NCBI GenBank assembly: GCA_963701665.1
Contig: OY969622.1
Coordinates: forward strand, 416,001 to 480,000
Direction: 5' to 3'
From: Candidatus Babeliales bacterium
Lineage (GTDB): Bacteria > Babelota > Babeliae > Babelales > JANWKD01
DNA length: 64,000 bases
The notes under the pieces were generated by a model. That model was given only the letters and a program-made list of their open reading frames with translations, was not told the origin of the DNA and ran no database searches. This document shows, in pieces, positions 1 through 64,000 of this stretch. Within the stretch, counting starts at the first letter, position 1, and each line of letters starts with the position of its first letter. Position numbers and translations under genes: made by a program.

Positions 1-96
1 AATGAGCGAAAACGTTAATGTGTAACTGATTGCTATTCAAAAGTAAAAACTTTTTCTAGAGTGGTGAATGAAAGAATTTTTCAAAAGGAGTAGAAA

Positions 97-966
97 ATGA
101 ATTTCGATCTTTCACCTATACTTTCATGCATGGGATTATTGCATTGGTATAATCTTATTGAAATAGGGTGTTATGCCGCAGGTGTGTACTGTATTTCCCG
201 ATGGCTTGCGCGTGATACTCAAAAAAATCTCGTGATGCCTTTTTATGTATATTGTCTTGCCCTATGCATTTCATATTCTCTTAATCTCCCCTCGGTATAT
301 TTTCTGTTATTGTATGCAACTCCGCTCGTTTGCATAGGATTTACACTTTTTCATCAAACGCTGTTACAAAAAAATTTTATTGGTATGACAAAACGCGTGC
401 AAGCAGTGCCCATGATTAACGAAGATTGGATTGATAATTTGATGCGAGGGAGTCTTCACGCGATAAACACGAATAAAAAGTTTTCTGCACTCGTTGAACA
501 TTATGACGACATATTTCATTGTATTTCATCATCTTTTAAACTGAATGCGCCATTGGAAAATAATATACTCGAATTTTTGTTTGATAGCCCTCGCTATAAC
601 GATGATTGTTTTATTGTCGTTGATGTACATGGATATATAAAAGCGGTGAATGCACACTGGTTACATCGCGAAACTGATGGTGTTGTATCGCAGAATGATT
701 CTGAATGGGTTTCATATTGTGTAGAATTGACCCAAAAAACAGACGCGATCATGATAACCATTTCACCCGAGCAACGACTTTTTACCGTGTATGTGCAGGG
801 AAAAATCGTAGAAAATGTAACGGCCACTTCGCTCATTGCCTTATTGAAAAATTTCTCGCAGCCTTTGCTTAAAGCAGGAAAAAATAATCTGTCCCCAGTA
901 CAAGGAGCTTTTAATGAATCTTTCACTAAGAAAACTATTTTTAAGCAAACACGTCCTGAAAGTTAA
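97..966 (+). CDS. CdaA/DacA-like membrane protein with degenerate DisA_N (diadenylate cyclase) domain
   Basis: 3 N-terminal TM segments; DAC-like C-terminus (TDAIMITIS.E); precedes ybbR-like gene and glmM; DGA/RHR motifs absent. Confidence 0.65.
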   Translation: MNFDLSPILSCMGLLHWYNLIEIGCYAAGVYCISRWLARDTQKNLVMPFYVYCLALCISYSLNLPSVYFLLLYATPLVCIGFTLFHQTLLQKNFIGMTKRVQAVPMINEDWIDNLMRGSLHAINTNKKFSALVEHYDDIFHCISSSFKLNAPLENNILEFLFDSPRYNDDCFIVVDVHGYIKAVNAHWLHRETDGVVSQNDSEWVSYCVELTQKTDAIMITISPEQRLFTVYVQGKIVENVTATSLIALLKNFSQPLLKAGKNNLSPVQGAFNESFTKKTIFKQTRPES

Positions 967-1324
967 TGCATTAATTCTTGGTTATTGGTTGTGGTCCATC
1001 ATCAGCACACAACAAGTTACGACGGTGGCATATACCGTCCCATTAAGTTTTTATGGTGACCAGGAGGTAGCGGTTGAAGCGCCTGAATATGTTACGTTAA
1101 CCTTGCGTGGCTACAAAAAAGATTTATTATTAATCATGGCAGATGAATTAGCAGTGTATTGTAACACTGACACGTTGGCACGAGGAAAATTCCCTCTTGT
1201 GCTTACGCAAAAATCATTATTTTTGCCAGATTCAATCAAAATGATACACTATTCTCCCTCACCGCTTGTTATCACGGTCACAAATAATAAACAATCTGTT
1301 CTAGAAAATGAGTTGCACGCATGA
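914..1324 (+). CDS. YbbR/CdaR-like protein
   Basis: N-terminal TM (LGYWLW), then VPLSF...PEYVTLTLRG; lies between cdaA-like gene and glmM. Confidence 0.6.
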   Translation: MNLSLRKLFLSKHVLKVNALILGYWLWSIISTQQVTTVAYTVPLSFYGDQEVAVEAPEYVTLTLRGYKKDLLLIMADELAVYCNTDTLARGKFPLVLTQKSLFLPDSIKMIHYSPSPLVITVTNNKQSVLENELHA

Positions 1325-2640
1325 GAAATCTTTTTGGTACTGATGGTATTCGTGGTTGTGTTGGTGATGCACCACTAACCATTGATGGCTTACATCGGTT
1401 AGGTAATGCAATTTCATTATGGGCACAAAAAAAATATGGCGCTCATCCTACATTTTTATTAGCACATGATACGCGCGTTTCATGCTCGCTCGTCAAATCA
1501 TTATTAAAAAGTGGTCTCATGTTGCATCCCGTGCGCGTGTATGATGGCGATGTGCTGCCATCGCCCGCAGTTGTGCAGTTACTTTATCAACACCCGCAGT
1601 TTAATGCGGGTATTATTATTTCAGCTTCACATAATCCATATCATGACAATGGGATCAAGCTCGTTGATGGCGCACTCGGTAAGATTTCACTCGAGGATGA
1701 ATTGTTGATCACGCATTATTTTGATGCACATCAGATTGAATGTGATTATGCATCGCTTGGCATGGAATTTGTTTGGTCCGAGGCAGAAAAAAAATATATC
1801 GATTATGTGGTAAAATTTTTTAAGCACAATTTTTTGCATGGCATCAAAATTGTGCTGGATTGTGCTAATGGTGCTGCATATCGTGTTGCCCCGTATCTTT
1901 TTCGTGCTTTAGGCGCGGATGTTATCATGTTACATGAACAGCCCAATGGTTTTAACATTAATAAAAATTGCGGTGCTGTTCATCCAGAATGCTTACAGAA
2001 GTGCGTTATTGAACAAGGTGCAGATATCGGTTTTGCATTTGATGGTGATGCTGATCGTGTTATTGCGATTAACCGTTATGGGCATATCAAAAATGGTGAT
2101 GACATTTTGGCACTCCTCATGCAACATCCCTTGTATAAAAATACGCCCGCCATTGTTGGTACGAGTATGACTAATCAGGGTTTTGAAATGTTCCTGCACA
2201 AATTACACAAAAAATTGATTCGCACGGCCGTTGGTGATAAATATGTCGCACTCGCACTCGCAGAACAAAATCTATTATTAGGCGGAGAACCCTCGGGACA
2301 TATAATTTTGCGGGATTATTTAAATACGGGGGATGGCATTTTTGTTGCATTGCGTTTGATTGAAACAGTAATGTTCTTAGATAATTGGGAAATGGACACC
2401 TTTCAAAAATTTCCCCAAATAATTATTAACGTGCCTATTGAGCATAAAAAAGATCTTACCTCAGAACCACTTGCGCAATTGATTAGCGCGAATCAACAGC
2501 TCCTGATTGAAGGAAGATTAATAGTACGCTATTCAGGTACGGAACATTTATTGCGCATCATGATAGAGGATTTAGATCATGATCGTGCGCAAGCGATTGG
2601 TGATCGACTTTCAAAACAGCTTTTTCAATTATTAAATTAA
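1321..2640 (+). CDS. glmM: phosphoglucosamine mutase
   Basis: LFGTDGIRG, ISASHNP, FDGDADR, GGEPSGH, RYSGTE motifs. Confidence 0.95.
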   Translation: MRNLFGTDGIRGCVGDAPLTIDGLHRLGNAISLWAQKKYGAHPTFLLAHDTRVSCSLVKSLLKSGLMLHPVRVYDGDVLPSPAVVQLLYQHPQFNAGIIISASHNPYHDNGIKLVDGALGKISLEDELLITHYFDAHQIECDYASLGMEFVWSEAEKKYIDYVVKFFKHNFLHGIKIVLDCANGAAYRVAPYLFRALGADVIMLHEQPNGFNINKNCGAVHPECLQKCVIEQGADIGFAFDGDADRVIAINRYGHIKNGDDILALLMQHPLYKNTPAIVGTSMTNQGFEMFLHKLHKKLIRTAVGDKYVALALAEQNLLLGGEPSGHIILRDYLNTGDGIFVALRLIETVMFLDNWEMDTFQKFPQIIINVPIEHKKDLTSEPLAQLISANQQLLIEGRLIVRYSGTEHLLRIMIEDLDHDRAQAIGDRLSKQLFQLLN

Positions 2641-2660
2641 CCTACGCAGGATTCAAGATC

Positions 2661-3290
2661 ATGAAACGAAAATTCTTTTCTCATCTGTGGCATCAGATTC
2701 GAACTATTTTTTTGAGCGGTCTTTTTACCTTACTGCCTTTTACCTTAACCGTCGCCTTGTTTATTTTTTCTTTTCGCGTGATTAATGCATGGCTTGCACC
2801 GGTTTATCAATGGGAACCTGCAGTATTACGAGCTATTCCAGGATCACAAATTATTTTTATTCTTGTGGTGATTTTTGGATTTGGGGTACTTATTCGTTTG
2901 TTGTTTTTGGAGCCGCTTATTCATTTTCTTGAAAGAATATTTTTTAAAATTCCTTTAATGAAGCAAGTATATGGCGGTTTTAAGCAACTGGTGAAAGCAT
3001 TTAGCGCGCAGAGCGAACTTGCTTTCAAAAAGGTAGTCATTGTACCGTTTCCTACCTCAGTTAGTTATAGCATTGGCTTTTTAACGAGCGAAATTCCACA
3101 ACAAATTTTGCCTTTTGCACATGAAAAATTTTTTTATGTCTTCATTCCTACGACACCAAATCCAACGAGTGGTTTTTTAATTCAGATCGCTGAAAAAGAT
3201 ATCATCGTTATAGATTTAACACGCCAAGAAGCGATGTCATTAATTATTTCTGGCGGTATTATCCAACCCGATCGATTTAGGCATATGTAA
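2661..3290 (+). CDS. DUF502 family membrane protein
   Basis: two TM helices, VFIPTTPNPTSGF motif, C-terminal IISGG. Confidence 0.9.
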   Translation: MKRKFFSHLWHQIRTIFLSGLFTLLPFTLTVALFIFSFRVINAWLAPVYQWEPAVLRAIPGSQIIFILVVIFGFGVLIRLLFLEPLIHFLERIFFKIPLMKQVYGGFKQLVKAFSAQSELAFKKVVIVPFPTSVSYSIGFLTSEIPQQILPFAHEKFFYVFIPTTPNPTSGFLIQIAEKDIIVIDLTRQEAMSLIISGGIIQPDRFRHM

Positions 3291-3923
3291 TGATCTTGCG
3301 TACCAGTTTCTGGTCAAGCTGGGATCGTATGCAATTAATTTTTCATTTTCGCCAATAGAAAATAATTCATGATCAACTGAAAGATGCATCATGCACTCAT
3401 TATTAAAAGCGAATTTTTTTTTGCACGTAGGCATAGGGCAAGAAATTTGTTGTGTACGTTCATCGAAATGACATTTCTTTAGATGTGCGGAGAAGCCCCA
3501 GTATGAGCGTGCTTTGGTATCATTACGAGGACAAAAAGAGATGTATGTTTGGGGAGGAGAATTTCGGGGAGAATTATAAGGAATTGGAGGTACTCGGGTC
3601 CATTTAATGATTTTACTTGGAGTCGGTGATTCTGAACGGTGAAGAGTAATATCTTCTTGAACTATTTCTTCCTGATGCGACTTGTCTAAAAAGAATTCGA
3701 GAGCGTGATCATCTTTAAAATGACTAAAAAGTTCCGGTAATGAAGTACATATTTTTCCGCAATTTTCAAGTAAACAATAACATCTATCTAAGGGGTCTTC
3801 ATGATAAGAATTTTCTGCATGTTGTCTATCACATTGAAAGTTCATGCTTACACAGTGAGATTGATATAATACAGGAGTAGCGTATAAAAAAATTTTTAGT
3901 AGTTGAAACTTTTTAATTGTCAT
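3240..3923 (-). CDS. putative secreted C2H2 zinc-finger protein
   Basis: signal-like N-terminus; CLLENC..HFKDDH and CPMPTC..HLSVDH fingers. Confidence 0.7.
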   Translation of the reverse strand: MTIKKFQLLKIFLYATPVLYQSHCVSMNFQCDRQHAENSYHEDPLDRCYCLLENCGKICTSLPELFSHFKDDHALEFFLDKSHQEEIVQEDITLHRSESPTPSKIIKWTRVPPIPYNSPRNSPPQTYISFCPRNDTKARSYWGFSAHLKKCHFDERTQQISCPMPTCKKKFAFNNECMMHLSVDHELFSIGENEKLIAYDPSLTRNWYARSLHMPKSIGLDNTARNN

Positions 3924-3960
3924 AATAATTATTGATGTAAAGTCAAAGAAAACCTTTTAA

Positions 3961-4620
3961 TTATTCAGATATCCTATGAATAGTTATACCTTCCATTTCG
4001 ACTATTTCTTCTCCACACGGCGTTTCAGTAAAAAAATTCATATCATGCTCCCCGTTAAGATGGTTAAAGACTCCTTGAGCGGTAACAAATTTTTTACCAC
4101 ACTTTGCCATTAAACAAAAAATAATGGTTGGCAGTATTATAGGAGCTGATTTATTTTGTTTAGGGATGGGAGCTAATCGGGGGGCGTAGGGAACCAACGT
4201 GTCATTTGCTATTGAAAAAAGTTGGTGATCTGCAGAAAAATGTTGAACAACGTCCGCTTGATACGTGAATACTTGCAAACAAATATAACAATAATGTCGT
4301 TTTATTTCGTCTATGAAGTGATGCCTTCCAATATGATGTTCCAAGCCTGGTTTTGTTATAGCGGATGTTTGCTGACAAGGACAAAAAGAACGAGGTCGAT
4401 ACGGTGATGAAAACCCGAGCATTTCCAGTTCATTTGAATAGCGAATGGGATCCCGAGACGAAAAAATCTCTAATGATGAATCATTTTTTGCTTGGTCATG
4501 TTCTAAATATCCATTTAATAAGGCACATTGAAAATTCATGCCTACACAGTAAGGCTGATAGAATATAGCAATTGAGATTGAAAAAAAATTCAATAAATGA
4601 ATTTTTCTAAGTTTTGCCAT
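3961..4620 (-). CDS. putative secreted C2H2 zinc-finger protein
   Basis: signal peptide; CYIC..HFSADH and CLMAKC..HLNGEH; paralog of neighbours. Confidence 0.7.
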   Translation of the reverse strand: MAKLRKIHLLNFFSISIAIFYQPYCVGMNFQCALLNGYLEHDQAKNDSSLEIFSSRDPIRYSNELEMLGFSSPYRPRSFCPCQQTSAITKPGLEHHIGRHHFIDEIKRHYCYICLQVFTYQADVVQHFSADHQLFSIANDTLVPYAPRLAPIPKQNKSAPIILPTIIFCLMAKCGKKFVTAQGVFNHLNGEHDMNFFTETPCGEEIVEMEGITIHRISE

Positions 4621-4719
4621 AGTTATACCATATGCTATTAATTTAAAAAATTACTCATTGTAGTATAACATAAAGATATATTTTTTAATATAATCTTAGC
4701 TTAAAAGAAGTGGCACTAT

Positions 4720-5337
4720 TTAATCGTCAATTGAGGGGCGCAGGGAAATTCGCCTATTTTGCTGCTGTTTTTGGTTAAATTTAAATAATGAACGACCATC
4801 TCTATAAAAGAATTTATGAGTGCCTTCCAAATGATCGATGACAAGAAGAGCAGATTCAAATTCTTCCTTACATTCTGGACATTCATGTTTCCCCGTAATT
4901 TCATTGAAATGATGGCAGAAGATATGTTTAGCAAGCCCATGTGTGCTTGTTGCTTCAGTTTTTTTGCAGGGACAGAATGAACCTTCGAATATGTTGTTGC
5001 GAGGTCTTTTTTGTTTGGGCTTATTTTTAGTTTTTTTTATGCTAATTGTCAGCTTTGCAGGTTGCCTGTGATGTTTTTGGACATTTTTGATGGTATCCGG
5101 TTTTGAAGTAGTAGGTAAAGGCTCTGGTAATGAATTTTCAGATATGAGGTTCAGTTGTTCTTCATCGTAGATATTTTGAGTTTCCCGAAGGAAATCCTGT
5201 TCTGTATATTGTTGTATTTTTTTTAGCTCTCCTAGCATTGGTAAAAACCAACAATGATAATTCATACTAAAGCTAGAAGAACAATATATGATAGTTAAAA
5301 CTAAAAATAGATGCAGCGTGTTAAACTGTATTGCCAT
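4720..5337 (-). CDS. putative secreted C2H2 zinc-finger protein with basic patch
   Basis: signal peptide; SFCPC..HHF and CPEC..HLEGTH; KKTKNKPKQKRPR. Confidence 0.7.
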   Translation of the reverse strand: MAIQFNTLHLFLVLTIIYCSSSFSMNYHCWFLPMLGELKKIQQYTEQDFLRETQNIYDEEQLNLISENSLPEPLPTTSKPDTIKNVQKHHRQPAKLTISIKKTKNKPKQKRPRNNIFEGSFCPCKKTEATSTHGLAKHIFCHHFNEITGKHECPECKEEFESALLVIDHLEGTHKFFYRDGRSLFKFNQKQQQNRRISLRPSIDD

Positions 5338-5528
5338 AAGATTCCTTTTAGTATGTGTAAGTTTTCAAACGATCGTTTTTGGAACTTTTGCAAAATTATA
5401 GTAGCAGAGTAGCAATTTTTTTACAGATTTTTCTGCTTTTATCCATGAGTGATGCTTGCATTCATTTGTTTTGTGTGGTTAGACTACTTGCATATTAACA
5501 TTAAACTTACTTATCAAAGGAAAGTATC

Positions 5529-6023
5529 ATGGAAAAAGCAGATATTGGGATATCAGAAAAAAACTGTAGTAATGTTGCAGAAATCCTTAACAAATTATTA
5601 GCCAATGAATATGTGCTTTATACTAAAACATTAAATTACCATTGGAACGTTGTTGGGGAAGATTTTTATCCATTACACCTTTTTTTTGAAAAACAATATG
5701 AAGAAATGCTCGACATTGTCGATGATGTTGCAGAACGCGCGCGTGCTGTCGGCGGGAAAGCGATCGCATCATTAAAAGAATTCCTCAAATTAACGACGCT
5801 CGATGAGTCATTATTTGGCGATGGTAAAACCGCGCATGAAATGTTGCACCAACTGCTGGATGATCATGAAACAATCATCAAACAAATTCGTAAAGATATT
5901 GATATTACTTTGGATAAATATGATGATGCGGGTACGAGCAACTTCTTATCTGAATTGATCGAAAAACAAGAAAAAATGGCATGGATGCTTCGCGCCTTTG
6001 TCAGTAGACGCGTGGTGAAGTAA
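5529..6023 (+). CDS. dps: DNA protection during starvation protein (ferritin-like)
   Basis: YHWNVVG, DDVAER, EKMAWML motifs. Confidence 0.95.
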   Translation: MEKADIGISEKNCSNVAEILNKLLANEYVLYTKTLNYHWNVVGEDFYPLHLFFEKQYEEMLDIVDDVAERARAVGGKAIASLKEFLKLTTLDESLFGDGKTAHEMLHQLLDDHETIIKQIRKDIDITLDKYDDAGTSNFLSELIEKQEKMAWMLRAFVSRRVVK

Positions 6024-6066
6024 TAAATAAAGTATATTTGATAGTAGCTGACAATTTTACAAAAAC

Positions 6067-6177
6067 GTCATTCTGAGGAGCGAAGCGACGTAGGAATCCA
6101 GAACTTTAATAAGTTCCTTTATGAATTAATTTTATAGACTGGATTGCTACGCCCATCGTAGATGGGCTCACAATGAC
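6067..6177 (+). repeat. REP-like palindromic doublet (GTCAT...ATCCA / TGGAT...ATGAC)
   Basis: GTCATTCTGAGGAGCGAAGCGACGTAGGAATCCA, AT-rich spacer, then inverted unit ending CAATGAC; recurs in window. Confidence 0.9.
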
Positions 6178-6184
6178 AGGGGTT

Positions 6185-8413
6185 TTAAGCCGGCTTTAAA
6201 AAGTCGGCTTTTATTTTCTTAAGACCTGCTTTGAATTGTACGGTGGCATAGGTCGTTGTATCATCTTTTTGTTCAAGATTTTTTATAATTCCTAAACCAA
6301 ACTTTGTATGACGTACTGACTGTTTTTCGCGAAAAACGGTTTTTTTGTCCGTTGGATGTTCGATGCGTTCTTTCTGTGCAGCGCCAAACGTAATAACAGG
6401 CGATAATTTTTTTGTGACCTTTTCCCCAAACCACGAAGAAAAGAAAGCTACCAATTGATGAGTGTCCCAGCCTGAAACATCGTGCCTTGGTGCGAGTGCA
6501 GAAGGAATCTCATCCAAGAAACGCGAGCCAATTTGATCGTTCATGGTGCCAAAGGTGTAACGATAGCGCGCGTGTGAAAAAAGAATATATTCCTTTGCAC
6601 GCGTTATGCCAACATAAAGAAGCCGGCGTTCTTCTTCAAGACGTGCGCTTTCATAAAGCGCGTGCATGCTTGGGAATAATCCTTCTTCTAATCCTGTCAG
6701 TGCAACAACATCAAACTCAAGTCCTTTTGCCGCGTGCAAGGTCATGAGCTGAACATGATCGTGCTGCTCTTTTGTTTGTGCGATTTTTTCTTGCATCAAC
6801 GTAATTTCTTGTAATAACAAGCCGACTGATCTGATGCCTTGTTCTTCAAAATGACAAACTGCGCGCAACAGCTCTTTAATATTTTCAGTTTTTGCTTGCG
6901 CTTCCTCTGGTTCGAAGTTTTCTTTTAAATAGGTAAAATAGTGCGTATCAGCAAGAATGGTATTTATGCAGCCGAGTGGCTTAGCATCAAAAGAAAATGA
7001 GTGAATTAATGCGATGAACTGAGTAAGTTCCGTAGCTTTTTTTCCTGCAATGGCGCCCATTTTTATTAGCTGCTGTGCCACTTCACTAAAGGTAAGTAAT
7101 GGTTCTTGCTGCCATTGTTGCTCAAAAAGTTCTTCAAATTTTTTGCCAAACCCTCGTTGCGGTACATTCACGATACGAAAGAATGAAATCCTATCAAACG
7201 GATTTGCAATGAGGCGTAAATAGGCAAAGATATCTTTTATTTCTTTGCGCTCGTAAAATTGAATGCCGCCAATTATTTTATAAGGAATCGAGTGGCGAAT
7301 GAGCGCTTCTTCAATGATACGCGATTGATAATGCGCGCGATATAACACGGCGATCGAGTGATCTTTTTTTTCTTTTTTCATCCGATCGACTAGATGTGCA
7401 CACGCTTCACCTTCTTGATAGCCAGAAAGGCAGGTAATAACGCGTGCGCGCTGCGTTGCTTCTTTTTCTGACCAAATCTTTTTTGGGTTACGATAGGTAT
7501 TGTGCTCAATCACCTGATTGGCAATGTTCAAAATTGGTTGAACCGAGCGATAATTTTGTTCAATTTTGATGCGCGTGGTATTTGGAAAATCGTTGGTGAA
7601 TTGCATGATGTTAGCCACCGTGGCCCCTCGCCAAGAATAAATCGATTGATCTTCATCGCCGACAACACACAAAGAATCAAGAACGAACGTATCATTGTTG
7701 AGTGCCATATGTTTGAGCAATGCATGTTGCACGTGATTGGTATCTTGATACTCATCAACAAGTACATGGCGTATGGTGGCTTGAAACTGCTCTTTGAACC
7801 ATGTGTTGTTTGCAAATAATGCATTGACTTCAAGCAATAAATCATCAAAATCGATAACTTTGTTTACTTTTTTTTCTTTTTCATAGGTAGCATAGAGTTG
7901 CTCAAAGAGTTGTTCCTGCTGCGACGTTTCATGATCTCCTTGATAAGCTCCGCTATTTTTTTTGAGTGAAATTTGATAGCCCAATGTTTTAGCCGTAATT
8001 TTTTTTTCTGCATGAATTTGTTTGATCAATTTTTGTAACATGCTTTGTTGATCATCGGCATCAATAATGGAAAAAGGATCATGAGGAGCAAGTTGTGGAT
8101 GCTTTCTTAAAAGATATAAGCAGTAGGAATGAAAGGTGCCGATAAATGGTTTTGGTCCACCGCCAAGCTGTGCAGTGATTCTTTCTTTCATCTCACTCGC
8201 AGCTTTGTTCGTGAACGTCAATGCGATAATTGCGTACGGTGGTACGCGCTCGTTTAAAATAAGATTGATAATGCGTGATGTGATAACGCGCGTTTTGCCC
8301 GATCCCGCACCCGCAATGATGAGTAGTGAACCCTTTTTTTGTGCAACCGCGTGTTGTTGTTCTTGATTAAGTTGTGTTGAAAAAAAATGATTGAATGATT
8401 CTTGCTGATTCAT
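6185..8413 (-). CDS. pcrA: UvrD/PcrA SF1 DNA helicase
   Basis: AGAGSGKT, VDEYQD, VGDEDQSIYSWRGA, TLHAAKGLEF, EERRLLYVGITRA. Confidence 0.95.
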   Translation of the reverse strand: MNQQESFNHFFSTQLNQEQQHAVAQKKGSLLIIAGAGSGKTRVITSRIINLILNERVPPYAIIALTFTNKAASEMKERITAQLGGGPKPFIGTFHSYCLYLLRKHPQLAPHDPFSIIDADDQQSMLQKLIKQIHAEKKITAKTLGYQISLKKNSGAYQGDHETSQQEQLFEQLYATYEKEKKVNKVIDFDDLLLEVNALFANNTWFKEQFQATIRHVLVDEYQDTNHVQHALLKHMALNNDTFVLDSLCVVGDEDQSIYSWRGATVANIMQFTNDFPNTTRIKIEQNYRSVQPILNIANQVIEHNTYRNPKKIWSEKEATQRARVITCLSGYQEGEACAHLVDRMKKEKKDHSIAVLYRAHYQSRIIEEALIRHSIPYKIIGGIQFYERKEIKDIFAYLRLIANPFDRISFFRIVNVPQRGFGKKFEELFEQQWQQEPLLTFSEVAQQLIKMGAIAGKKATELTQFIALIHSFSFDAKPLGCINTILADTHYFTYLKENFEPEEAQAKTENIKELLRAVCHFEEQGIRSVGLLLQEITLMQEKIAQTKEQHDHVQLMTLHAAKGLEFDVVALTGLEEGLFPSMHALYESARLEEERRLLYVGITRAKEYILFSHARYRYTFGTMNDQIGSRFLDEIPSALAPRHDVSGWDTHQLVAFFSSWFGEKVTKKLSPVITFGAAQKERIEHPTDKKTVFREKQSVRHTKFGLGIIKNLEQKDDTTTYATVQFKAGLKKIKADFLKPA

Positions 8414-8482
8414 AATGATAAAAAGTTTTGGTGTATTTTTTTATTGCTTCAAGGGTAATTGATTTTGCATAGTTGCGCAAAT

Positions 8483-8512
8483 ATAAAAGGAGCTCATGTG
8501 AGCTCCTTTTAT
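8483..8512. terminator. intrinsic terminator hairpin
   Basis: ATAAAAGGAGCTCA-TG-TGAGCTCCTTTTAT downstream of ORF 8526-9929. Confidence 0.8.
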
Positions 8513-8525
8513 GCTATCAGTTTAA

Positions 8526-9929
8526 TTATGTACCAAACAATTTATAGCCCGTCGGTGAATTAAAGTTTTTCATCTTACATTCAAGATTTGCAAGAAATGC
8601 TGATGCTTGATCTCGGTTGGCTTCCATTTCATTTTTTTGTGCTTGGAGTTTTTTCCGTGATTCAACATCTGATTCTTTAGATGCTTTTTTAGCTGCATTT
8701 TCAATTTCACCACTGATCTTGGTTATAGATTCTTTGGATGATCCAATGGTGTCAGATAACCCTTTTTGTCTGCGGTCAAGGTACTTTTTATGTTCTTTTC
8801 TATCATTTTCAACAATATCCAATGCTTGTCTTGCATGACGTACGTGAGCAATTTCTTGGGTAAGTTTAAGGTTAGTTTCTTGTTTTTTTTGTTTAAGTTG
8901 TTTAATTTGCTTTATAAGATCATCTTGTTCATTGCCTAAGTCGTTAATCGTTGCATCTGAACCAACAATTGCTTTTTCAATTGCAGGTTTTACATACGTA
9001 AGAATGTTCTTTGAATGACGATATACATCAAGGCCATCAGGTTGTAATCCTGCATCAATCATATCTTCTTCATCAGTTTCATAATCAGCAGCACCGTAAA
9101 GCAATTCTTTTACTTTTTTCTTATCGTCTTTGAATTTTTTTTTAAGCGATTTGTAAATAAGTTTGCAATGTTCAAATTCGATCGATTGTTTTCGTTGTTC
9201 AAAAGGCATTTTTGATGTTTTTAATTTTAAACTCAAATAAAGATTAACCAACTCTTCAGTGTCAGCCAATCGTTCATAATATGTTTTCAAACTCACTTCT
9301 TGAGGTGCAGTGATTTCTGCCAAGCTTCTACTTCCAACCATTTCGCGTTGCTTTGTAGCATCAGCAAGAAAAATTTCAATTATTTTTCGGACAGTCAACT
9401 TTGGTGCTTTCTGTTCTTTATCATTACTATAAAAAAATTCTTGAGCTTGATCTAAAGCTGCTTTATCTGGATTTTTTTCGATTGATATAAATTCTGCTAT
9501 GTCTGATTGTAAATTACCAGAGATGCTAGATTTGATTGATTTGCGTAGTGAAGATGGTGAAAGTGGTGCATTATCTTCATCACTACCCTCACTACCGTCG
9601 CCTGTTTGCTCGTCATTTTTTGGAATTATATCTTCTTGGGATTGTCTTGCAGTACCAGGTTTTGGCTCTGGCATGATAACAATATGTTCTTCAACCAAGC
9701 TTGTAATATCTAATAACTGAACTGGTTGTTTCTCACCATTTTGATTGGATGTTTCTCTTTCCATGGCGATTGATTGAGGGGCTCTAAAGCCTTCGAGTGT
9801 TATGCCATTATTGTGTAATTCGGCGAGGCCCTCTGCGACAAGCGCAAGTTCAGAATCCTCCATACAGATGCTAATAGGCGCGTATATGAACAAAAAAAGA
9901 GCAAGACAAAAAAATCGTGCGTTCTTCAT
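8526..9929 (-). CDS. putative secreted coiled-coil protein
   Basis: signal peptide ending ISIC-M; long K/E/Q heptad C-terminus; paralog of 10113-11012. Confidence 0.7.
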   Translation of the reverse strand: MKNARFFCLALFLFIYAPISICMEDSELALVAEGLAELHNNGITLEGFRAPQSIAMERETSNQNGEKQPVQLLDITSLVEEHIVIMPEPKPGTARQSQEDIIPKNDEQTGDGSEGSDEDNAPLSPSSLRKSIKSSISGNLQSDIAEFISIEKNPDKAALDQAQEFFYSNDKEQKAPKLTVRKIIEIFLADATKQREMVGSRSLAEITAPQEVSLKTYYERLADTEELVNLYLSLKLKTSKMPFEQRKQSIEFEHCKLIYKSLKKKFKDDKKKVKELLYGAADYETDEEDMIDAGLQPDGLDVYRHSKNILTYVKPAIEKAIVGSDATINDLGNEQDDLIKQIKQLKQKKQETNLKLTQEIAHVRHARQALDIVENDRKEHKKYLDRRQKGLSDTIGSSKESITKISGEIENAAKKASKESDVESRKKLQAQKNEMEANRDQASAFLANLECKMKNFNSPTGYKLFGT

Positions 9930-10057
9930 GATGATAATACTCCTTATTTTTTTTGAATATGAGTTAGTTGGTGAAGAAAACTGAGCCTACTATAATACAC
10001 GAGTTGGTTTTTTGGAAGAGATAATGAGTAATTATGATGGGTGATTAAAAAAGAATG

Positions 10058-10086
10058 AAAAAGCCTATCAAAATGATAGGCTTTTT
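10058..10086. terminator. intrinsic terminator hairpin
   Basis: AAAAAGCCTATCA-AAA-TGATAGGCTTTTT. Confidence 0.8.
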
Positions 10087-10112
10087 TAAATATTAGGGAT
10101 GGATGTTGATTT

Positions 10113-11012
10113 TTACCAACCAAACCAACCTTTTTTAGGTGCTTCTAATTTTGCAATAACCGCTCCGATCTTATCCAACTGTTCTTGCAATTTCTTTTTT
10201 TCTTCTAAAAGACTGGATTCAATGTTTACTTGTTCATTGAAGGCCGCCGTAATACTTTCACTTACTTCAGCATTATCAAGGAGGGCGCTCGACTCTCCTC
10301 TGCTACGAGCAATATGATCATCTAATACTTTTATTTTGTGGGTTAATTCTCCTCTACGTGCTTGAAGTAATGCTATTTCTTGTGCTCTATGATCACTGAA
10401 AATGGTATCAACGGCCTTTAGAGTATCTTGAGTCGATTTTACTGTTTCTAATTTTTGTTTAATGGTTCCTTTTTTTATAATCAAGTCTTTAAGGGTAGCA
10501 TTTGTTGCTTCTAATTCTTCTTCTAAATCTTTTATTACGCCATTGTTTGCATCCACATTGCTTTGATGTTTTATTGATCTGACGGCATCTAAAGCAATAA
10601 TTTTTTGATATGTTTTATTTTCATCTTCAATTCCTTTTTCATAATATTCTTCATCGTCGCTGAAAGAATCTGCGAGTCCAAATAAGTCCGCTTTTGCTTT
10701 CTTTTTATCGCGTTTATGAATGGCGACATGGGCCTTATAGGCCGTATTTAAATCATCATATTCTTCTGATGAGTAAAGTACAAAACGGCTTATTTTTGAT
10801 GCGGCAGCGGCTGCTTGCAAGAAATTTTGAACTGACTCTTCTCGTGAAGGTAATTCTGGACCGTTTGCCAATGCATTGTCTGTTTCAAGAACTACTGTAG
10901 GAGGATTATCGGTGCCAGCTTCTTCATCTGCTCTAAGAAGCTGATTCATGCAATGCGTAGCGGTGTGTGCCACCATCAAGCTCGCTAAACTAAGATAGAT
11001 GAGTTTCTTCAT
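10113..11012 (-). CDS. putative secreted coiled-coil protein
   Basis: signal peptide ending ATHC-M; coiled coil; ends KKGWFGW. Confidence 0.7.
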   Translation of the reverse strand: MKKLIYLSLASLMVAHTATHCMNQLLRADEEAGTDNPPTVVLETDNALANGPELPSREESVQNFLQAAAAASKISRFVLYSSEEYDDLNTAYKAHVAIHKRDKKKAKADLFGLADSFSDDEEYYEKGIEDENKTYQKIIALDAVRSIKHQSNVDANNGVIKDLEEELEATNATLKDLIIKKGTIKQKLETVKSTQDTLKAVDTIFSDHRAQEIALLQARRGELTHKIKVLDDHIARSRGESSALLDNAEVSESITAAFNEQVNIESSLLEEKKKLQEQLDKIGAVIAKLEAPKKGWFGW

Positions 11013-11110
11013 AAGAACTCCCTTAAGAGTAAAAAAGGTTAGTATATGAAACCAATTTTACTCTAGTACATTGAAAAATATTTTGGAAGAAGTTTAATTG
11101 AAAAAAATAT

Positions 11111-11133
11111 ATGTATATACAAAGTATATACAT
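11111..11133. promoter_or_regulatory. palindromic operator upstream of toxin-antitoxin operon
   Basis: perfect inverted repeat ATGTATATAC-AAA-GTATATACAT just after TTGAAA. Confidence 0.6.
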
Positions 11134-11186
11134 TGTGGTAATCTAAAAAAGAAATATCAATATGCTTTGGATAGAACAGGAGAACT

Positions 11187-11417
11187 ATGAATAAAAAGCT
11201 TACTAAACATGGAAATAGTTTAGCTTTGGTGCTGGATAAGCCTTTATTGCAGCTTTTAAAAATTAATGAAGAGACAATTCTAGAAATATCTATAAAAAAC
11301 GGAAGTCTTATTATTTCTCCAGTTAAAAAAAGCAAAAAAAATAAGGGAGTTGAAGAAATAGCTGACCGTATTATGGATAAATATAGTGATGCTTTTAAAA
11401 AACTTTCTAAAACATGA
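11187..11417 (+). CDS. AbrB/MazE-family antitoxin
   Basis: KLTKHGNSLAL...LIISP; overlaps toxin start (ATGA). Confidence 0.9.
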   Translation: MNKKLTKHGNSLALVLDKPLLQLLKINEETILEISIKNGSLIISPVKKSKKNKGVEEIADRIMDKYSDAFKKLSKT

Positions 11418-11809
11418 GTGAAATTAATTTTTTGACGATTGAGGATGTTCTTTTATTACATAAAAAGGTTATGGAACGGTTTGGTAATAAAACATATGTT
11501 CTGAGAGATCGAGGATTATTAGAATCAGCAGTTTTTCAACCTCAGGCTTTAGCATTTGGCGAATATCTCCATAAAGATATTTATGAAATGGCTGCAGCAT
11601 ATTGTTATCACATTATAAAAAATCATCCGTTTATTGATGGCAATAAGCGTACGGGTATATTAACTGCGCTTACTTTTCTTGAAAAAAATGGAATATCGAT
11701 TTCTGCAACTTCTGACGAAATATACATGTTTGCATTAGATGTGGCATCATCTAAAATTACTAAAGATGCAGCTTCAAAATTCTTTATGGCACATTCTGAA
11801 ATCGACTAA
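11414..11809 (+). CDS. doc: Doc (death-on-curing) Fic-family toxin
   Basis: LRDRGLLESA and HPFIDGNKRT motifs. Confidence 0.9.
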   Translation: MSEINFLTIEDVLLLHKKVMERFGNKTYVLRDRGLLESAVFQPQALAFGEYLHKDIYEMAAAYCYHIIKNHPFIDGNKRTGILTALTFLEKNGISISATSDEIYMFALDVASSKITKDAASKFFMAHSEID

Positions 11810-11838
11810 CTGATAACATCTTACAACAAAAAAGATAC

Positions 11839-12945
11839 TTATGCTTTCCAATTTTCAATGTAATCAGTGAGTGGAGCGATGTTTTCTTTATGCTTTGCAC
11901 TGATCAAAACATGTGGCATATATTTTTCTAATGAGTTTTCCAACGATGGCGTTACATTAATTTTGTCGGCTTTGTTCAATACATAAAGAATTGGTTTTTC
12001 AACGTTTAAATCATCAAGGATTTGTTCAACGACATGGATATGATTTTCCCAGTTAGGGTCAGAAACATCAACAACGTGCAACAATAGATCAGCGTATTGT
12101 AATTCCATAAGGGTGGATTTGAATGCTTCAATCAATTTTGGGGGAAGTAACTGGATGAAACCTACCGTATCGGAAATAACACCCTTTTTCTTGCCGCCAA
12201 TAAAAAGTTGCCGTGTTGTTGTATCCAGCGTAGCAAATAAGCGATCTTCTGCTAACACATCACTTTTAGTTAATGTATTAAGGATGGTTGATTTTCCTGC
12301 ATTGGTGTAACCAATTAAGCATATGAGCGGCACATCATGCGTTAACCGTTGTTTGCGTTGCGTTTCACGCGTTTGATGAATGCGTTCTAACTGTTTTTTG
12401 AGTTTGATAATTTCATCTTCAATGTGACGGCGCTCGCGCTCTTTTGCTGTTTCACCCGCGCCTGCCATGGTTCCCGCTGTACCGGATTGTTGCGCTAAAT
12501 GAACACCTCTTCCTGAAAGTCGAGATTTTTTGTGCTGCAGCATAGCAATTTGTACTTGCGTTTTGCCTTCAGCTGAATGAGCAGATTTTTCAAAAATTTC
12601 TAATATGAGTTGCGTGCGATCAAACACTTTTCTGTGCAAGAAGTCTCGCAAATTCCGTTCTTGTTGTGGCGAGATGGGTTCTGAAAGAATTACTTCATCA
12701 ATATCATGCTTTTCGCATAATTCAAGCAGTTGTTCCAATTTACCTTTTTGAATAAAAGTACCTGGATCGATATCACGTAACTTAAAAAAGATTATTTCAT
12801 CAAATTTAATATTGTTCGATTTAACGAGATTAACAAATTCTTCAAAATAGGCATTGATATCGGGCGTATGGTTATAGGGAGCGTGGATGCCTACTACAAG
12901 GACTTTGGGGCGGTATGCAGAGAGTAATTGAGCTTTTTTTGTCAT
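11839..12945 (-). CDS. hflX: GTPase HflX
   Basis: DRTQLILEIF, GYTNAGKST, LFATLD, DTVGFI, NKAD. Confidence 0.95.
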   Translation of the reverse strand: MTKKAQLLSAYRPKVLVVGIHAPYNHTPDINAYFEEFVNLVKSNNIKFDEIIFFKLRDIDPGTFIQKGKLEQLLELCEKHDIDEVILSEPISPQQERNLRDFLHRKVFDRTQLILEIFEKSAHSAEGKTQVQIAMLQHKKSRLSGRGVHLAQQSGTAGTMAGAGETAKERERRHIEDEIIKLKKQLERIHQTRETQRKQRLTHDVPLICLIGYTNAGKSTILNTLTKSDVLAEDRLFATLDTTTRQLFIGGKKKGVISDTVGFIQLLPPKLIEAFKSTLMELQYADLLLHVVDVSDPNWENHIHVVEQILDDLNVEKPILYVLNKADKINVTPSLENSLEKYMPHVLISAKHKENIAPLTDYIENWKA

Positions 12946-13013
12946 ATGTTTTTATTATTTTCTTATTAAAGTTATCTTTTTTTTCTAATAGTATACTAAA
13001 GATGGTGACGAAT

Positions 13014-13047
13014 GTCATTCTGAGGAGCGTAGCGACGTAGGAATCCA
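13014..13047 (+). repeat. single REP-like unit
   Basis: GTCATTCTGAGGAGCGTAGCGACGTAGGAATCCA, 1 mismatch to the 6067 unit. Confidence 0.9.
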
Positions 13048-13087
13048 GTCTTTTGTATAAATCCTTTATAAAAACTCTGTTATTGTG

Positions 13088-13580
13088 ACTTACGCAGTCA
13101 TGCGGGCCTCATGTCGGCCAGGCACAAGGTATTTTGTGCGCCCAAAATACCTTGAACAAAAGGGCGCCAACGTTCCGTTGGATTACTCCCGCTCGGCATG
13201 AACCACTCCATCATTGATGCTTCGCATCAAGATTCCAGATTCATGAACTCGCTATCGGATCCTCATTTAACAGAATTGTCATTGCGAGCCCTGTTAAGGG
13301 CGTGGCAATCCAGATAATAAAATTAGTTCCTTGAAATAAGGTTATATTAAAATTTTGGATTCCTACGTCGCTTCGCTTCTCAGAATGACAATACTTATAT
13401 TGTAAAAGTCATGTAGCGCGACAAGCTCAAAATCATGATGCGCAGCATCAATGTTTTTGAGTGCGCATTTCGCGCGGGAGAAAGGTCCAACAGAATGTTG
13501 GCGCCCTTTTGTTCAAGGTATTTTGGGCGCGCAAAATACCTTGTGTCTGGCCGACATGAGGCCCGCATAACTGCGTAAGT
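13088..13580. repeat. composite palindrome with ~150-bp inverted arms around a REP doublet
   Basis: 13088-13182 vs reverse complement of 13486-13580 is 90/95 identical; similarity continues to 13234/13431. Confidence 0.9.
13278..13389 (-). repeat. REP-like palindromic doublet
   Basis: GTCATTGCGAG..GTGGCAATCCA, spacer, TGGATTCCTACGTCG..CAGAATGAC. Confidence 0.9.
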
Positions 13581-13657
13581 TAAAATTAAAAGCTTTTTCT
13601 AAAGAATCATAAATTGAGCAATCTCAATAATAATGATAGAATGGCATGGTCGATTAA

Positions 13658-14020
13658 ATGTATAGGGAAGCCATGATGATTAAAAAATATATTTTTGTTG
13701 TTACTTTGCTCTGTATTGCACAACCAACACAAGCAATCATGCGAGAGGTTTTAGATATCGTCACTGCTGGAGTATTGGCAGGAGGTGCCGTCTACGCAGG
13801 AAATGAAGCAAAAAAAGAATTTAAAAAATTAGATTCAAATAAAATATTTAAAGAACAAAAAAAGCAACTAGCAAAAGATATCCAAGAAACGAATTTGAAG
13901 AAAATCGGAAATAGTACAAAAGGTATCATGTGTGAATCTGCAAAGCCTGTTTTATTGACCGCCTATGCGGCGTATACGGGTTTGTTAGCTCTTGTGTTCT
14001 TTATTGATGCAATTAGGTAA
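13658..14020 (+). CDS. hypothetical exported/membrane protein
   Basis: signal peptide (true start probably a few codons downstream), C-terminal TM helix. Confidence 0.6.
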   Translation: MYREAMMIKKYIFVVTLLCIAQPTQAIMREVLDIVTAGVLAGGAVYAGNEAKKEFKKLDSNKIFKEQKKQLAKDIQETNLKKIGNSTKGIMCESAKPVLLTAYAAYTGLLALVFFIDAIR

Positions 14021-14033
14021 GGCACGTTAAAAA

Positions 14034-15365
14034 ATGTTTGAATTTTTATCCAACAAATTCGCCCACGTCTTTTCTCGTCTTGCTGGCCAAACGCAGCTGA
14101 CTGAAAAAAACATCCAAGAAACTATGCAAAAAGTGCGTGAGGCATTGTTGGGCGCTGATGTGCCGGATGCTGTTGTCGACACTTTTTTGCAGGAAATTTC
14201 ACAAGAGGTCGTTGGACAAAAATTAATCACTGCATCGTTGAAACCTGGTGAGCAGTTTATAAAAATTGTTCACAGCAAATTATTGGCGTTTTTAGGTGGG
14301 CAAGATACTTCTTTATTTACCTTCCAAATTCCTTCTATCGTTATGATGATGGGTCTTCAAGGTTCAGGAAAAACAACAACGACCGCAAAACTTGCTCGTT
14401 TTATAAAAAAACAAGCTGAGCAACGTGGCAAAACGCGTGCGATCTTGGTAGCCTCGATCGACTTTTATAGGCCAGCAGCGATCGATCAGCTTGAGATTGT
14501 TGCTCGACAAAATGATATTTCCTTTTATAGATCTCCTTATACAGAACCTTTGAAGGCTGCGCTGGATATCCATGCATATTATAAACAGCATGGCTTTGAG
14601 ATGTTGTTGCTTGATACTGCTGGTAGAATGCATGTTGATACTGCCATGATGCAAGAAATTCAACTTGTTGATCAGAAATTACAACCGAAATATAAATTTC
14701 TCGTGCTTGATGCTATGACAGGGCAAGAATCATTGCGTGTGGCACAATCTTTCCAAGATGCTGTCGGATTTCATGGCGCCATTCTTACAAAAATGGATAG
14801 TGAAACGCGCGCAGGATGTGCACTCGCCTTTCGGTATTGTTTGAAAAAACCGATTTTATTTGTCGGAACGGGCGAGAAAGCGAGTGATCTTGAACAATTT
14901 AGGCCTGAGCGTATTGCCGACCGCATGTTAGGCATGGGTGATATTCAAACACTCATTGAAAAAGCCGATGAAAAAATAAAAAAATCTGAACAAGAGGCAT
15001 TGGCTTCTTCTTTACAAAAAGGCAAAATGACGCTACATGATTTTGCCAAACAGCTAGAAATGATGAACAAGATAGGCTCATTGTCTCAAATTATGAAATA
15101 TATGCCGGGAGTACCCCTTGCTTCTGTATCTTCAGAAACGATAAACAAGGGCGAAGCTGAGCTTAAAAAGTTCAAAGCTATCATAAGTTCCATGACCATG
15201 AAAGAGCGATTGCTCCCTAATCTTCTTAACGCTTCACGCAAGCTGCGTGTTGCCAAGGGGGCTGGGGTGGTGGTCCACGATGTGAACATGTTATTAGATC
15301 GATTTGAAAAAAGTAAGGAAATTGTTAAACTTTTTAGTAAGTTTAAACGTTTCCCTGGATTTTAA
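14034..15365 (+). CDS. ffh: signal recognition particle protein
   Basis: GLQGSGKTT, DTAGR, TKMD, RMLGMGD, M domain. Confidence 0.95.
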   Translation: MFEFLSNKFAHVFSRLAGQTQLTEKNIQETMQKVREALLGADVPDAVVDTFLQEISQEVVGQKLITASLKPGEQFIKIVHSKLLAFLGGQDTSLFTFQIPSIVMMMGLQGSGKTTTTAKLARFIKKQAEQRGKTRAILVASIDFYRPAAIDQLEIVARQNDISFYRSPYTEPLKAALDIHAYYKQHGFEMLLLDTAGRMHVDTAMMQEIQLVDQKLQPKYKFLVLDAMTGQESLRVAQSFQDAVGFHGAILTKMDSETRAGCALAFRYCLKKPILFVGTGEKASDLEQFRPERIADRMLGMGDIQTLIEKADEKIKKSEQEALASSLQKGKMTLHDFAKQLEMMNKIGSLSQIMKYMPGVPLASVSSETINKGEAELKKFKAIISSMTMKERLLPNLLNASRKLRVAKGAGVVVHDVNMLLDRFEKSKEIVKLFSKFKRFPGF

Positions 15366-15405
15366 CTAAAATTATACCGCTAGGTTTAAAGAAAGGATTT
15401 TCTAG

Positions 15406-15651
15406 ATGGCAGTAAAAATACGGCTGTCACGAATTGGTAAAAAGAATGCTCCTTTTTATCGTATCGTTGCCATTGATTCCCGTAAAAAAAGAGATGGAAA
15501 GTATATTGAAGATTTGGGTACCTATAACCCATTAACTGGTGAATTAATACAATTCCACCAAGCACGCGTTGATGAATGGCTTAAAAAGGGTGCAATTCCT
15601 TCTGAAACCGTTGAACGTTTGCACCGGTTAGCTAAGCAACGAGCGGCATAG
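15406..15651 (+). CDS. rpsP: 30S ribosomal protein S16
   Basis: MAVKIRLSRIGKK..PFYRIV. Confidence 0.97.
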   Translation: MAVKIRLSRIGKKNAPFYRIVAIDSRKKRDGKYIEDLGTYNPLTGELIQFHQARVDEWLKKGAIPSETVERLHRLAKQRAA

Positions 15652-15665
15652 CACAGGAAGCCTAC

Positions 15666-15890
15666 ATGCTCAAACCATTATTAGAATTTGCAATTAAGCA
15701 TCTTGTTGATCATCCAGATCAAGTCATACTCCATGAGACCCAGACAGAATCAAAAATCGTTATAGAAATTAATGTTTCTCCTCTCGATCTTAAACGAGTT
15801 ATAGGAAAAGACGGCCGTATTGTACGAGCCCTGAGAACAATGGTAAATAATATCGATGGGGTTGGCCCTGTTGAGCTTATTGTAAAATAG
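15666..15890 (+). CDS. khpA: KH-domain RNA-binding protein KhpA
   Basis: LVDHPD, VIGKDGR GxxG loop; follows rpsP. Confidence 0.9.
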   Translation: MLKPLLEFAIKHLVDHPDQVILHETQTESKIVIEINVSPLDLKRVIGKDGRIVRALRTMVNNIDGVGPVELIVK

Positions 15891-15901
15891 CGTTGTTTCT
15901 C

Positions 15902-17221
15902 ATGAATATTTCTCTTCTTACGGTCTTTCCTCAGCTTTATGATGTTTTTCTTAAGACCAGTCTGATGCAACGAGCGCAAGAAAAGAATATTGTTCGGTAT
16001 GATGTCGATACCTTTTTTTCGTTCGTTCAGCCAAAAGAACGCATTGATGCGCCTACCTTTGGGCATGCCGCTGGCATGCTCATAAAGCCGGAGGTTGTGC
16101 AAAAAGCAGTTGAGGCTAAAGAGGCCGCTTATGGCAAAGCCTATAAAATTTTCTTTTCCCCCCAAGGCAAAAAGCTTACCCAAGATCTCCTGAAAACTAT
16201 CATTGAAAAAGCACAAAAAACGGAGCATCTCATGCTCATCGCAGGACGTTATGAAGGCATGGATGCACGCGTTGAAGAAGTGTATGCTGATGAACTTATT
16301 TCAATGGGTGATTTTGTGCTCCTATCGGGAGATTTGCCAGCCATGATGATGCTTGAAGGATTAGTGCGCTTGCTTCCTGGCGTTGTTGGTAAACAAGAAT
16401 CTGTTGAGCGCGAATCTTTTTCCGGTCCTTTCGTCGACCATCCGGAATATACCGTGCCGGTAACATGGCAAGGACTTGAAGTGCCGGAGATAATACGATC
16501 TGGCAATCATGCCGCGATTAAAAAATGGCAAGAAGAAGCCGCTGCTCAAAACACCGTAAAAGATCATTTTACGTGGCTTTCATCGTGTCTGCTTACGACA
16601 TCACAAAAAAAATTAGCACGGAACTATATTCCGGCTCATTATTGTGCCCTCATGCATGATCAGGTTCTTTTACCACAAAATCAGGTAGGTACAACCTCAG
16701 TTACTTCCCTCGATATCCATGATATTGCGCGCTCAGCCTGCACCTTTGGTATTTTGAACTATTTTATTGTTACCCCATTGCTAGATCAACAACGCATTGT
16801 CGAGCGCCTGCTTGAATTTTGGAAGACAGGCGAGGGCGTTGATTATAATCATCATCGGCATCAGGCTGTAAGGAATGTAGAATTGGCTGACTCACTCGCT
16901 CAGGTTATTGCTGCTATTGAGGCAAAAGAAGGCAAAAAACCGCTTCTTGTTGCAACATCCGCGCGCTATCATGATGAGCAGTTTGGTAACAAAATAATTA
17001 CCTATTTCCAGCAGGATCGTGTGTGGGAATCCGATCGGCCTGTATTGCTTTTGTTTGGAACGGGCCATGGCCTTGCGCCGGAAGTAGTCGAACGCTGCGA
17101 CTTTTTATTGACCCCGCTAGAGGGATTCTCTGATTTTAACCATTTATCGGTACGCTCGGCGGTGGCAATAATTTTGGATCGCTGGCTCGGTATTAACCCA
17201 CGAATAATTCAGAAACAATGA
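15902..17221 (+). CDS. trmD: TrmD fused to a Tm1570/DUF2168-type SPOUT methyltransferase
   Basis: N-half GRYEGMDARV, SMGDFVLLSG; C-half TTSVTSLDIHDIARS, LFGTGHGL, FNHLSVRSAVAIILDR. Confidence 0.9.
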   Translation: MNISLLTVFPQLYDVFLKTSLMQRAQEKNIVRYDVDTFFSFVQPKERIDAPTFGHAAGMLIKPEVVQKAVEAKEAAYGKAYKIFFSPQGKKLTQDLLKTIIEKAQKTEHLMLIAGRYEGMDARVEEVYADELISMGDFVLLSGDLPAMMMLEGLVRLLPGVVGKQESVERESFSGPFVDHPEYTVPVTWQGLEVPEIIRSGNHAAIKKWQEEAAAQNTVKDHFTWLSSCLLTTSQKKLARNYIPAHYCALMHDQVLLPQNQVGTTSVTSLDIHDIARSACTFGILNYFIVTPLLDQQRIVERLLEFWKTGEGVDYNHHRHQAVRNVELADSLAQVIAAIEAKEGKKPLLVATSARYHDEQFGNKIITYFQQDRVWESDRPVLLLFGTGHGLAPEVVERCDFLLTPLEGFSDFNHLSVRSAVAIILDRWLGINPRIIQKQ

Positions 17222-17318
17222 ACATTGGCAGAGTAACATTTTTTTTGTATACTTGAGCGTATATACAGCCAAAATACAGGTTTTCTGCTTGAAAAATGAA
17301 CTATAAGGAATACTTTTC

Positions 17319-17714
17319 ATGAAAGCTAAAAAATTTACCAAAGAAACCATTCTATCATACGGTACCCAAGATCGTAAGTTTCCTGCATTAGCCATCGGCG
17401 ATGTGGTTATTGTTGAACAAAAAATAAAAGAAGGCGATAAAGAACGTCTTCAAGCCTTTGAAGGTGCTATTATTGCGATGAATAACAATGGCGTTGCAAG
17501 CACTATCACGGTAAGAAAAATTGGGGCAAATGCCGTTGCAATTGAAAAAATATTCCCTTATTATTCCCCTCGTATCGCTTCTATCAAAATTGTCCGTTCT
17601 GGACGCGTGCGTCGTGCAAAATTATACTACTTGCGTGGGCGTGTTGGACGTGCAGCTCATGTCGAGCGCAAAAAATTATTAGGCGCAGCAGCAGAAGCTC
17701 AACAAGTTCGATAA
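17319..17714 (+). CDS. rplS: 50S ribosomal protein L19
   Basis: KERLQAFEG, GRVRRAKLYYLR. Confidence 0.97.
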   Translation: MKAKKFTKETILSYGTQDRKFPALAIGDVVIVEQKIKEGDKERLQAFEGAIIAMNNNGVASTITVRKIGANAVAIEKIFPYYSPRIASIKIVRSGRVRRAKLYYLRGRVGRAAHVERKKLLGAAAEAQQVR

Positions 17715-17715
17715 G

Positions 17716-18162
17716 TTGTTTGCATACATGTGTGAAAAAAGATTTTTTTTCACCTTTGCGCTCGTTTTTTTTGTGCTTATTTTAGCAGGATGTAAAAGAA
17801 CACAGCAGCATGATGTAGTAGAATCTTTGCCTGTTCTCAAACAAGAGTTTGTTGAAGCGCGTCTCCATGATGTGCCGCTTTTATTGCGCGCGACAAATCT
17901 TTGTATGTTACATAATCAGCAAGATGGTGATGCTATTATCCTGAAATATACGTCATATTTTTCTTTAGCTGATGCGGTGATCTTCTATGAAGAACATATG
18001 GAGCGTTTTGGCTGGCATAAATTAGCATGTTTTGAAAGTGGCCAAGAAGTTTTACTCAACTATGAAAAGCCTCAAAAGTATTGCTCTATCTCGTTGCGCA
18101 TTCAGCAGAATGATGTGTGTGTTGTGATCTATTCGGCACCAAAAACATTAGACTATTCATAA
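17716..18162 (+). CDS. putative lipoprotein
   Basis: hydrophobic stretch plus LAGC lipobox. Confidence 0.65.
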   Translation: MFAYMCEKRFFFTFALVFFVLILAGCKRTQQHDVVESLPVLKQEFVEARLHDVPLLLRATNLCMLHNQQDGDAIILKYTSYFSLADAVIFYEEHMERFGWHKLACFESGQEVLLNYEKPQKYCSISLRIQQNDVCVVIYSAPKTLDYS

Positions 18163-18205
18163 TCTTGATGATCTCATTGCAAGTATAGTACGTTAAATAG
18201 TAACT

Positions 18206-18363
18206 AACGCGAACGCAAGGATGTCATCCCGAGGCGTTAGCCGTGGGGATCCAAACTTTAATTAATTCCTTAAAGGAACTAATTTTATAATTGGATTGCC
18301 ACGCATTCGCTCGCAATGACAACTTTTGTTTCCAATATCATTTCCTGCGGCATAGTAACATCG
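18206..18363 (+). repeat. REP-like doublet (18223-18320) with conserved flanks
   Basis: near-identical to reverse complement of 33679-33837. Confidence 0.9.
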
Positions 18364-18376
18364 AAAAAAAGGGATT

Positions 18377-18613
18377 GTGATGAAAATTAAAAAAATGCTT
18401 CTAGTATCGTTTCTTTTTTATGCGCCACTTATTGCTATGCAACCACAACAAAAGCAGAAACAGATTTCAAACTACTATCAAAATGTGGAAGATTATTTTC
18501 ATGGACTGCCAGGCAGCAGTAAGAATGCAAGCAAAACAACTAAAATATGTATTATAATAACTGAGTGTGATCAAAAATTAAAAGAATCAAAGAAGAAAAA
18601 GCCAGGTTCTTGA
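18377..18613 (+). CDS. short putative exported protein or gene remnant
   Basis: signal peptide ending PLIA-M; only 78 aa. Confidence 0.45.
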   Translation: MMKIKKMLLVSFLFYAPLIAMQPQQKQKQISNYYQNVEDYFHGLPGSSKNASKTTKICIIITECDQKLKESKKKKPGS

Positions 18614-18617
18614 GCTT

Positions 18618-19049
18618 TTATTTTTTAGATTCAAGCTCTAATTTTTTTGCCTCAATTTCAAGCCTTTTAGCCTCGTTCTTTGCTTCTTGTTCACGCAATT
18701 CTAATTCACGCATTTTAATTTCAGTTGCTTTTTCTTGTTCGGCTGCTTGTGCGCTTTGACGAGTGCGTTGTTTTTTCATTGGTCTATATTCTTCTTCATA
18801 ATCGCATTCTTGTCGTTTTCGCTTATTGCTGCGCGGTCTTTCTATATAGCGGGTTTCTGGTACTTTAATATAACGAACCTCCGAGGGTTGTTGATAAACG
18901 GGCTGTTGTCGAGGGGCAGTTAAGGCACTGCCAACAAGACTGCCCGTGAATCCTCCCGCAAAACTACCGCCAAAATTGCTGCCACCTGCGTATACGCTTG
19001 AAACCGCTAAAAAGCTTAGTATTAAAGCTATTTTTTGATACATCTTCAT
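18618..19049 (-). CDS. putative exported protein
   Basis: signal peptide, Gly-rich segment, basic KRKR patch, C-terminal coiled coil. Confidence 0.65.
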   Translation of the reverse strand: MKMYQKIALILSFLAVSSVYAGGSNFGGSFAGGFTGSLVGSALTAPRQQPVYQQPSEVRYIKVPETRYIERPRSNKRKRQECDYEEEYRPMKKQRTRQSAQAAEQEKATEIKMRELELREQEAKNEAKRLEIEAKKLELESKK

Positions 19050-19295
19050 ACCAAAAACTCCTTATTTGTCATGTTCTTCTAAATAATTTTTATGTAGTAT
19101 AAGTTTATTAAAATTCAAATAGAAAAGTCAATAATGCTAAAAAATATACGAGAGCTGATTTTAAGCCTATTTGCGAGGTAATAATTGCAAATTAGTAAAT
19201 AGTGATTATATAAAAATTCCATTAATTGAAAGATATGGTATAAATGCTATACTTTTTAATAAGTCACTTACTAAGCGAAATGGAAGGCAAGCTCG

Positions 19296-19745
19296 ATGAA
19301 TTTTAAAAAAATAACCTTTTTGAGTCTATTATTATTTCCGATCATTTCATTTGCAGGTTTTGAAGAAATTCATGGACAACTAATTTGTATTTCTTATGAA
19401 GGTCTTCGTAATGAGATTAATGATTTCAAAAGGGAAGTTGAAGGAAAGTTGCATTTAAGTCAAACAGTAGCATTGTTCCAAGCTTCAATGAGTAAAGATG
19501 ATATTATGAAAAAATTGCCCTGCAATCGTACCTATACGATTTTACATTATTATAACGATATTAGGGATTATCAAGCTACAGCCGAACGAATAGTAACATT
19601 TTTAAAGAATGAGCGGGCTTTTCCAACTTTTACTATTAACATGGAGGAAACAGTTGAGAACCTGACGACTCTGGATGCTGCGATATGGAAACTTTTTTTT
19701 GAAGAACTTTGTGAATTAAATGAAAGAAAAATGAATGGAATTTAA
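19296..19745 (+). CDS. hypothetical exported protein
   Basis: MNFKK-hydrophobic-SFA signal peptide. Confidence 0.6.
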   Translation: MNFKKITFLSLLLFPIISFAGFEEIHGQLICISYEGLRNEINDFKREVEGKLHLSQTVALFQASMSKDDIMKKLPCNRTYTILHYYNDIRDYQATAERIVTFLKNERAFPTFTINMEETVENLTTLDAAIWKLFFEELCELNERKMNGI

Positions 19746-20352
19746 AAAATTAATTTTAGCAATCTTAGTAATTTCAATGTCTGCACAGTCAGTTGCTTTT
19801 GCTTTTGATATTAAAACAGAAGCGCAGAAATGCTTGGATTATTTACCAAAAAGTCCAGAAGCCAAGGTTGGATGTGCGTTAGGTGCATTCGGATTGGCAG
19901 TCGGTAGCGCTATTAGCTATTGTATATACAAAGAGTGTCAAAAAAAGAAAGCAGAAAAAGATTTTTGGAATAAAAAATCTGACTCAAAAATTGTAAAATT
20001 AGCTGCAGTTTTTATGCAAGATGTTGAAGATCGTTTGGCATCGCAGTTAGAAAAGCTACGTGGCTCTTCCCCTTGCATTAAAGCTAATTTGGCGACGTTA
20101 CAGTATGTGTGCGATCAGATTGAAACATGCCAAACTTGGCTAGAGCGTTTAACAAAAAGATCGCTTTTTGCGTGTGCCCAAAGAGTGAAAGATTTAGAAT
20201 CTGATCTTAAACAATTGAGAAACGAGATGGATATTTTCGTGAATAATGATTTTATTAAGCAATTCGAAACTCTATCTAATAAAGTACGTAATCAGCCTCC
20301 TGTCATTATTGCGTTTCCACCGTATCCCTATGGATACAATTATTGCTACTAA
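19735..20352 (+). CDS. hypothetical exported/membrane protein
   Basis: signal peptide, one TM helix, coiled coil. Confidence 0.6.
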   Translation: MEFKKLILAILVISMSAQSVAFAFDIKTEAQKCLDYLPKSPEAKVGCALGAFGLAVGSAISYCIYKECQKKKAEKDFWNKKSDSKIVKLAAVFMQDVEDRLASQLEKLRGSSPCIKANLATLQYVCDQIETCQTWLERLTKRSLFACAQRVKDLESDLKQLRNEMDIFVNNDFIKQFETLSNKVRNQPPVIIAFPPYPYGYNYCY

Positions 20353-20365
20353 GTTAGGAACATTT

Positions 20366-20776
20366 ATGATCTTTAAAAAATTTTTCTTGTTGTTTTCAAT
20401 CATGTCATGTGCAGTAGCATTTTCTAATAATGATGAAAAGCAGACTCGCTGGTATCACAAGAGTGATAAAGAAATTATTCAGATGCTTGAGGAAATTAAC
20501 ATAGCTCCCGAATTTAATCCGGCTATTTTATTAATGCGTATTAAAAATGCACAAAATAAAGAACAGGGGATCCGCGAAATACTTACTGAAATGAATTGTA
20601 ACATTGGTGAATATAGACATTTTATAGCAGATTGTTTTTGGAATTGCTGCGAAATTTGGGAAGTATTAACTGATAAAAATCTTCTTAATACTGCTGCGGG
20701 GTCTAAAATAACAGAACTCATGAGAAATTTTTATACGTTAGAACATGAATTGAAAACGTATGAACATGAACAATAA
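20366..20776 (+). CDS. hypothetical exported protein
   Basis: AGGA RBS before ATG 20366; MIFKK signal peptide. Confidence 0.6.
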   Translation: MIFKKFFLLFSIMSCAVAFSNNDEKQTRWYHKSDKEIIQMLEEINIAPEFNPAILLMRIKNAQNKEQGIREILTEMNCNIGEYRHFIADCFWNCCEIWEVLTDKNLLNTAAGSKITELMRNFYTLEHELKTYEHEQ

Positions 20777-21263
20777 AAAATACTTTATATTTGCGGTATT
20801 TCTTTTCTATGCTGTACCGATTTTCTCAAAAGTTACTTTTGAAAAGTCTGTATATGCAACTGCTGCTTATGATGATCACGAGGAATGGACTACTATCATC
20901 ATCATATTAGATGATGATAGAATTGGGTATATTACCTATGCCATTGATCGGTATGATGTAGCTGGTAACATTATCCCGCGTGAACAGTATGCAAAAGCAA
21001 CGAGTGCGCAGTGCACTGCATATATTAAATTCATTCTTATTGATGATAACTATCAAAAACAAGGTTTTGGAAAAAAATTGATCCTTGAAGCATTCAAAGA
21101 TATGAAAAGTAAGAAATGCACCTTAGTAACGCTCTTATCAAAAGGTGCAGCAATAGGATTTTACAAAAAAATAGGATTTACTACTGACGCACAAGAGGTG
21201 AAGCTTTTTATGGAGCTCTTTCATAGAAATGATTATATGCCAATGCGGTATGCCTTCAAATAA
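20760..21263 (+). CDS. GNAT acetyltransferase with signal peptide
   Basis: YQKQGFGKKL acetyl-CoA motif A; AIGFYKKIGF. Confidence 0.85.
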   Translation: MNMNNKKYFIFAVFLFYAVPIFSKVTFEKSVYATAAYDDHEEWTTIIIILDDDRIGYITYAIDRYDVAGNIIPREQYAKATSAQCTAYIKFILIDDNYQKQGFGKKLILEAFKDMKSKKCTLVTLLSKGAAIGFYKKIGFTTDAQEVKLFMELFHRNDYMPMRYAFK

Positions 21264-21291
21264 CAGTTTCTCGCCGCTATATAGTAATTAG

Positions 21292-21324
21292 AAAATAGCG
21301 ATGCAAAAAATGCATCGCTATTTT
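21292..21324. terminator. bidirectional terminator
   Basis: AAAATAGCGATGCA..TGCATCGCTATTTT between convergent genes. Confidence 0.75.
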
Positions 21325-22718
21325 TTTTGTTGCGTTAATACGTGCGCGCATTTATATACATTCCCAGCTCCTTGAAATAAGATCAAATCATCTGGTGCAA
21401 CGATTGCATCAAGATTTCGTTTCAATAATGAAAAATGTTCTTCATAAGGAACATAGGTAACTGAAAACCGTGGATGCCGTTTTTGAATCGCTTTTGCTAA
21501 ATTATGCGCGGTAATTTCTGGCAGCGGTGATTCACTCGCTGCATAAATATCAGTAATAATGAGATGATCAATGGGACTTTGAACGAGTGTATCGATAAAA
21601 AGATCCCACAAAGCGTACGTTCGCGTAAAGCGGTGAGGTTGAAAAACGACCGTAAGTTTTCCGGACGCGCGTTTGCGATGGAAGGCAACTTCGAGGGTAT
21701 TCTTAATTTCTTCCGGATGATGCCCATAGTCGTTGAAAATCTCTGCACCTTTATAGATGCCATTAAAACTGAAACGGCGTTCAACACCTTTGAAATTTGC
21801 TAATGCTTGTTTGATATCGGCAAATGGAATTTCAAGTTCTAAGCATACTGCAAGCGCAGCAAGCGCATTCTGCACATTGTGATTACCCGGCATGGGAATC
21901 GTGAGCTTTCCGAGCATCTGTTGCTGATAATATACGCAGCAGGTGGATTGATGTGGCTCTAACACAACATTGTTTGCCCGTATATCGGCTGCTGCATCCA
22001 ATCCGTATTTTACGATTTTTAAATGAGAGAGTGGTAATAGGGATCGTACATTTGCATTATCGATGCAGAGAAATGCTTTACCGTAAAAAGGAATGTTGTT
22101 GAGAAAGTGCTTAAAAGTATTTTTGATGTCATCGACATCACGATACACATCAAGATGTTCAGGGCTAATATTAGTAACCACGGCAAGTGTTGCTTGCAAA
22201 TGTACTAATGATTTGTCACTCTCATCTGCTTCAGCAACTAAAAAATCACCTGAACCAAATTGTGCATTGGTTGAAATAGTTTTTAAATGTCCGCCAATAA
22301 TAACGGTCGGATCTTTTTTAGTTTCGATAAGAATATGTGAGATAAGTGATGTGGTTGTTGTTTTACCATGGCTGCCAGCGATCGCAATGCTATATTTTGT
22401 GCGCATAAGTTCAGCTAACATCAATGCGCGCGGAATGGTAGGGATGGCACGCGCTTGTGCCGCACGTATTTCAGGGTTGTGCGCGTGAATGGCTGAAGAA
22501 TATACCACAATATCGATGCTTTCATCATGGCAAGAAGGGGTATTGTTTCCTTCATAAATTGCGCATCCAAGATTTTTTAAATCATGAATACTTTTTTGAT
22601 CGAGATCAATATCGCATCCTGAAATGGTATAGCCTTGATAGCGCAGAATTTTTGCAATGCCGCTCATGCCAATGCCGCCGATACCAACAAAATGAAGATG
22701 CACTTTTTTTCTATACAT
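21318..22718 (-). CDS. murC: UDP-N-acetylmuramate--L-alanine ligase
   Basis: GIGGIGMSGIA, GSHGKTTT, EADESD, DYGHHP, FQPHR. Confidence 0.96.
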   Translation of the reverse strand: MYRKKVHLHFVGIGGIGMSGIAKILRYQGYTISGCDIDLDQKSIHDLKNLGCAIYEGNNTPSCHDESIDIVVYSSAIHAHNPEIRAAQARAIPTIPRALMLAELMRTKYSIAIAGSHGKTTTTSLISHILIETKKDPTVIIGGHLKTISTNAQFGSGDFLVAEADESDKSLVHLQATLAVVTNISPEHLDVYRDVDDIKNTFKHFLNNIPFYGKAFLCIDNANVRSLLPLSHLKIVKYGLDAAADIRANNVVLEPHQSTCCVYYQQQMLGKLTIPMPGNHNVQNALAALAVCLELEIPFADIKQALANFKGVERRFSFNGIYKGAEIFNDYGHHPEEIKNTLEVAFHRKRASGKLTVVFQPHRFTRTYALWDLFIDTLVQSPIDHLIITDIYAASESPLPEITAHNLAKAIQKRHPRFSVTYVPYEEHFSLLKRNLDAIVAPDDLILFQGAGNVYKCAHVLTQQKK

Positions 22719-22871
22719 ACATGATTCCCAATTTTTATTTACAGATTAGTTGTTATAAAATAACAAAAATGTTTCTGTTCTACAAACTGACAACAATACT
22801 ATAGAGGTTGATTAGCTGAGAGAATCCATAGAAATATCCAGTGCGCATGGAAATATGCTTAGGGAAATGTT

Positions 22872-22960
22872 GTCATTCTGAGACAACGAAGTTGTCGTAG
22901 GAATCCAATCTGATAAGGATTTTCATTTTAAAGACTGGATCCCTACGTCGCTATGCTCCT
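22872..22960 (+). repeat. REP-like doublet interrupted by IS110 (continues at 24160-24168)
   Basis: GTCATTCTGAG..GAATCCA, then TGGATCCCTACGTCGCTATGCTCCT | CAGGATGAC after the IS. Confidence 0.9.
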
Positions 22961-22974
22961 TGTATGTTAAAACA

Positions 22975-23184
22975 AAAAGCATTTAAGAGTAAATTGTGAT
23001 AATTTAAGAATGAAATATTGTTTAATATCGGTTGTTTGAGAAAAGCTGATAGATCTCGTCACGCTCCTGGTTTAGAAGAACCGTTCCTGAGTTTGAGACT
23101 ATCAGCTTACACAAAATTACCTCGAACAATCACTAGAGACGTATTAGGTATACGATCTCGTATGTTTACAAGGCTGAGGTATTT
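22975..23184 (+). ncRNA. predicted IS110 bridge RNA
   Basis: two stem-loops with internal loops carrying target guides (ACGCTCCT, TCCTGAG) and donor guides (ACAATCACT, TACAAG); 5' end estimated from the junction promoter. Confidence 0.85.
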
Positions 23185-24126
23185 ATGAAAAACATAGCAG
23201 AAGTATATGTAGGTGTCGATATTTCAAAAAATAATCTCGATATTTATGTGTATCCTATAGGAAAATTCTTTAAAGTAGCTAACTCAGAAGTTGGCATACA
23301 GAACATAATCAAGGAATTAGCTCACTATCAAGTTACACAAATTGCCTGTGAAGCAACAGGTGGCTATGAACAATTACTTGCCCAATTACTCAAAAAGAAC
23401 CGATATTCACTTTGGATCGTTGATCCACGAAGGATAAAAGCTTTTATTATAGCTACTGGCTGTAAAAGTAAAACCGATAAAATTGATGCTAAAAAAATTG
23501 CTGAATTCGCTTCTAAAAATTCTCCTAGTTACGAGATTGTTAACAAAAGTGAGAATCAGCATAAACTACAAGCTCTAGTTAACCGTAAAAATGATTTAGT
23601 AAAATTTTTAGCTGCTGAGAAAACACGACTTAAACATCCTTCTCACGTATTATATGTTCCTGATATAAAAAGATTTATTGCACTCTTAGAAAGTGAAATT
23701 AAATCAATTGAGTCTCGAATACAGGATTTAGTCAAAGATGATGAAGAGTTACATACAAAATCAAACATTTTGGAATCAATCCCAGGAATCGGTAAAGCTA
23801 CAGCTGCAACATTACTTTCTTTTGTCCCTGAGCTTGGGCAGTTAAGCGACAAAAAAATATCCGCTCTAATTGGTGTCTGTCCTTATGACAATGAAAGCGG
23901 CAATTACAAAGGCAAAAAATTTATTAAGCATGGCAGGCATATTCCTCGTAAAGCACTTTATATGTGTGCATTGACCACGGTAAAGCACCATCTTCCTTTA
24001 AGGGAATTTTACCAGCGATTAATGGATGCTAAAAAACCTTTTAAAGTAGCTATCGTTGCTATTATGCATAAGCTCATTATAATTGCCAATGCTCTATTAA
24101 AAAGGGGCGAGTTATGTAGAGCTTGA
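23185..24126 (+). CDS. IS110 recombinase/transposase (DEDD RuvC plus Tnp domain)
   Basis: VGVDISK, CEATGGY, KTDKIDA, SIPGIG, NESG. Confidence 0.95.
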   Translation: MKNIAEVYVGVDISKNNLDIYVYPIGKFFKVANSEVGIQNIIKELAHYQVTQIACEATGGYEQLLAQLLKKNRYSLWIVDPRRIKAFIIATGCKSKTDKIDAKKIAEFASKNSPSYEIVNKSENQHKLQALVNRKNDLVKFLAAEKTRLKHPSHVLYVPDIKRFIALLESEIKSIESRIQDLVKDDEELHTKSNILESIPGIGKATAATLLSFVPELGQLSDKKISALIGVCPYDNESGNYKGKKFIKHGRHIPRKALYMCALTTVKHHLPLREFYQRLMDAKKPFKVAIVAIMHKLIIIANALLKRGELCRA

Positions 24127-24229
24127 CTATAAAAATATTTGACTTTTAACACAATCACTCAGGATGACATCCACCAGTTTAAAATGTTACTTTGCTAATG
24201 CTTATGCTCACTATGGGCAGATACATTAC

Positions 24230-24586
24230 TTACAGTAATTCGCGTATTTTTAATAATTTTTGTCGGAGTTCAATAAGTTGTTCAACGGATACTGAAAGCA
24301 CGTTTGTTTGGTTTGACTCCATCGTAGTTTTTGAAGCGAACAAAGCGTGATTTTTTCCCAATTTTAATGCCTCTTTTGCACCCGCTATGGTAAACTTTTT
24401 TTCATAGAGAAGTTCTTTAATCTTACTGAACGTTTTTAGATCTTTTTCTTGATAGAAGCGCTGGCCACCTTCTGAGCGCGAAGAATGTACATTGAATTCT
24501 TTCTCCCAGAAGCGAATTACAAAGCGTTCAACGTTGAGGTGTTGTGCAAGTTCTCCAATACGAAATTGTCGTTTGTTCATTTTCAT
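24230..24586 (-). CDS. MerR-family HTH regulator
   Basis: FRIGELA..VIRFWEKEF..GGQRFY..LLYEKKFTIAGAK. Confidence 0.88.
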   Translation of the reverse strand: MKMNKRQFRIGELAQHLNVERFVIRFWEKEFNVHSSRSEGGQRFYQEKDLKTFSKIKELLYEKKFTIAGAKEALKLGKNHALFASKTTMESNQTNVLSVSVEQLIELRQKLLKIRELL

Positions 24587-24748
24587 AAATACTCTTCCTT
24601 TTTTAAAAGACCTTGTTTTTTTATATAGCTCAAAATTTAAGTTTTGTATATAAAGATCATCCTTTTGCACTGGATCAAACAGGGAATCTTTGCTATTCTA
24701 ACTATACTTTGTTTTTCATCCCCGCTATTTTCACTCATAAGGATTTAT

Positions 24749-26266
24749 ATGAATATTAGAGAATTGTTGATTGTGTTACCTTTGGCGATTTTGACGAGTT
24801 TGGGGATACAATACTTCTTTGGTATACGCAAGGAAGTCCCAACAATTCAGGAAGATCAAAGACCCCTCAATCTCAATGTTACGTTTGTTGAGAAAAAAAA
24901 TCCTAAAAAACCGGTTATTACTGAGTTTGAAACAGAGCATGCGCGGTATAAATTCTCCACTGAAGGTGCATCACTTGAAAATGTAGAATTTAAGCGCAAT
25001 TGGGGTGGTAAAGAAGGGTATCTGACAACTATCTTCCCGCCGGATGCTGAGAACAAGGCTGATCGAGCATTTTTTGTTGCATTGCCGGATGCTACGCCCT
25101 ATTATTTCGATCTCGTTGATAAACAAGTATTTGATGATCGCATTGAAATTTCGTACAGCGCAGCATTTAATGATGGGATAATGCGCAAAAAGTTCGTCGT
25201 ATACAAAAATCTTTTCAAAATAGATCTTATTATTTCTCTAGAGCCAAAAAACGCTAACGGCACTCAGTTACGCATGTTCTTACCTGCGCCTATTGTGCCG
25301 GAATTGAGAAGCAAAGATATTCTTAAAGGCCTAGCTGGCGATGCGAATGATACCATCACGAGTGTTGCAATCACCGATGCGAGTGCAAAATCGTGGCGTA
25401 CGCCGACACTATTTGGCGCTCAAGATCGTTATTTTGTACATGCGTGTGTGGCTGATGAGAACAATTTTATTGATCGAGGGTATTTCAATGTTGTTGATGA
25501 GCACCATCTTTTTGCGATTTTAGAAAGTCCAGAAGTGCGTGAACCCTCAACATGGACACTTTCATTTTATGTAGGGCCTAAAGAAGATGAAGCACTCGTT
25601 GCTGTAGACCCTCGTTTAGAACAAACGCTCAACTACGGTTGGTTTGGGAGAATCTCTCGTCCTGTTTCAAAAATATTATTGCACATTTTAAAACGTATCT
25701 ATGACTATTGTCATAATTATGGCATTGCCATTATTATTTTGACCTTCTTGATGAAAATTATATTGTTTCCTTTTACGTATAAAAGTGAGCAAGGCCTTAA
25801 GAAAGGCATGGAATATCAAAAGAAGATGGAGCATTTGCAGCACAAATACAAGCATGATAAAGAAGGGTTGCGCATTGCACAAGCAGAATTAATTCGAAAG
25901 CATGGTATCCCAGGTATTGGCAGTTGTTTGCCTATGCTGTTATTACAAATGCCGCTTTTTATAGCATTAGGCTGGGTTATTTCTAACTCGATTGAATTAT
26001 TTATGGCACCGTTTTTATGGATCCACGATTTATCAACGCCTGATCCTTACTATATTTTGCCCGTATTGATTCTACTATCGATGATGTTTCATACACCAAC
26101 TGCTGGTGCAGCGAACGATCCAAAGAAGCGCGTTTCAACATTTGCGACTGCATTACTTTTTGCCGCATTTGCGACTACCGTTTCTGCTGGGTTAGGTTTG
26201 TATCTTTTTACAAGCACAGCGTTGGGAGTAGCCCAAGCACAGCTAACAAAGAGATTCTTTTCATGA
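24749..26266 (+). CDS. yidC: membrane protein insertase YidC
   Basis: FYVGPK, YGWF, NYGIAIIILT, CLPMLLLQMP, WIHDLSTPDPYYILP; AAGGA RBS before 24749. Confidence 0.93.
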   Translation: MNIRELLIVLPLAILTSLGIQYFFGIRKEVPTIQEDQRPLNLNVTFVEKKNPKKPVITEFETEHARYKFSTEGASLENVEFKRNWGGKEGYLTTIFPPDAENKADRAFFVALPDATPYYFDLVDKQVFDDRIEISYSAAFNDGIMRKKFVVYKNLFKIDLIISLEPKNANGTQLRMFLPAPIVPELRSKDILKGLAGDANDTITSVAITDASAKSWRTPTLFGAQDRYFVHACVADENNFIDRGYFNVVDEHHLFAILESPEVREPSTWTLSFYVGPKEDEALVAVDPRLEQTLNYGWFGRISRPVSKILLHILKRIYDYCHNYGIAIIILTFLMKIILFPFTYKSEQGLKKGMEYQKKMEHLQHKYKHDKEGLRIAQAELIRKHGIPGIGSCLPMLLLQMPLFIALGWVISNSIELFMAPFLWIHDLSTPDPYYILPVLILLSMMFHTPTAGAANDPKKRVSTFATALLFAAFATTVSAGLGLYLFTSTALGVAQAQLTKRFFS

Positions 26267-26862
26267 TTGAACAGTTGCCGCCATTAGTACATCTGATAAA
26301 GCATCTTCAACAAGTTCCTTATTTGGCATCAAAAAATATTTTTCGTGTTGCTAACTACTTATTGTCAATGGATGCTGCCAAAGCTGAACAGTTTTGTAAA
26401 GCGATTTTAATGGCACAGCAAGAAATAGTGCGTTGTGACTTGTGTTGTACGTGGAAAGAGCGTTCAAAGAAATGTTTATTTTGTGCCTCACCAAAACGCG
26501 ATCAAAGTGTGATCTGCGTGGTGGAAACATGGCAAGAATTAATGACGATTGAAAAGACGGGCGGCTATCAAGGCGTGTATCATGTTCTTGGTGGTGTGAT
26601 TTCGCCACTCGACGGTATTGGCCCGGAAGATTTGACAGTTGATCATTTAGTACGACGTATTAATGATGATGTGAAAGAAGTTATTTTAGCAACGAATCAA
26701 ACGCCGGAAGGTGAAGCGACAGCGGCGTATCTTGCAAGTAAGCTTAAGAAATTTTCTATTACGCTTTCATGTTTAGCGCGCGGTATTCCGGTTGGTTCTT
26801 CACTTGAATTTATGGATCGCTTGACGGTGTATAAAGCATTATCCGAGCGAAGACCTTTTTAG
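26263..26862 (+). CDS. recR: recombination protein RecR
   Basis: C4 zinc finger, YHVLGGVISPLDGIGP, EGEATA. Confidence 0.96.
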   Translation: MIEQLPPLVHLIKHLQQVPYLASKNIFRVANYLLSMDAAKAEQFCKAILMAQQEIVRCDLCCTWKERSKKCLFCASPKRDQSVICVVETWQELMTIEKTGGYQGVYHVLGGVISPLDGIGPEDLTVDHLVRRINDDVKEVILATNQTPEGEATAAYLASKLKKFSITLSCLARGIPVGSSLEFMDRLTVYKALSERRPF

Positions 26863-26863
26863 T

Positions 26864-26970
26864 GTCTTCCCGAGGAGCGAAGCGACGTGGGGATCCAGAA
26901 CTTTAATAAATCCTTAAGGAATTAATTTTATAATCTGGGTTGCCACGCCACATACGTGGCTCGCAATGAC
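26864..26970 (+). repeat. REP-like palindromic doublet
   Basis: GTCTTCCCGAGGAGCGAAGCGACGTGGGGATCCA ... TGCCACG..CTCGCAATGAC. Confidence 0.9.
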
Positions 26971-27024
26971 AGTTTGTTAGCAATGTTATTTTGGTTTAGA
27001 GAAATTTTTGTGCTTCAAGTAAAG

Positions 27025-27047
27025 AAGGCGGTTTTTAAAACCGCCTT
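27025..27047. terminator. intrinsic terminator
   Basis: AAGGCGGTTTT-T-AAAACCGCCTT. Confidence 0.75.
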
Positions 27048-27055
27048 TTAACTTA

Positions 27056-27295
27056 TTATGGAGTATATCCACATTCTTGACTCCCAAGGTCACCATGCAC
27101 TTTACAGTTATTACAAGCTCTGCAGCATTCAGGGGTTATCCCCGTTTTTGAGTTACAACATTGTGCACAATCTATTTCAGTGAACGCGCAATTTCCATTG
27201 TTACAATTTTGTGATTTTCGTACATTTTTAGCATCAAGCGTAATAAACGTTGCACAGGTTAGCAAACCAAGGAGTAGTATATAACATTTCTTCAT
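27056..27295 (-). CDS. small secreted cysteine-rich protein
   Basis: AGGAG RBS, signal peptide, 10 Cys in the mature region. Confidence 0.7.
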   Translation of the reverse strand: MKKCYILLLGLLTCATFITLDAKNVRKSQNCNNGNCAFTEIDCAQCCNSKTGITPECCRACNNCKVHGDLGSQECGYTP

Positions 27296-27540
27296 AGGTG
27301 CTCCTTTTTCAATATTGCGGTAATGTGCTCAGAGTTGGCACAAAACCACGTCTTGAGGGCCTTGCCTGGAAAAGGTAAGGCGCTCCTTACTATAAGTATA
27401 TTCTATCTGAAATAATAAAAGCAATAGTTTAGGGGGATAGCTAAAATTGGGAAATTGTACTATTTTTATTGGTAGCAAAAAGAACATACCAGTGATAGGT
27501 TAAATCAAATAATAATCATGATTTTAAAAGGATTTTTTTA

Positions 27541-28839
27541 ATGCCAGTACGTTATACTGCATCATCTGCAGCCTATAAAAATCGTCGTGAAGAATTACAA
27601 ACTCTTGTCAAAAAAATGTACCCCGAAAAAAAAGGGCTCATTATGCTGTTTGCACAGTTCGAGCCACAAAGTGCCCCTTTTAAACAAGATCCCTCGTTTT
27701 ATTATTATACCGGCGTGCATGAACCTGCGGCTGTACTTACACTCGATGTTGAATCGGGAAAATCAATACTATTTGTTCCTAACTTTGGTACTGAACGCGT
27801 GAAGTGGATTGCTGATGCACTCGTTCCTTCTGAAAAACGCGCGCATGAACTTGAGGTTGATGCACTCGAGTATTTGGGAGACATATGTGCCGGCTATACG
27901 ATGTATCCTTTTTTTGAAAAACGTGAATATGCAAATGTTTTGGACCTTATAAAAAAATATTGCGATGAAGAACAAACTATTTTTGTATGCAATCCGTTTC
28001 GCTCGCACGCGTACGTTAATCAAAAATTTATGATCGATCGCATTACGCATTTTGTTCCCGAGCTTTCTGCTGCGAGCGCTGATATTTCTTCGTTAGTTGC
28101 CCTGATGCGCAGGAAAAAATCTCATGAAGAACTTGAACTTATGTATAAAGCAATCACCATAACGAGTGATGCGCAGGAAACCGCTGCACAGCTGATTAAA
28201 CCCAATGTGATCGAATACGAAGTGCAAGCTGGTATTGAATATACGTTTATTGCATCCGGCGGTTCACTCGCCTTTCCAAGCATTGTTGGTGCGGGAATAA
28301 ATTCTACTATTCTTCATTATCATGATAATAATGCCACCATGAAATCAGGTGATTTAGTAGTTGTCGATATTGGTGCACAATTTAATGCCTACTGTGCCGA
28401 TCTGACGCGTACTTATCCTGTATCAGGAAGTTTCACCAAACGGCAACGTGAGATTTACGATCTCGTTCTTGACACGCAAGAGTATATAGCGAGTGTTGCA
28501 AAACCAGGCATGTGGCTTTCTCATAAAGATCATCCCGAGCAATCGCTCAATCATTTAGCAAAAAAATATTTACAGGAAAAAGGGTATGGGGACTATTTTC
28601 TCCATGGCATAGGCCATTTTCTAGGGTTAGATGTCCATGATGTCGGTGATTATACCATTCCATTGCAGACAGGGGACGTTATTACTATCGAACCGGGTAT
28701 TTATATTGCCAAGGAGGCACTTGGCGTACGCATAGAAGATAACTATTGGGTAGTGGACGATGGAGTGGTCTGTTTGAGCGAAAATCTCCCCAAAACAGCT
28801 AATGAAATTGAAGCTATGATGAAAAACAGGGAACTATAG
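27541..28839 (+). CDS. pepP: Xaa-Pro aminopeptidase (M24B)
   Basis: ILHY, DIGA, DLTRT, HGIGHFLGLDVHD, TIEPG, GVRIED. Confidence 0.93.
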   Translation: MPVRYTASSAAYKNRREELQTLVKKMYPEKKGLIMLFAQFEPQSAPFKQDPSFYYYTGVHEPAAVLTLDVESGKSILFVPNFGTERVKWIADALVPSEKRAHELEVDALEYLGDICAGYTMYPFFEKREYANVLDLIKKYCDEEQTIFVCNPFRSHAYVNQKFMIDRITHFVPELSAASADISSLVALMRRKKSHEELELMYKAITITSDAQETAAQLIKPNVIEYEVQAGIEYTFIASGGSLAFPSIVGAGINSTILHYHDNNATMKSGDLVVVDIGAQFNAYCADLTRTYPVSGSFTKRQREIYDLVLDTQEYIASVAKPGMWLSHKDHPEQSLNHLAKKYLQEKGYGDYFLHGIGHFLGLDVHDVGDYTIPLQTGDVITIEPGIYIAKEALGVRIEDNYWVVDDGVVCLSENLPKTANEIEAMMKNREL

Positions 28840-28982
28840 GGTTTTGCTAGGTATTGATGCCAAAATAGATTAAAACCGTCTTTTTATCCCCAAAAACAGG
28901 GTAATTTGACGGTTTCATCATTATATGATAAAATTCTAATAGAAAATCATTATCAATAAAATAAAATGAGAGGTTACATATA

Positions 28983-30119
28983 ATGAAGAAAACTATACTC
29001 TTTTCCCTGTTTTTAGCTATTGTTGGTCTACAGACTGATTTATTAATGGCTATGAACAAAAGAACAAAAAATGATTCAGTTGAAAGCACCCAAGAATTGA
29101 AGGGAAACTCCCCTAAAAAGTTAGCAGTTATCTGTTTTGATAAAGTCCTCAATGCAGTTATCGATGAACAAATAGGCTTAACTGATGCGCTCAATGGCAT
29201 GCCATTAACCGAAGAATTAGCAGAGCAACTAAGATTGAGATATGTAGAGTTAGTATCGCACATACAAACTGAAGCTGATTTGGATACAATACTTTCATAT
29301 ATTGATCCAAATGAGTCCGTTATCGATGGACAGCCTTTATTAACATATTTACTAGCTAATAAAAAGTTACAATTGGCTTATATACTTTTGTTTAAGCATT
29401 CAGATGCGTTGGAGTTAACGGTTGTTGATAGCTATGGACGTTCTGCGCTAATATATGCAATTCGCGCTCAATCATATGAAATGACCTATCATATATTGGA
29501 TGTATTAGAATGTCGCAATCAGCTTTCTTCAATAAATAATGGGCAGTGGGACGCATTTCTTGCGGCATGTAAATATTTTCCTCACGCTATTGAATTGTTA
29601 ATAGCTAAAGGTATTGATTGTGAAAATAGTGGTAATAAGGGATTGAAGGCATTTGTAAATAATATAGGTGAAAGAGCTGAGAGAGCTGCTTCTAAAACGA
29701 TGTATCAATTTGGTTGCTTTAAAAAATTGGTTCATGCCACTGATTCAGCATTAATAAATGGATACGATCTTTTAACAGATACCATTCTTTATGGCAACGC
29801 GCAAATGCTTAAGAAGCTAGTTAAAAGGGGCATAGATCCCAATTACAGTAAAAAGCCTAAAGATATGCCTATTTATATTGCAATTGCAACTGGTGAGTTG
29901 GAAAAAGTAAAACTATTGGTTGAATGCGGTGCTGATCTATCACCAGTAAAAAAGATGAGTCCTTTAACATATGCTATAAAACGGTATAAAAGAGCAAGTG
30001 AAGATAGTTCTTATGCATATTTTCAGATAATAGAGTTTTTATCAAAAAATGGTTCGGTGATGAACAAAAATTTAAAACAAGCGCAAGATCATCCTGAATT
30101 ATCTAAATTGTTACAATAA
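28983..30119 (+). CDS. secreted ankyrin-repeat protein
   Basis: signal peptide; GRSALIYA, KVKLLVECGAD, SPLTYA repeats. Confidence 0.85.
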   Translation: MKKTILFSLFLAIVGLQTDLLMAMNKRTKNDSVESTQELKGNSPKKLAVICFDKVLNAVIDEQIGLTDALNGMPLTEELAEQLRLRYVELVSHIQTEADLDTILSYIDPNESVIDGQPLLTYLLANKKLQLAYILLFKHSDALELTVVDSYGRSALIYAIRAQSYEMTYHILDVLECRNQLSSINNGQWDAFLAACKYFPHAIELLIAKGIDCENSGNKGLKAFVNNIGERAERAASKTMYQFGCFKKLVHATDSALINGYDLLTDTILYGNAQMLKKLVKRGIDPNYSKKPKDMPIYIAIATGELEKVKLLVECGADLSPVKKMSPLTYAIKRYKRASEDSSYAYFQIIEFLSKNGSVMNKNLKQAQDHPELSKLLQ

Positions 30120-30147
30120 TAGTAAGTCTTAGGGGGAGGAGGTTATA

Positions 30148-31611
30148 ATGAATATATTCTTAAAAAATTTGATTATTATCGCAATTTTTGGATGTGCATT
30201 TAGTCCATTATGGAGCATGGAAAAGCGAAAACGTGAAGACACGCCACAGCACAATGCGGAGCTTGTTTTAACTGCATCGCCTGCAAAAGCACCAAAAATA
30301 GAACACTATAAAAAAATTAATGTAAAACCGTTAAGACTCAAAGAAAAGTTAGTAAAAAAAGCAGCCTATGCGATTATTCATGCTATTCTTGAAGGCAAAA
30401 TTACCCTTAAAGATGCATTTGAAAAAATTCCTGTTGAGATGAGGGAATATATAGCGAATTTACCGTTAATTCTAAATCAAACATTGTTATATAAAGTTTC
30501 TTCGGCTGATGATGTCCAGTTGTTACTCGAAGCTGGCGCGCCTATAACAGCGAAGAATGAGGATAATCAAGATGTACCATTCATTGATAATGAATGGGTA
30601 GATCCTTTAGAGAATTTTCTAACTAGCAATAAAACTGACGCTGCTAATGAATTAATAAAATTTATACAAGAAAAATATGGTGAGAATAATAGTTTGACTT
30701 CTAGGGTGAGTGCATACCGGGAGGAAATTAAAACTATCACGTATGAAGAAGATTTAAATATGTTCATTATTCAAGGCAATCTCCAGGCAGCTACAGAATT
30801 GCTTATAAATGAAGGCTTATCGCTTAATTTTGCTAAAAAAGATCCCTCTTTTGGTAGAACTCCTTTGATGCATGCTATACGACAAGGATATGTTGAACTT
30901 GCCTCAGATATTTTGGATTATATGAAACAAAAAAATAATGAGGGATTATCCCTAGAGGATTTGGGTGGAAAAACGGCTTTATGGTTAGCATATGAATGTA
31001 CCCCTGAATTGATTGAAAAATTAATTAATAGCGGTGTCGATATCAATGGATTGGGACCTTCAGGTAATTCCTTCTTAATGGCCGTAAGTGCATTTATTTT
31101 TCAAAATAAATTTCCACGGTTATTCGATTTGATCCTCGACAAGAAACCTACGGACTTAAATCATGAAAATCATAATGGCGAGACAATTTTATCACTTGCG
31201 ATTAGTGAAAATTATGACGCTGAGAAGATAAAAAAATTAGTAGCGAATGGCGCAGACGTGAATTTTGCTAATGATTATGATGAAACTCCATTAATGTATT
31301 TAACGAGTGATTCTTTAGATGCCGTAAAAACACTTATTGAATTAGGTGCTGAGATTGATTATGCCAATGAAAAAGGTAAGTGTGCATTACGCATTGCCCT
31401 TGAACAATATATTTCGCAGTTTGATGAGATTGAACAAACTAATAATGATAAAGCTATTGCGATGCTTAAATTTTTACTTGGTAGCGATGCTACAGTTGAA
31501 AGAAAAGATATTAAAAATTTTGATAAATTAGTTACTGACCATGAAATCAAGCCGGCATTAGTAGCAGATGTGAGAAACATGTTAACTGATACGTGGGAAG
31601 CACAAACATAA
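30148..31611 (+). CDS. secreted ankyrin-repeat protein
   Basis: signal peptide; GRTPLMHA, GKTALWLA, LVANGADVN, ETPLMY. Confidence 0.9.
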   Translation: MNIFLKNLIIIAIFGCAFSPLWSMEKRKREDTPQHNAELVLTASPAKAPKIEHYKKINVKPLRLKEKLVKKAAYAIIHAILEGKITLKDAFEKIPVEMREYIANLPLILNQTLLYKVSSADDVQLLLEAGAPITAKNEDNQDVPFIDNEWVDPLENFLTSNKTDAANELIKFIQEKYGENNSLTSRVSAYREEIKTITYEEDLNMFIIQGNLQAATELLINEGLSLNFAKKDPSFGRTPLMHAIRQGYVELASDILDYMKQKNNEGLSLEDLGGKTALWLAYECTPELIEKLINSGVDINGLGPSGNSFLMAVSAFIFQNKFPRLFDLILDKKPTDLNHENHNGETILSLAISENYDAEKIKKLVANGADVNFANDYDETPLMYLTSDSLDAVKTLIELGAEIDYANEKGKCALRIALEQYISQFDEIEQTNNDKAIAMLKFLLGSDATVERKDIKNFDKLVTDHEIKPALVADVRNMLTDTWEAQT

Positions 31612-31655
31612 GTTTAAATAATAAAGTAAAACACATGGAGTGGGGGAATTATATA

Positions 31656-33125
31656 ATGAAAAATCTAGGGACACGACTAATTACTATTATTTTAGCTTTG
31701 TTATTTTTTCGTTCAGTATTCCCGATGAAACGCAACCATGAAGAAACGCCAAAACAAACTGCAGAGATGGCATTACTTTCTTCAGCTAAAAAACGTTCAA
31801 AGATAGACGAAATTAAAAAAATTAATGTAAAGCCGTTAATACTCAAAGAAAATTTAGTGCAGAAATCAGCCTATGCAGTTATTCATGCTATTCTTGAAGG
31901 CAAAATTTCCCTTAAAGGGACATTTGAAATAATTCCTGCTGAGATGCGGGGATATATAGCGGGATTACCTTTAATACTAAATCAAACATTGTTATATAAA
32001 GTTTCATCAGCTGATGATGTCCGATTGTTACTTGAAGCTGGGGCACCTTTAACAGTGAAAGAAGATAATCAAGATGTAGAATATGTGGATTATGATGGTA
32101 TTACACCTCTTGGAGCTTTGCTTTTGGGAGGTAAAGAAGATGCTGCAGTAGCTCTCCTAAAGTTTCTTGACGGTAACCCTGATTTGCTCAGCATGCATCT
32201 CAATTCGCCTGGATCGGAAGTAATATCTATGACAAGAGAAAGAGGATTAAATGAAGTTTTTAAATGTCTAATGAGTCTCAAAAGTCTTAATGATGAGCAT
32301 AAGGTCTCTAAAGGACAAAAGATATTACGTGATCAATTACCTAGGGAGGGAACGTTCGGGTTATCTGATGCTGAAATGCTTGCTCATGAGATGTCGGATG
32401 TTCTCGATTCATTCAGAAATGGGTTATACCGTCTTGTGCGCTATCCAATAAAAAAAATGTACTTGGAAAACATTTTTGAGCGTGCATTGGGTCGTCATAA
32501 TTTTGGCAATATGCCGTATATAGTTTCTAATTTGGTAAAAATTAAAAACTATATACTACCTAAAGCTAAGCATGAAAAAGATAATTGCGATTTAAATAGG
32601 CTAATTCAAGAAGGTAATGTAGAAGCTGCATTGAATTTTGTTAATGATCTTGATGTTGATGTCGATCTTTCATATCAATATAACTATTTTTGGAGAACAC
32701 CATTAATGGATGCAATCACTCATGGATATGTTGATGTAGCTTCAGCTATCATTGAGCGTGGAAAACAAAAAAATGATAAGACTTATATAAATAAACAAGA
32801 TGGTCAGGGAAATACAGCTCTTAGATTAGCATTTAAAAATGCGCCAGGATTGCTAGGAAAATTAATTGAAAACGGTGCCGATGTTAATTATGGAAGAAAT
32901 GATGATAATTGGTGTGTATTACGGCTAGCAATTTTACAATACTTTAAAGAATTCAATAATTTTGCAGAAATTAATGGTCAATTCATTAGGTTTTTACTTG
33001 ATAATGGCGCAATAGTTTTAGCAAAAGATATTGCATATTTTGACACCTTAACTGGGAAGCATGGCATGAACCCAGAATTAGTAGCAGACGTGAGAACCAT
33101 GTTGAGTGATAAGATGCAAGCTTAA
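31656..33125 (+). CDS. secreted ankyrin-repeat protein
   Basis: signal peptide; GITPLGA, RTPLMDA, GNTALRLA, LIENGADVN. Confidence 0.9.
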   Translation: MKNLGTRLITIILALLFFRSVFPMKRNHEETPKQTAEMALLSSAKKRSKIDEIKKINVKPLILKENLVQKSAYAVIHAILEGKISLKGTFEIIPAEMRGYIAGLPLILNQTLLYKVSSADDVRLLLEAGAPLTVKEDNQDVEYVDYDGITPLGALLLGGKEDAAVALLKFLDGNPDLLSMHLNSPGSEVISMTRERGLNEVFKCLMSLKSLNDEHKVSKGQKILRDQLPREGTFGLSDAEMLAHEMSDVLDSFRNGLYRLVRYPIKKMYLENIFERALGRHNFGNMPYIVSNLVKIKNYILPKAKHEKDNCDLNRLIQEGNVEAALNFVNDLDVDVDLSYQYNYFWRTPLMDAITHGYVDVASAIIERGKQKNDKTYINKQDGQGNTALRLAFKNAPGLLGKLIENGADVNYGRNDDNWCVLRLAILQYFKEFNNFAEINGQFIRFLLDNGAIVLAKDIAYFDTLTGKHGMNPELVADVRTMLSDKMQA

Positions 33126-33145
33126 TCTTAATTGAATTCTATAAA

Positions 33146-33178
33146 AAACGAGCGGAAGTGATTCACTTCCGCTCGTTT
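33146..33178. terminator. bidirectional terminator
   Basis: AAACGAGCGGAAGTG-ATT-CACTTCCGCTCGTTT. Confidence 0.85.
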
Positions 33179-33184
33179 CATTTT

Positions 33185-33640
33185 TTAACTCGCTCGTTCA
33201 ACAGAAGCTTGATTTAAAAACTTTTGCAACTGAAATATTGCTTCTTGTGCTAAAACAATCGAAGCTCCGCCGCCCACCGTGCACGCTAATCCTAATATTG
33301 CGGTGCCTAATCCACCGATGCGCGCTAAAGCATCACTTACGATGCCAACTGGCTGATGATTTTCATCAGTTTGCCCGGCACTTTGGGATGCACGATAACT
33401 TCCCAAAAGGGTTACAACTGATCCCGTTGCAACAAGCACTGCCCCTACATATATTAAAGCTTTCACACGATGATCATCTAATGAAGGTCTCGTTACCGCA
33501 TAATTGACCTTATTATTTACTGCATCTAGTGTATTGCCCAATGTTGTTAATGGATCCGGATAGAGAGTATTAATAAAAATGCCACTCAAAAGCGCGCAAA
33601 ATAAAAGTTTTTTCATAGTCTCTTTCATAGTTAGGTTCAT
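33185..33640 (-). CDS. hypothetical membrane protein
   Basis: signal peptide plus two Gly-rich hydrophobic helices. Confidence 0.6.
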   Translation of the reverse strand: MNLTMKETMKKLLFCALLSGIFINTLYPDPLTTLGNTLDAVNNKVNYAVTRPSLDDHRVKALIYVGAVLVATGSVVTLLGSYRASQSAGQTDENHQPVGIVSDALARIGGLGTAILGLACTVGGGASIVLAQEAIFQLQKFLNQASVERAS

Positions 33641-33678
33641 CTATTTTTGCCATGTCACAGTATAAATTAACGCAAGCT

Positions 33679-33837
33679 CGATGTCACTATGCTGCGGGAA
33701 ATGCATATTGGAAAACAAAATTGTCATTGCGAGCGAATGCGTGGCAATCCAATTATAAAATTAGTTCCTTTAAGGGATTAATTAAAGTTTGGATCCCCAC
33801 GGCTAAAGCCTCGGGATGACATTCTCGTGCTCGCGTT
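33679..33837 (-). repeat. REP-like doublet (33723-33820) with conserved flanks
   Basis: reverse-complement near-copy of 18206-18363. Confidence 0.9.
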
Positions 33838-33853
33838 CGAGCACATCGAGATG

Positions 33854-35440
33854 TCATTTCTTCGTTTGATTAAGCACATACAATATACCAATACATAGAC
33901 CGATGCCGATTGGTAAAGCGATCAAACTTAATTGTGTGTTATACATGCCAATGTATCCAGCAATCAGATATGCAACAGCACTTGCAATGAGGGCAGGTAA
34001 TGCATAGATAAGTTGCGTGTACACATGATCAGTATGATAAGCGCCGCTGCTTGTTGAAGACATCACGGTTGTGCTAGAAATAGGCGAAATATGATCACCC
34101 GCAATTGCGCCGGCAAATGCTGCACCGAGTAGTGGAAATAATAAGAGTACTTGATCAGGTGTTGTTGGCGTTTGCATATGAAGCAATTGTATAAGCATCG
34201 GCGTTGCAAGAGGAATCATGACGGCGATAGTGCCCCATGATGAGCCAATTGCAATTGAGGTAATGCCGGAGACAATAAAAAAGATGCACGGAAGTAGCGG
34301 CAAAATGGGTGCGCCACCTAAAAGCGAGGCAAGATATACGCCACTTTTTAAATCATGAATGAGCAAGCTACTAAATGTCCAAGCAAAAAATAAAATAGCG
34401 ACGGAAGGTCCCATGAGTTGAATGCCTTCACGGACCAATGATACAAAACTTGTTAGGGTAACTTTTCTTTTACTAACAAAATAAAAAAAGCTTGCACAGA
34501 GCGCGAACACAGTTCCTGTGCAGAGTGCAAAGAAAATATCAGTTCGTGCGAGTGCTTGTGTGAGAGAATAGGTGCCACCAAATACGTGGTAGCCTCCTGA
34601 GTATAAAATTGCTATAAAAACGGAAAGCAATAAAAGAACGATGGGTATAAAAAAATCATACAACGTGCCGTGATCAACAGGGCATATAGTTGCTTGTACA
34701 TTTTTGTGCGGTTGTTTGCCGCCATAGAGATTGCCAGTTTGCTGCGCGATCATCTCCTGCCGTTTCATAGGCCCAAATGATATGCGCCAGCGTACGATAT
34801 AAAATACTGAAGCGAGGGTGATGAACGAATAAAAAATATACGGAATAACATGAACATATAAAGAAAAAGGATCAGCTAAAATTAATGGTGCATCAGCATA
34901 ATCTTGTGAAATGCCCGATTTATGCAACTGCATGGTCAGCGTGGCAATCCAACTTGAAACGGGAATAAGCACCACTAATGGTGCTGCCATGGAATCAATT
35001 AAATAGGCGAGTTTGACCCGCGGAATTTTAAAACGATCGGTAAGTGGCCGCATAATGCACCCGACGGTGATGCTGCTGAAAAAATCGTCAAACAGAAGAA
35101 GGCATGATAAAAGAACACTCGCTGATTCGGCGCTTCTAGCATCAGAAACTTTTTTTGCCATGATTGTGCTATATGCCGAGGTTCCTCCCGTGTGACTTAA
35201 TAATGCAATGAGCGTGCCTAATGAAATGAGAAATATAAAGGTATATATATTATCAGCATTGAATATCTGTTTTTGTAAATTTTGTAATAACAAAACGAGC
35301 GTTTCATTAAATGAAAAACGCGCGACAATAAAGCACGCGCTTACAATTCCTAGGCAGAGCGAAAGAAGCACTCGTTTGGTGATAAAAGCGGTACTCAATA
35401 CAACCAAAGGAGGAATGAGACTAACCCAAGAATACTGCAT
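33854..35440 (-). CDS. NhaC-family Na+/H+ antiporter-like transporter
   Basis: WVSLIPP, FDDF, LAYLIDS, GSSWGT, GDHISPIS; many TM helices. Confidence 0.88.
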   Translation of the reverse strand: MQYSWVSLIPPLVVLSTAFITKRVLLSLCLGIVSACFIVARFSFNETLVLLLQNLQKQIFNADNIYTFIFLISLGTLIALLSHTGGTSAYSTIMAKKVSDARSAESASVLLSCLLLFDDFFSSITVGCIMRPLTDRFKIPRVKLAYLIDSMAAPLVVLIPVSSWIATLTMQLHKSGISQDYADAPLILADPFSLYVHVIPYIFYSFITLASVFYIVRWRISFGPMKRQEMIAQQTGNLYGGKQPHKNVQATICPVDHGTLYDFFIPIVLLLLSVFIAILYSGGYHVFGGTYSLTQALARTDIFFALCTGTVFALCASFFYFVSKRKVTLTSFVSLVREGIQLMGPSVAILFFAWTFSSLLIHDLKSGVYLASLLGGAPILPLLPCIFFIVSGITSIAIGSSWGTIAVMIPLATPMLIQLLHMQTPTTPDQVLLLFPLLGAAFAGAIAGDHISPISSTTVMSSTSSGAYHTDHVYTQLIYALPALIASAVAYLIAGYIGMYNTQLSLIALPIGIGLCIGILYVLNQTKK

Positions 35441-35623
35441 ATAAAAGGCTCCTAAAAAATCGTGTGTTAATTACATTACTATTAGTATAAAATTAAAAAT
35501 GATTCTTGCCTAGAATTGGGCATTTTTATTTGACCTATCTAATAAATTTCTTTACTATAAAGAACAAGTACCTGTTCGTTTTTAAGCACCATTTCCTGTC
35601 AGAAAGCACAATAAGGATTTTTT

Positions 35624-36067
35624 ATGGATATGAATAAGGCGTTCTTTTTAAAAAAAGAAGATAGAAAGCCTAGCTGGAAAGTAATCGATGCAAAAGGAAA
35701 AATTTTGGGAAGATTGGCTACCCTGATAGCTGATACTTTGCAAGGCAAACTTAAACCAGAATTTACCCGTCACACTGATGCTGGCGATTACGTTGTTGTT
35801 ATTAACGCAAAAGAAGTTGTTTTGAGTGGTAACAAAATGGCAAACAAGCAATATGACCGTTACACAGGGTATATCGGTGGTTTAAGATCAAGAACAGCAC
35901 AAGAAATAATGGATAAAAACCCTGCAGAGCTTATTGAATTGGCAGTTAAGCGCATGCTACCTAAAACAAAGATGGGCAAAGCAATGCAAGATAAATTAAA
36001 AGTTTATCCTGGTGCTGAACACCCACATCAGGCACAAACCGGTGTGAAAGCTGCACCCGCTGCATAA
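35624..36067 (+). CDS. rplM: 50S ribosomal protein L13
   Basis: WKVIDAKGKILGRLA, GDYVVVINA, HPHQAQ. Confidence 0.97.
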   Translation: MDMNKAFFLKKEDRKPSWKVIDAKGKILGRLATLIADTLQGKLKPEFTRHTDAGDYVVVINAKEVVLSGNKMANKQYDRYTGYIGGLRSRTAQEIMDKNPAELIELAVKRMLPKTKMGKAMQDKLKVYPGAEHPHQAQTGVKAAPAA

Positions 36068-36088
36068 GATCCTTCATTAAAAGATAAA

Positions 36089-36119
36089 AAAAAGACCCGC
36101 GAAAAACGCGGGTCTTTTT
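36089..36119. terminator. bidirectional terminator
   Basis: AAAAAGACCCGCG-AAAAA-CGCGGGTCTTTTT. Confidence 0.85.
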
Positions 36120-36137
36120 GCTTTAAAATTAGCGCAA

Positions 36138-37250
36138 TTAACATTTCCAGAAAATTTTTGTGATGTCCTTAAAGGTAAGGTAGATTACGAGGAGTAAAAC
36201 GAGCAACCAGCTTGCATAATGAACATATTCGCGCACGCGGTCTGGTAATGGACGTCGAATGAGTGCCTCAATGGTATAATACAATGCCTGGCCACCATCT
36301 AGAATAGGCAGTGGGAAGATGTTAATAAAGGCAAGGTTGATGCTAATAAATGCCAGAATTAATATGAGCATACTAAATCCTTGCTCAGCACCTTTAATTG
36401 TTTGATGAATAATCATAAAAGGGCCGCCAAGATTGTTAAATTTTCGTTCTACAAATATCCCTTTGAATGCCTTTGATACCTGATAAATAATGTAATGGGT
36501 TGCGCCTATGCTTTTTTTAATCGATGTGAAAAAATCATAGCGCGGTACAACAAAATCGATGCCTAAAAAACCAACGGAAGTGCCATTACATTCTTTTGAA
36601 CCAATCATAACATCGAGGGTTTTTTGTTCATGGTTACGCTCGACAAGAAATTTTGCTTGCGCGTTTGGCAAAGTTTTGATCAGCTCTAATACATCTTGCG
36701 CATTGTGCACAGGGGTATTGTTAATTGAGATGATGGTATCAGAAGGAGCTAAAGAGGATTTTGCAGCAGGAGTATCGGGTAAAACGGTATCAACGGTTGT
36801 GGATGCGCTGTAGTGGTATAAAATGGGAGATTTTGGCATACCCCAAAAATACAGCATAGTGAGAGCAAAATAGGCAAAAATGAGATTAAAGAGGATACCC
36901 CCTGCCATAACCAGCATCTTTTGATAATAGGGCTTATTTGCAAATGAATACTTATCATTGCGATATGCTTCTTTTTGTTCCCCCTGGCCCATTTCTGCAT
37001 TGCCTGCTATTTCCACGTAGCCGCCTACAGGAAACGCAGATAGAGAGAATTCTGTTTGCCCAATTTTTTTCTTGAAGATACGGGGCCCCATACCAATTGA
37101 AAATGAAGGAGTGCTGATCCCGAAGATCTTGCAAAACGTGAAATGGCCTAATTCATGAAAGCCGATAATAAACCCAATGCCTAAAAGCCCTATAACGATG
37201 AACAAGGCACTTTGTGCATAGGTAACCAAAAAAGAAATGAGATCAGGCAT
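36138..37250 (-). CDS. rseP: RIP metalloprotease RseP (M50, PDZ)
   Basis: HELGH, PDZ domain, NIFPLPILDGG. Confidence 0.93.
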   Translation of the reverse strand: MPDLISFLVTYAQSALFIVIGLLGIGFIIGFHELGHFTFCKIFGISTPSFSIGMGPRIFKKKIGQTEFSLSAFPVGGYVEIAGNAEMGQGEQKEAYRNDKYSFANKPYYQKMLVMAGGILFNLIFAYFALTMLYFWGMPKSPILYHYSASTTVDTVLPDTPAAKSSLAPSDTIISINNTPVHNAQDVLELIKTLPNAQAKFLVERNHEQKTLDVMIGSKECNGTSVGFLGIDFVVPRYDFFTSIKKSIGATHYIIYQVSKAFKGIFVERKFNNLGGPFMIIHQTIKGAEQGFSMLILILAFISINLAFINIFPLPILDGGQALYYTIEALIRRPLPDRVREYVHYASWLLVLLLVIYLTFKDITKIFWKC

Positions 37251-37647
37251 AAAAACTCCTTATGGCCTTATTAAATTCATAGATGTTACACGTGATTATT
37301 AAAGTATCAATAAGAACGCAATAAGTCTATGCTGCCGTATGAGTTTTCTTTGGTTTAGACTGGTTCACCGGCTTTTATAGGTAAGAGGGGGGGCGCCAGC
37401 TTCCCGCCTAGTCATTTTTATGGTAGGATTTCTCGCATTTGGCTCGTCAAAAAAAAAATATAATATGCAATATTTTTCTGATGAAAAAAATGATCATGAT
37501 TTCTGTAATCAATTCCACTTGAAAAAATTAATAAAAAGGTTAAAATAAATGTATCCTTAACTACATGATTCGTCGAACGAAACTCAAGTAACAGGCAGTT
37601 AAAATAATGTTTTTCAAAATTTATCTTCTAAATTTTAGGATTGTATA

Positions 37648-38034
37648 ATGCCTACCATAACACAGCTAGCTCATAAAGGGCGTACGAAAGTTAAATATAA
37701 ATCAAAGAGTCCTGCGTTAAAAAATGCTCCTCAAGCACGCGGGGTCTGTTTGCGTGTTTCTACTATGACACCAAAAAAACCAAACTCAGCGCTTCGTAAA
37801 GTAGCCCGTGTTAAGCTTTCAACAGGTATAGAAGTAACTGCCTATATACCAGGCGAGGGGCATAACCTACAGGAGCACTCTGTTGTATTGGTTCGTGGCG
37901 GCAAAGTAAAAGATTTGCCAGGTGTTAAATATCATATCGTTCGTGGCACCTTAGACACTGCTGGGGTAGAGAACAGAAAGCAAAGCCGTTCATTGTATGG
38001 CGCAAAAATGCCTAAAGCTAAGGAAGGTAAATAA
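37648..38034 (+). CDS. rpsL: 30S ribosomal protein S12
   Basis: [11 protein letters not shown]. Confidence 0.98.
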
Positions 38035-38516
38035 TGTCACGACGTAAATCAGTAAATTATAAAAGAGAAATTGGCGTTGACGAACGCTTTGGCTCAGAAA
38101 TCATTCAAAAGCTTATAAACGTAACTATGTGGCGTGGTAAGAAAAATGTTGCCCGTACTATTGTTTATGAAGCTATTGAAAAGTTCATTAAAAAAGCTGG
38201 TGGCGATCAAAATAAAGGTCTTACCATTTTCTTTAAGGCTTTTGATCAATTGGTGCCAGCCGTTGAGGTTAGACCACGCCGTGTGGGTGGTAGCGTTTAT
38301 CAAATCCCTACTGAAGTAAGGCCTGATAGAGCGCGTGCTCTTGCAATACGTTGGTTATTGGGGGCAGCAAAATCACGCTCAGGGGAAACCATGGGCGCAA
38401 AATTAGCTGATGAGTTGCTTGAAGCGTATGAGGGTCGTGGAAATGCCATCAAGAAAAAAGTTGATGTGCATCGAATGGCAGAAGCAAACAGAGCGTTCTC
38501 TCATTATGCATGGTAG
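38034..38516 (+). CDS. rpsG: 30S ribosomal protein S7
   Basis: RRVGGSVYQIP, MAEANRAFSHY. Confidence 0.98.
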   Translation: MSRRKSVNYKREIGVDERFGSEIIQKLINVTMWRGKKNVARTIVYEAIEKFIKKAGGDQNKGLTIFFKAFDQLVPAVEVRPRRVGGSVYQIPTEVRPDRARALAIRWLLGAAKSRSGETMGAKLADELLEAYEGRGNAIKKKVDVHRMAEANRAFSHYAW

Positions 38517-38531
38517 CGGTAGGGGTTACTC

Positions 38532-40604
38532 ATGAGTTCTAAGTTAGAAAAATATAGAAATATAGGTATCGCCGCTCATATTGATGCAGGCAAAACTACA
38601 GTTACTGAACGTATTTTGTTTTATACCGGTATTACCCATAAAATTGGTGAAGTTCATGAAGGCGAAGCTATTATGGACTGGATGGAGCAAGAGCGTGAGC
38701 GTGGTATTACCATTACTTCCGCTGCAACAACATGTATATGGAAAGACTATAATATCAATATTATTGATACTCCAGGGCACGTTGATTTTACTATTGAAGT
38801 AGGTCGTTCATTGCGTGTTCTTGATGGCATGGTGGGCGTTTTTTGTGGTGTTGCAGGTGTTCAGCCTCAGTCTGAAACAGTATGGCGCCAAGCAAATCGA
38901 TATAGGGTTCCTCGTATTATATTTGTTAATAAATTAGATCGTATTGGCGCGGATTATTTCAGAGTTGTTGATCGATATTAATGAAAAATTACGAGTGAAT
39001 GCAGTTCCTATGCAAATGCCGGTTGGTGAATCTGAAAATTTTTCATGCAATTATTGATTTGTTCACACGTAAAATGGCGACTTTTCGAGGGCGATCAAGG
39101 ATTAACGGTTTCTTGGCAGGAAGTTCCTGCAGAATATAAAGAAAGAGTTGAAGTATTTGAGAAATAAACTGATCGAAAAGTCATGTGATTTTGATGACGC
39201 TCTTGCAGAAAAATTTTTAAATGAAGAAGAGATTTCAATTGAAGAAGTAAAGGCTGCATTGCGCAAGGGAACTATTAAGCGTGAAATCGCACTAGCTTTT
39301 GCTGGAACTGCTTTTAAAAATAAAGGTGTTCAGCTCATGCTTGATGGCGTTGATTGATTATTTGCCATCTCCTTTAGATATTCCTCCGGTTAAAGGTATG
39401 AATCCTGATACGCAAAAAGAAGAAACAACGAAAAGCTGATGATAATGAGCCATTTCAGTGCTCTTGCATTTAAAATTATGACCGATCCTTTTGTTGGTAT
39501 TTTAACGTTTATTCGTGTTTATTCTGGTGATCTTAAAGCAGGTTCATATGTATATAATGTAAGTACAGGCAATAAAGAACGCGTAAGTCGTTTCGTTAAA
39601 ATGCATGCAAATAAGCGAGAAGAAATTGAATCAGTTGGAGCAGGTGATATTGCTGCTGTTGTTGGTATTAAGAGATGTAATAACAGGTGATACTTTGTGC
39701 TGAAGAAGACAATCCAATATTACTTGAAACAATTGATGTTCCACCTCCAGTTATTTCTACTTCAGTTGAGCCAAAAAATAAAGCTGATTATGAAAAGATG
39801 GTTCTTGCTTTGCGAAAGATGATGCAAGAAGATCCATCATTTAATTTTCTTATAATCAAGAAACTGGCCAGACGTTATTACAGGTATGGGTGAGTTGCAT
39901 CTTGAAATTATTGTTGATCGTTTAAAACGTGAACATAAAGTTGAAGTTGTTCAAGGTAAATTCCAAGTTGCTTATAAAGAAACAATTCAAAAGCCTGTTG
40001 ATGCTGAAGGTAAATACATCAAACAATCTGGTGGTAAAGGTCAATATGGTCACGTTTGGATTAATCTTGAGCCACTTGAGCGTGGTAAAGGTTATAATTT
40101 TGAAGATAAAGTTGTTGGTGGAACAATTCCAAGAGAATTTATTCCTGGTGTTGAAAAAGGGTTGCTTGAAGCACTCAACTACTGGTGTTCTGGGTGGATA
40201 TCCTGTTGTTGATGTTAAAGTTGCACTTACTGATGGTTCATATCATGATGTTGACTCTTCTGAATTGGCATTTAAAATTGCTGCTTCGATGGCGTTTAAA
40301 AGTGGTATGACAAAAGCTTCTCCGGTACTTCTTGAACCTATTATGAAGGTTGAAGTTGAAACACCAGAAGAATACATGGGTGATGTGATGGGTGATTTAA
40401 ATTCTCGTCGAGGAAGAATTTTAGGCATGGAAGCAAGGCAGGTGGATCACAGCTAATTACTGCTGAAGTTCCACTTGGAGAAATGTTTGGATATGCAACA
40501 AGTTGCGTTCCATGACCAAAGGTCGTGCGAGTTATTCAATGGAATTTGAATGTTATCGAGAAGTGCCAAAGAATGTACAAGAAAAAATTCTCGAAAAGAA
40601 ATAG
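38532..40604 (+). CDS. fusA: elongation factor G (several frameshifts, probably sequencing errors)
   Basis: [42 protein letters not shown] found across successive frames. Confidence 0.93.
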
Positions 40605-40645
40605 TATTGTTTAATAATTAGAGATGTCTGTTAGGAGAATTTACA

Positions 40646-41837
40646 ATGGCAAAAGATATATTTGAACGAAAAAAGCCTCATGTAAACATTGGAACTATTG
40701 GTCACGTTGACCATGGTAAAACAACATTAACTGCTGCAATTACCACAGTGCAAGCAAAAAAAGGACTGCGCAACTCTAAAGCTTTGATCAAATCGATAAT
40801 GCTCCAGAAGAAAAAGCACGTGGTATTACTATTGCAACATCACACGTTGAATATGAAACAGCAAAGCGTCACTATGCGCACGTTGACTGTCCTGGTCACG
40901 CTGACTATGTAAAAAACATGATCACTGGTGCTGCTCAAATGGATGGTGCAATTTTGGTAGTATCAGCAGCTGATGGTGCGATGCCTCAAACTCGTGAACA
41001 TATTTTGCTTGCAAAAAACGTTGGTGTTCCTGCACTTGTTGTTTCTTGAATAAAGTTGACATGGTTGATGATCCTGAAATGATCGACATGGTTGAAGAAG
41101 AAATTCGAGATCTTTTGAAAAAATATGATTTCCCTGGCGATAAAATTCCTGTTATTCGTGGATCAGCATTAAAAGCATTGAGAGGTGATAAAGAGTGAAC
41201 TTGGTGTTCAAGCTATTGAAAAATTGATGGATGCAGTTGATACTTATATTCCTGAACCAAATCGTGAAATTGATAAACCATTCTTAATGCCAGTTGAAGG
41301 TGTATTCTCAATTTCAGGTCGTGGTACTGTTGCAACAGGTAGAATTGAACGAGGAAAAGTTAAAGTTGGTGAAGAAGTTGAAATTGTTGGTTTTGGTAGC
41401 ACAGTAAAAACAACCGTAACTGGTGTTGAAATGTTCAGAAAAGAACTTAAAGAAGGTCAAGCTGGTGATAACGTTGGATTACTTCTTCGTGGTGTTAAAA
41501 AAGAAGATATTGAACGTGGTATGGTTATTGCAAAACCAGGTTCAGTTAACCCTCATAAAAAATTCAAATGTAAAGTATATATTCTTAACTAAAGATGAAG
41601 GTGGTCGTCATAGCCCATTCTTTAATGGATATCGTCCGCAATTTTATTTCAGAACAACAGACGTTACTGGTATTGTGACATTGCCAGCAGGCCGTGAAAT
41701 GGTTATGCCTGGTGATAACGTTGAATTGACAGTTGAATTGATTTCACCAATTGCAATGGAAAAAGATCTTACGTTTTGCAATTCGTGAAGGTGGCAGAAC
41801 AGTTGGATCTGGTGTTGTAACTGAAATTTTAAAGTAA
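40646..41837 (+). CDS. tuf: elongation factor Tu (frameshifted, probably sequencing errors)
   Basis: [33 protein letters not shown] across frames. Confidence 0.95.
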
Positions 41838-41850
41838 GTTGGGTTATTGA

Positions 41851-42156
41851 ATGAAAAAACAAAAAATTCGTTTAACATTAAAATCATACGATCATCAATT
41901 ATTCGATAAAGCGGTAAAGCAAATTGTTTTGACAGCTAAAAGAACAGGATCTCAAATTATGGGTCCTGTTCCTCTTCCTAATAAAAAGCGTTGTTTTACC
42001 GTGTTGCGTTCACCGCATGTTGATAAAAAATCACGAGAGCAATTTGAATTAACAACGCATAGACGTATTTTAGATATTGTTTCTCCATCTGATCAAACAA
42101 TGGATGCTCTTATGAAGTTAAATATATCATCTGGTGTTGATGTTGAAATTAGATAA
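41851..42156 (+). CDS. rpsJ: 30S ribosomal protein S10
   Basis: [20 protein letters not shown]. Confidence 0.98.
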
Positions 42157-42174
42157 GATTAGAAAGGTCATTCA

Positions 42175-42800
42175 ATGGTCAAAAAGTATTGTGGGTAAAA
42201 AAATAGGAATGACCCAGATTTTCTCTGATAAAGATAAAGTAGTTCCGGTTACTGCTATCGATGTAGCTAATTGGATTGTTACCGATATCAAAACTACAAG
42301 AACGTGATGGTTATAATGCTGTTCAGGTTGGATCATTAAGAAAAAAGTATATCGACAAACATTTTTCTAATAGTTGGCTAAAAAAGCCAGAAAAAATATT
42401 TTACGGTAATGAGTGAAGTTGATACCTGATGCACCTGAAAGATCTTGCAGTTGGGCAACAGGTTGATTTTTCAAACGTTTTTGCCAGTTGGCGATATGTC
42501 GATGTAATTGGGACAACAAAGGACGTCGGTTTTCAAGGTGTGGTAAAGCGACAGGTTTTACTGGGGGTCGAGCAAGTCACGGTCCGCGTTTTGGTAAGAA
42601 TCCCTGGCTCTATAGGTTTTATGAGATCTCAGGGGCGTGTTATTAAAGGAAAAAATTACCTGGTCACTATGGGTAATGTTCAACGAGTTATGAAGAAACT
42701 TGAAATTATTAAAATTGAACCCGAAGCAAAAGTTGTTTTTGTTAAAGGATCGGTTCCTGGCAGTTCAGGTTCATTGGTATTTATGCAAAAGTATAGGTAA
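42175..42800 (+). CDS. rplC: 50S ribosomal protein L3 (frameshifted)
   Basis: GKKIGMTQ, DGYNAVQ, GFQGVVKR, VKGSVPG across frames. Confidence 0.88.
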
Positions 42801-42803
42801 ACA

Positions 42804-43465
42804 ATGTCTGCTCAGAAAAAAAATGACAGTCTCCAGTCAATGACCGTGGAGCTAAAACAAGCGTAACGCTTGAGACATTGGGAATCGATGTCGAAAAAAA
42901 TATAGCTGAACTCAGTAGGATTTTCTATATGGGTTCGTGCATTACTACAAAATTGGCGACAAGGAACTGTTGGTGTAAAAGGGCGATCCGAAGTTAGTTT
43001 CTCAAATAAGAAACCTTGGAAGCAAAAAGGTACTGGTAGAGCGCGTGCAGGATCTGCTCGTTCACCATTATGGCGTGGTGGTGGCGTAATCTTTGGACCT
43101 CGAGCCAAGAACACGTACGCTGAAAATTTCTAAGAAATTGAAAAAAGGTATTATGAATACGCTGTTTTGGCAGCACTTAGAAGCCGATAAGATTCATCTT
43201 ATCGATTGGACAAATTACGGCGTCAAAACCTTCTAACAACGCAAGCGTATCAGCTTTTAAAAAACAACGGCATGTTAGATAAAAAAGTTTCTATCTTTGT
43301 CCCGATTAATGATATGTTGACCTATGCATCTTTTATCAACATTCCAAATGTACAAGTTTTATTTTTTGATGAAGCTAATGCATATGATTTGTTGCTGGAA
43401 ATCATTGGGTTGTGTTTCAAAAAGATTTGGACTCTTTTAAAGAAATGGTTTCGAAATGGGATTAA
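42804..43465 (+). CDS. rplD: 50S ribosomal protein L4 (frameshifted; end approximate)
   Basis: [28 protein letters not shown]. Confidence 0.88.
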
Positions 43466-43816
43466 AATTAACTGACTATGATATTATTCGTGGTCCTATA
43501 ATCACTGAAAAAGCATCTAAATTGCTGAATAGCTTAAAAAAATTACATTTTTAGTTCATCCAGAAGCGAACAAGCCGATGATTGCGAAGCTCTTGAGAAA
43601 CTTTTTAACGTAAAAGTTAAGAATGTGAGAACGAGTGTGCGTAAAGGAAAAGTACGTAGATTCAAAAGACTTGAAACGCGCGGAATCTTAACAAAACGCG
43701 CAATTGTCACATTGAAAGATTCTCAATCTTTTGATACACTTACTCAACAGGGTGTTGGGGGTGTAATGGCTGAACAAAGCTCGTCATTTGGCACGCACGA
43801 ACAAACAAAAGAATGA
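43456..43816 (+). CDS. rplW: 50S ribosomal protein L23 (frameshifted)
   Basis: YDIIRGPIITEKA, ANK, KRAIVTLK. Confidence 0.85.
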
Positions 43817-43838
43817 TGTATACTAAAGGTAAACTATA

Positions 43839-44654
43839 ATGCCAATTATTAGAAGAAAGCCTCGAAGTGCGTCTCTCAGGTTTCAAACGTTCGTTGATAC
43901 AAGTGAATTGACGAAAAAAGAGCCGGAAAAAGCTCTGGTATCTGGGCTAAGAAAAAGAGGCGGTAGAAACGCGTACGGCCGAATAACCACTCGCCACAGA
44001 GGTGGGGGCGCGGCTCGTAAATACCGTGAAATTGATTTCAAGCGTACGGATCGAAACATTCCTGGAAGGGTTGTTGCCGTTGAATACGATCCAAACGTAA
44101 GTGTTCATATTGCGCTCGTTATCTTTCAAAATGGTCAAAAAAATATGTTTTAATGCCAGATGGCTTCAAATCGGCGCTCAGATTTATGCGGGCGAAGATG
44201 CTGAAGCAAAGATTGGCAACTCTATGCCGATTCGCAATATTCCCGTTGGTTTTACTATTCACAACGTGGAAATTGTTCCTAAATCGGGTGGAAAATTTGC
44301 GCGAAGTGCAGGAACATCAATTCAGTTAGTTGCAAAAGGGGATGATTATGCAACACTGAAGATGCCTTCTGGAGAAATTCGCCTTGTTGGATTAGATTGT
44401 TGGGCGACCATTGGTTCGCTTAGGCAATGCTGATCATAAAAATATTGTTATTGGGTAAAGCGGGTCGCAAAAGGCACATGGGCATTAGACCTTCTGTGCG
44501 TGGTATGGCAATGAACCCTGTAGATCACCCACATGGTGGTGGTGAAGGTCGTTCTAAATCAGGTTCTCATCCACGAAGCCCATGGGGTAAGGGTGCTAAA
44601 GGAACAAGAACGCGTAAACGTAAAAATCCTTTAATTCTTAAAAGACGTAGATAA
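43839..44654 (+). CDS. rplB: 50S ribosomal protein L2 (frameshifted)
   Basis: [30 protein letters not shown]. Confidence 0.93.
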
Positions 44655-44673
44655 TACCCTGAAGGATAAATAC

Positions 44674-44967
44674 ATGGCAAGATCAACTAAAAAAGGTCCT
44701 TTTGTAGCCGATTCACTCTTAGAAAAAGTTAATCGCCTTAAGACCAGTGGAAAAAGAGAAGCGATTAAAACATGGTCTCGAGGAAGCATGATTATTCCTG
44801 AATTCGTCGGACTAACTATTGCAGTACACAATGGGAAAAAATTTATTTCTGTGTTTATTACTGAAAATATGGTTGGTCATTATCTAGGTGAATTTGCGCC
44901 GACAAGAACGTTCAGATTGCATAGTGGTCAGCGAAAATCTGGGACAACTCCAGCGACACCATCATAA
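44674..44967 (+). CDS. rpsS: 30S ribosomal protein S19
   Basis: [19 protein letters not shown]. Confidence 0.97.
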
Positions 44968-44994
44968 TTTCTCGCGTGAATAAGGAACATTAAA

Positions 44995-45342
44995 ATGCAA
45001 TTTATCGCAAAAGCAAAATTCATTCAGTACTCGCCGTATAAACTTCGGCCAATTGTTGATGTTATACGAGGGAAAAGTGCGCGCTATGCCTTAGATTGGT
45101 TGGCAACATATCCAACGCAGCGCGTGAAGCCGCTTGAAAAGGTTGTTAAATCAGCTGTGGCAAATGCAAAAAGTATTAGTAATATTGATCCTATGAATCT
45201 CATTATTAAAGATATTCGCGTAGATCAAGGGCCAATATTTAGGTATTTCAAGCCTGGCGCAATGGGAAGACCGACCGTTTTAAGAAAACGATTTAGTCAT
45301 ATTACATGTGTTGTTTTAGAAAATAATCCTAGAGAGGCTTAG
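44995..45342 (+). CDS. rplV: 50S ribosomal protein L22
   Basis: SPYKLR, SAVANA, VDQGP. Confidence 0.96.
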   Translation: MQFIAKAKFIQYSPYKLRPIVDVIRGKSARYALDWLATYPTQRVKPLEKVVKSAVANAKSISNIDPMNLIIKDIRVDQGPIFRYFKPGAMGRPTVLRKRFSHITCVVLENNPREA

Positions 45343-45343
45343 T

Positions 45344-45977
45344 GTGGGACAAAAAGTTAATCCTATTGGATTTCGCTTAGGTGTTTATCGTGATTGGGAT
45401 GCGCGATGGTTCGCACGTAAATCATATGGTGAACAAATACTTGAAGATTTGAAAATACGGAAGTACATTGAATCTTTTTTTGATGCAACTGAAATCGCTC
45501 GTATTGAAATTGAAAAAGCTGGTGACAATCTTCGCGTTGTACTTCATTCACCGCACCCGGGCAAGATAATTGGTAAAAAAGGCCAAGAAATTGATGCTTT
45601 ACGAAAAGAATTGGCAAAATTAACCAAACGTAGCAATGTTGATGTTTCGGTTCAAGAAGTTAAAACCCCTGAATTAGATGCAACCTTAGTGGCAAAAAAT
45701 ATTGCTGTTCAACTTGAGAAGCGTGCCAGCTTTAAGAAAGCTATGAAAAGGGCCGCCGCAGCGAGTATTCGTGCTGGCGCTAAGGGTGTAAAGATTTGTT
45801 GTTCAGGCCGTTTAGGATGGAGCAGAAATTGCTCGTGCTGAATGGACGCGTGTCGGTTCTGTTCCACTTCACACGTTACGATCTGATATTGATTATGGCT
45901 TTGCTGAAGCAAAAACAACATACGGGATTATTGGTGTAAAGGTATGGATTTGTAAAGGCGAATTCCGCTTAGTTTGA
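45344..45977 (+). CDS. rpsC: 30S ribosomal protein S3 (one frameshift near 45817)
   Basis: [32 protein letters not shown] in shifted frame. Confidence 0.93.
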
Positions 45978-46003
45978 AACTCTTTGATTGGAAGAAATAA
46001 ATC

Positions 46004-46431
46004 ATGTTAATGCCTAAAAAAACAAAATATCGAAAAGTTCAAAGAGGAACGATGAAGGGCTTGTCCAAAGGCGCACAAAACTCTTGCGTTTGGTGAATAT
46101 GGATTGCAAGCGCTTGAGCCTGCGTGGATGACTGCACAACAAATTGAAGCTATTCGTGTTACGATGTCGCGAAAGCTAAAAAAAGTTGGAAAATTATTTT
46201 AAGAGTTTCCCCGATAAACCAGTTACCAAAAAACCTGCTGAAACACGTATGGGTAAAGGTAAAGGTAATCCAGAGTTATGGGTTGCGGTTGTAAAGCGTA
46301 ATCGTATTATTTGTGAAATTGAAGGATTGCCAGAGCAAGAAGCGAAAGCTATTTTGCGTTCGGCTGCTTACAAACTACCTATGAAAACAAGATTTGTAAG
46401 AAAATTAGAAGAAACAACAGCACATGAATAA
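46004..46431 (+). CDS. rplP: 50S ribosomal protein L16 (frameshifted)
   Basis: [31 protein letters not shown]. Confidence 0.93.
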
Positions 46432-46633
46432 AGAAAAAGTTGAAATAAAAGAATTATCAGTTGAGCAACTTAAAGATAAACTTGAATCTTTCCGACGTGA
46501 ATTGTTTAATTTAACGTTAAACTCTTCTACGGCGCATGTTAAGGATTATTCTCAATTTTCAAAATTAAGAAAAAATATTGCTCGTGCGCAAACATATTTG
46601 CGTCAAAAAATGCATGCTCAAGATGTCTCATAA
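46424..46633 (+). CDS. rpmC: 50S ribosomal protein L29
   Basis: [14 protein letters not shown]; operon position. Confidence 0.93.
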
Positions 46634-46647
46634 TTTAAAGGTAATCG

Positions 46648-46923
46648 ATGGCTACTAAAGCAGAATTAAAAAAATCAAAAAAAATAATGATCGGAGAAGT
46701 TATTTCCGACAAGATGGATAAAACAGTTGTGGTAGTAACGGAAAGAACGTTCCAAGAACCTCGATTACATAAAGTTATGCGAACTTCAAAGAAATATAAA
46801 GTTCATGACGAAGAAGGCCGTGCTAAAGAGGGTGATATCGTAGAGTTCTATGAAGGACGTCCTCGATCTAAAGATAAATACATGTATTTATCGCGAATTA
46901 TTAAGTCAAAGTCTAAAGAGTAA
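46648..46923 (+). CDS. rpsQ: 30S ribosomal protein S17
   Basis: SDKMDKTVVV, KKYKVHDE. Confidence 0.96.
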   Translation: MATKAELKKSKKIMIGEVISDKMDKTVVVVTERTFQEPRLHKVMRTSKKYKVHDEEGRAKEGDIVEFYEGRPRSKDKYMYLSRIIKSKSKE

Positions 46924-46934
46924 GGTACAGGATT

Positions 46935-47303
46935 ATGGTTCAAAAACAATCATATTTAGTCGTTGCAGATAATTCTGGTGCCAAAGAGCTCATGGTAATT
47001 CATATTGTTGGTAGCACAAAGAAACGATACGCCTATTTAGGTGATTTAGTAGTTTGTTCTGTAAAAGAAGCAATACCGGGCGGTATGGTTAAGAAAAAGC
47101 AAATAGTACTTGTTCGTATTGTTCGAACTCGCAAGGAATTCCGTCGTGACGATGGTACGTACGTTCGTTTTGATGATAACGCGGGCGTTATCGTTAAAAA
47201 AGAAGACGGTGAACCAATGGGTACTCGTTTATTTGGCCCAGTGGCAAGGGAATTATTAACGTTTAATAAAAAATTTGGCTCTCTTGCCCAAGAAGTTGTT
47301 TAA
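46935..47303 (+). CDS. rplN: 50S ribosomal protein L14
   Basis: VADNSGAK, FDDNA, GTRLFGPVAREL. Confidence 0.97.
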   Translation: MVQKQSYLVVADNSGAKELMVIHIVGSTKKRYAYLGDLVVCSVKEAIPGGMVKKKQIVLVRIVRTRKEFRRDDGTYVRFDDNAGVIVKKEDGEPMGTRLFGPVARELLTFNKKFGSLAQEVV

Positions 47304-47317
47304 GGAAACATCATATT

Positions 47318-47626
47318 ATGATGACTGTAAGAAAAGATGATTTGGTAGCCGTTATTTCAGGCAAAGATAAGAATAAACAGGGAAGAGTCATTGATATTTT
47401 ACCCAAAAAAGGTAAAGTAATGATTCAGGGTCTTGGTTTAGTGAAGCGGCATAGTAAAGCACGCAAACAGGGCGAAGTTTCTGCAATTAAAGAAAAAGAA
47501 TGCTTTATTGATGCTGCAAAGGTCATGCCTGTATGTAAATCATGCAAAAAACCATCACGTGTTAATTTTGTTACCACGGCTGATAATAAGAACCGTGTGT
47601 GTAATCGTTGTAAAGAGATTTTTTGA
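47318..47626 (+). CDS. rplX: 50S ribosomal protein L24
   Basis: VISGKDK KOW motif. Confidence 0.95.
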   Translation: MMTVRKDDLVAVISGKDKNKQGRVIDILPKKGKVMIQGLGLVKRHSKARKQGEVSAIKEKECFIDAAKVMPVCKSCKKPSRVNFVTTADNKNRVCNRCKEIF

Positions 47627-47644
47627 CTCGTTTAAGGATATTTA

Positions 47645-48199
47645 ATGCCAAAGTCTCGTTTAAAAGAATTATATGATAAAAGTATACGCGCTAGTTTGAA
47701 AGAAAAACTAGGCCTTGCAAATATTATGCAAGTGCCTTCAATCTCTAAGATTGTTTTAAACGTAGGTGTAAAAGAAGCGGTAAATGATAGTAAAGTTTTA
47801 AAAACTGTCGTTGATACAATTGGACGCATTGCAGGTCAGGCTCCAGTGAAAACAAAGGCAAAAAAATCAATTGCTGGTTTTAAAATTCGTGAAGGTATGC
47901 CTATTGGTGTTATGGTAACGCTTAGGCAAGAAAATATGTATAATTTTCTTGATAAGCTTATTAATCTTGCGTTACCCAACGTTCGAGATTTTCAAGGATT
48001 GCCCCTTAAGTTTGATGGAAAAGGTAATTACAACATCGGCTTAAAAGAATGGACAATTTTTCCTGAAGCAGAAAAAGGTGTTAATGAAGCTATTTACGGG
48101 CTTAATGTTTCGATTCATACGACAGCGCGTAAAGATGAACATGCACTTGAGTTGCTAAGAGGATTTAATATGCCGTTTAAAAAAATAAAAAATAGTTAA
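47645..48199 (+). CDS. rplE: 50S ribosomal protein L5
   Basis: [18 protein letters not shown]. Confidence 0.97.
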
Positions 48200-48207
48200 G
48201 GGAAGCA

Positions 48208-48393
48208 ATGGCAAGAAAAGCGCTGATTGAAAAGGCGAATAAGACGCCTAAATTCTGGGTAAGACATAGAAATAGATGCAAATTATGTGGTCGCCCTAGA
48301 GGGTACATTCGATTATTTATGATGTGTCGTCTTTGTTTTAGAAAATTCGCTCTCAAAGGGTTGCTTCCTGGTGTTAAGAAAACTAGTTGGTAA
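48208..48393 (+). CDS. rpsZ: 30S ribosomal protein S14 (Zn-binding type Z)
   Basis: [15 protein letters not shown]. Confidence 0.95.
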
Positions 48394-48411
48394 ATGAGAT
48401 AAAGGACTAAT

Positions 48412-48807
48412 ATGTCAATTGATGCTATCGGAGATTTTTTAACAATCATCAGAAATGGACTGATGGCGTCTAAACGCACAGTTGTTGCTCCGTATTCAAA
48501 AATAAAATTTGAAATCGTAAAAATTTTGAAAAATGAAGGTTTCATCAAAGACTTTGAACTTGTTGAAAGTCAATCTCCTAAAAAAGAAATTAAAATTTTC
48601 TTAAAATATGTTGATGGCGAATCGGTTATTCATGAATTGGTACGTGAAAGCAAGCCGAGCAGACGTATTTATGGAAAATCATCGCAATTGAAATTTGTTA
48701 TCGGAAAGCTAGGAATTTCAATCGTAACAACTAATAAAGGCATAATGACAAACAAAGAAGCCAAACAATTAGCAGTTGGTGGCGAAGTTATTTGCTCAGT
48801 TTGGTAA
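48412..48807 (+). CDS. rpsH: 30S ribosomal protein S8
   Basis: DFLTIIRN, VGGEVIC. Confidence 0.97.
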   Translation: MSIDAIGDFLTIIRNGLMASKRTVVAPYSKIKFEIVKILKNEGFIKDFELVESQSPKKEIKIFLKYVDGESVIHELVRESKPSRRIYGKSSQLKFVIGKLGISIVTTNKGIMTNKEAKQLAVGGEVICSVW

Positions 48808-48816
48808 GGATTGCAT

Positions 48817-49359
48817 ATGTCAAAGATTGGAAGAAGACCAATTAATACTAAAGATGTCCAAATTGATATTAAAGGACACGAGATACATTTCAAGGGAAAA
48901 AAAGCCTCTGGTGTATATGTTTTACCTCTTGAATTGAACGTATCAAAAACAGATGACAGTTTGGCTTTAACAAGTGATACTCGTTCATCAGATATGAATC
49001 GCATTTGGGGTTTACATCGTGCCTTATTAGCAAATAGTATTCTTGGCGCCCAACAAGGGTTTGATGAAAAAGTTATTATTAATGGTTTGGGTTTTAAAGC
49101 TACGCTCTCTGGCAATAAGTTGGTTTTCTCTTTGGGGTATAGTCACAAAATTGATCTAGAATTACCAAAAGGAATCACTGTTGAGATTGATAAAACCGGT
49201 CAAATCGTTACCGTTAAAGGTTCTGATAAAATGTTAGTTGGCCAGGTTTGTAGTTATATCAGAGCGTTGCGACCTCCAGAGCCGTATAAAGGAACTGGTA
49301 TTAGACTTGAAGACGAAGTGATTCTTCGCAAAGCTGGTAAAACTAAAGCTGCTGCCTAA
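48817..49359 (+). CDS. rplF: 50S ribosomal protein L6
   Basis: MSKIGRRPI, LGYSH, PEPYKGTGI. Confidence 0.97.
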   Translation: MSKIGRRPINTKDVQIDIKGHEIHFKGKKASGVYVLPLELNVSKTDDSLALTSDTRSSDMNRIWGLHRALLANSILGAQQGFDEKVIINGLGFKATLSGNKLVFSLGYSHKIDLELPKGITVEIDKTGQIVTVKGSDKMLVGQVCSYIRALRPPEPYKGTGIRLEDEVILRKAGKTKAAA

Positions 49360-49375
49360 ATAGGGGAAATTAGCC

Positions 49376-49729
49376 GTGTCATTACAAAGAAAAATTAAAC
49401 AAAGAACATTACGAAGACAGCGCCGCGTCCGTGCTCGTTTAAATACACTGCACTTGCCTCGCATTTCAGTGTTTCGTAGTCTCAATAACATATATGCGCA
49501 ACTTATTGATGATGCAAATAATGCAACGTTAGTCAGTTGCTCAACAGTTGAGCTAAAAGAGCTTTCAGGTGATAAAAAAACGAAGGCTAAAGCCGTTGGT
49601 CTTGAGTTCGCAAAGCGAGCTTTAGAAAAAGGTATTAAAGCAGCTGTTTTTGATCGGGGAAGCTATCTATTTCATGGCAGAGTAAAAAATTTTGCTGAGG
49701 GATTGAGAGACGGCGGTTTGCAAGTCTAA
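49376..49729 (+). CDS. rplR: 50S ribosomal protein L18
   Basis: PRISVFRS, FDRGSYLFHGRV. Confidence 0.97.
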   Translation: MSLQRKIKQRTLRRQRRVRARLNTLHLPRISVFRSLNNIYAQLIDDANNATLVSCSTVELKELSGDKKTKAKAVGLEFAKRALEKGIKAAVFDRGSYLFHGRVKNFAEGLRDGGLQV

Positions 49730-49752
49730 TTCTAACATAGGAACTAATAATC

Positions 49753-50271
49753 ATGGCAGAAGGTCATAAAGAAAAAGAATTTATGGATGCTGTAGTAAGT
49801 GTCAGAAGGGTTACCAAAGTAACAAAAGGTGGTAAAAGATTTTCTTTCTCCGTTTTTGTTATATCTGGGGATCAAAAGGGCAATATCGGATTAGCATTAG
49901 GAAAAAGCAAAGAAGTTTCTTCAGCGATTGCTAAAGCGACAGTAAAAGCACGCAAAAGTATGATTGCGGTACCATTGCGTAACACAACAATTCCTTACAA
50001 CGTTGTAGGAAGACATGGTGCAAGCAAAGTAATAATCCGATCAGCATATCAAGGAACGGGTGTGATTGCGGGTGGCCCTGTTCGTTCTGTTATGGAAGCA
50101 TTAGGGATTAAAGATGTTCTTGCAAAATCACTTGGCTCTTCAAATCAATTAAATGTGGTAAAAGCGACACTCAATGCTTTAGCAAAATTAAGAACTATTC
50201 AAGATATTGCAAGGTTTAGAGGGAAAACAATCGAACAAGTTATAAAGGGAAGCCATGTTTCAGCTCAATAA
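49753..50271 (+). CDS. rpsE: 30S ribosomal protein S5
   Basis: RVTKVTKGGKRFSF, GTGVIAGG. Confidence 0.97.
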   Translation: MAEGHKEKEFMDAVVSVRRVTKVTKGGKRFSFSVFVISGDQKGNIGLALGKSKEVSSAIAKATVKARKSMIAVPLRNTTIPYNVVGRHGASKVIIRSAYQGTGVIAGGPVRSVMEALGIKDVLAKSLGSSNQLNVVKATLNALAKLRTIQDIARFRGKTIEQVIKGSHVSAQ

Positions 50272-50704
50272 CTTAACATCACTGGTAAAAAAACGTAAAC
50301 GAATTGGACGTGGTGGAAGTAGAGGCGGCACATGTGGTCGCGGTCATAAAGGTCAAAAAGCTCGTAGCGGGCATTCAAAAGTGCGCGTTGGCTTTGAAGG
50401 CGGACAAATAACATTGATTCGACGCTTGCCTAAACGCGGTTTTAATAATAAAGAATTTAGCTCTCCCTTTGTCATCAAGAACTTAGCTGAATTAGAAAAT
50501 GCTTTCCAAGCGGGAAGTGTAATCTCAAAAGATTCTTTGTTTGAGAGTGGCATGCTCAAAGGACCGAAAAATGTTTCTATAAAAATATTAGGAACTGGTT
50601 CTCTAACAAAAAAATTCATTGTACACGCGCATGCTTTTAGTAAAAGTGCTGCTGAACAGATTAAACGATGCGGTGGGGAAGTACACATAATTAAGGAGAG
50701 CTAA
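50255..50704 (+). CDS. rplO: 50S ribosomal protein L15
   Basis: GRGHKGQKARSG, GFEGGQ, RRLPKRGF. Confidence 0.97.
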   Translation: MFQLNNLTSLVKKRKRIGRGGSRGGTCGRGHKGQKARSGHSKVRVGFEGGQITLIRRLPKRGFNNKEFSSPFVIKNLAELENAFQAGSVISKDSLFESGMLKGPKNVSIKILGTGSLTKKFIVHAHAFSKSAAEQIKRCGGEVHIIKES

Positions 50705-50706
50705 GA

Positions 50707-52020
50707 GTGGTACTTTTAAAAAATTTCAAAAATATGTTTATGATACCTGAGCTGAGGAAGAAGCTTTTTTTCACACTCGGTGTATTAATAGTTACCCGCT
50801 TAGGTTGTTATATTCCCGTTATTGGCGTGAATATTCCTCTGTTAGGCGAGTATATGAAGCAAGCAACAAGCTTAGGCGGGTTGCTTAGTTATCTTGATAT
50901 CTTTTCAGGTGGATCTTTAGCGAGTTCCACCTTGTTTGCTTTGGGCATTTCTCCCTACATTACTGCTTCTATTATGATGCAAATGTTAGGTATGACAGTG
51001 CCGTATCTGGAGCAGCTGGTCAAAGAAGGCGACTACGGAAGAAAAATTATCAATCAGTATACGCGCTATCTTACGCTTGGCCTCAGTGTCATGTATAGTT
51101 TTCCTTATGCATTGTACTTAGAAACTCATAATTTAGCGTTAACACCTGGTTGGGGTTTTAGGATTCTTTTTGTTATTTCCTTGACCGTTGGCGCTATGTT
51201 TGTGATGTGGCTGGGTGAGCAAATTTCGCTCTTTGGTATTGGTAACGGTAGTTCTATGATCATTTTCTCGGGTATAGTCTCAAAATTCCCTGAATATATT
51301 ATTAAGACTAAGGCGATGATTGATGCTGGAAGTATTAATATTTTCCAAGCGCTCCTTATTTTAGCAATCTTTCTTGCTATTACCGCGTGCATTGTATTTC
51401 TTGAAAAAGGCGAGCGCAAAATACCAGTTCAATACGCGCGCCGTGTCGTTGGTCAACGAGTGTATGGAGGACAAAGTACCTACATACCGTTCAGAATTAA
51501 CAACGCGAGCATTATGCCGATTATTTTCACTTCTGCTGTTATTAATGCTCCGCTCGCTTTGGTAGGCCTTTTATCCCAGAAAATTGAATTTTTTAAGGGT
51601 TTTGTAGAATGGTTTAGCCAAATGGGCGTTGTTTACAACGCACTTCAATTTATTTTGATCATTTTCTTCTCATTTTTCTATACGGCGTTAATTTTTAACC
51701 CAGAAGAACTTGCGGAGAATATTAAAAAAAGTGGTGGCTTTATCCCAGGTATTCGCCCGGGTAAAAAAACAGCACTTTTTTTCAATTATATTTTAACTCG
51801 TATTGGTTTAGTTGGTGCAATTTATCTTGCATGTTTGGCCCTCGCCCCTAATATTTTGCATGCTTTCATGCGCATGCCATTTAACTTAAGCGGAACCTCG
51901 CTTTTGATTGTGGTGGGTGTTGCCTTAGAAACTTCTGCTCAAATCGAGTCATATTTAATTGAGCATCGGTATGAAGGGTTTTTGACAACAGGACGTTTGA
52001 AAGCTAGGACAGCACGTTGA
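50707..52020 (+). CDS. secY: preprotein translocase subunit SecY
   Basis: LGISPYITASI, GIGNGSS, IPGIRPG, GTSLLIVV. Confidence 0.97.
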   Translation: MVLLKNFKNMFMIPELRKKLFFTLGVLIVTRLGCYIPVIGVNIPLLGEYMKQATSLGGLLSYLDIFSGGSLASSTLFALGISPYITASIMMQMLGMTVPYLEQLVKEGDYGRKIINQYTRYLTLGLSVMYSFPYALYLETHNLALTPGWGFRILFVISLTVGAMFVMWLGEQISLFGIGNGSSMIIFSGIVSKFPEYIIKTKAMIDAGSINIFQALLILAIFLAITACIVFLEKGERKIPVQYARRVVGQRVYGGQSTYIPFRINNASIMPIIFTSAVINAPLALVGLLSQKIEFFKGFVEWFSQMGVVYNALQFILIIFFSFFYTALIFNPEELAENIKKSGGFIPGIRPGKKTALFFNYILTRIGLVGAIYLACLALAPNILHAFMRMPFNLSGTSLLIVVGVALETSAQIESYLIEHRYEGFLTTGRLKARTAR

Positions 52021-52703
52021 AAGAGAAGAAAGTTTTTATTTTTATTGGGCCCCCGGGCGCAGGGAAAGGTTCGCTATCACAATACTGTACGGCCAAATTG
52101 GGTTGGAAACAGCTATCGACAGGTTCGCTCTGTAGGAAAAATATAGACGAGCAGACCGAGATAGGGAAACAAATAGATTTTGCTATAAAATCTGGTAAAC
52201 TTATATCAGATGATTTAATCGTTAGCATGGTTGAAGAATGGTTGATTAATAACAGTTCTCATTTCCAAACGGCTATCTTGGATGGATTTCCAAGAACGGT
52301 TCAACAGGCTGAAGCGTTAAATGTCCTTCTTACGCAAAAAATTAAAAATTGTGATTTAAGGATTATTCGTTTATTCATCTCTGATGATACTATTATACAT
52401 CGCTTATCAGGCCGTTTGATTTGTAGCAATAATAATTGTCAAGCAATTTATTCACTATTACCTTTGTCTGATCATGCTCCTGAGCGTGTGATGACATGCG
52501 ATACGTGTCAAGATAAGTTAATGCGTAGAGCAGATGATGCAATGAATGCAGTTATTGAGCGCCTTAAGATTTATCATACTCATGAACAACAGTTATTGAA
52601 TTACTATCGTGACTACGGTTTTGCTATCAGTGAAGTTAATGTTGAAAAGCCTTTAAAAGATGTTTTTGATGATTTTCAAAATTTATTGCAGATAATGAAA
52701 TAG
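52017..52703 (+). CDS. adk: adenylate kinase (Zn-lid type)
   Basis: GPPGAGKGS, LDGFPRT, Cys-containing lid. Confidence 0.95.
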   Translation: MKEKKVFIFIGPPGAGKGSLSQYCTAKLGWKQLSTGSLCRKNIDEQTEIGKQIDFAIKSGKLISDDLIVSMVEEWLINNSSHFQTAILDGFPRTVQQAEALNVLLTQKIKNCDLRIIRLFISDDTIIHRLSGRLICSNNNCQAIYSLLPLSDHAPERVMTCDTCQDKLMRRADDAMNAVIERLKIYHTHEQQLLNYYRDYGFAISEVNVEKPLKDVFDDFQNLLQIMK

Positions 52704-53470
52704 TGATGATTACCATTAAAAACAAAGAAGCAATTGAAAAAATGAAAACGGCGGGAACTTTGCTTGCTGAGATTATGGATGACATTCAGCCATTAATTAA
52801 GCCAGGTGTTAGTACCTTGTTTTTAGATTCTTGGATTGAAAAAGAGCTTTTAAAGAAAAATCTTGTTTCACAAACAAAAGGATATTGTGGATACAAGCAT
52901 GTGAGCTGCATATCTCTTAATGATGTTGTAGTTCACGGAATACCGAGAGAAGATGTTCTTTTAAAAGAGGGTGATCTTCTTACCATTGACATATGTGCTG
53001 CATGGCAAGGATATTGTGCTGATTTAGCTCGCTGCTTTTTTGTTGGCAGCACGTCTGCTGATTGCAAAAAATTAGTGGACGTTGCTGAAAGTGCCTTAAA
53101 AAAAGGTCTTGAAAAAGCAAAAGTGGGCAATAGGCTTTCGGATATATCTGCTGCCATACAGAATGAAGTTGAAAAACATGGCTATGGCGTTGTGCGTGAT
53201 TTTGCTGGTCATGGTATTGGTCAGCGCATGCATGAAGACCCAGAGATCTTGAATTATGGCAAACCGGGTCAAGGCCCTGTTTTGAAAGCTGGTATGACTT
53301 TTGCTATTGAGCCAATGATAACCATGGGAAAATTTGATGTGTATGTTGCTGCAGATGGTTGGACAGTAAAAACACGAGATAAAAGTTTGGCAGCTCATGT
53401 TGAGGATACTGTTGTGATTACAGAACAAGGTCCTCTTGTATTAACACGCATTAGCCAAGGAGCGCGATGA
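52703..53470 (+). CDS. map: methionine aminopeptidase
   Basis: VVHGIP, GHGIG..MHEDP, AIEPM, AHVEDT. Confidence 0.96.
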
Positions 53471-53706
53471 GTAATAAAAAAGAAGAAGTGATTAAAATTG
53501 ATGGCATTGTGAAAGAAACATTGCCTAATGCTATGTTTCGTGTGCAGATTGAAGGTGGGCATACGGTTTTAGGGCATGTTTCAGGAAAAATGCGTATGAA
53601 TTATATTCGAATTTTTCCTGGTGATAGAGTTGCACTTGAGCTCTCGCCCTATGATTTGACGCGCGGTCGAATTGTATTGAGATATAAAAATGAAAAAATG
53701 CAGTAA
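53467..53706 (+). CDS. infA: translation initiation factor IF-1
   Basis: [18 protein letters not shown]. Confidence 0.97.
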
Positions 53707-53733
53707 AAAAAATTAATGTGTATTGGGGAAACA

Positions 53734-53850
53734 ATGAAAGTTAGAACATCGGTAAAGAAAATTTGTGAAAATTGTCGAGTTGTTAAACGTGCTGGTGTAG
53801 TTCGCATAATTTGTGATAGAAATCCACGACATAAGCAACGTCAAGGATAA
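53734..53850 (+). CDS. rpmJ: 50S ribosomal protein L36 (not in ORF track)
   Basis: translates [38 protein letters not shown]. Confidence 0.96.
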
Positions 53851-53879
53851 ATTTTTGGTGAAATGAACAAGGATTTTTT

Positions 53880-54269
53880 ATGGCAAGAATCGAAGGTGTA
53901 AATCTTCCAGGCAGTAAAAGAGTTGAATACGGCTTAACCTATATTTTTGGTATTGGTCTTAAATCCGCACAGGATATTCTTTCAAGATTAAAGATCAACT
54001 TTGATAAACGCGTTAAAGATTTAAGCGATGAAGAAGTTGCTTCTATACAGAAAGAAATTACCGCTCATTATGATGTTGAAGGTAAGTTACGTATGGAAAT
54101 CAGAAATAACATCAAAAGATTGCAGGAAATAGGGGCTTACCGAGGCTTGAGGCATAAAAAAGGACTTCCTGTTCGAGGGCAAAGAACCAAAACGAACGCT
54201 CGTACTCGTAAGGGTCCAAGAAAAGCGGGTGGTGCAGTTGCTCTAAAACGTAAAGTAACTAAAAAATAA
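53880..54269 (+). CDS. rpsM: 30S ribosomal protein S13
   Basis: [17 protein letters not shown]. Confidence 0.98.
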
Positions 54270-54302
54270 CAATATTACTGCGGTGTTGAGGATATTTAAA
54301 GA

Positions 54303-54686
54303 ATGGCTTATAAGAAAAAAACCAAAAAAACTAAAAGACATATTGATTCAGTGGTGGCCCACGTTAAATCATCATTTAACAATACCATTGTTTCAATAAC
54401 CACAGAAAGTGGTGATGTTTTGCTAACTGGTAGCGCAGGACGTGAAAATTTTAAGGGTGCCCGTAAAGGTACACCTTTTGCAGCGACGCAGGTCGGCTTG
54501 AAATTAGCAAAAGAAATCTCAGCATTTGGTGCTAGGAATGTTGAAGTTAATTTGCAAGGGCCTGGTTCAGGAAGAGATGCTGTCGTGCGAGCGTTGCAAT
54601 CATCCGGGCTCAATATTACCATATTGCGTGATGTAACTCCGTTACCATTCAATGGGTGTCGTGCACCAAAAAAACGTAGAGTATAA
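54303..54686 (+). CDS. rpsK: 30S ribosomal protein S11
   Basis: [25 protein letters not shown]. Confidence 0.97.
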
Positions 54687-54718
54687 CGTATAATTTTTTT
54701 GTAGGATTTAAGATTGAT

Positions 54719-55279
54719 ATGAAAAAAAAGTCTACTCCAGTTGGATCTTCTCAAGAGCAAAAAACTGCTGCTCCAAAGCGTATGAAGAAATTGTCAGAAT
54801 ATGGAAAGCAGCTTGAAGAAAAACAAAAAGTAAAAAGTATGTATGGCATGCTTGAAAGGCAATTCAAGAGATTTTTTAAATTAGCAGCAAAGAGTCAGGA
54901 AGCAGCTGGTGAGCGTTTATTGAGCTTATTGGAGAGAAGACTTGATAATACGGTATACCGACTTAAACTTGCATCTACTCGTGCACAAGCTCGACAAATT
55001 ATTGTGCATGGTCACATTTTAGTAAATGGACACAAGGTATATTCTCCTTCATATCTCGTCTCTGTTGATGAAGAAATTTCTTTAGCACCTAATGTTACGC
55101 AAAAAATAGAATTTTTGGAGAGAGTAATTGATAAACGGCTCAATATTGGTGTTAAGGTGCCAGAGTGGTTAGAGTTAAACAAAAAAGATCGAAAAGGTCG
55201 TGTTTTACGTCTACCAGTTCGTTCTGATATCCAAGTGCCAATTGAAGAGCATTTAATTGTTGAGTTATATTCCAAATAA
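54719..55279 (+). CDS. rpsD: 30S ribosomal protein S4 (short N-terminus)
   Basis: [27 protein letters not shown]. Confidence 0.96.
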
Positions 55280-55339
55280 CGCAAGATAATTCTTGCACGT
55301 CGCTCAAGATTTCGTTGAGTCGACTTTTCAGGAGAACAT

Positions 55340-56393
55340 ATGGATAAGAAGGAGTATAAACCTTTAACAATTCCACTGCTTGGTTGGAATAAGAAAACCC
55401 TAAGTGAAACGTTCGGTGAACTTGTTGCGCAACCATTAGAGCCTGGTTTTGGAATCACATTAGGTAATGCATTACGTAGAGTTTTGCTAGGGGGAGTAGA
55501 AGGTTCTGCCGTTACATCCGTCATTATAAAAGGCGTGAATAACGAATTTTCATCATTGCCAGGTGTTATAGAAGATGCTATGCAAGTAATCCTTAATATT
55601 AAGGAAATAGTTGTACGTAATAAAGCATGGAAAACCTGGTAAAATGCAGCTTACCGTTAAGGGTGAATCAGTTGGTCGTGTTTCAGATATTGTGGCTGAT
55701 GATCACTTAGAACTTATTAACAAGGATCATGTTATTGCGCATGTTGCTCCTAACGGCGTTCTTGAAATAGAATTTTTTGTTGAGCCTGGTCGCGGGTATC
55801 AACCTGCTCAATGGCCTGCTGGCAAACAATTGCAAGATGATGGACGCATTTATCTTGACTCTATGTTTTCTCCTGTTCGTAAAGTTACTTTTGATGTTGA
55901 AAAGACGCGTGTTGGCCGAGATATTGATTACGATAAATTAATTATCCGTATTGATACGGATGGTGCAGAGTCACCCCAAGAAGTCTTACACTATGCAGTT
56001 TCTGTATTGCGTACACAATTGGAACATTTTTTGTTGAATCCAGAAATTCCTTTTAATGATATTTCATCAGTACCTGAAGATGCTGCTAAGTATATTCAGC
56101 CAAAAGGCTCAACAGAGCAAGGGCTTAAAGGTATCCCTGTTGATTTGTTATTAAAGCCAATTAATGAATTAGAATTATCGGTTCGCGCTCACAACTGTTT
56201 GATTAATGCAGGCATTAAGCGAGTTGTTGATCTGGTTAATTATTCTGAAGATGAGGCACTAAAAATTAAGAATTTTGGTCGTAAATCATTAGATGAAGTT
56301 AAAGAAAGCCTTAAAGCATTCGGTCTTTCGTTCGGCATGAACATCAAAGAATCTGATTTGAAAAAATTAGCAAAAATTGCTGATGAAGAATAA
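55340..56393 (+). CDS. rpoA: RNA polymerase alpha subunit (one frameshift near 55625)
   Basis: [37 protein letters not shown]. Confidence 0.95.
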
Positions 56394-56416
56394 TGAATAA
56401 CAAAAGGTAAGAACTC

Positions 56417-56773
56417 ATGAATCATCAAAGTGGTAGAAAAAAATTAAATTTAAAAGGTCCTCATCGTCGAGCGATGTTACGTAATCAAGTTATTCATCTG
56501 ATTACTTACGGGCATTTGGTTACTACAAAAGCAAATGCAAAAGAAGTAAAGAAATTAGCCGAAAAAGTTGTTACCATTGCGCGTGCTGGAAATTCATTCA
56601 ACTCGTTCAGACGTGTTAACGCGTTGCTTCCTTATAAAAAAGAAGCAGTTAACAAACTTTTTAAAGAAATTGCGCCAACGTACGCAAATCGTCCCGGCGG
56701 ATACACTCGCCTTATTTCGCTTGGTAAACGCGTCAGTGATACAGCACCGATTGCAAAATTGGAATGGGTATAA
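56417..56773 (+). CDS. rplQ: 50S ribosomal protein L17
   Basis: HRRAMLRN, RPGGYTR. Confidence 0.97.
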   Translation: MNHQSGRKKLNLKGPHRRAMLRNQVIHLITYGHLVTTKANAKEVKKLAEKVVTIARAGNSFNSFRRVNALLPYKKEAVNKLFKEIAPTYANRPGGYTRLISLGKRVSDTAPIAKLEWV

Positions 56774-56997
56774 CGTTAGCTGAACAAATTAAGCAAGCAT
56801 TATATGCATTACGGCCAGCTCTTGAAAAAGATGGCGGTGATCTTGAGTTTGTATCATTTGATGGACAAACAGTGTTTATAAAATTAAAGGGTACCTGTAC
56901 CAGGTGCCCTTTTTCATTTATTACCGTTCAGTTAGGTCTTTTTGAGGCGCTCAAACAACAGTTCTCCATGATTCAATCTATTGAAGTTCTGGAATAA
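56764..56997 (+). CDS. NifU/NfuA C-terminal-like Fe-S protein
   Basis: LRPALEKDGGDLE..GTCTRCP. Confidence 0.88.
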   Translation: MGITLAEQIKQALYALRPALEKDGGDLEFVSFDGQTVFIKLKGTCTRCPFSFITVQLGLFEALKQQFSMIQSIEVLE

Positions 56998-57036
56998 TCA
57001 TTAGTTTTAAAGAATTTTTAAAAATATAGAGAAGTT

Positions 57037-57456
57037 ATGAGCAATAAGAATATTAGAGTCGGATGTGAAATTTTTTTGATAAAAGATGGCGCTCTTTTAT
57101 TAGGAAAAAGAAAGAATTGTTATGGAGAAGGAACGTGGGCGTTACCCGGTGGTCATTTAGAACAAGGGGAATTAATAAGTGATTGTGTAAGAAGAGAATT
57201 AAAAGAAGAATTAGGAATTGAAGCCTTAGAGTTTAATCTCATTAGCGTTGCTGAAAATATCGGTGACCATGGTCATTATATACATTTGTCTTTTTTGCTC
57301 AAAAGATTTTTGGGTGATATCAAAAACATGGAGCCTGACCGCTGTTACGAGTGAAAATTTTTTGCTCTATCAAATTTGCCGGAAGAATTATTCAGTCCTC
57401 ATAGAAACATTCTCAAAAATTACTCTGAAAATGTTTTGTATTTAGAAAGAAAATAA
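57037..57456 (+). pseudogene. Nudix hydrolase with in-frame TGA at 57352
   Basis: Nudix box GGHLEQGE..RRELKEELG; frame continues KFFALSNLPEELFSPH..ERK* after TGA. Confidence 0.75.
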
Positions 57457-57473
57457 TTTTTCCTTATAGGAAA

Positions 57474-60188
57474 TCATCCCTGTTCCATAACTTGCACCGT
57501 GCTACCCTGTGCGCCTTTCTCAATCATAAAATGTACCGGAAATTGATCTTTCATGGTAGGTAAGTGTGACACGATAATAATTTTGCAAAAATTATTTTGG
57601 ATTTTATGAAGCGCGTCCATGATGTAAGACAGTCCTTCTTCATCTTGCGAGCCAAATCCCTCGTCAATGATGAGCGTTTGCAGCGAAGTTCCCGCGCGTC
57701 TTGCCAATAATTTTGAAATGGCAATGCGCAGTGCAAAATCAATTCTGAAAGCCTCGCCTCCAGAAAAAAGCTCGTAAGGCCTGATGCCTTGCGCGTCTGA
57801 AATTTTGATGTCGAGCGTTTCCTTCGTTCCGCCTTTTTGTAAATCGCGCAACGATTCAATCATAATGTGCGATTGATTGTTGGTGAGCTGCCCCAGCAAT
57901 TCGTTTGCTTCCTGCTCAATTTCTGGCAATGCTTCTTCAATTAACAACGCTTGAATGCCATCTTTTCCTAATGTTGTTGCAAGAAGCTGGTAATCATCAA
58001 TTTCTTCTTGTAACACGCGCAGTTCATGTTCTTGTAGCACGCGTTTTTTTTCAAGCAACTCGAGCGTCGCCTGCTCTTGCTCGAGTTTTCCTTTATCAAC
58101 GAGCGTTTTCTCTTTGAGCGTTTGAAGCTCCCTCGTTTCATGGTCAAGAACGCGCGCATCATGATCAATGGCATCTTGTTCTTGTTCTAGATCATTAAAA
58201 AGAAGCATATCACGATCTAATTTTTGCAATGCTTTTTTAAGCTCCTTGAGCGTTTTGCACAGTGCATGTACATCATCTTTTCTTTTTTGTTGTTGTGCAA
58301 TCTCTTGCAAGAAATGTGCCATCTCTTGTTTCTGACGCTCGATATCCTGAAGCGCGTGCACTATTTTTTGATGATTTTCTTGATGATACAATGAATTTTT
58401 TACCTGCTCATGAGCGCGTGCAAGTTGCTCGATCAAAGCTGTGTAGCGTTCGTTTGCAGTGAGGTAGAGATGCTCGCTTTTTTGATGCGCGTGCAGTTCT
58501 TCTTGAAGCATGCGTATATCATGTTCACGCGTTTCAACTTCTTTTTTGAGGATCACAAGCGCGTGCTCAATCTGTTGTTGCTGGGCGCTTGCTTCGTGCT
58601 CGTTTTTTTTCAGTTCTTCTACGTGCGCATTGAATTGTGAACGGAGAAGATTTTTATTTTTTGCGTCTTCAAGCAACGCATGTTGTTCAAGCAATAGTTG
58701 CTTTAATGACTTTGTGCAGGAGCTTAAACGCGCTAAACGATTCTTGTAAAATTTTTCTTCAAGAAGATATTTAGTTTTTAAAAATTTTTTGCGCGAGGCT
58801 GATAAATTTTGTTCACATAATGGGCAGCTTGTTGTGGTGTCGTCATGCTGCAAATGCATTTTTTGTTGAATGTTTAAAAGCTCTTTGGCAATCATATTGC
58901 CTTGCGCGCTCCATTGATGATAGATCGTTTTTCTTTTTTCAAACTGTTTTTCTTGTGCACTCGTATCATGCTCTCCGAGCGCGTGCAGTTCTTTTTCAAG
59001 CGCGCGCATCTTGTCTTGTGCGCGTGCACGAGCTTCATGAAATGCAGTAATTTGGGAGTGCAAAGCTTTTTCTTCTGCTTTTTTTGCAGCACCTTGTGCT
59101 TGATGCATAAAGAGTTTTGTTTGCACGTCATTCATTTTTTGCCTGAACTCATGATCGTGCGTATTTTTGATGAGCTGCTGCTCTTCCTGTATGCGCAAAA
59201 TATCAGCTTTCAACTCAAGATTTTTTTGGAACTGTTGTTGAAAAAGAGAATTTTTTTCTAACAGCTCTTTGTGCTGCCTTTCAAGTGCTGCAGTATCAGG
59301 AAGCGATCGCTGCTGCCGATGAATATTTTTCCACGCATGATAGGTGCTCAAGAGCTTCTTGTGCAATTCTTGCTGCTCATGGCTGATTTGGTGGTGCTGT
59401 TGTATGAGTAGTTTTTTTTGTTCTTGTCTTTGTGCGCATCGTCGTTTGCGTGTTTCAAGCTCTTGATGCTGCGCATGCATCTTTTTTTCTTTGAGCGTAA
59501 GCTGTGCAAAGATATCGACAATGGCGGCAATATTATTTTTTAATGCATCCTTTTTTTCTAACTCTTGCTGAATAGTATGATGGAATGCTTGGAGTTGTTG
59601 AAGTTTATAGGCTGCTTCTTTCGTTTTATCCAACGCAAGTTTTTTCATGACCTCGTAATGCTTGAGCCCTAAAATCGTACTCAAAATTTCCTTGCGATCT
59701 TTTGGCGATTTTTTTGAAAACTCGTTGGATTGTCCTTGGCGTAGAAAGGCTGTATTTATAAATGAGTCAAAATCAAGGCCGAGGGTGGTTTCGATCGTGG
59801 TTTGCGTTTCTCGAATCGTTTTGCCCGTTAAAGCCGTTGATTGATGTCCTGTATCATCAAGTATCCCAAAATCGAGGGCGGCATAGGGTTTCCCGTACGT
59901 TTTTGCAAACTCGCGCCTGATGCGATACACATTGCCATTAAACATGAAATCCAAAATTACCATCATCTGTGTTTGCCCGAGGCGCAGTAGATGATTATCG
60001 GCTTTGGCAACGCCTGAAATTTTACGTGCTTGTCCCCAAATTGCCCACGTAATGGCATCCAAAAGAGCTGATTTGCCATGACCGTTTTTCCCGCTTAGGC
60101 ATATAAGAGGATAGGGACCAAAATCGATGGTTTGGAGCGTGGGGCCATAGCTGAGGAAATTTTTGAGTTGTATTTTTAAGGGGATCAT
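57474..60188 (-). CDS. sbcC: SbcC/Rad50-like SMC ATPase
   Basis: GKNGHGKS, CPLC zinc hook, FSGGE, LIIDEGFGSQD. Confidence 0.92.
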   Translation of the reverse strand: MIPLKIQLKNFLSYGPTLQTIDFGPYPLICLSGKNGHGKSALLDAITWAIWGQARKISGVAKADNHLLRLGQTQMMVILDFMFNGNVYRIRREFAKTYGKPYAALDFGILDDTGHQSTALTGKTIRETQTTIETTLGLDFDSFINTAFLRQGQSNEFSKKSPKDRKEILSTILGLKHYEVMKKLALDKTKEAAYKLQQLQAFHHTIQQELEKKDALKNNIAAIVDIFAQLTLKEKKMHAQHQELETRKRRCAQRQEQKKLLIQQHHQISHEQQELHKKLLSTYHAWKNIHRQQRSLPDTAALERQHKELLEKNSLFQQQFQKNLELKADILRIQEEQQLIKNTHDHEFRQKMNDVQTKLFMHQAQGAAKKAEEKALHSQITAFHEARARAQDKMRALEKELHALGEHDTSAQEKQFEKRKTIYHQWSAQGNMIAKELLNIQQKMHLQHDDTTTSCPLCEQNLSASRKKFLKTKYLLEEKFYKNRLARLSSCTKSLKQLLLEQHALLEDAKNKNLLRSQFNAHVEELKKNEHEASAQQQQIEHALVILKKEVETREHDIRMLQEELHAHQKSEHLYLTANERYTALIEQLARAHEQVKNSLYHQENHQKIVHALQDIERQKQEMAHFLQEIAQQQKRKDDVHALCKTLKELKKALQKLDRDMLLFNDLEQEQDAIDHDARVLDHETRELQTLKEKTLVDKGKLEQEQATLELLEKKRVLQEHELRVLQEEIDDYQLLATTLGKDGIQALLIEEALPEIEQEANELLGQLTNNQSHIMIESLRDLQKGGTKETLDIKISDAQGIRPYELFSGGEAFRIDFALRIAISKLLARRAGTSLQTLIIDEGFGSQDEEGLSYIMDALHKIQNNFCKIIIVSHLPTMKDQFPVHFMIEKGAQGSTVQVMEQG

Positions 60189-60333
60189 GGTACGTTTTAT
60201 TAAATTTTTTAAAAAAATTCGAGGAACGTTTTATTTTACCACGCAGAGTAAGAGCCTACAAGGTATATAAAATAAACCTTTGGTTGCATTTTTTGCCAAA
60301 AAACAGTAAGTTAAAAACATTAAAACAAAGTAT

Positions 60334-60410
60334 GGTGAGTGTAGCTCAGCTGGTAGAGCATCAGGTTGTGGCTCTGAGGGTCGTGGGTTCGATCCCCACC
60401 ACTCACCCCA
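60334..60410 (+). tRNA. tRNA-His(GTG)
   Basis: cloverleaf with G-1, anticodon loop TTGTGGC, GTTCGAT, encoded CCA. Confidence 0.95.
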
Positions 60411-60476
60411 GTCATTTCCTTCGGAAATGCCTGGCAGGCCATCATACTTCGGTAGTATGGACGTGTCTTCGCTTAT

Positions 60477-60734
60477 TTGGAGTTCTTTGTGGTCATTATA
60501 GATGGAAATTATTTCTTAGGTAGCCTCTTCATCTTATTAGGAGGTGCGCTTCTTCTAAAAGAAATATTTAAATGGGATATACCGATTTTTAAAATCGCGA
60601 TCAGTATCTTTTTAATCTATTGGGGTTTGACATTACTGTTTCACATCGATACTTCGTTTGAAAAGAAAAGTGACCGTAAGAATCGTCATGTAAAAATTAA
60701 TTTTCAGTATCCGAAAAATGATTCTGAAGAGTAA
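60477..60734 (+). CDS. small membrane protein (start uncertain)
   Basis: two hydrophobic helices. Confidence 0.5.
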   Translation: MEFFVVIIDGNYFLGSLFILLGGALLLKEIFKWDIPIFKIAISIFLIYWGLTLLFHIDTSFEKKSDRKNRHVKINFQYPKNDSEE

Positions 60735-60822
60735 GCTTTCATAAGCACTATAACCTCAAAAAGTAGTTGCTTTTATTGATAAAAATCGTTACATTAACTT
60801 GTACAAAAATTGATTTATCTGT

Positions 60823-60898
60823 CGGGGCGTAGCGCAATTGGTAGCGCACTCGCTTTGGGAGCGAGGGGTTGCCAGTTCGAGTCTGGCCGCCCCGACCA
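60823..60898 (+). tRNA. tRNA-Pro(TGG)
   Basis: CGGGGCG acceptor stem, CTCGC-TTTGGGA-GCGAG anticodon arm, CCA. Confidence 0.95.
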
Positions 60899-61038
60899 TT
60901 CTGTATAGACTAAATCTGGAGTCAATAATGAAAAAGACCGAACTATTGCGTTCAACAGGGCTTTTTTTGTAAACTTATACTATAGTAAATAATACTTTTC
61001 CGGTGGCTATCTTTTCCCCTCTCATTTGAAAGTTGTAT

Positions 61039-61941
61039 ATGAACAGGTTTATTGTATTTATACTTTTTTTTAACGTCTTCATAAATCTGGCTCACATTAA
61101 AGAAATAGTGATTTTGGAGCCTTCTACCAGCCCATTTTCAAAAATGGTTGAAAAACATGTAGCTCATCTTGCTACAAATTATTTTCAGCAGGTTTCATCA
61201 CATGATATTCAGGTTTTGGTGAATGCGCTATTGGCTTCGTATCAGTATGCTAAAGCTGATTTGAAATACGATACGTTAGTTTCTAAAATTCTGGTAAATC
61301 TTTGGAAGCTTAAAACCGACCATAATAAAGAAGAAGCTATAACCAAATTTATTACTCTCTCAAAAAAGTTTATTCGAATCAATGAACAAAAAACATTAGC
61401 TGCTGCAGTGTGGCATGGAGTAACGGAATATCTTGATGCTCCAGAACAAGAAAATGCAGCGTATATTTTTGCCCAAATAGCGGAAGAAAGAATAAAAATT
61501 GTCCAAGAATATTTGGACAATAATAAAGAATTATTTTTTCAATCATGTATGCAGGCGCAAGAATACAATCAAAAAGCCGCACAAAGAATTCATAGCATTG
61601 CAAATGTTTTTAAAGCGGTATGTGAAATGCCTTTTGATGGATCGCCAGAAGAATATTCTTTAGCCGCATTAAATGCTGCATATAAGATGGCTCTTATGTT
61701 AGAAGAAGAGCAGCCAAAGCTTATGAATGCTTTAAAGCCTATTTTACACCATATAGAAGATGTTATCTTAATGAATATCATGCTTGATAGCTTATACTAT
61801 GCAGAATGCTATAGTTTTTTGAAGAAACAACATAATGGTGAAGATACTATGATACTTTTTGATTATGATGGTTTTATACCGGAAGATAAAAGAGCTGATC
61901 ATCTTCCCTATGTTGTTTATTGTAACGAAGGGTTACATTAA
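61039..61941 (+). CDS. hypothetical exported alpha-helical protein
   Basis: long ORF with N-terminal hydrophobic signal. Confidence 0.6.
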   Translation: MNRFIVFILFFNVFINLAHIKEIVILEPSTSPFSKMVEKHVAHLATNYFQQVSSHDIQVLVNALLASYQYAKADLKYDTLVSKILVNLWKLKTDHNKEEAITKFITLSKKFIRINEQKTLAAAVWHGVTEYLDAPEQENAAYIFAQIAEERIKIVQEYLDNNKELFFQSCMQAQEYNQKAAQRIHSIANVFKAVCEMPFDGSPEEYSLAALNAAYKMALMLEEEQPKLMNALKPILHHIEDVILMNIMLDSLYYAECYSFLKKQHNGEDTMILFDYDGFIPEDKRADHLPYVVYCNEGLH

Positions 61942-62041
61942 AAATTCGAAAAATTATTGGCATAAGCCGCATGGAGCGGCTTAACACCAAGTACCAAATG
62001 AAACCTCCATGTTCCCCTTGGATTTTATTTACTTTGTAAAT

Positions 62042-64000
62042 TTATAAAATACTTTGAATTTCTGACGTAAAATCTTCTTGGCCACCCATGCGTTTATAGT
62101 TCTCAATCAATTCAAGAGCTTGTGGAGCATCATTATTGATGATGTTCTTTCTAATATCTTGTTCCATAGTGCTTAATTCTTCTGGTGTTGCTTTAACCTG
62201 GGCAACGTTCTGATTTTCAAGTAAAGAAATAATTGTATTGACACGTTCATCAGAAAGACGTGAACTATTGTTTGCTGAATCCATAACGATATAATCATGC
62301 TTGTTATCATGTTTATACAGTATTAATGCAAACCAATGGCCATGAGATGCTCCCGCGCGTCCTGCGGTGCATATAATGAAGATATGATAATAATCTGCTA
62401 TTGTTTCATCATTAAGCGCATCGCGTGCTTCTTTAAGGGGATCTCCCATATCTCGCATAATTTCTGCATAAGTTGCTGGATCTATATTGCCTCCGTGGGT
62501 GTTGGTAAGATCATTGATGTCTTCAATGATAGTAAAGCCATGATTAAGGTTATGAACTAATCCTGCTCGTTTTTCTTGATGAAGATCAGGTGATTTTGCT
62601 TGTTCAAAGGTATGAAGCATTGCAATTTCTTCAACTTGTAACCAGTCTCCATCGCTATTGAGTGGACTTTGATTATTATCGTTATAATATTTGAATACAC
62701 CCGGTGATGCATCGAGATTGAGTTCAAATTCTTTTATAGAGCCAATATCAAAATATTTTCCAAGAGTATCATTTCCAGTTAGGTAATCAGCCAGTAATTT
62801 GAATAGATGCATAAGATCTTCGCATATATAATCTGGCTTGCCTTCAAAATTTTCTAGTGGGCCCTCAAAAAAATCATCAGGATTTGTAATGAACCCTTCT
62901 TTGTTTACTTCATTGCGTATAAATTCAATGACATTTTCAGGAATTATAATTACGTTGGTAACTTCGCCTTGTGTTAAGGCTCGTGCTGCTTGTAAAGCAA
63001 AGTTATCAATAAGAGTTCCATAACGCGCATGAATTTTACTTTTTTTAAACGTATAGACCTTGCCTTCGATCTGTATTGTTGTTGATTCATTGATAGCATT
63101 AAGTTCTTTTAATCCAAGATTATGATAAATATAATTTTTGAACGCTCGTTCTGCACGCAATTGCATGATGATTGCGCGCCAAGTACCAACATCATCTTTT
63201 TCCAGTGGGCCGAATAATGTTTTTATTTTTGAGAAATTATTGAGAGTTTCTTGTAGCGTTGCATCATCATGAATAGCATGAAGCGCGCGTATAATAACAA
63301 ATAAACTATTTTTTAATGCATGATAACCGCAACTTGCATAGCTGCCACCATTATAAGCAAACTGATTTGCAACATAGAACTGCATAAGATTACTATGTTC
63401 ATTGAGGGTAACTTCTCTGCCTGCGAGTGATTCTCCTTTGTATTCTATCATTGGTGTGCTGAATAAGGCAGTAAAAAAAGATTTCTTTTTGACTTGTGTT
63501 TTAGCTTCTCCTGATGTGTTTTCCATCGCGATAGGTGTATTTGATACTGTTTTCTTGGGCCAGAATTTTTCGAAAAAAAGCTCGAGAAGAGAAATTTTTG
63601 GGTCATTTTCTGCTATCGCCACTATCGATTCAGGAACATCGGCCTCTTTACGGTCCAAAACCTCTGTTTCAGATATTTCTATTTGGCGTGTTTTAACATA
63701 CGCGTAATCAAGTATCTTATAAATGAGCCCTTTTGATGAAGTTTTACGTGGAGGTTTGTTTTTAATTTTTGAGATAGTTGTGGAGGTTTTCTTTAGCCGG
63801 ACTTCTTCAAGAACTTGTTTTAAACCTGATGATATTTTTGGATCGTTTTCCGCCAAAGGCAACATTGACTCGTCTATTTCTTTCTTGGTAAATATACGAT
63901 CTAGTTTTGATTCTTCGGAGTTTTTTTGTTTAGGAAGTATTTCTTCTTGCTGACGTGATTTGGCATATGAATAGTGAGCCAACTTAGTAGCCAGACGAGA
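62042..64000 (-). CDS. large protein with papain/Josephin-like Cys-His-Asp domain (5' end beyond window)
   Basis: frame open to window edge; NQ..SCGYHALKN, GHWFAL, VMDS. Confidence 0.7.
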   Translation of the reverse strand, partial: SRLATKLAHYSYAKSRQQEEILPKQKNSEESKLDRIFTKKEIDESMLPLAENDPKISSGLKQVLEEVRLKKTSTTISKIKNKPPRKTSSKGLIYKILDYAYVKTRQIEISETEVLDRKEADVPESIVAIAENDPKISLLELFFEKFWPKKTVSNTPIAMENTSGEAKTQVKKKSFFTALFSTPMIEYKGESLAGREVTLNEHSNLMQFYVANQFAYNGGSYASCGYHALKNSLFVIIRALHAIHDDATLQETLNNFSKIKTLFGPLEKDDVGTWRAIIMQLRAERAFKNYIYHNLGLKELNAINESTTIQIEGKVYTFKKSKIHARYGTLIDNFALQAARALTQGEVTNVIIIPENVIEFIRNEVNKEGFITNPDDFFEGPLENFEGKPDYICEDLMHLFKLLADYLTGNDTLGKYFDIGSIKEFELNLDASPGVFKYYNDNNQSPLNSDGDWLQVEEIAMLHTFEQAKSPDLHQEKRAGLVHNLNHGFTIIEDINDLTNTHGGNIDPATYAEIMRDMGDPLKEARDALNDETIADYYHIFIICTAGRAGASHGHWFALILYKHDNKHDYIVMDSANNSSRLSDERVNTIISLLENQNVAQVKATPEELSTMEQDIRKNIINNDAPQALELIENYKRMGGQEDFTSEIQSIL

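Follow-up and report, generated by a model that had tools for sequence, protein, structure and literature searches.

A compact IS110-group insertion sequence of Candidatus Babeliales likely moves by bridge recombination into a host hairpin repeat

The closest described systems are the bridge recombinases IS621 of E. coli and ISCro4/IS622. The locus described here resembles them in its recombinase domain pair, catalytic residues, long left end with a putative two-loop RNA, and CT core (PMC11208160, PMC11208158, PMC13626964, 10.1101/2025.05.14.653916). It is also like them in its predicted junction promoter, four guides, handshake logic, and insertion into a dispersed palindromic repeat. ISPpu10 is an IS110-family enzyme that inserts in Pseudomonas REP hairpins (10.64898/2026.03.19.712850); both host and repeat differ here. 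The IS110-type integrase of the Neisseria prophage Nf1 inserts at CT and targets dRS3, which is part of the NTS/CGTC class (PMC7058167), and is therefore a precedent for an IS110-type enzyme that targets this class of repeats. Nf1 moves a phage genome, whereas the element studied here, a minimal IS, has another host and another repeat.

The window, a 64,000-nucleotide stretch of a Candidatus Babeliales genome, contains on its + strand an IS110-group insertion sequence of 1,199 bp including one CT core (Table 1). Its two neighbours, murC and a gene of the MerR family, lie on the − strand. The left end is 224 nt long versus 33 nt for the right end, and a 5-bp inverted repeat surrounds the donor. 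In the published pattern, sub-terminal inverted repeats measure 2–3 bp in the IS110 group and 7–17 bp in IS1111. Because its left end is the longer and its inverted repeats are short and sub-terminal, the element is assigned from its sequence to the IS110 group and not to IS1111. CT is present at both ends of all three genomic copies and once in empty sites, as expected of scarless boundaries with a dinucleotide core common to donor and target. Joining the ends would give a sigma-70-like promoter, TTGACT-17-TATGTT, predicted from sequence, and relatives have the same layout. A linear promoter scan of 22800–24300 returned 7 sites versus 6.0 expected, none of them on the + strand of the left end. 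An internal promoter is thus without support.

Table 1. Features of the element and its insertion site (window coordinates).
Feature	Position	Strand	Basis
First hairpin of the ~100-bp repeat dimer hosting the insertion (TGTC...CCA unit)	22871..22907	+	Sequence
Interrupted 34-bp host hairpin, left part; left target 22952–60, CT core 22959–60	22936..22960	−	58-match family
IS110-group insertion sequence	22961..24159	+	Three genome copies, zero differences over span
Right donor half 22961–65; predicted −10 box TATGTT 22963–68; 5-bp sub-terminal inverted repeat 22966–70 (partner 24146–50)	22961..22970	+	Circle-junction sequence
Leader segment complementary to 23121–23131 (left donor guide and 5′ strand of the donor stem)	23030..23040	+	Predicted folds, shuffle comparison
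Predicted target-binding loop	23043..23108	+	Structure covariation, guide-target covariation
Target-loop parts: outer stem; left target guide 23060–68; inner hairpin 23069–82; right target guide 23085–91; handshake guide 23092–93			
Predicted donor-binding loop: left donor guide 23126–34; inner hairpin; right donor guide 23164–72; handshake guide 23173–74	23118..23181	+	
IS110 recombinase gene, 313 aa	23185..24126	+	PF01548, PF02371, NF033542
Right end: predicted −35 box TTGACT 24139–44; inverted repeat 24146–50; left donor and core 24151–59	24139..24159	+	
Interrupted host hairpin, right part (right target 24158–64, TGTC-tagged end)	24160..24169	−	

The reading frame carries an N-terminal DEDD RuvC domain (PF01548) together with a C-terminal domain that bears the catalytic serine (PF02371). 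The protein passes NCBIfam NF033542 (202.5 bits, cut-off 140) and matches the solved chains of IS621 (E 1.5e-35) and ISCro4 (E 3.3e-37). It is distant from both (E about 1e-35 to 1e-37), and at 313 aa shorter than their chains of 328 and 341 aa. Residues D12, E56, D98, D101 and S238 align with D11, E60, D102, D105 and S241 of IS621, whose catalytic residues are named in PMC11208158. With an open frame and all DEDD/Ser catalytic residues in place, the recombinase appears to be intact.

Deletion of 22961–24159, which leaves one of the two CT dinucleotides at 22959–60 and 24158–59, restores a 34-bp repeat unit as the initial annotation had proposed. This unit has 3 genomic matches at up to 2 mismatches and 35 at up to 6. 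A profile search identified 58 units, 55 empty and 3 interrupted, which make up 0.15% of the genome, and none in a locally shuffled genome. Most matches (53/58) lie outside ORFs, and 5/58 have their midpoints inside. The repeat begins with TGTC or CGTC in 55/58 cases and ends with CCA in 57/58, inverted dimers occur, and the stem is interrupted with a loop of about 12 nt. The ~100-bp dimer that hosts the insertion is also found empty at genome positions 217769, 267691 and 689385. CGTC-tagged REPs (PMC3733652) have the same TGTC/CGTC end, CCA tail, inverted dimers and mostly intergenic location; their families CGTC-1 to 4 have an 8–9 bp stem and a 4–5 nt loop, whereas the loop is longer here. 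The repeat is rare in relatives, with 1–5 matches each in 4/60 genomes versus 33 in this one. The GTAG-tagged REP, the class targeted by IS621 and associated with RAYT, was rejected because the ends are TGTC/CGTC. The genome has 7 Y1-transposase matches. Three identical tandem Y1-transposase frames with 566-bp spacing lie at genome C1:1253004–1254495, and two more identical copies lie elsewhere.

At genome position 955302, a GIY-YIG gene of 97 aa with a single domain is bracketed by inverted copies of the repeat, and one copy lies beside a second such gene. A repeat copy was found within 700 bp of 2/8 small GIY-YIG genes, where the chance expectation is 5.8% for each. Ssn-related motifs of the NTS with the SsnA nuclease have the same layout, with inverted copies flanking a small GIY-YIG gene (PMC11893778). 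The SRM pattern published there matches 0/58 repeats strictly and 6/58 with a relaxed loop, and the GIY-YIG proteins gave only a below-cut-off match with NCBIfam. The repeat appears to work like an SRM, of which it is a putative member set apart by the pattern mismatch, and the nuclease is a candidate for the Ssn subfamily (CDD cd10448). The REP-like repeat of the initial annotation is a dispersed hairpin and not a GTAG REP of the IS621 kind, having a TGTC/CGTC tag and a CCA tail and flanking a small GIY-YIG gene. The eight small single-domain GIY-YIG genes (including L207, genome C1:955259–955649) fall into two sequence types, one flanked by TGTC-tagged hairpins and the other by GC-rich repeats that resemble the target family of an element in the same-genus genome G001, described below. 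Mosaic, BIME-like clusters of several hairpin repeat families occupy window 12990–13480, and more hairpin clusters or dimers lie in intergenic DNA at 6067–6100 and 26864–26950.

Three copies of the element, identical over 1,199 bp, are present in the 1.34-Mb genome, each at the same CT of the host hairpin. Copies A and B have about 90 bp of left flank in common, both lying in the same type of repeat dimer, and the flanks of copy C differ. A and B are likely independent insertions. The public run X6 also holds near-identical pieces of the element. One X6 contig (depth 2.4) covers 24015–24169 and then continues for 92 further letters. The 30 letters compared are identical to a stretch present once in the genome, behind the repeat copy at 217769–217802 that is empty in the assembly. 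This contig appears to represent a fourth insertion site at the same CT, seen at its right junction alone, and thus an insertion polymorphism. All three genome copies and the X6 junction are thus at the same hairpin CT. Viral contigs gave 0 matches to the donor-loop motif, and the 2,688 matches of a plasmid search were all below 60% identity.

The region 23041–23184 is predicted to fold into two stem-loops with internal loops (z = −3.98; 0/200 shuffles as good). The strands of the two stems given in the initial annotation (23043–52/23099–108 and 23118–23/23176–81) are exact reverse complements, although the full extent of the first is longer, 23043–58 with 23094–108. Its guide segments were also read correctly: 23061–68 is ACGCTCCT, 23085–91 is the reverse complement of CTCAGGA, 23126–34 is identical to 24151–59, and 23167–72 is the reverse complement of CTTGTA. 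Pairing of the left target guide is likewise present, but the canonical 9-nt guide 23060–68 has 2 mismatches and not the 1 that had been counted. In the alignment of relatives 95% of cells are paired and 9/31 pairs show a compensatory change, a level reached by 0/500 shuffles and far above slid controls; the donor outer stem is without compensatory change. An Rfam search across the element matched no family. The leader, where a 5′ accessory stem-loop would be expected given an assumed start site, is divergent among relatives and weakly folded, and the fold predicted with the full leader breaks the donor-loop stem. The 3′ strand of that stem overlaps a likely ribosome-binding site, GAGG (23176–79). 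Unlike IS621 and ISCro4, the element has another target and repeat class, a leader complementary to a donor guide, and no spacer base after the left target guide. A one-base spacer is present there in 8/11 of the close types defined below, and its absence here counts against the bridge reading. A conserved 5′ stem-loop was not found in the divergent leader, for which the start site is assumed.

To examine guide-target covariation, element ends were called solely by their end motifs, and guides by anchors inside the RNA. Near-full-length recombinases were found at 176 loci. The end layout of the element marks the ends in 49 of these loci, in which both ends could be parsed, and 21 at ≥55% identity gave 11 close types. 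The nearest named relative locus is from Candidatus Babeliales (59% identity), and the close clade consists of same-order genomes and metagenome contigs. In the close types the left guide matched at 51.3/77 positions (permuted mean 27.6), the right guide at 47.7/55 (permuted mean 20.6), and positions 12–14 alone at 27/33 (permuted mean 13.4). A held-out set of 38 rows, 35 distinct, was drawn from 70 sources searched. Here the left guide matched at 144/196 positions (permuted 83.9, 28 types), the right guide at 70/85 (permuted 26.4, 17 types), and positions 12–14 at 38/51 (permuted 15.2, 17 types). In the held-out alignment the donor outer stem is one column off and mis-parsed rows were kept (for example L103, L113, L004 and L005), which lowered the scores; the relatives are kin, and hence permutation p-values overstate. 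The donor guide also tracks a C-to-T donor change in L206/L189. Thus the homologue comparison proposed in the initial annotation shows guides tracking insertion sites in both sets. The 7-nt right-target match was not new as had been supposed, longer right target guides in some orthologues having already been reported (PMC11208160) and positions 12–14 matching in the held-out elements too.

Two elements are exceptions. In L012, one of five G001 copies, the right guide matches and the left matches at 1/7, and this copy appears to be a natural off-target insertion. In L017 the right guide matches the flank at just 2/5 positions. About 23 bp of right flank is repeated upstream of the element in L017 and L191, which were possibly rearranged after insertion. 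Other relatives vary in arrangement. L195, L204 (G073) and L116 have a TT core instead of CT, with guides changed to match. The right donor is altered in L192/L203 (G253). L186 (G114) carries a tandem duplication of the left end's first 18 bp and so has two right-donor sites. L222:1377–1700 (G068) is a truncated relative that retains the left end and bridge RNA, with the recombinase gene broken after about 30 codons. The relative L105 (43%) has a complete bridge-RNA-like sequence 3′ of the recombinase gene (1195–1323), whose left target guide matches the left flank, and its left end holds a degenerate target loop. The downstream RNA may belong to a tandem copy or may have been relocated.

The handshake bases were compared in the same way. 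In 11/11 close types (permuted mean 6.3) and 21/26 held-out types (permuted mean 11.0), the base that follows the right donor guide complements target position 7. The second handshake base showed no covariation (1/11 close types). In this element the handshake bases form 0 Watson-Crick pairs before exchange and 2 after, versus one and three in IS621.

Three identical copies and a fourth junction, the covariation, the handshake base and the junction promoter sequence all agree with the initial annotation, which had described an IS621-type bridge system that is intact and directed at a repeat of the host. We conclude that this intact IS110-group element very probably moves by IS621-type bridge recombination into the host hairpin. 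Expression, circles and catalysis are here inferred from IS621. By that analogy, rare excision would join the element ends into a circle; cut-out versus copy-out excision is disputed for IS621 itself. The circle junction would complete the sigma-70 promoter TTGACT-17-TATGTT and so drive both RNA and recombinase. The left-end RNA is predicted to fold into target- and donor-binding loops, whose four guides, as the covariation suggests, would specify a target (CACGCTC-CT-CAGGA) and a donor (ACAATCA-CT-TGTAT) of 14 bp each. A tetramer would then pair donor and target, with strand exchange at CT. The gain of handshake pairs upon exchange, a step to which the covariation also points, would favour insertion. 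The insertions observed fall on the CT of a hairpin that is dispersed and for the most part intergenic, and the repeat may serve as a multi-copy safe site.

The match between guides and sites is imperfect. No perfect 14-nt match to the guides was found in the genome. At up to 2 mismatches from the programmed target, 8/12 empty sites are inside the hairpin repeat, in favour of the bridge reading. Mismatches number 2, 2, 3 and 4 at the occupied sites and are confined to positions 1–3 and 11–12 (the X6 left half being taken from the assembly), with position 1 unmatched at every one. Since IS621 tolerates mismatches poorly, the mismatches count against the bridge reading. Guide pairing could be necessary and yet insufficient, as reported for ISPpu10, if hairpin shape contributes to the choice of the repeat or if selection removes genic insertions. 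We regard this as an appreciable though unlikely alternative. All 4/4 occupied sites are in the repeat, 16/42 empty sites with an equally good seed match lie outside it, the left target coincides in part with a small hairpin that has its variable loop opposite the guide positions with mismatches, and ISPpu10 is a precedent (10.64898/2026.03.19.712850). However, the empty sites of relatives rarely fold more stably than shuffles (in only 4/21 were at most 3/60 shuffles as stable), a single unit folds weakly as DNA (−0.7 and −1.0 kcal/mol), and at n = 4 the pattern is accounted for equally well by selection in a genome that is 87% coding. That the element is dead or dormant, its copies arising from host recombination or duplication and its guide matches being relics of past activity, is very improbable. 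The left flank that A and B have in common would fit such a history, as would the lack of a circle junction in 8 public runs, where no single piece spans both ends. Coverage in these runs was patchy, an RNA run gave 0 contigs, and such blanks weigh neither for nor against activity. It is at odds with three copies identical over 1,199 bp, an open frame with all catalytic residues, the unrelated flanks of copy C, and a fourth site that is occupied in X6 and empty in the assembly.

The overlap between donor stem and ribosome-binding site raises a further possibility, additional to bridge recombination, that the transcript has two states. Leader 23030–40 would pair with the left donor guide, break the donor stem and free the ribosome-binding site (an mRNA state); without the leader, or when bound by recombinase, the transcript would take the bridge RNA fold with translation off. 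Predicted folds that include the leader contain an 11-bp leader-guide helix, and with the leader the predicted donor-stem probability of this element falls from 1.00 to 0.00 as that of an open site rises from 0.00 to 0.63. In 8/13 close types the duplex outperforms shuffles, in an alignment with the one-column flaw noted above, the donor stem drops by more than 0.2 with the leader in 9/13, and one compensatory change is found on the L188/L189 branch. Yet the duplex occurs in just 3/23 distant types and is weak or absent in the paralog D and in L017, and only 5/13 types beat 19/20 shuffled leaders. Even under a scoring biased toward it, the guide window is the best partner in 6/14 (best of 9 windows). 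The start site is an assumption, and common descent might have kept the motif for some other reason. We consider such a switch rather doubtful; a literature search found no published account of a leader-based mRNA/guide switch.

Bridge recombination as the preferred reading is extended by sibling elements. A fourth element in the genome, D (L014, C1:534758–535939), has 69% amino acid identity, the same donor and donor guides, and another target loop. This loop matches its own site (left 7/7, right 4/5), a member of a second palindromic family of which 8 copies are empty; window 13405–13466 holds a copy of that family. The same-genus genome G001 has five copies of an element (75–76%) with a third target loop, four of them in a third repeat that has 10 matches in G001 and 12 in this genome. 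A single clade (support 96/90) unites A and D with the element of G001. These sequences indicate that changes in the target loop retarget siblings to other host repeats as the donor stays constant, and from their common donor A and D could cross-mobilise. A wider picture, in which a Babeliales-centred IS110 clade combines the two-state leader switch and a fixed donor with target loops hopping among hairpin families and siblings that could cross-mobilise, is improbable as a whole.

The new target specificity claimed in the initial annotation did not stand. In Supplementary Data 2 of Durrant 2024 (PMC11208160), GCTC-CT-CAGG occupies the same core position in 14 natural targets, which lie in similar hairpins. 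Of these, 13 have the following A and so agree with positions 4–14 (11/14 bases), and 7 match positions 3–14. Those hairpins mostly end in ...GATGAGG versus ...GATGACA here. The RNA motifs of this element are absent from the searched parts of the same supplement, and other parts of it may include the element itself or one closely related to it. No paper was found that names both IS110 and Dependentiae. The element is thus likely a fresh instance of the RNA-guided mechanism described in 2024 and not a new kind of system.

For bridge-recombinase screening the element is an additional ortholog, compact, AT-rich and, it appears, active in the recent past. If the leader switch is true, it would be a layer of self-regulation, and the practical rule would be to trim the leader when expressing such RNAs. 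Finally, the three sister elements appear to form a natural retargeting series: they have a single donor, three target loops and, for each element, a host repeat of its own. Such a series makes guide evolution and cross-talk between siblings directly testable.
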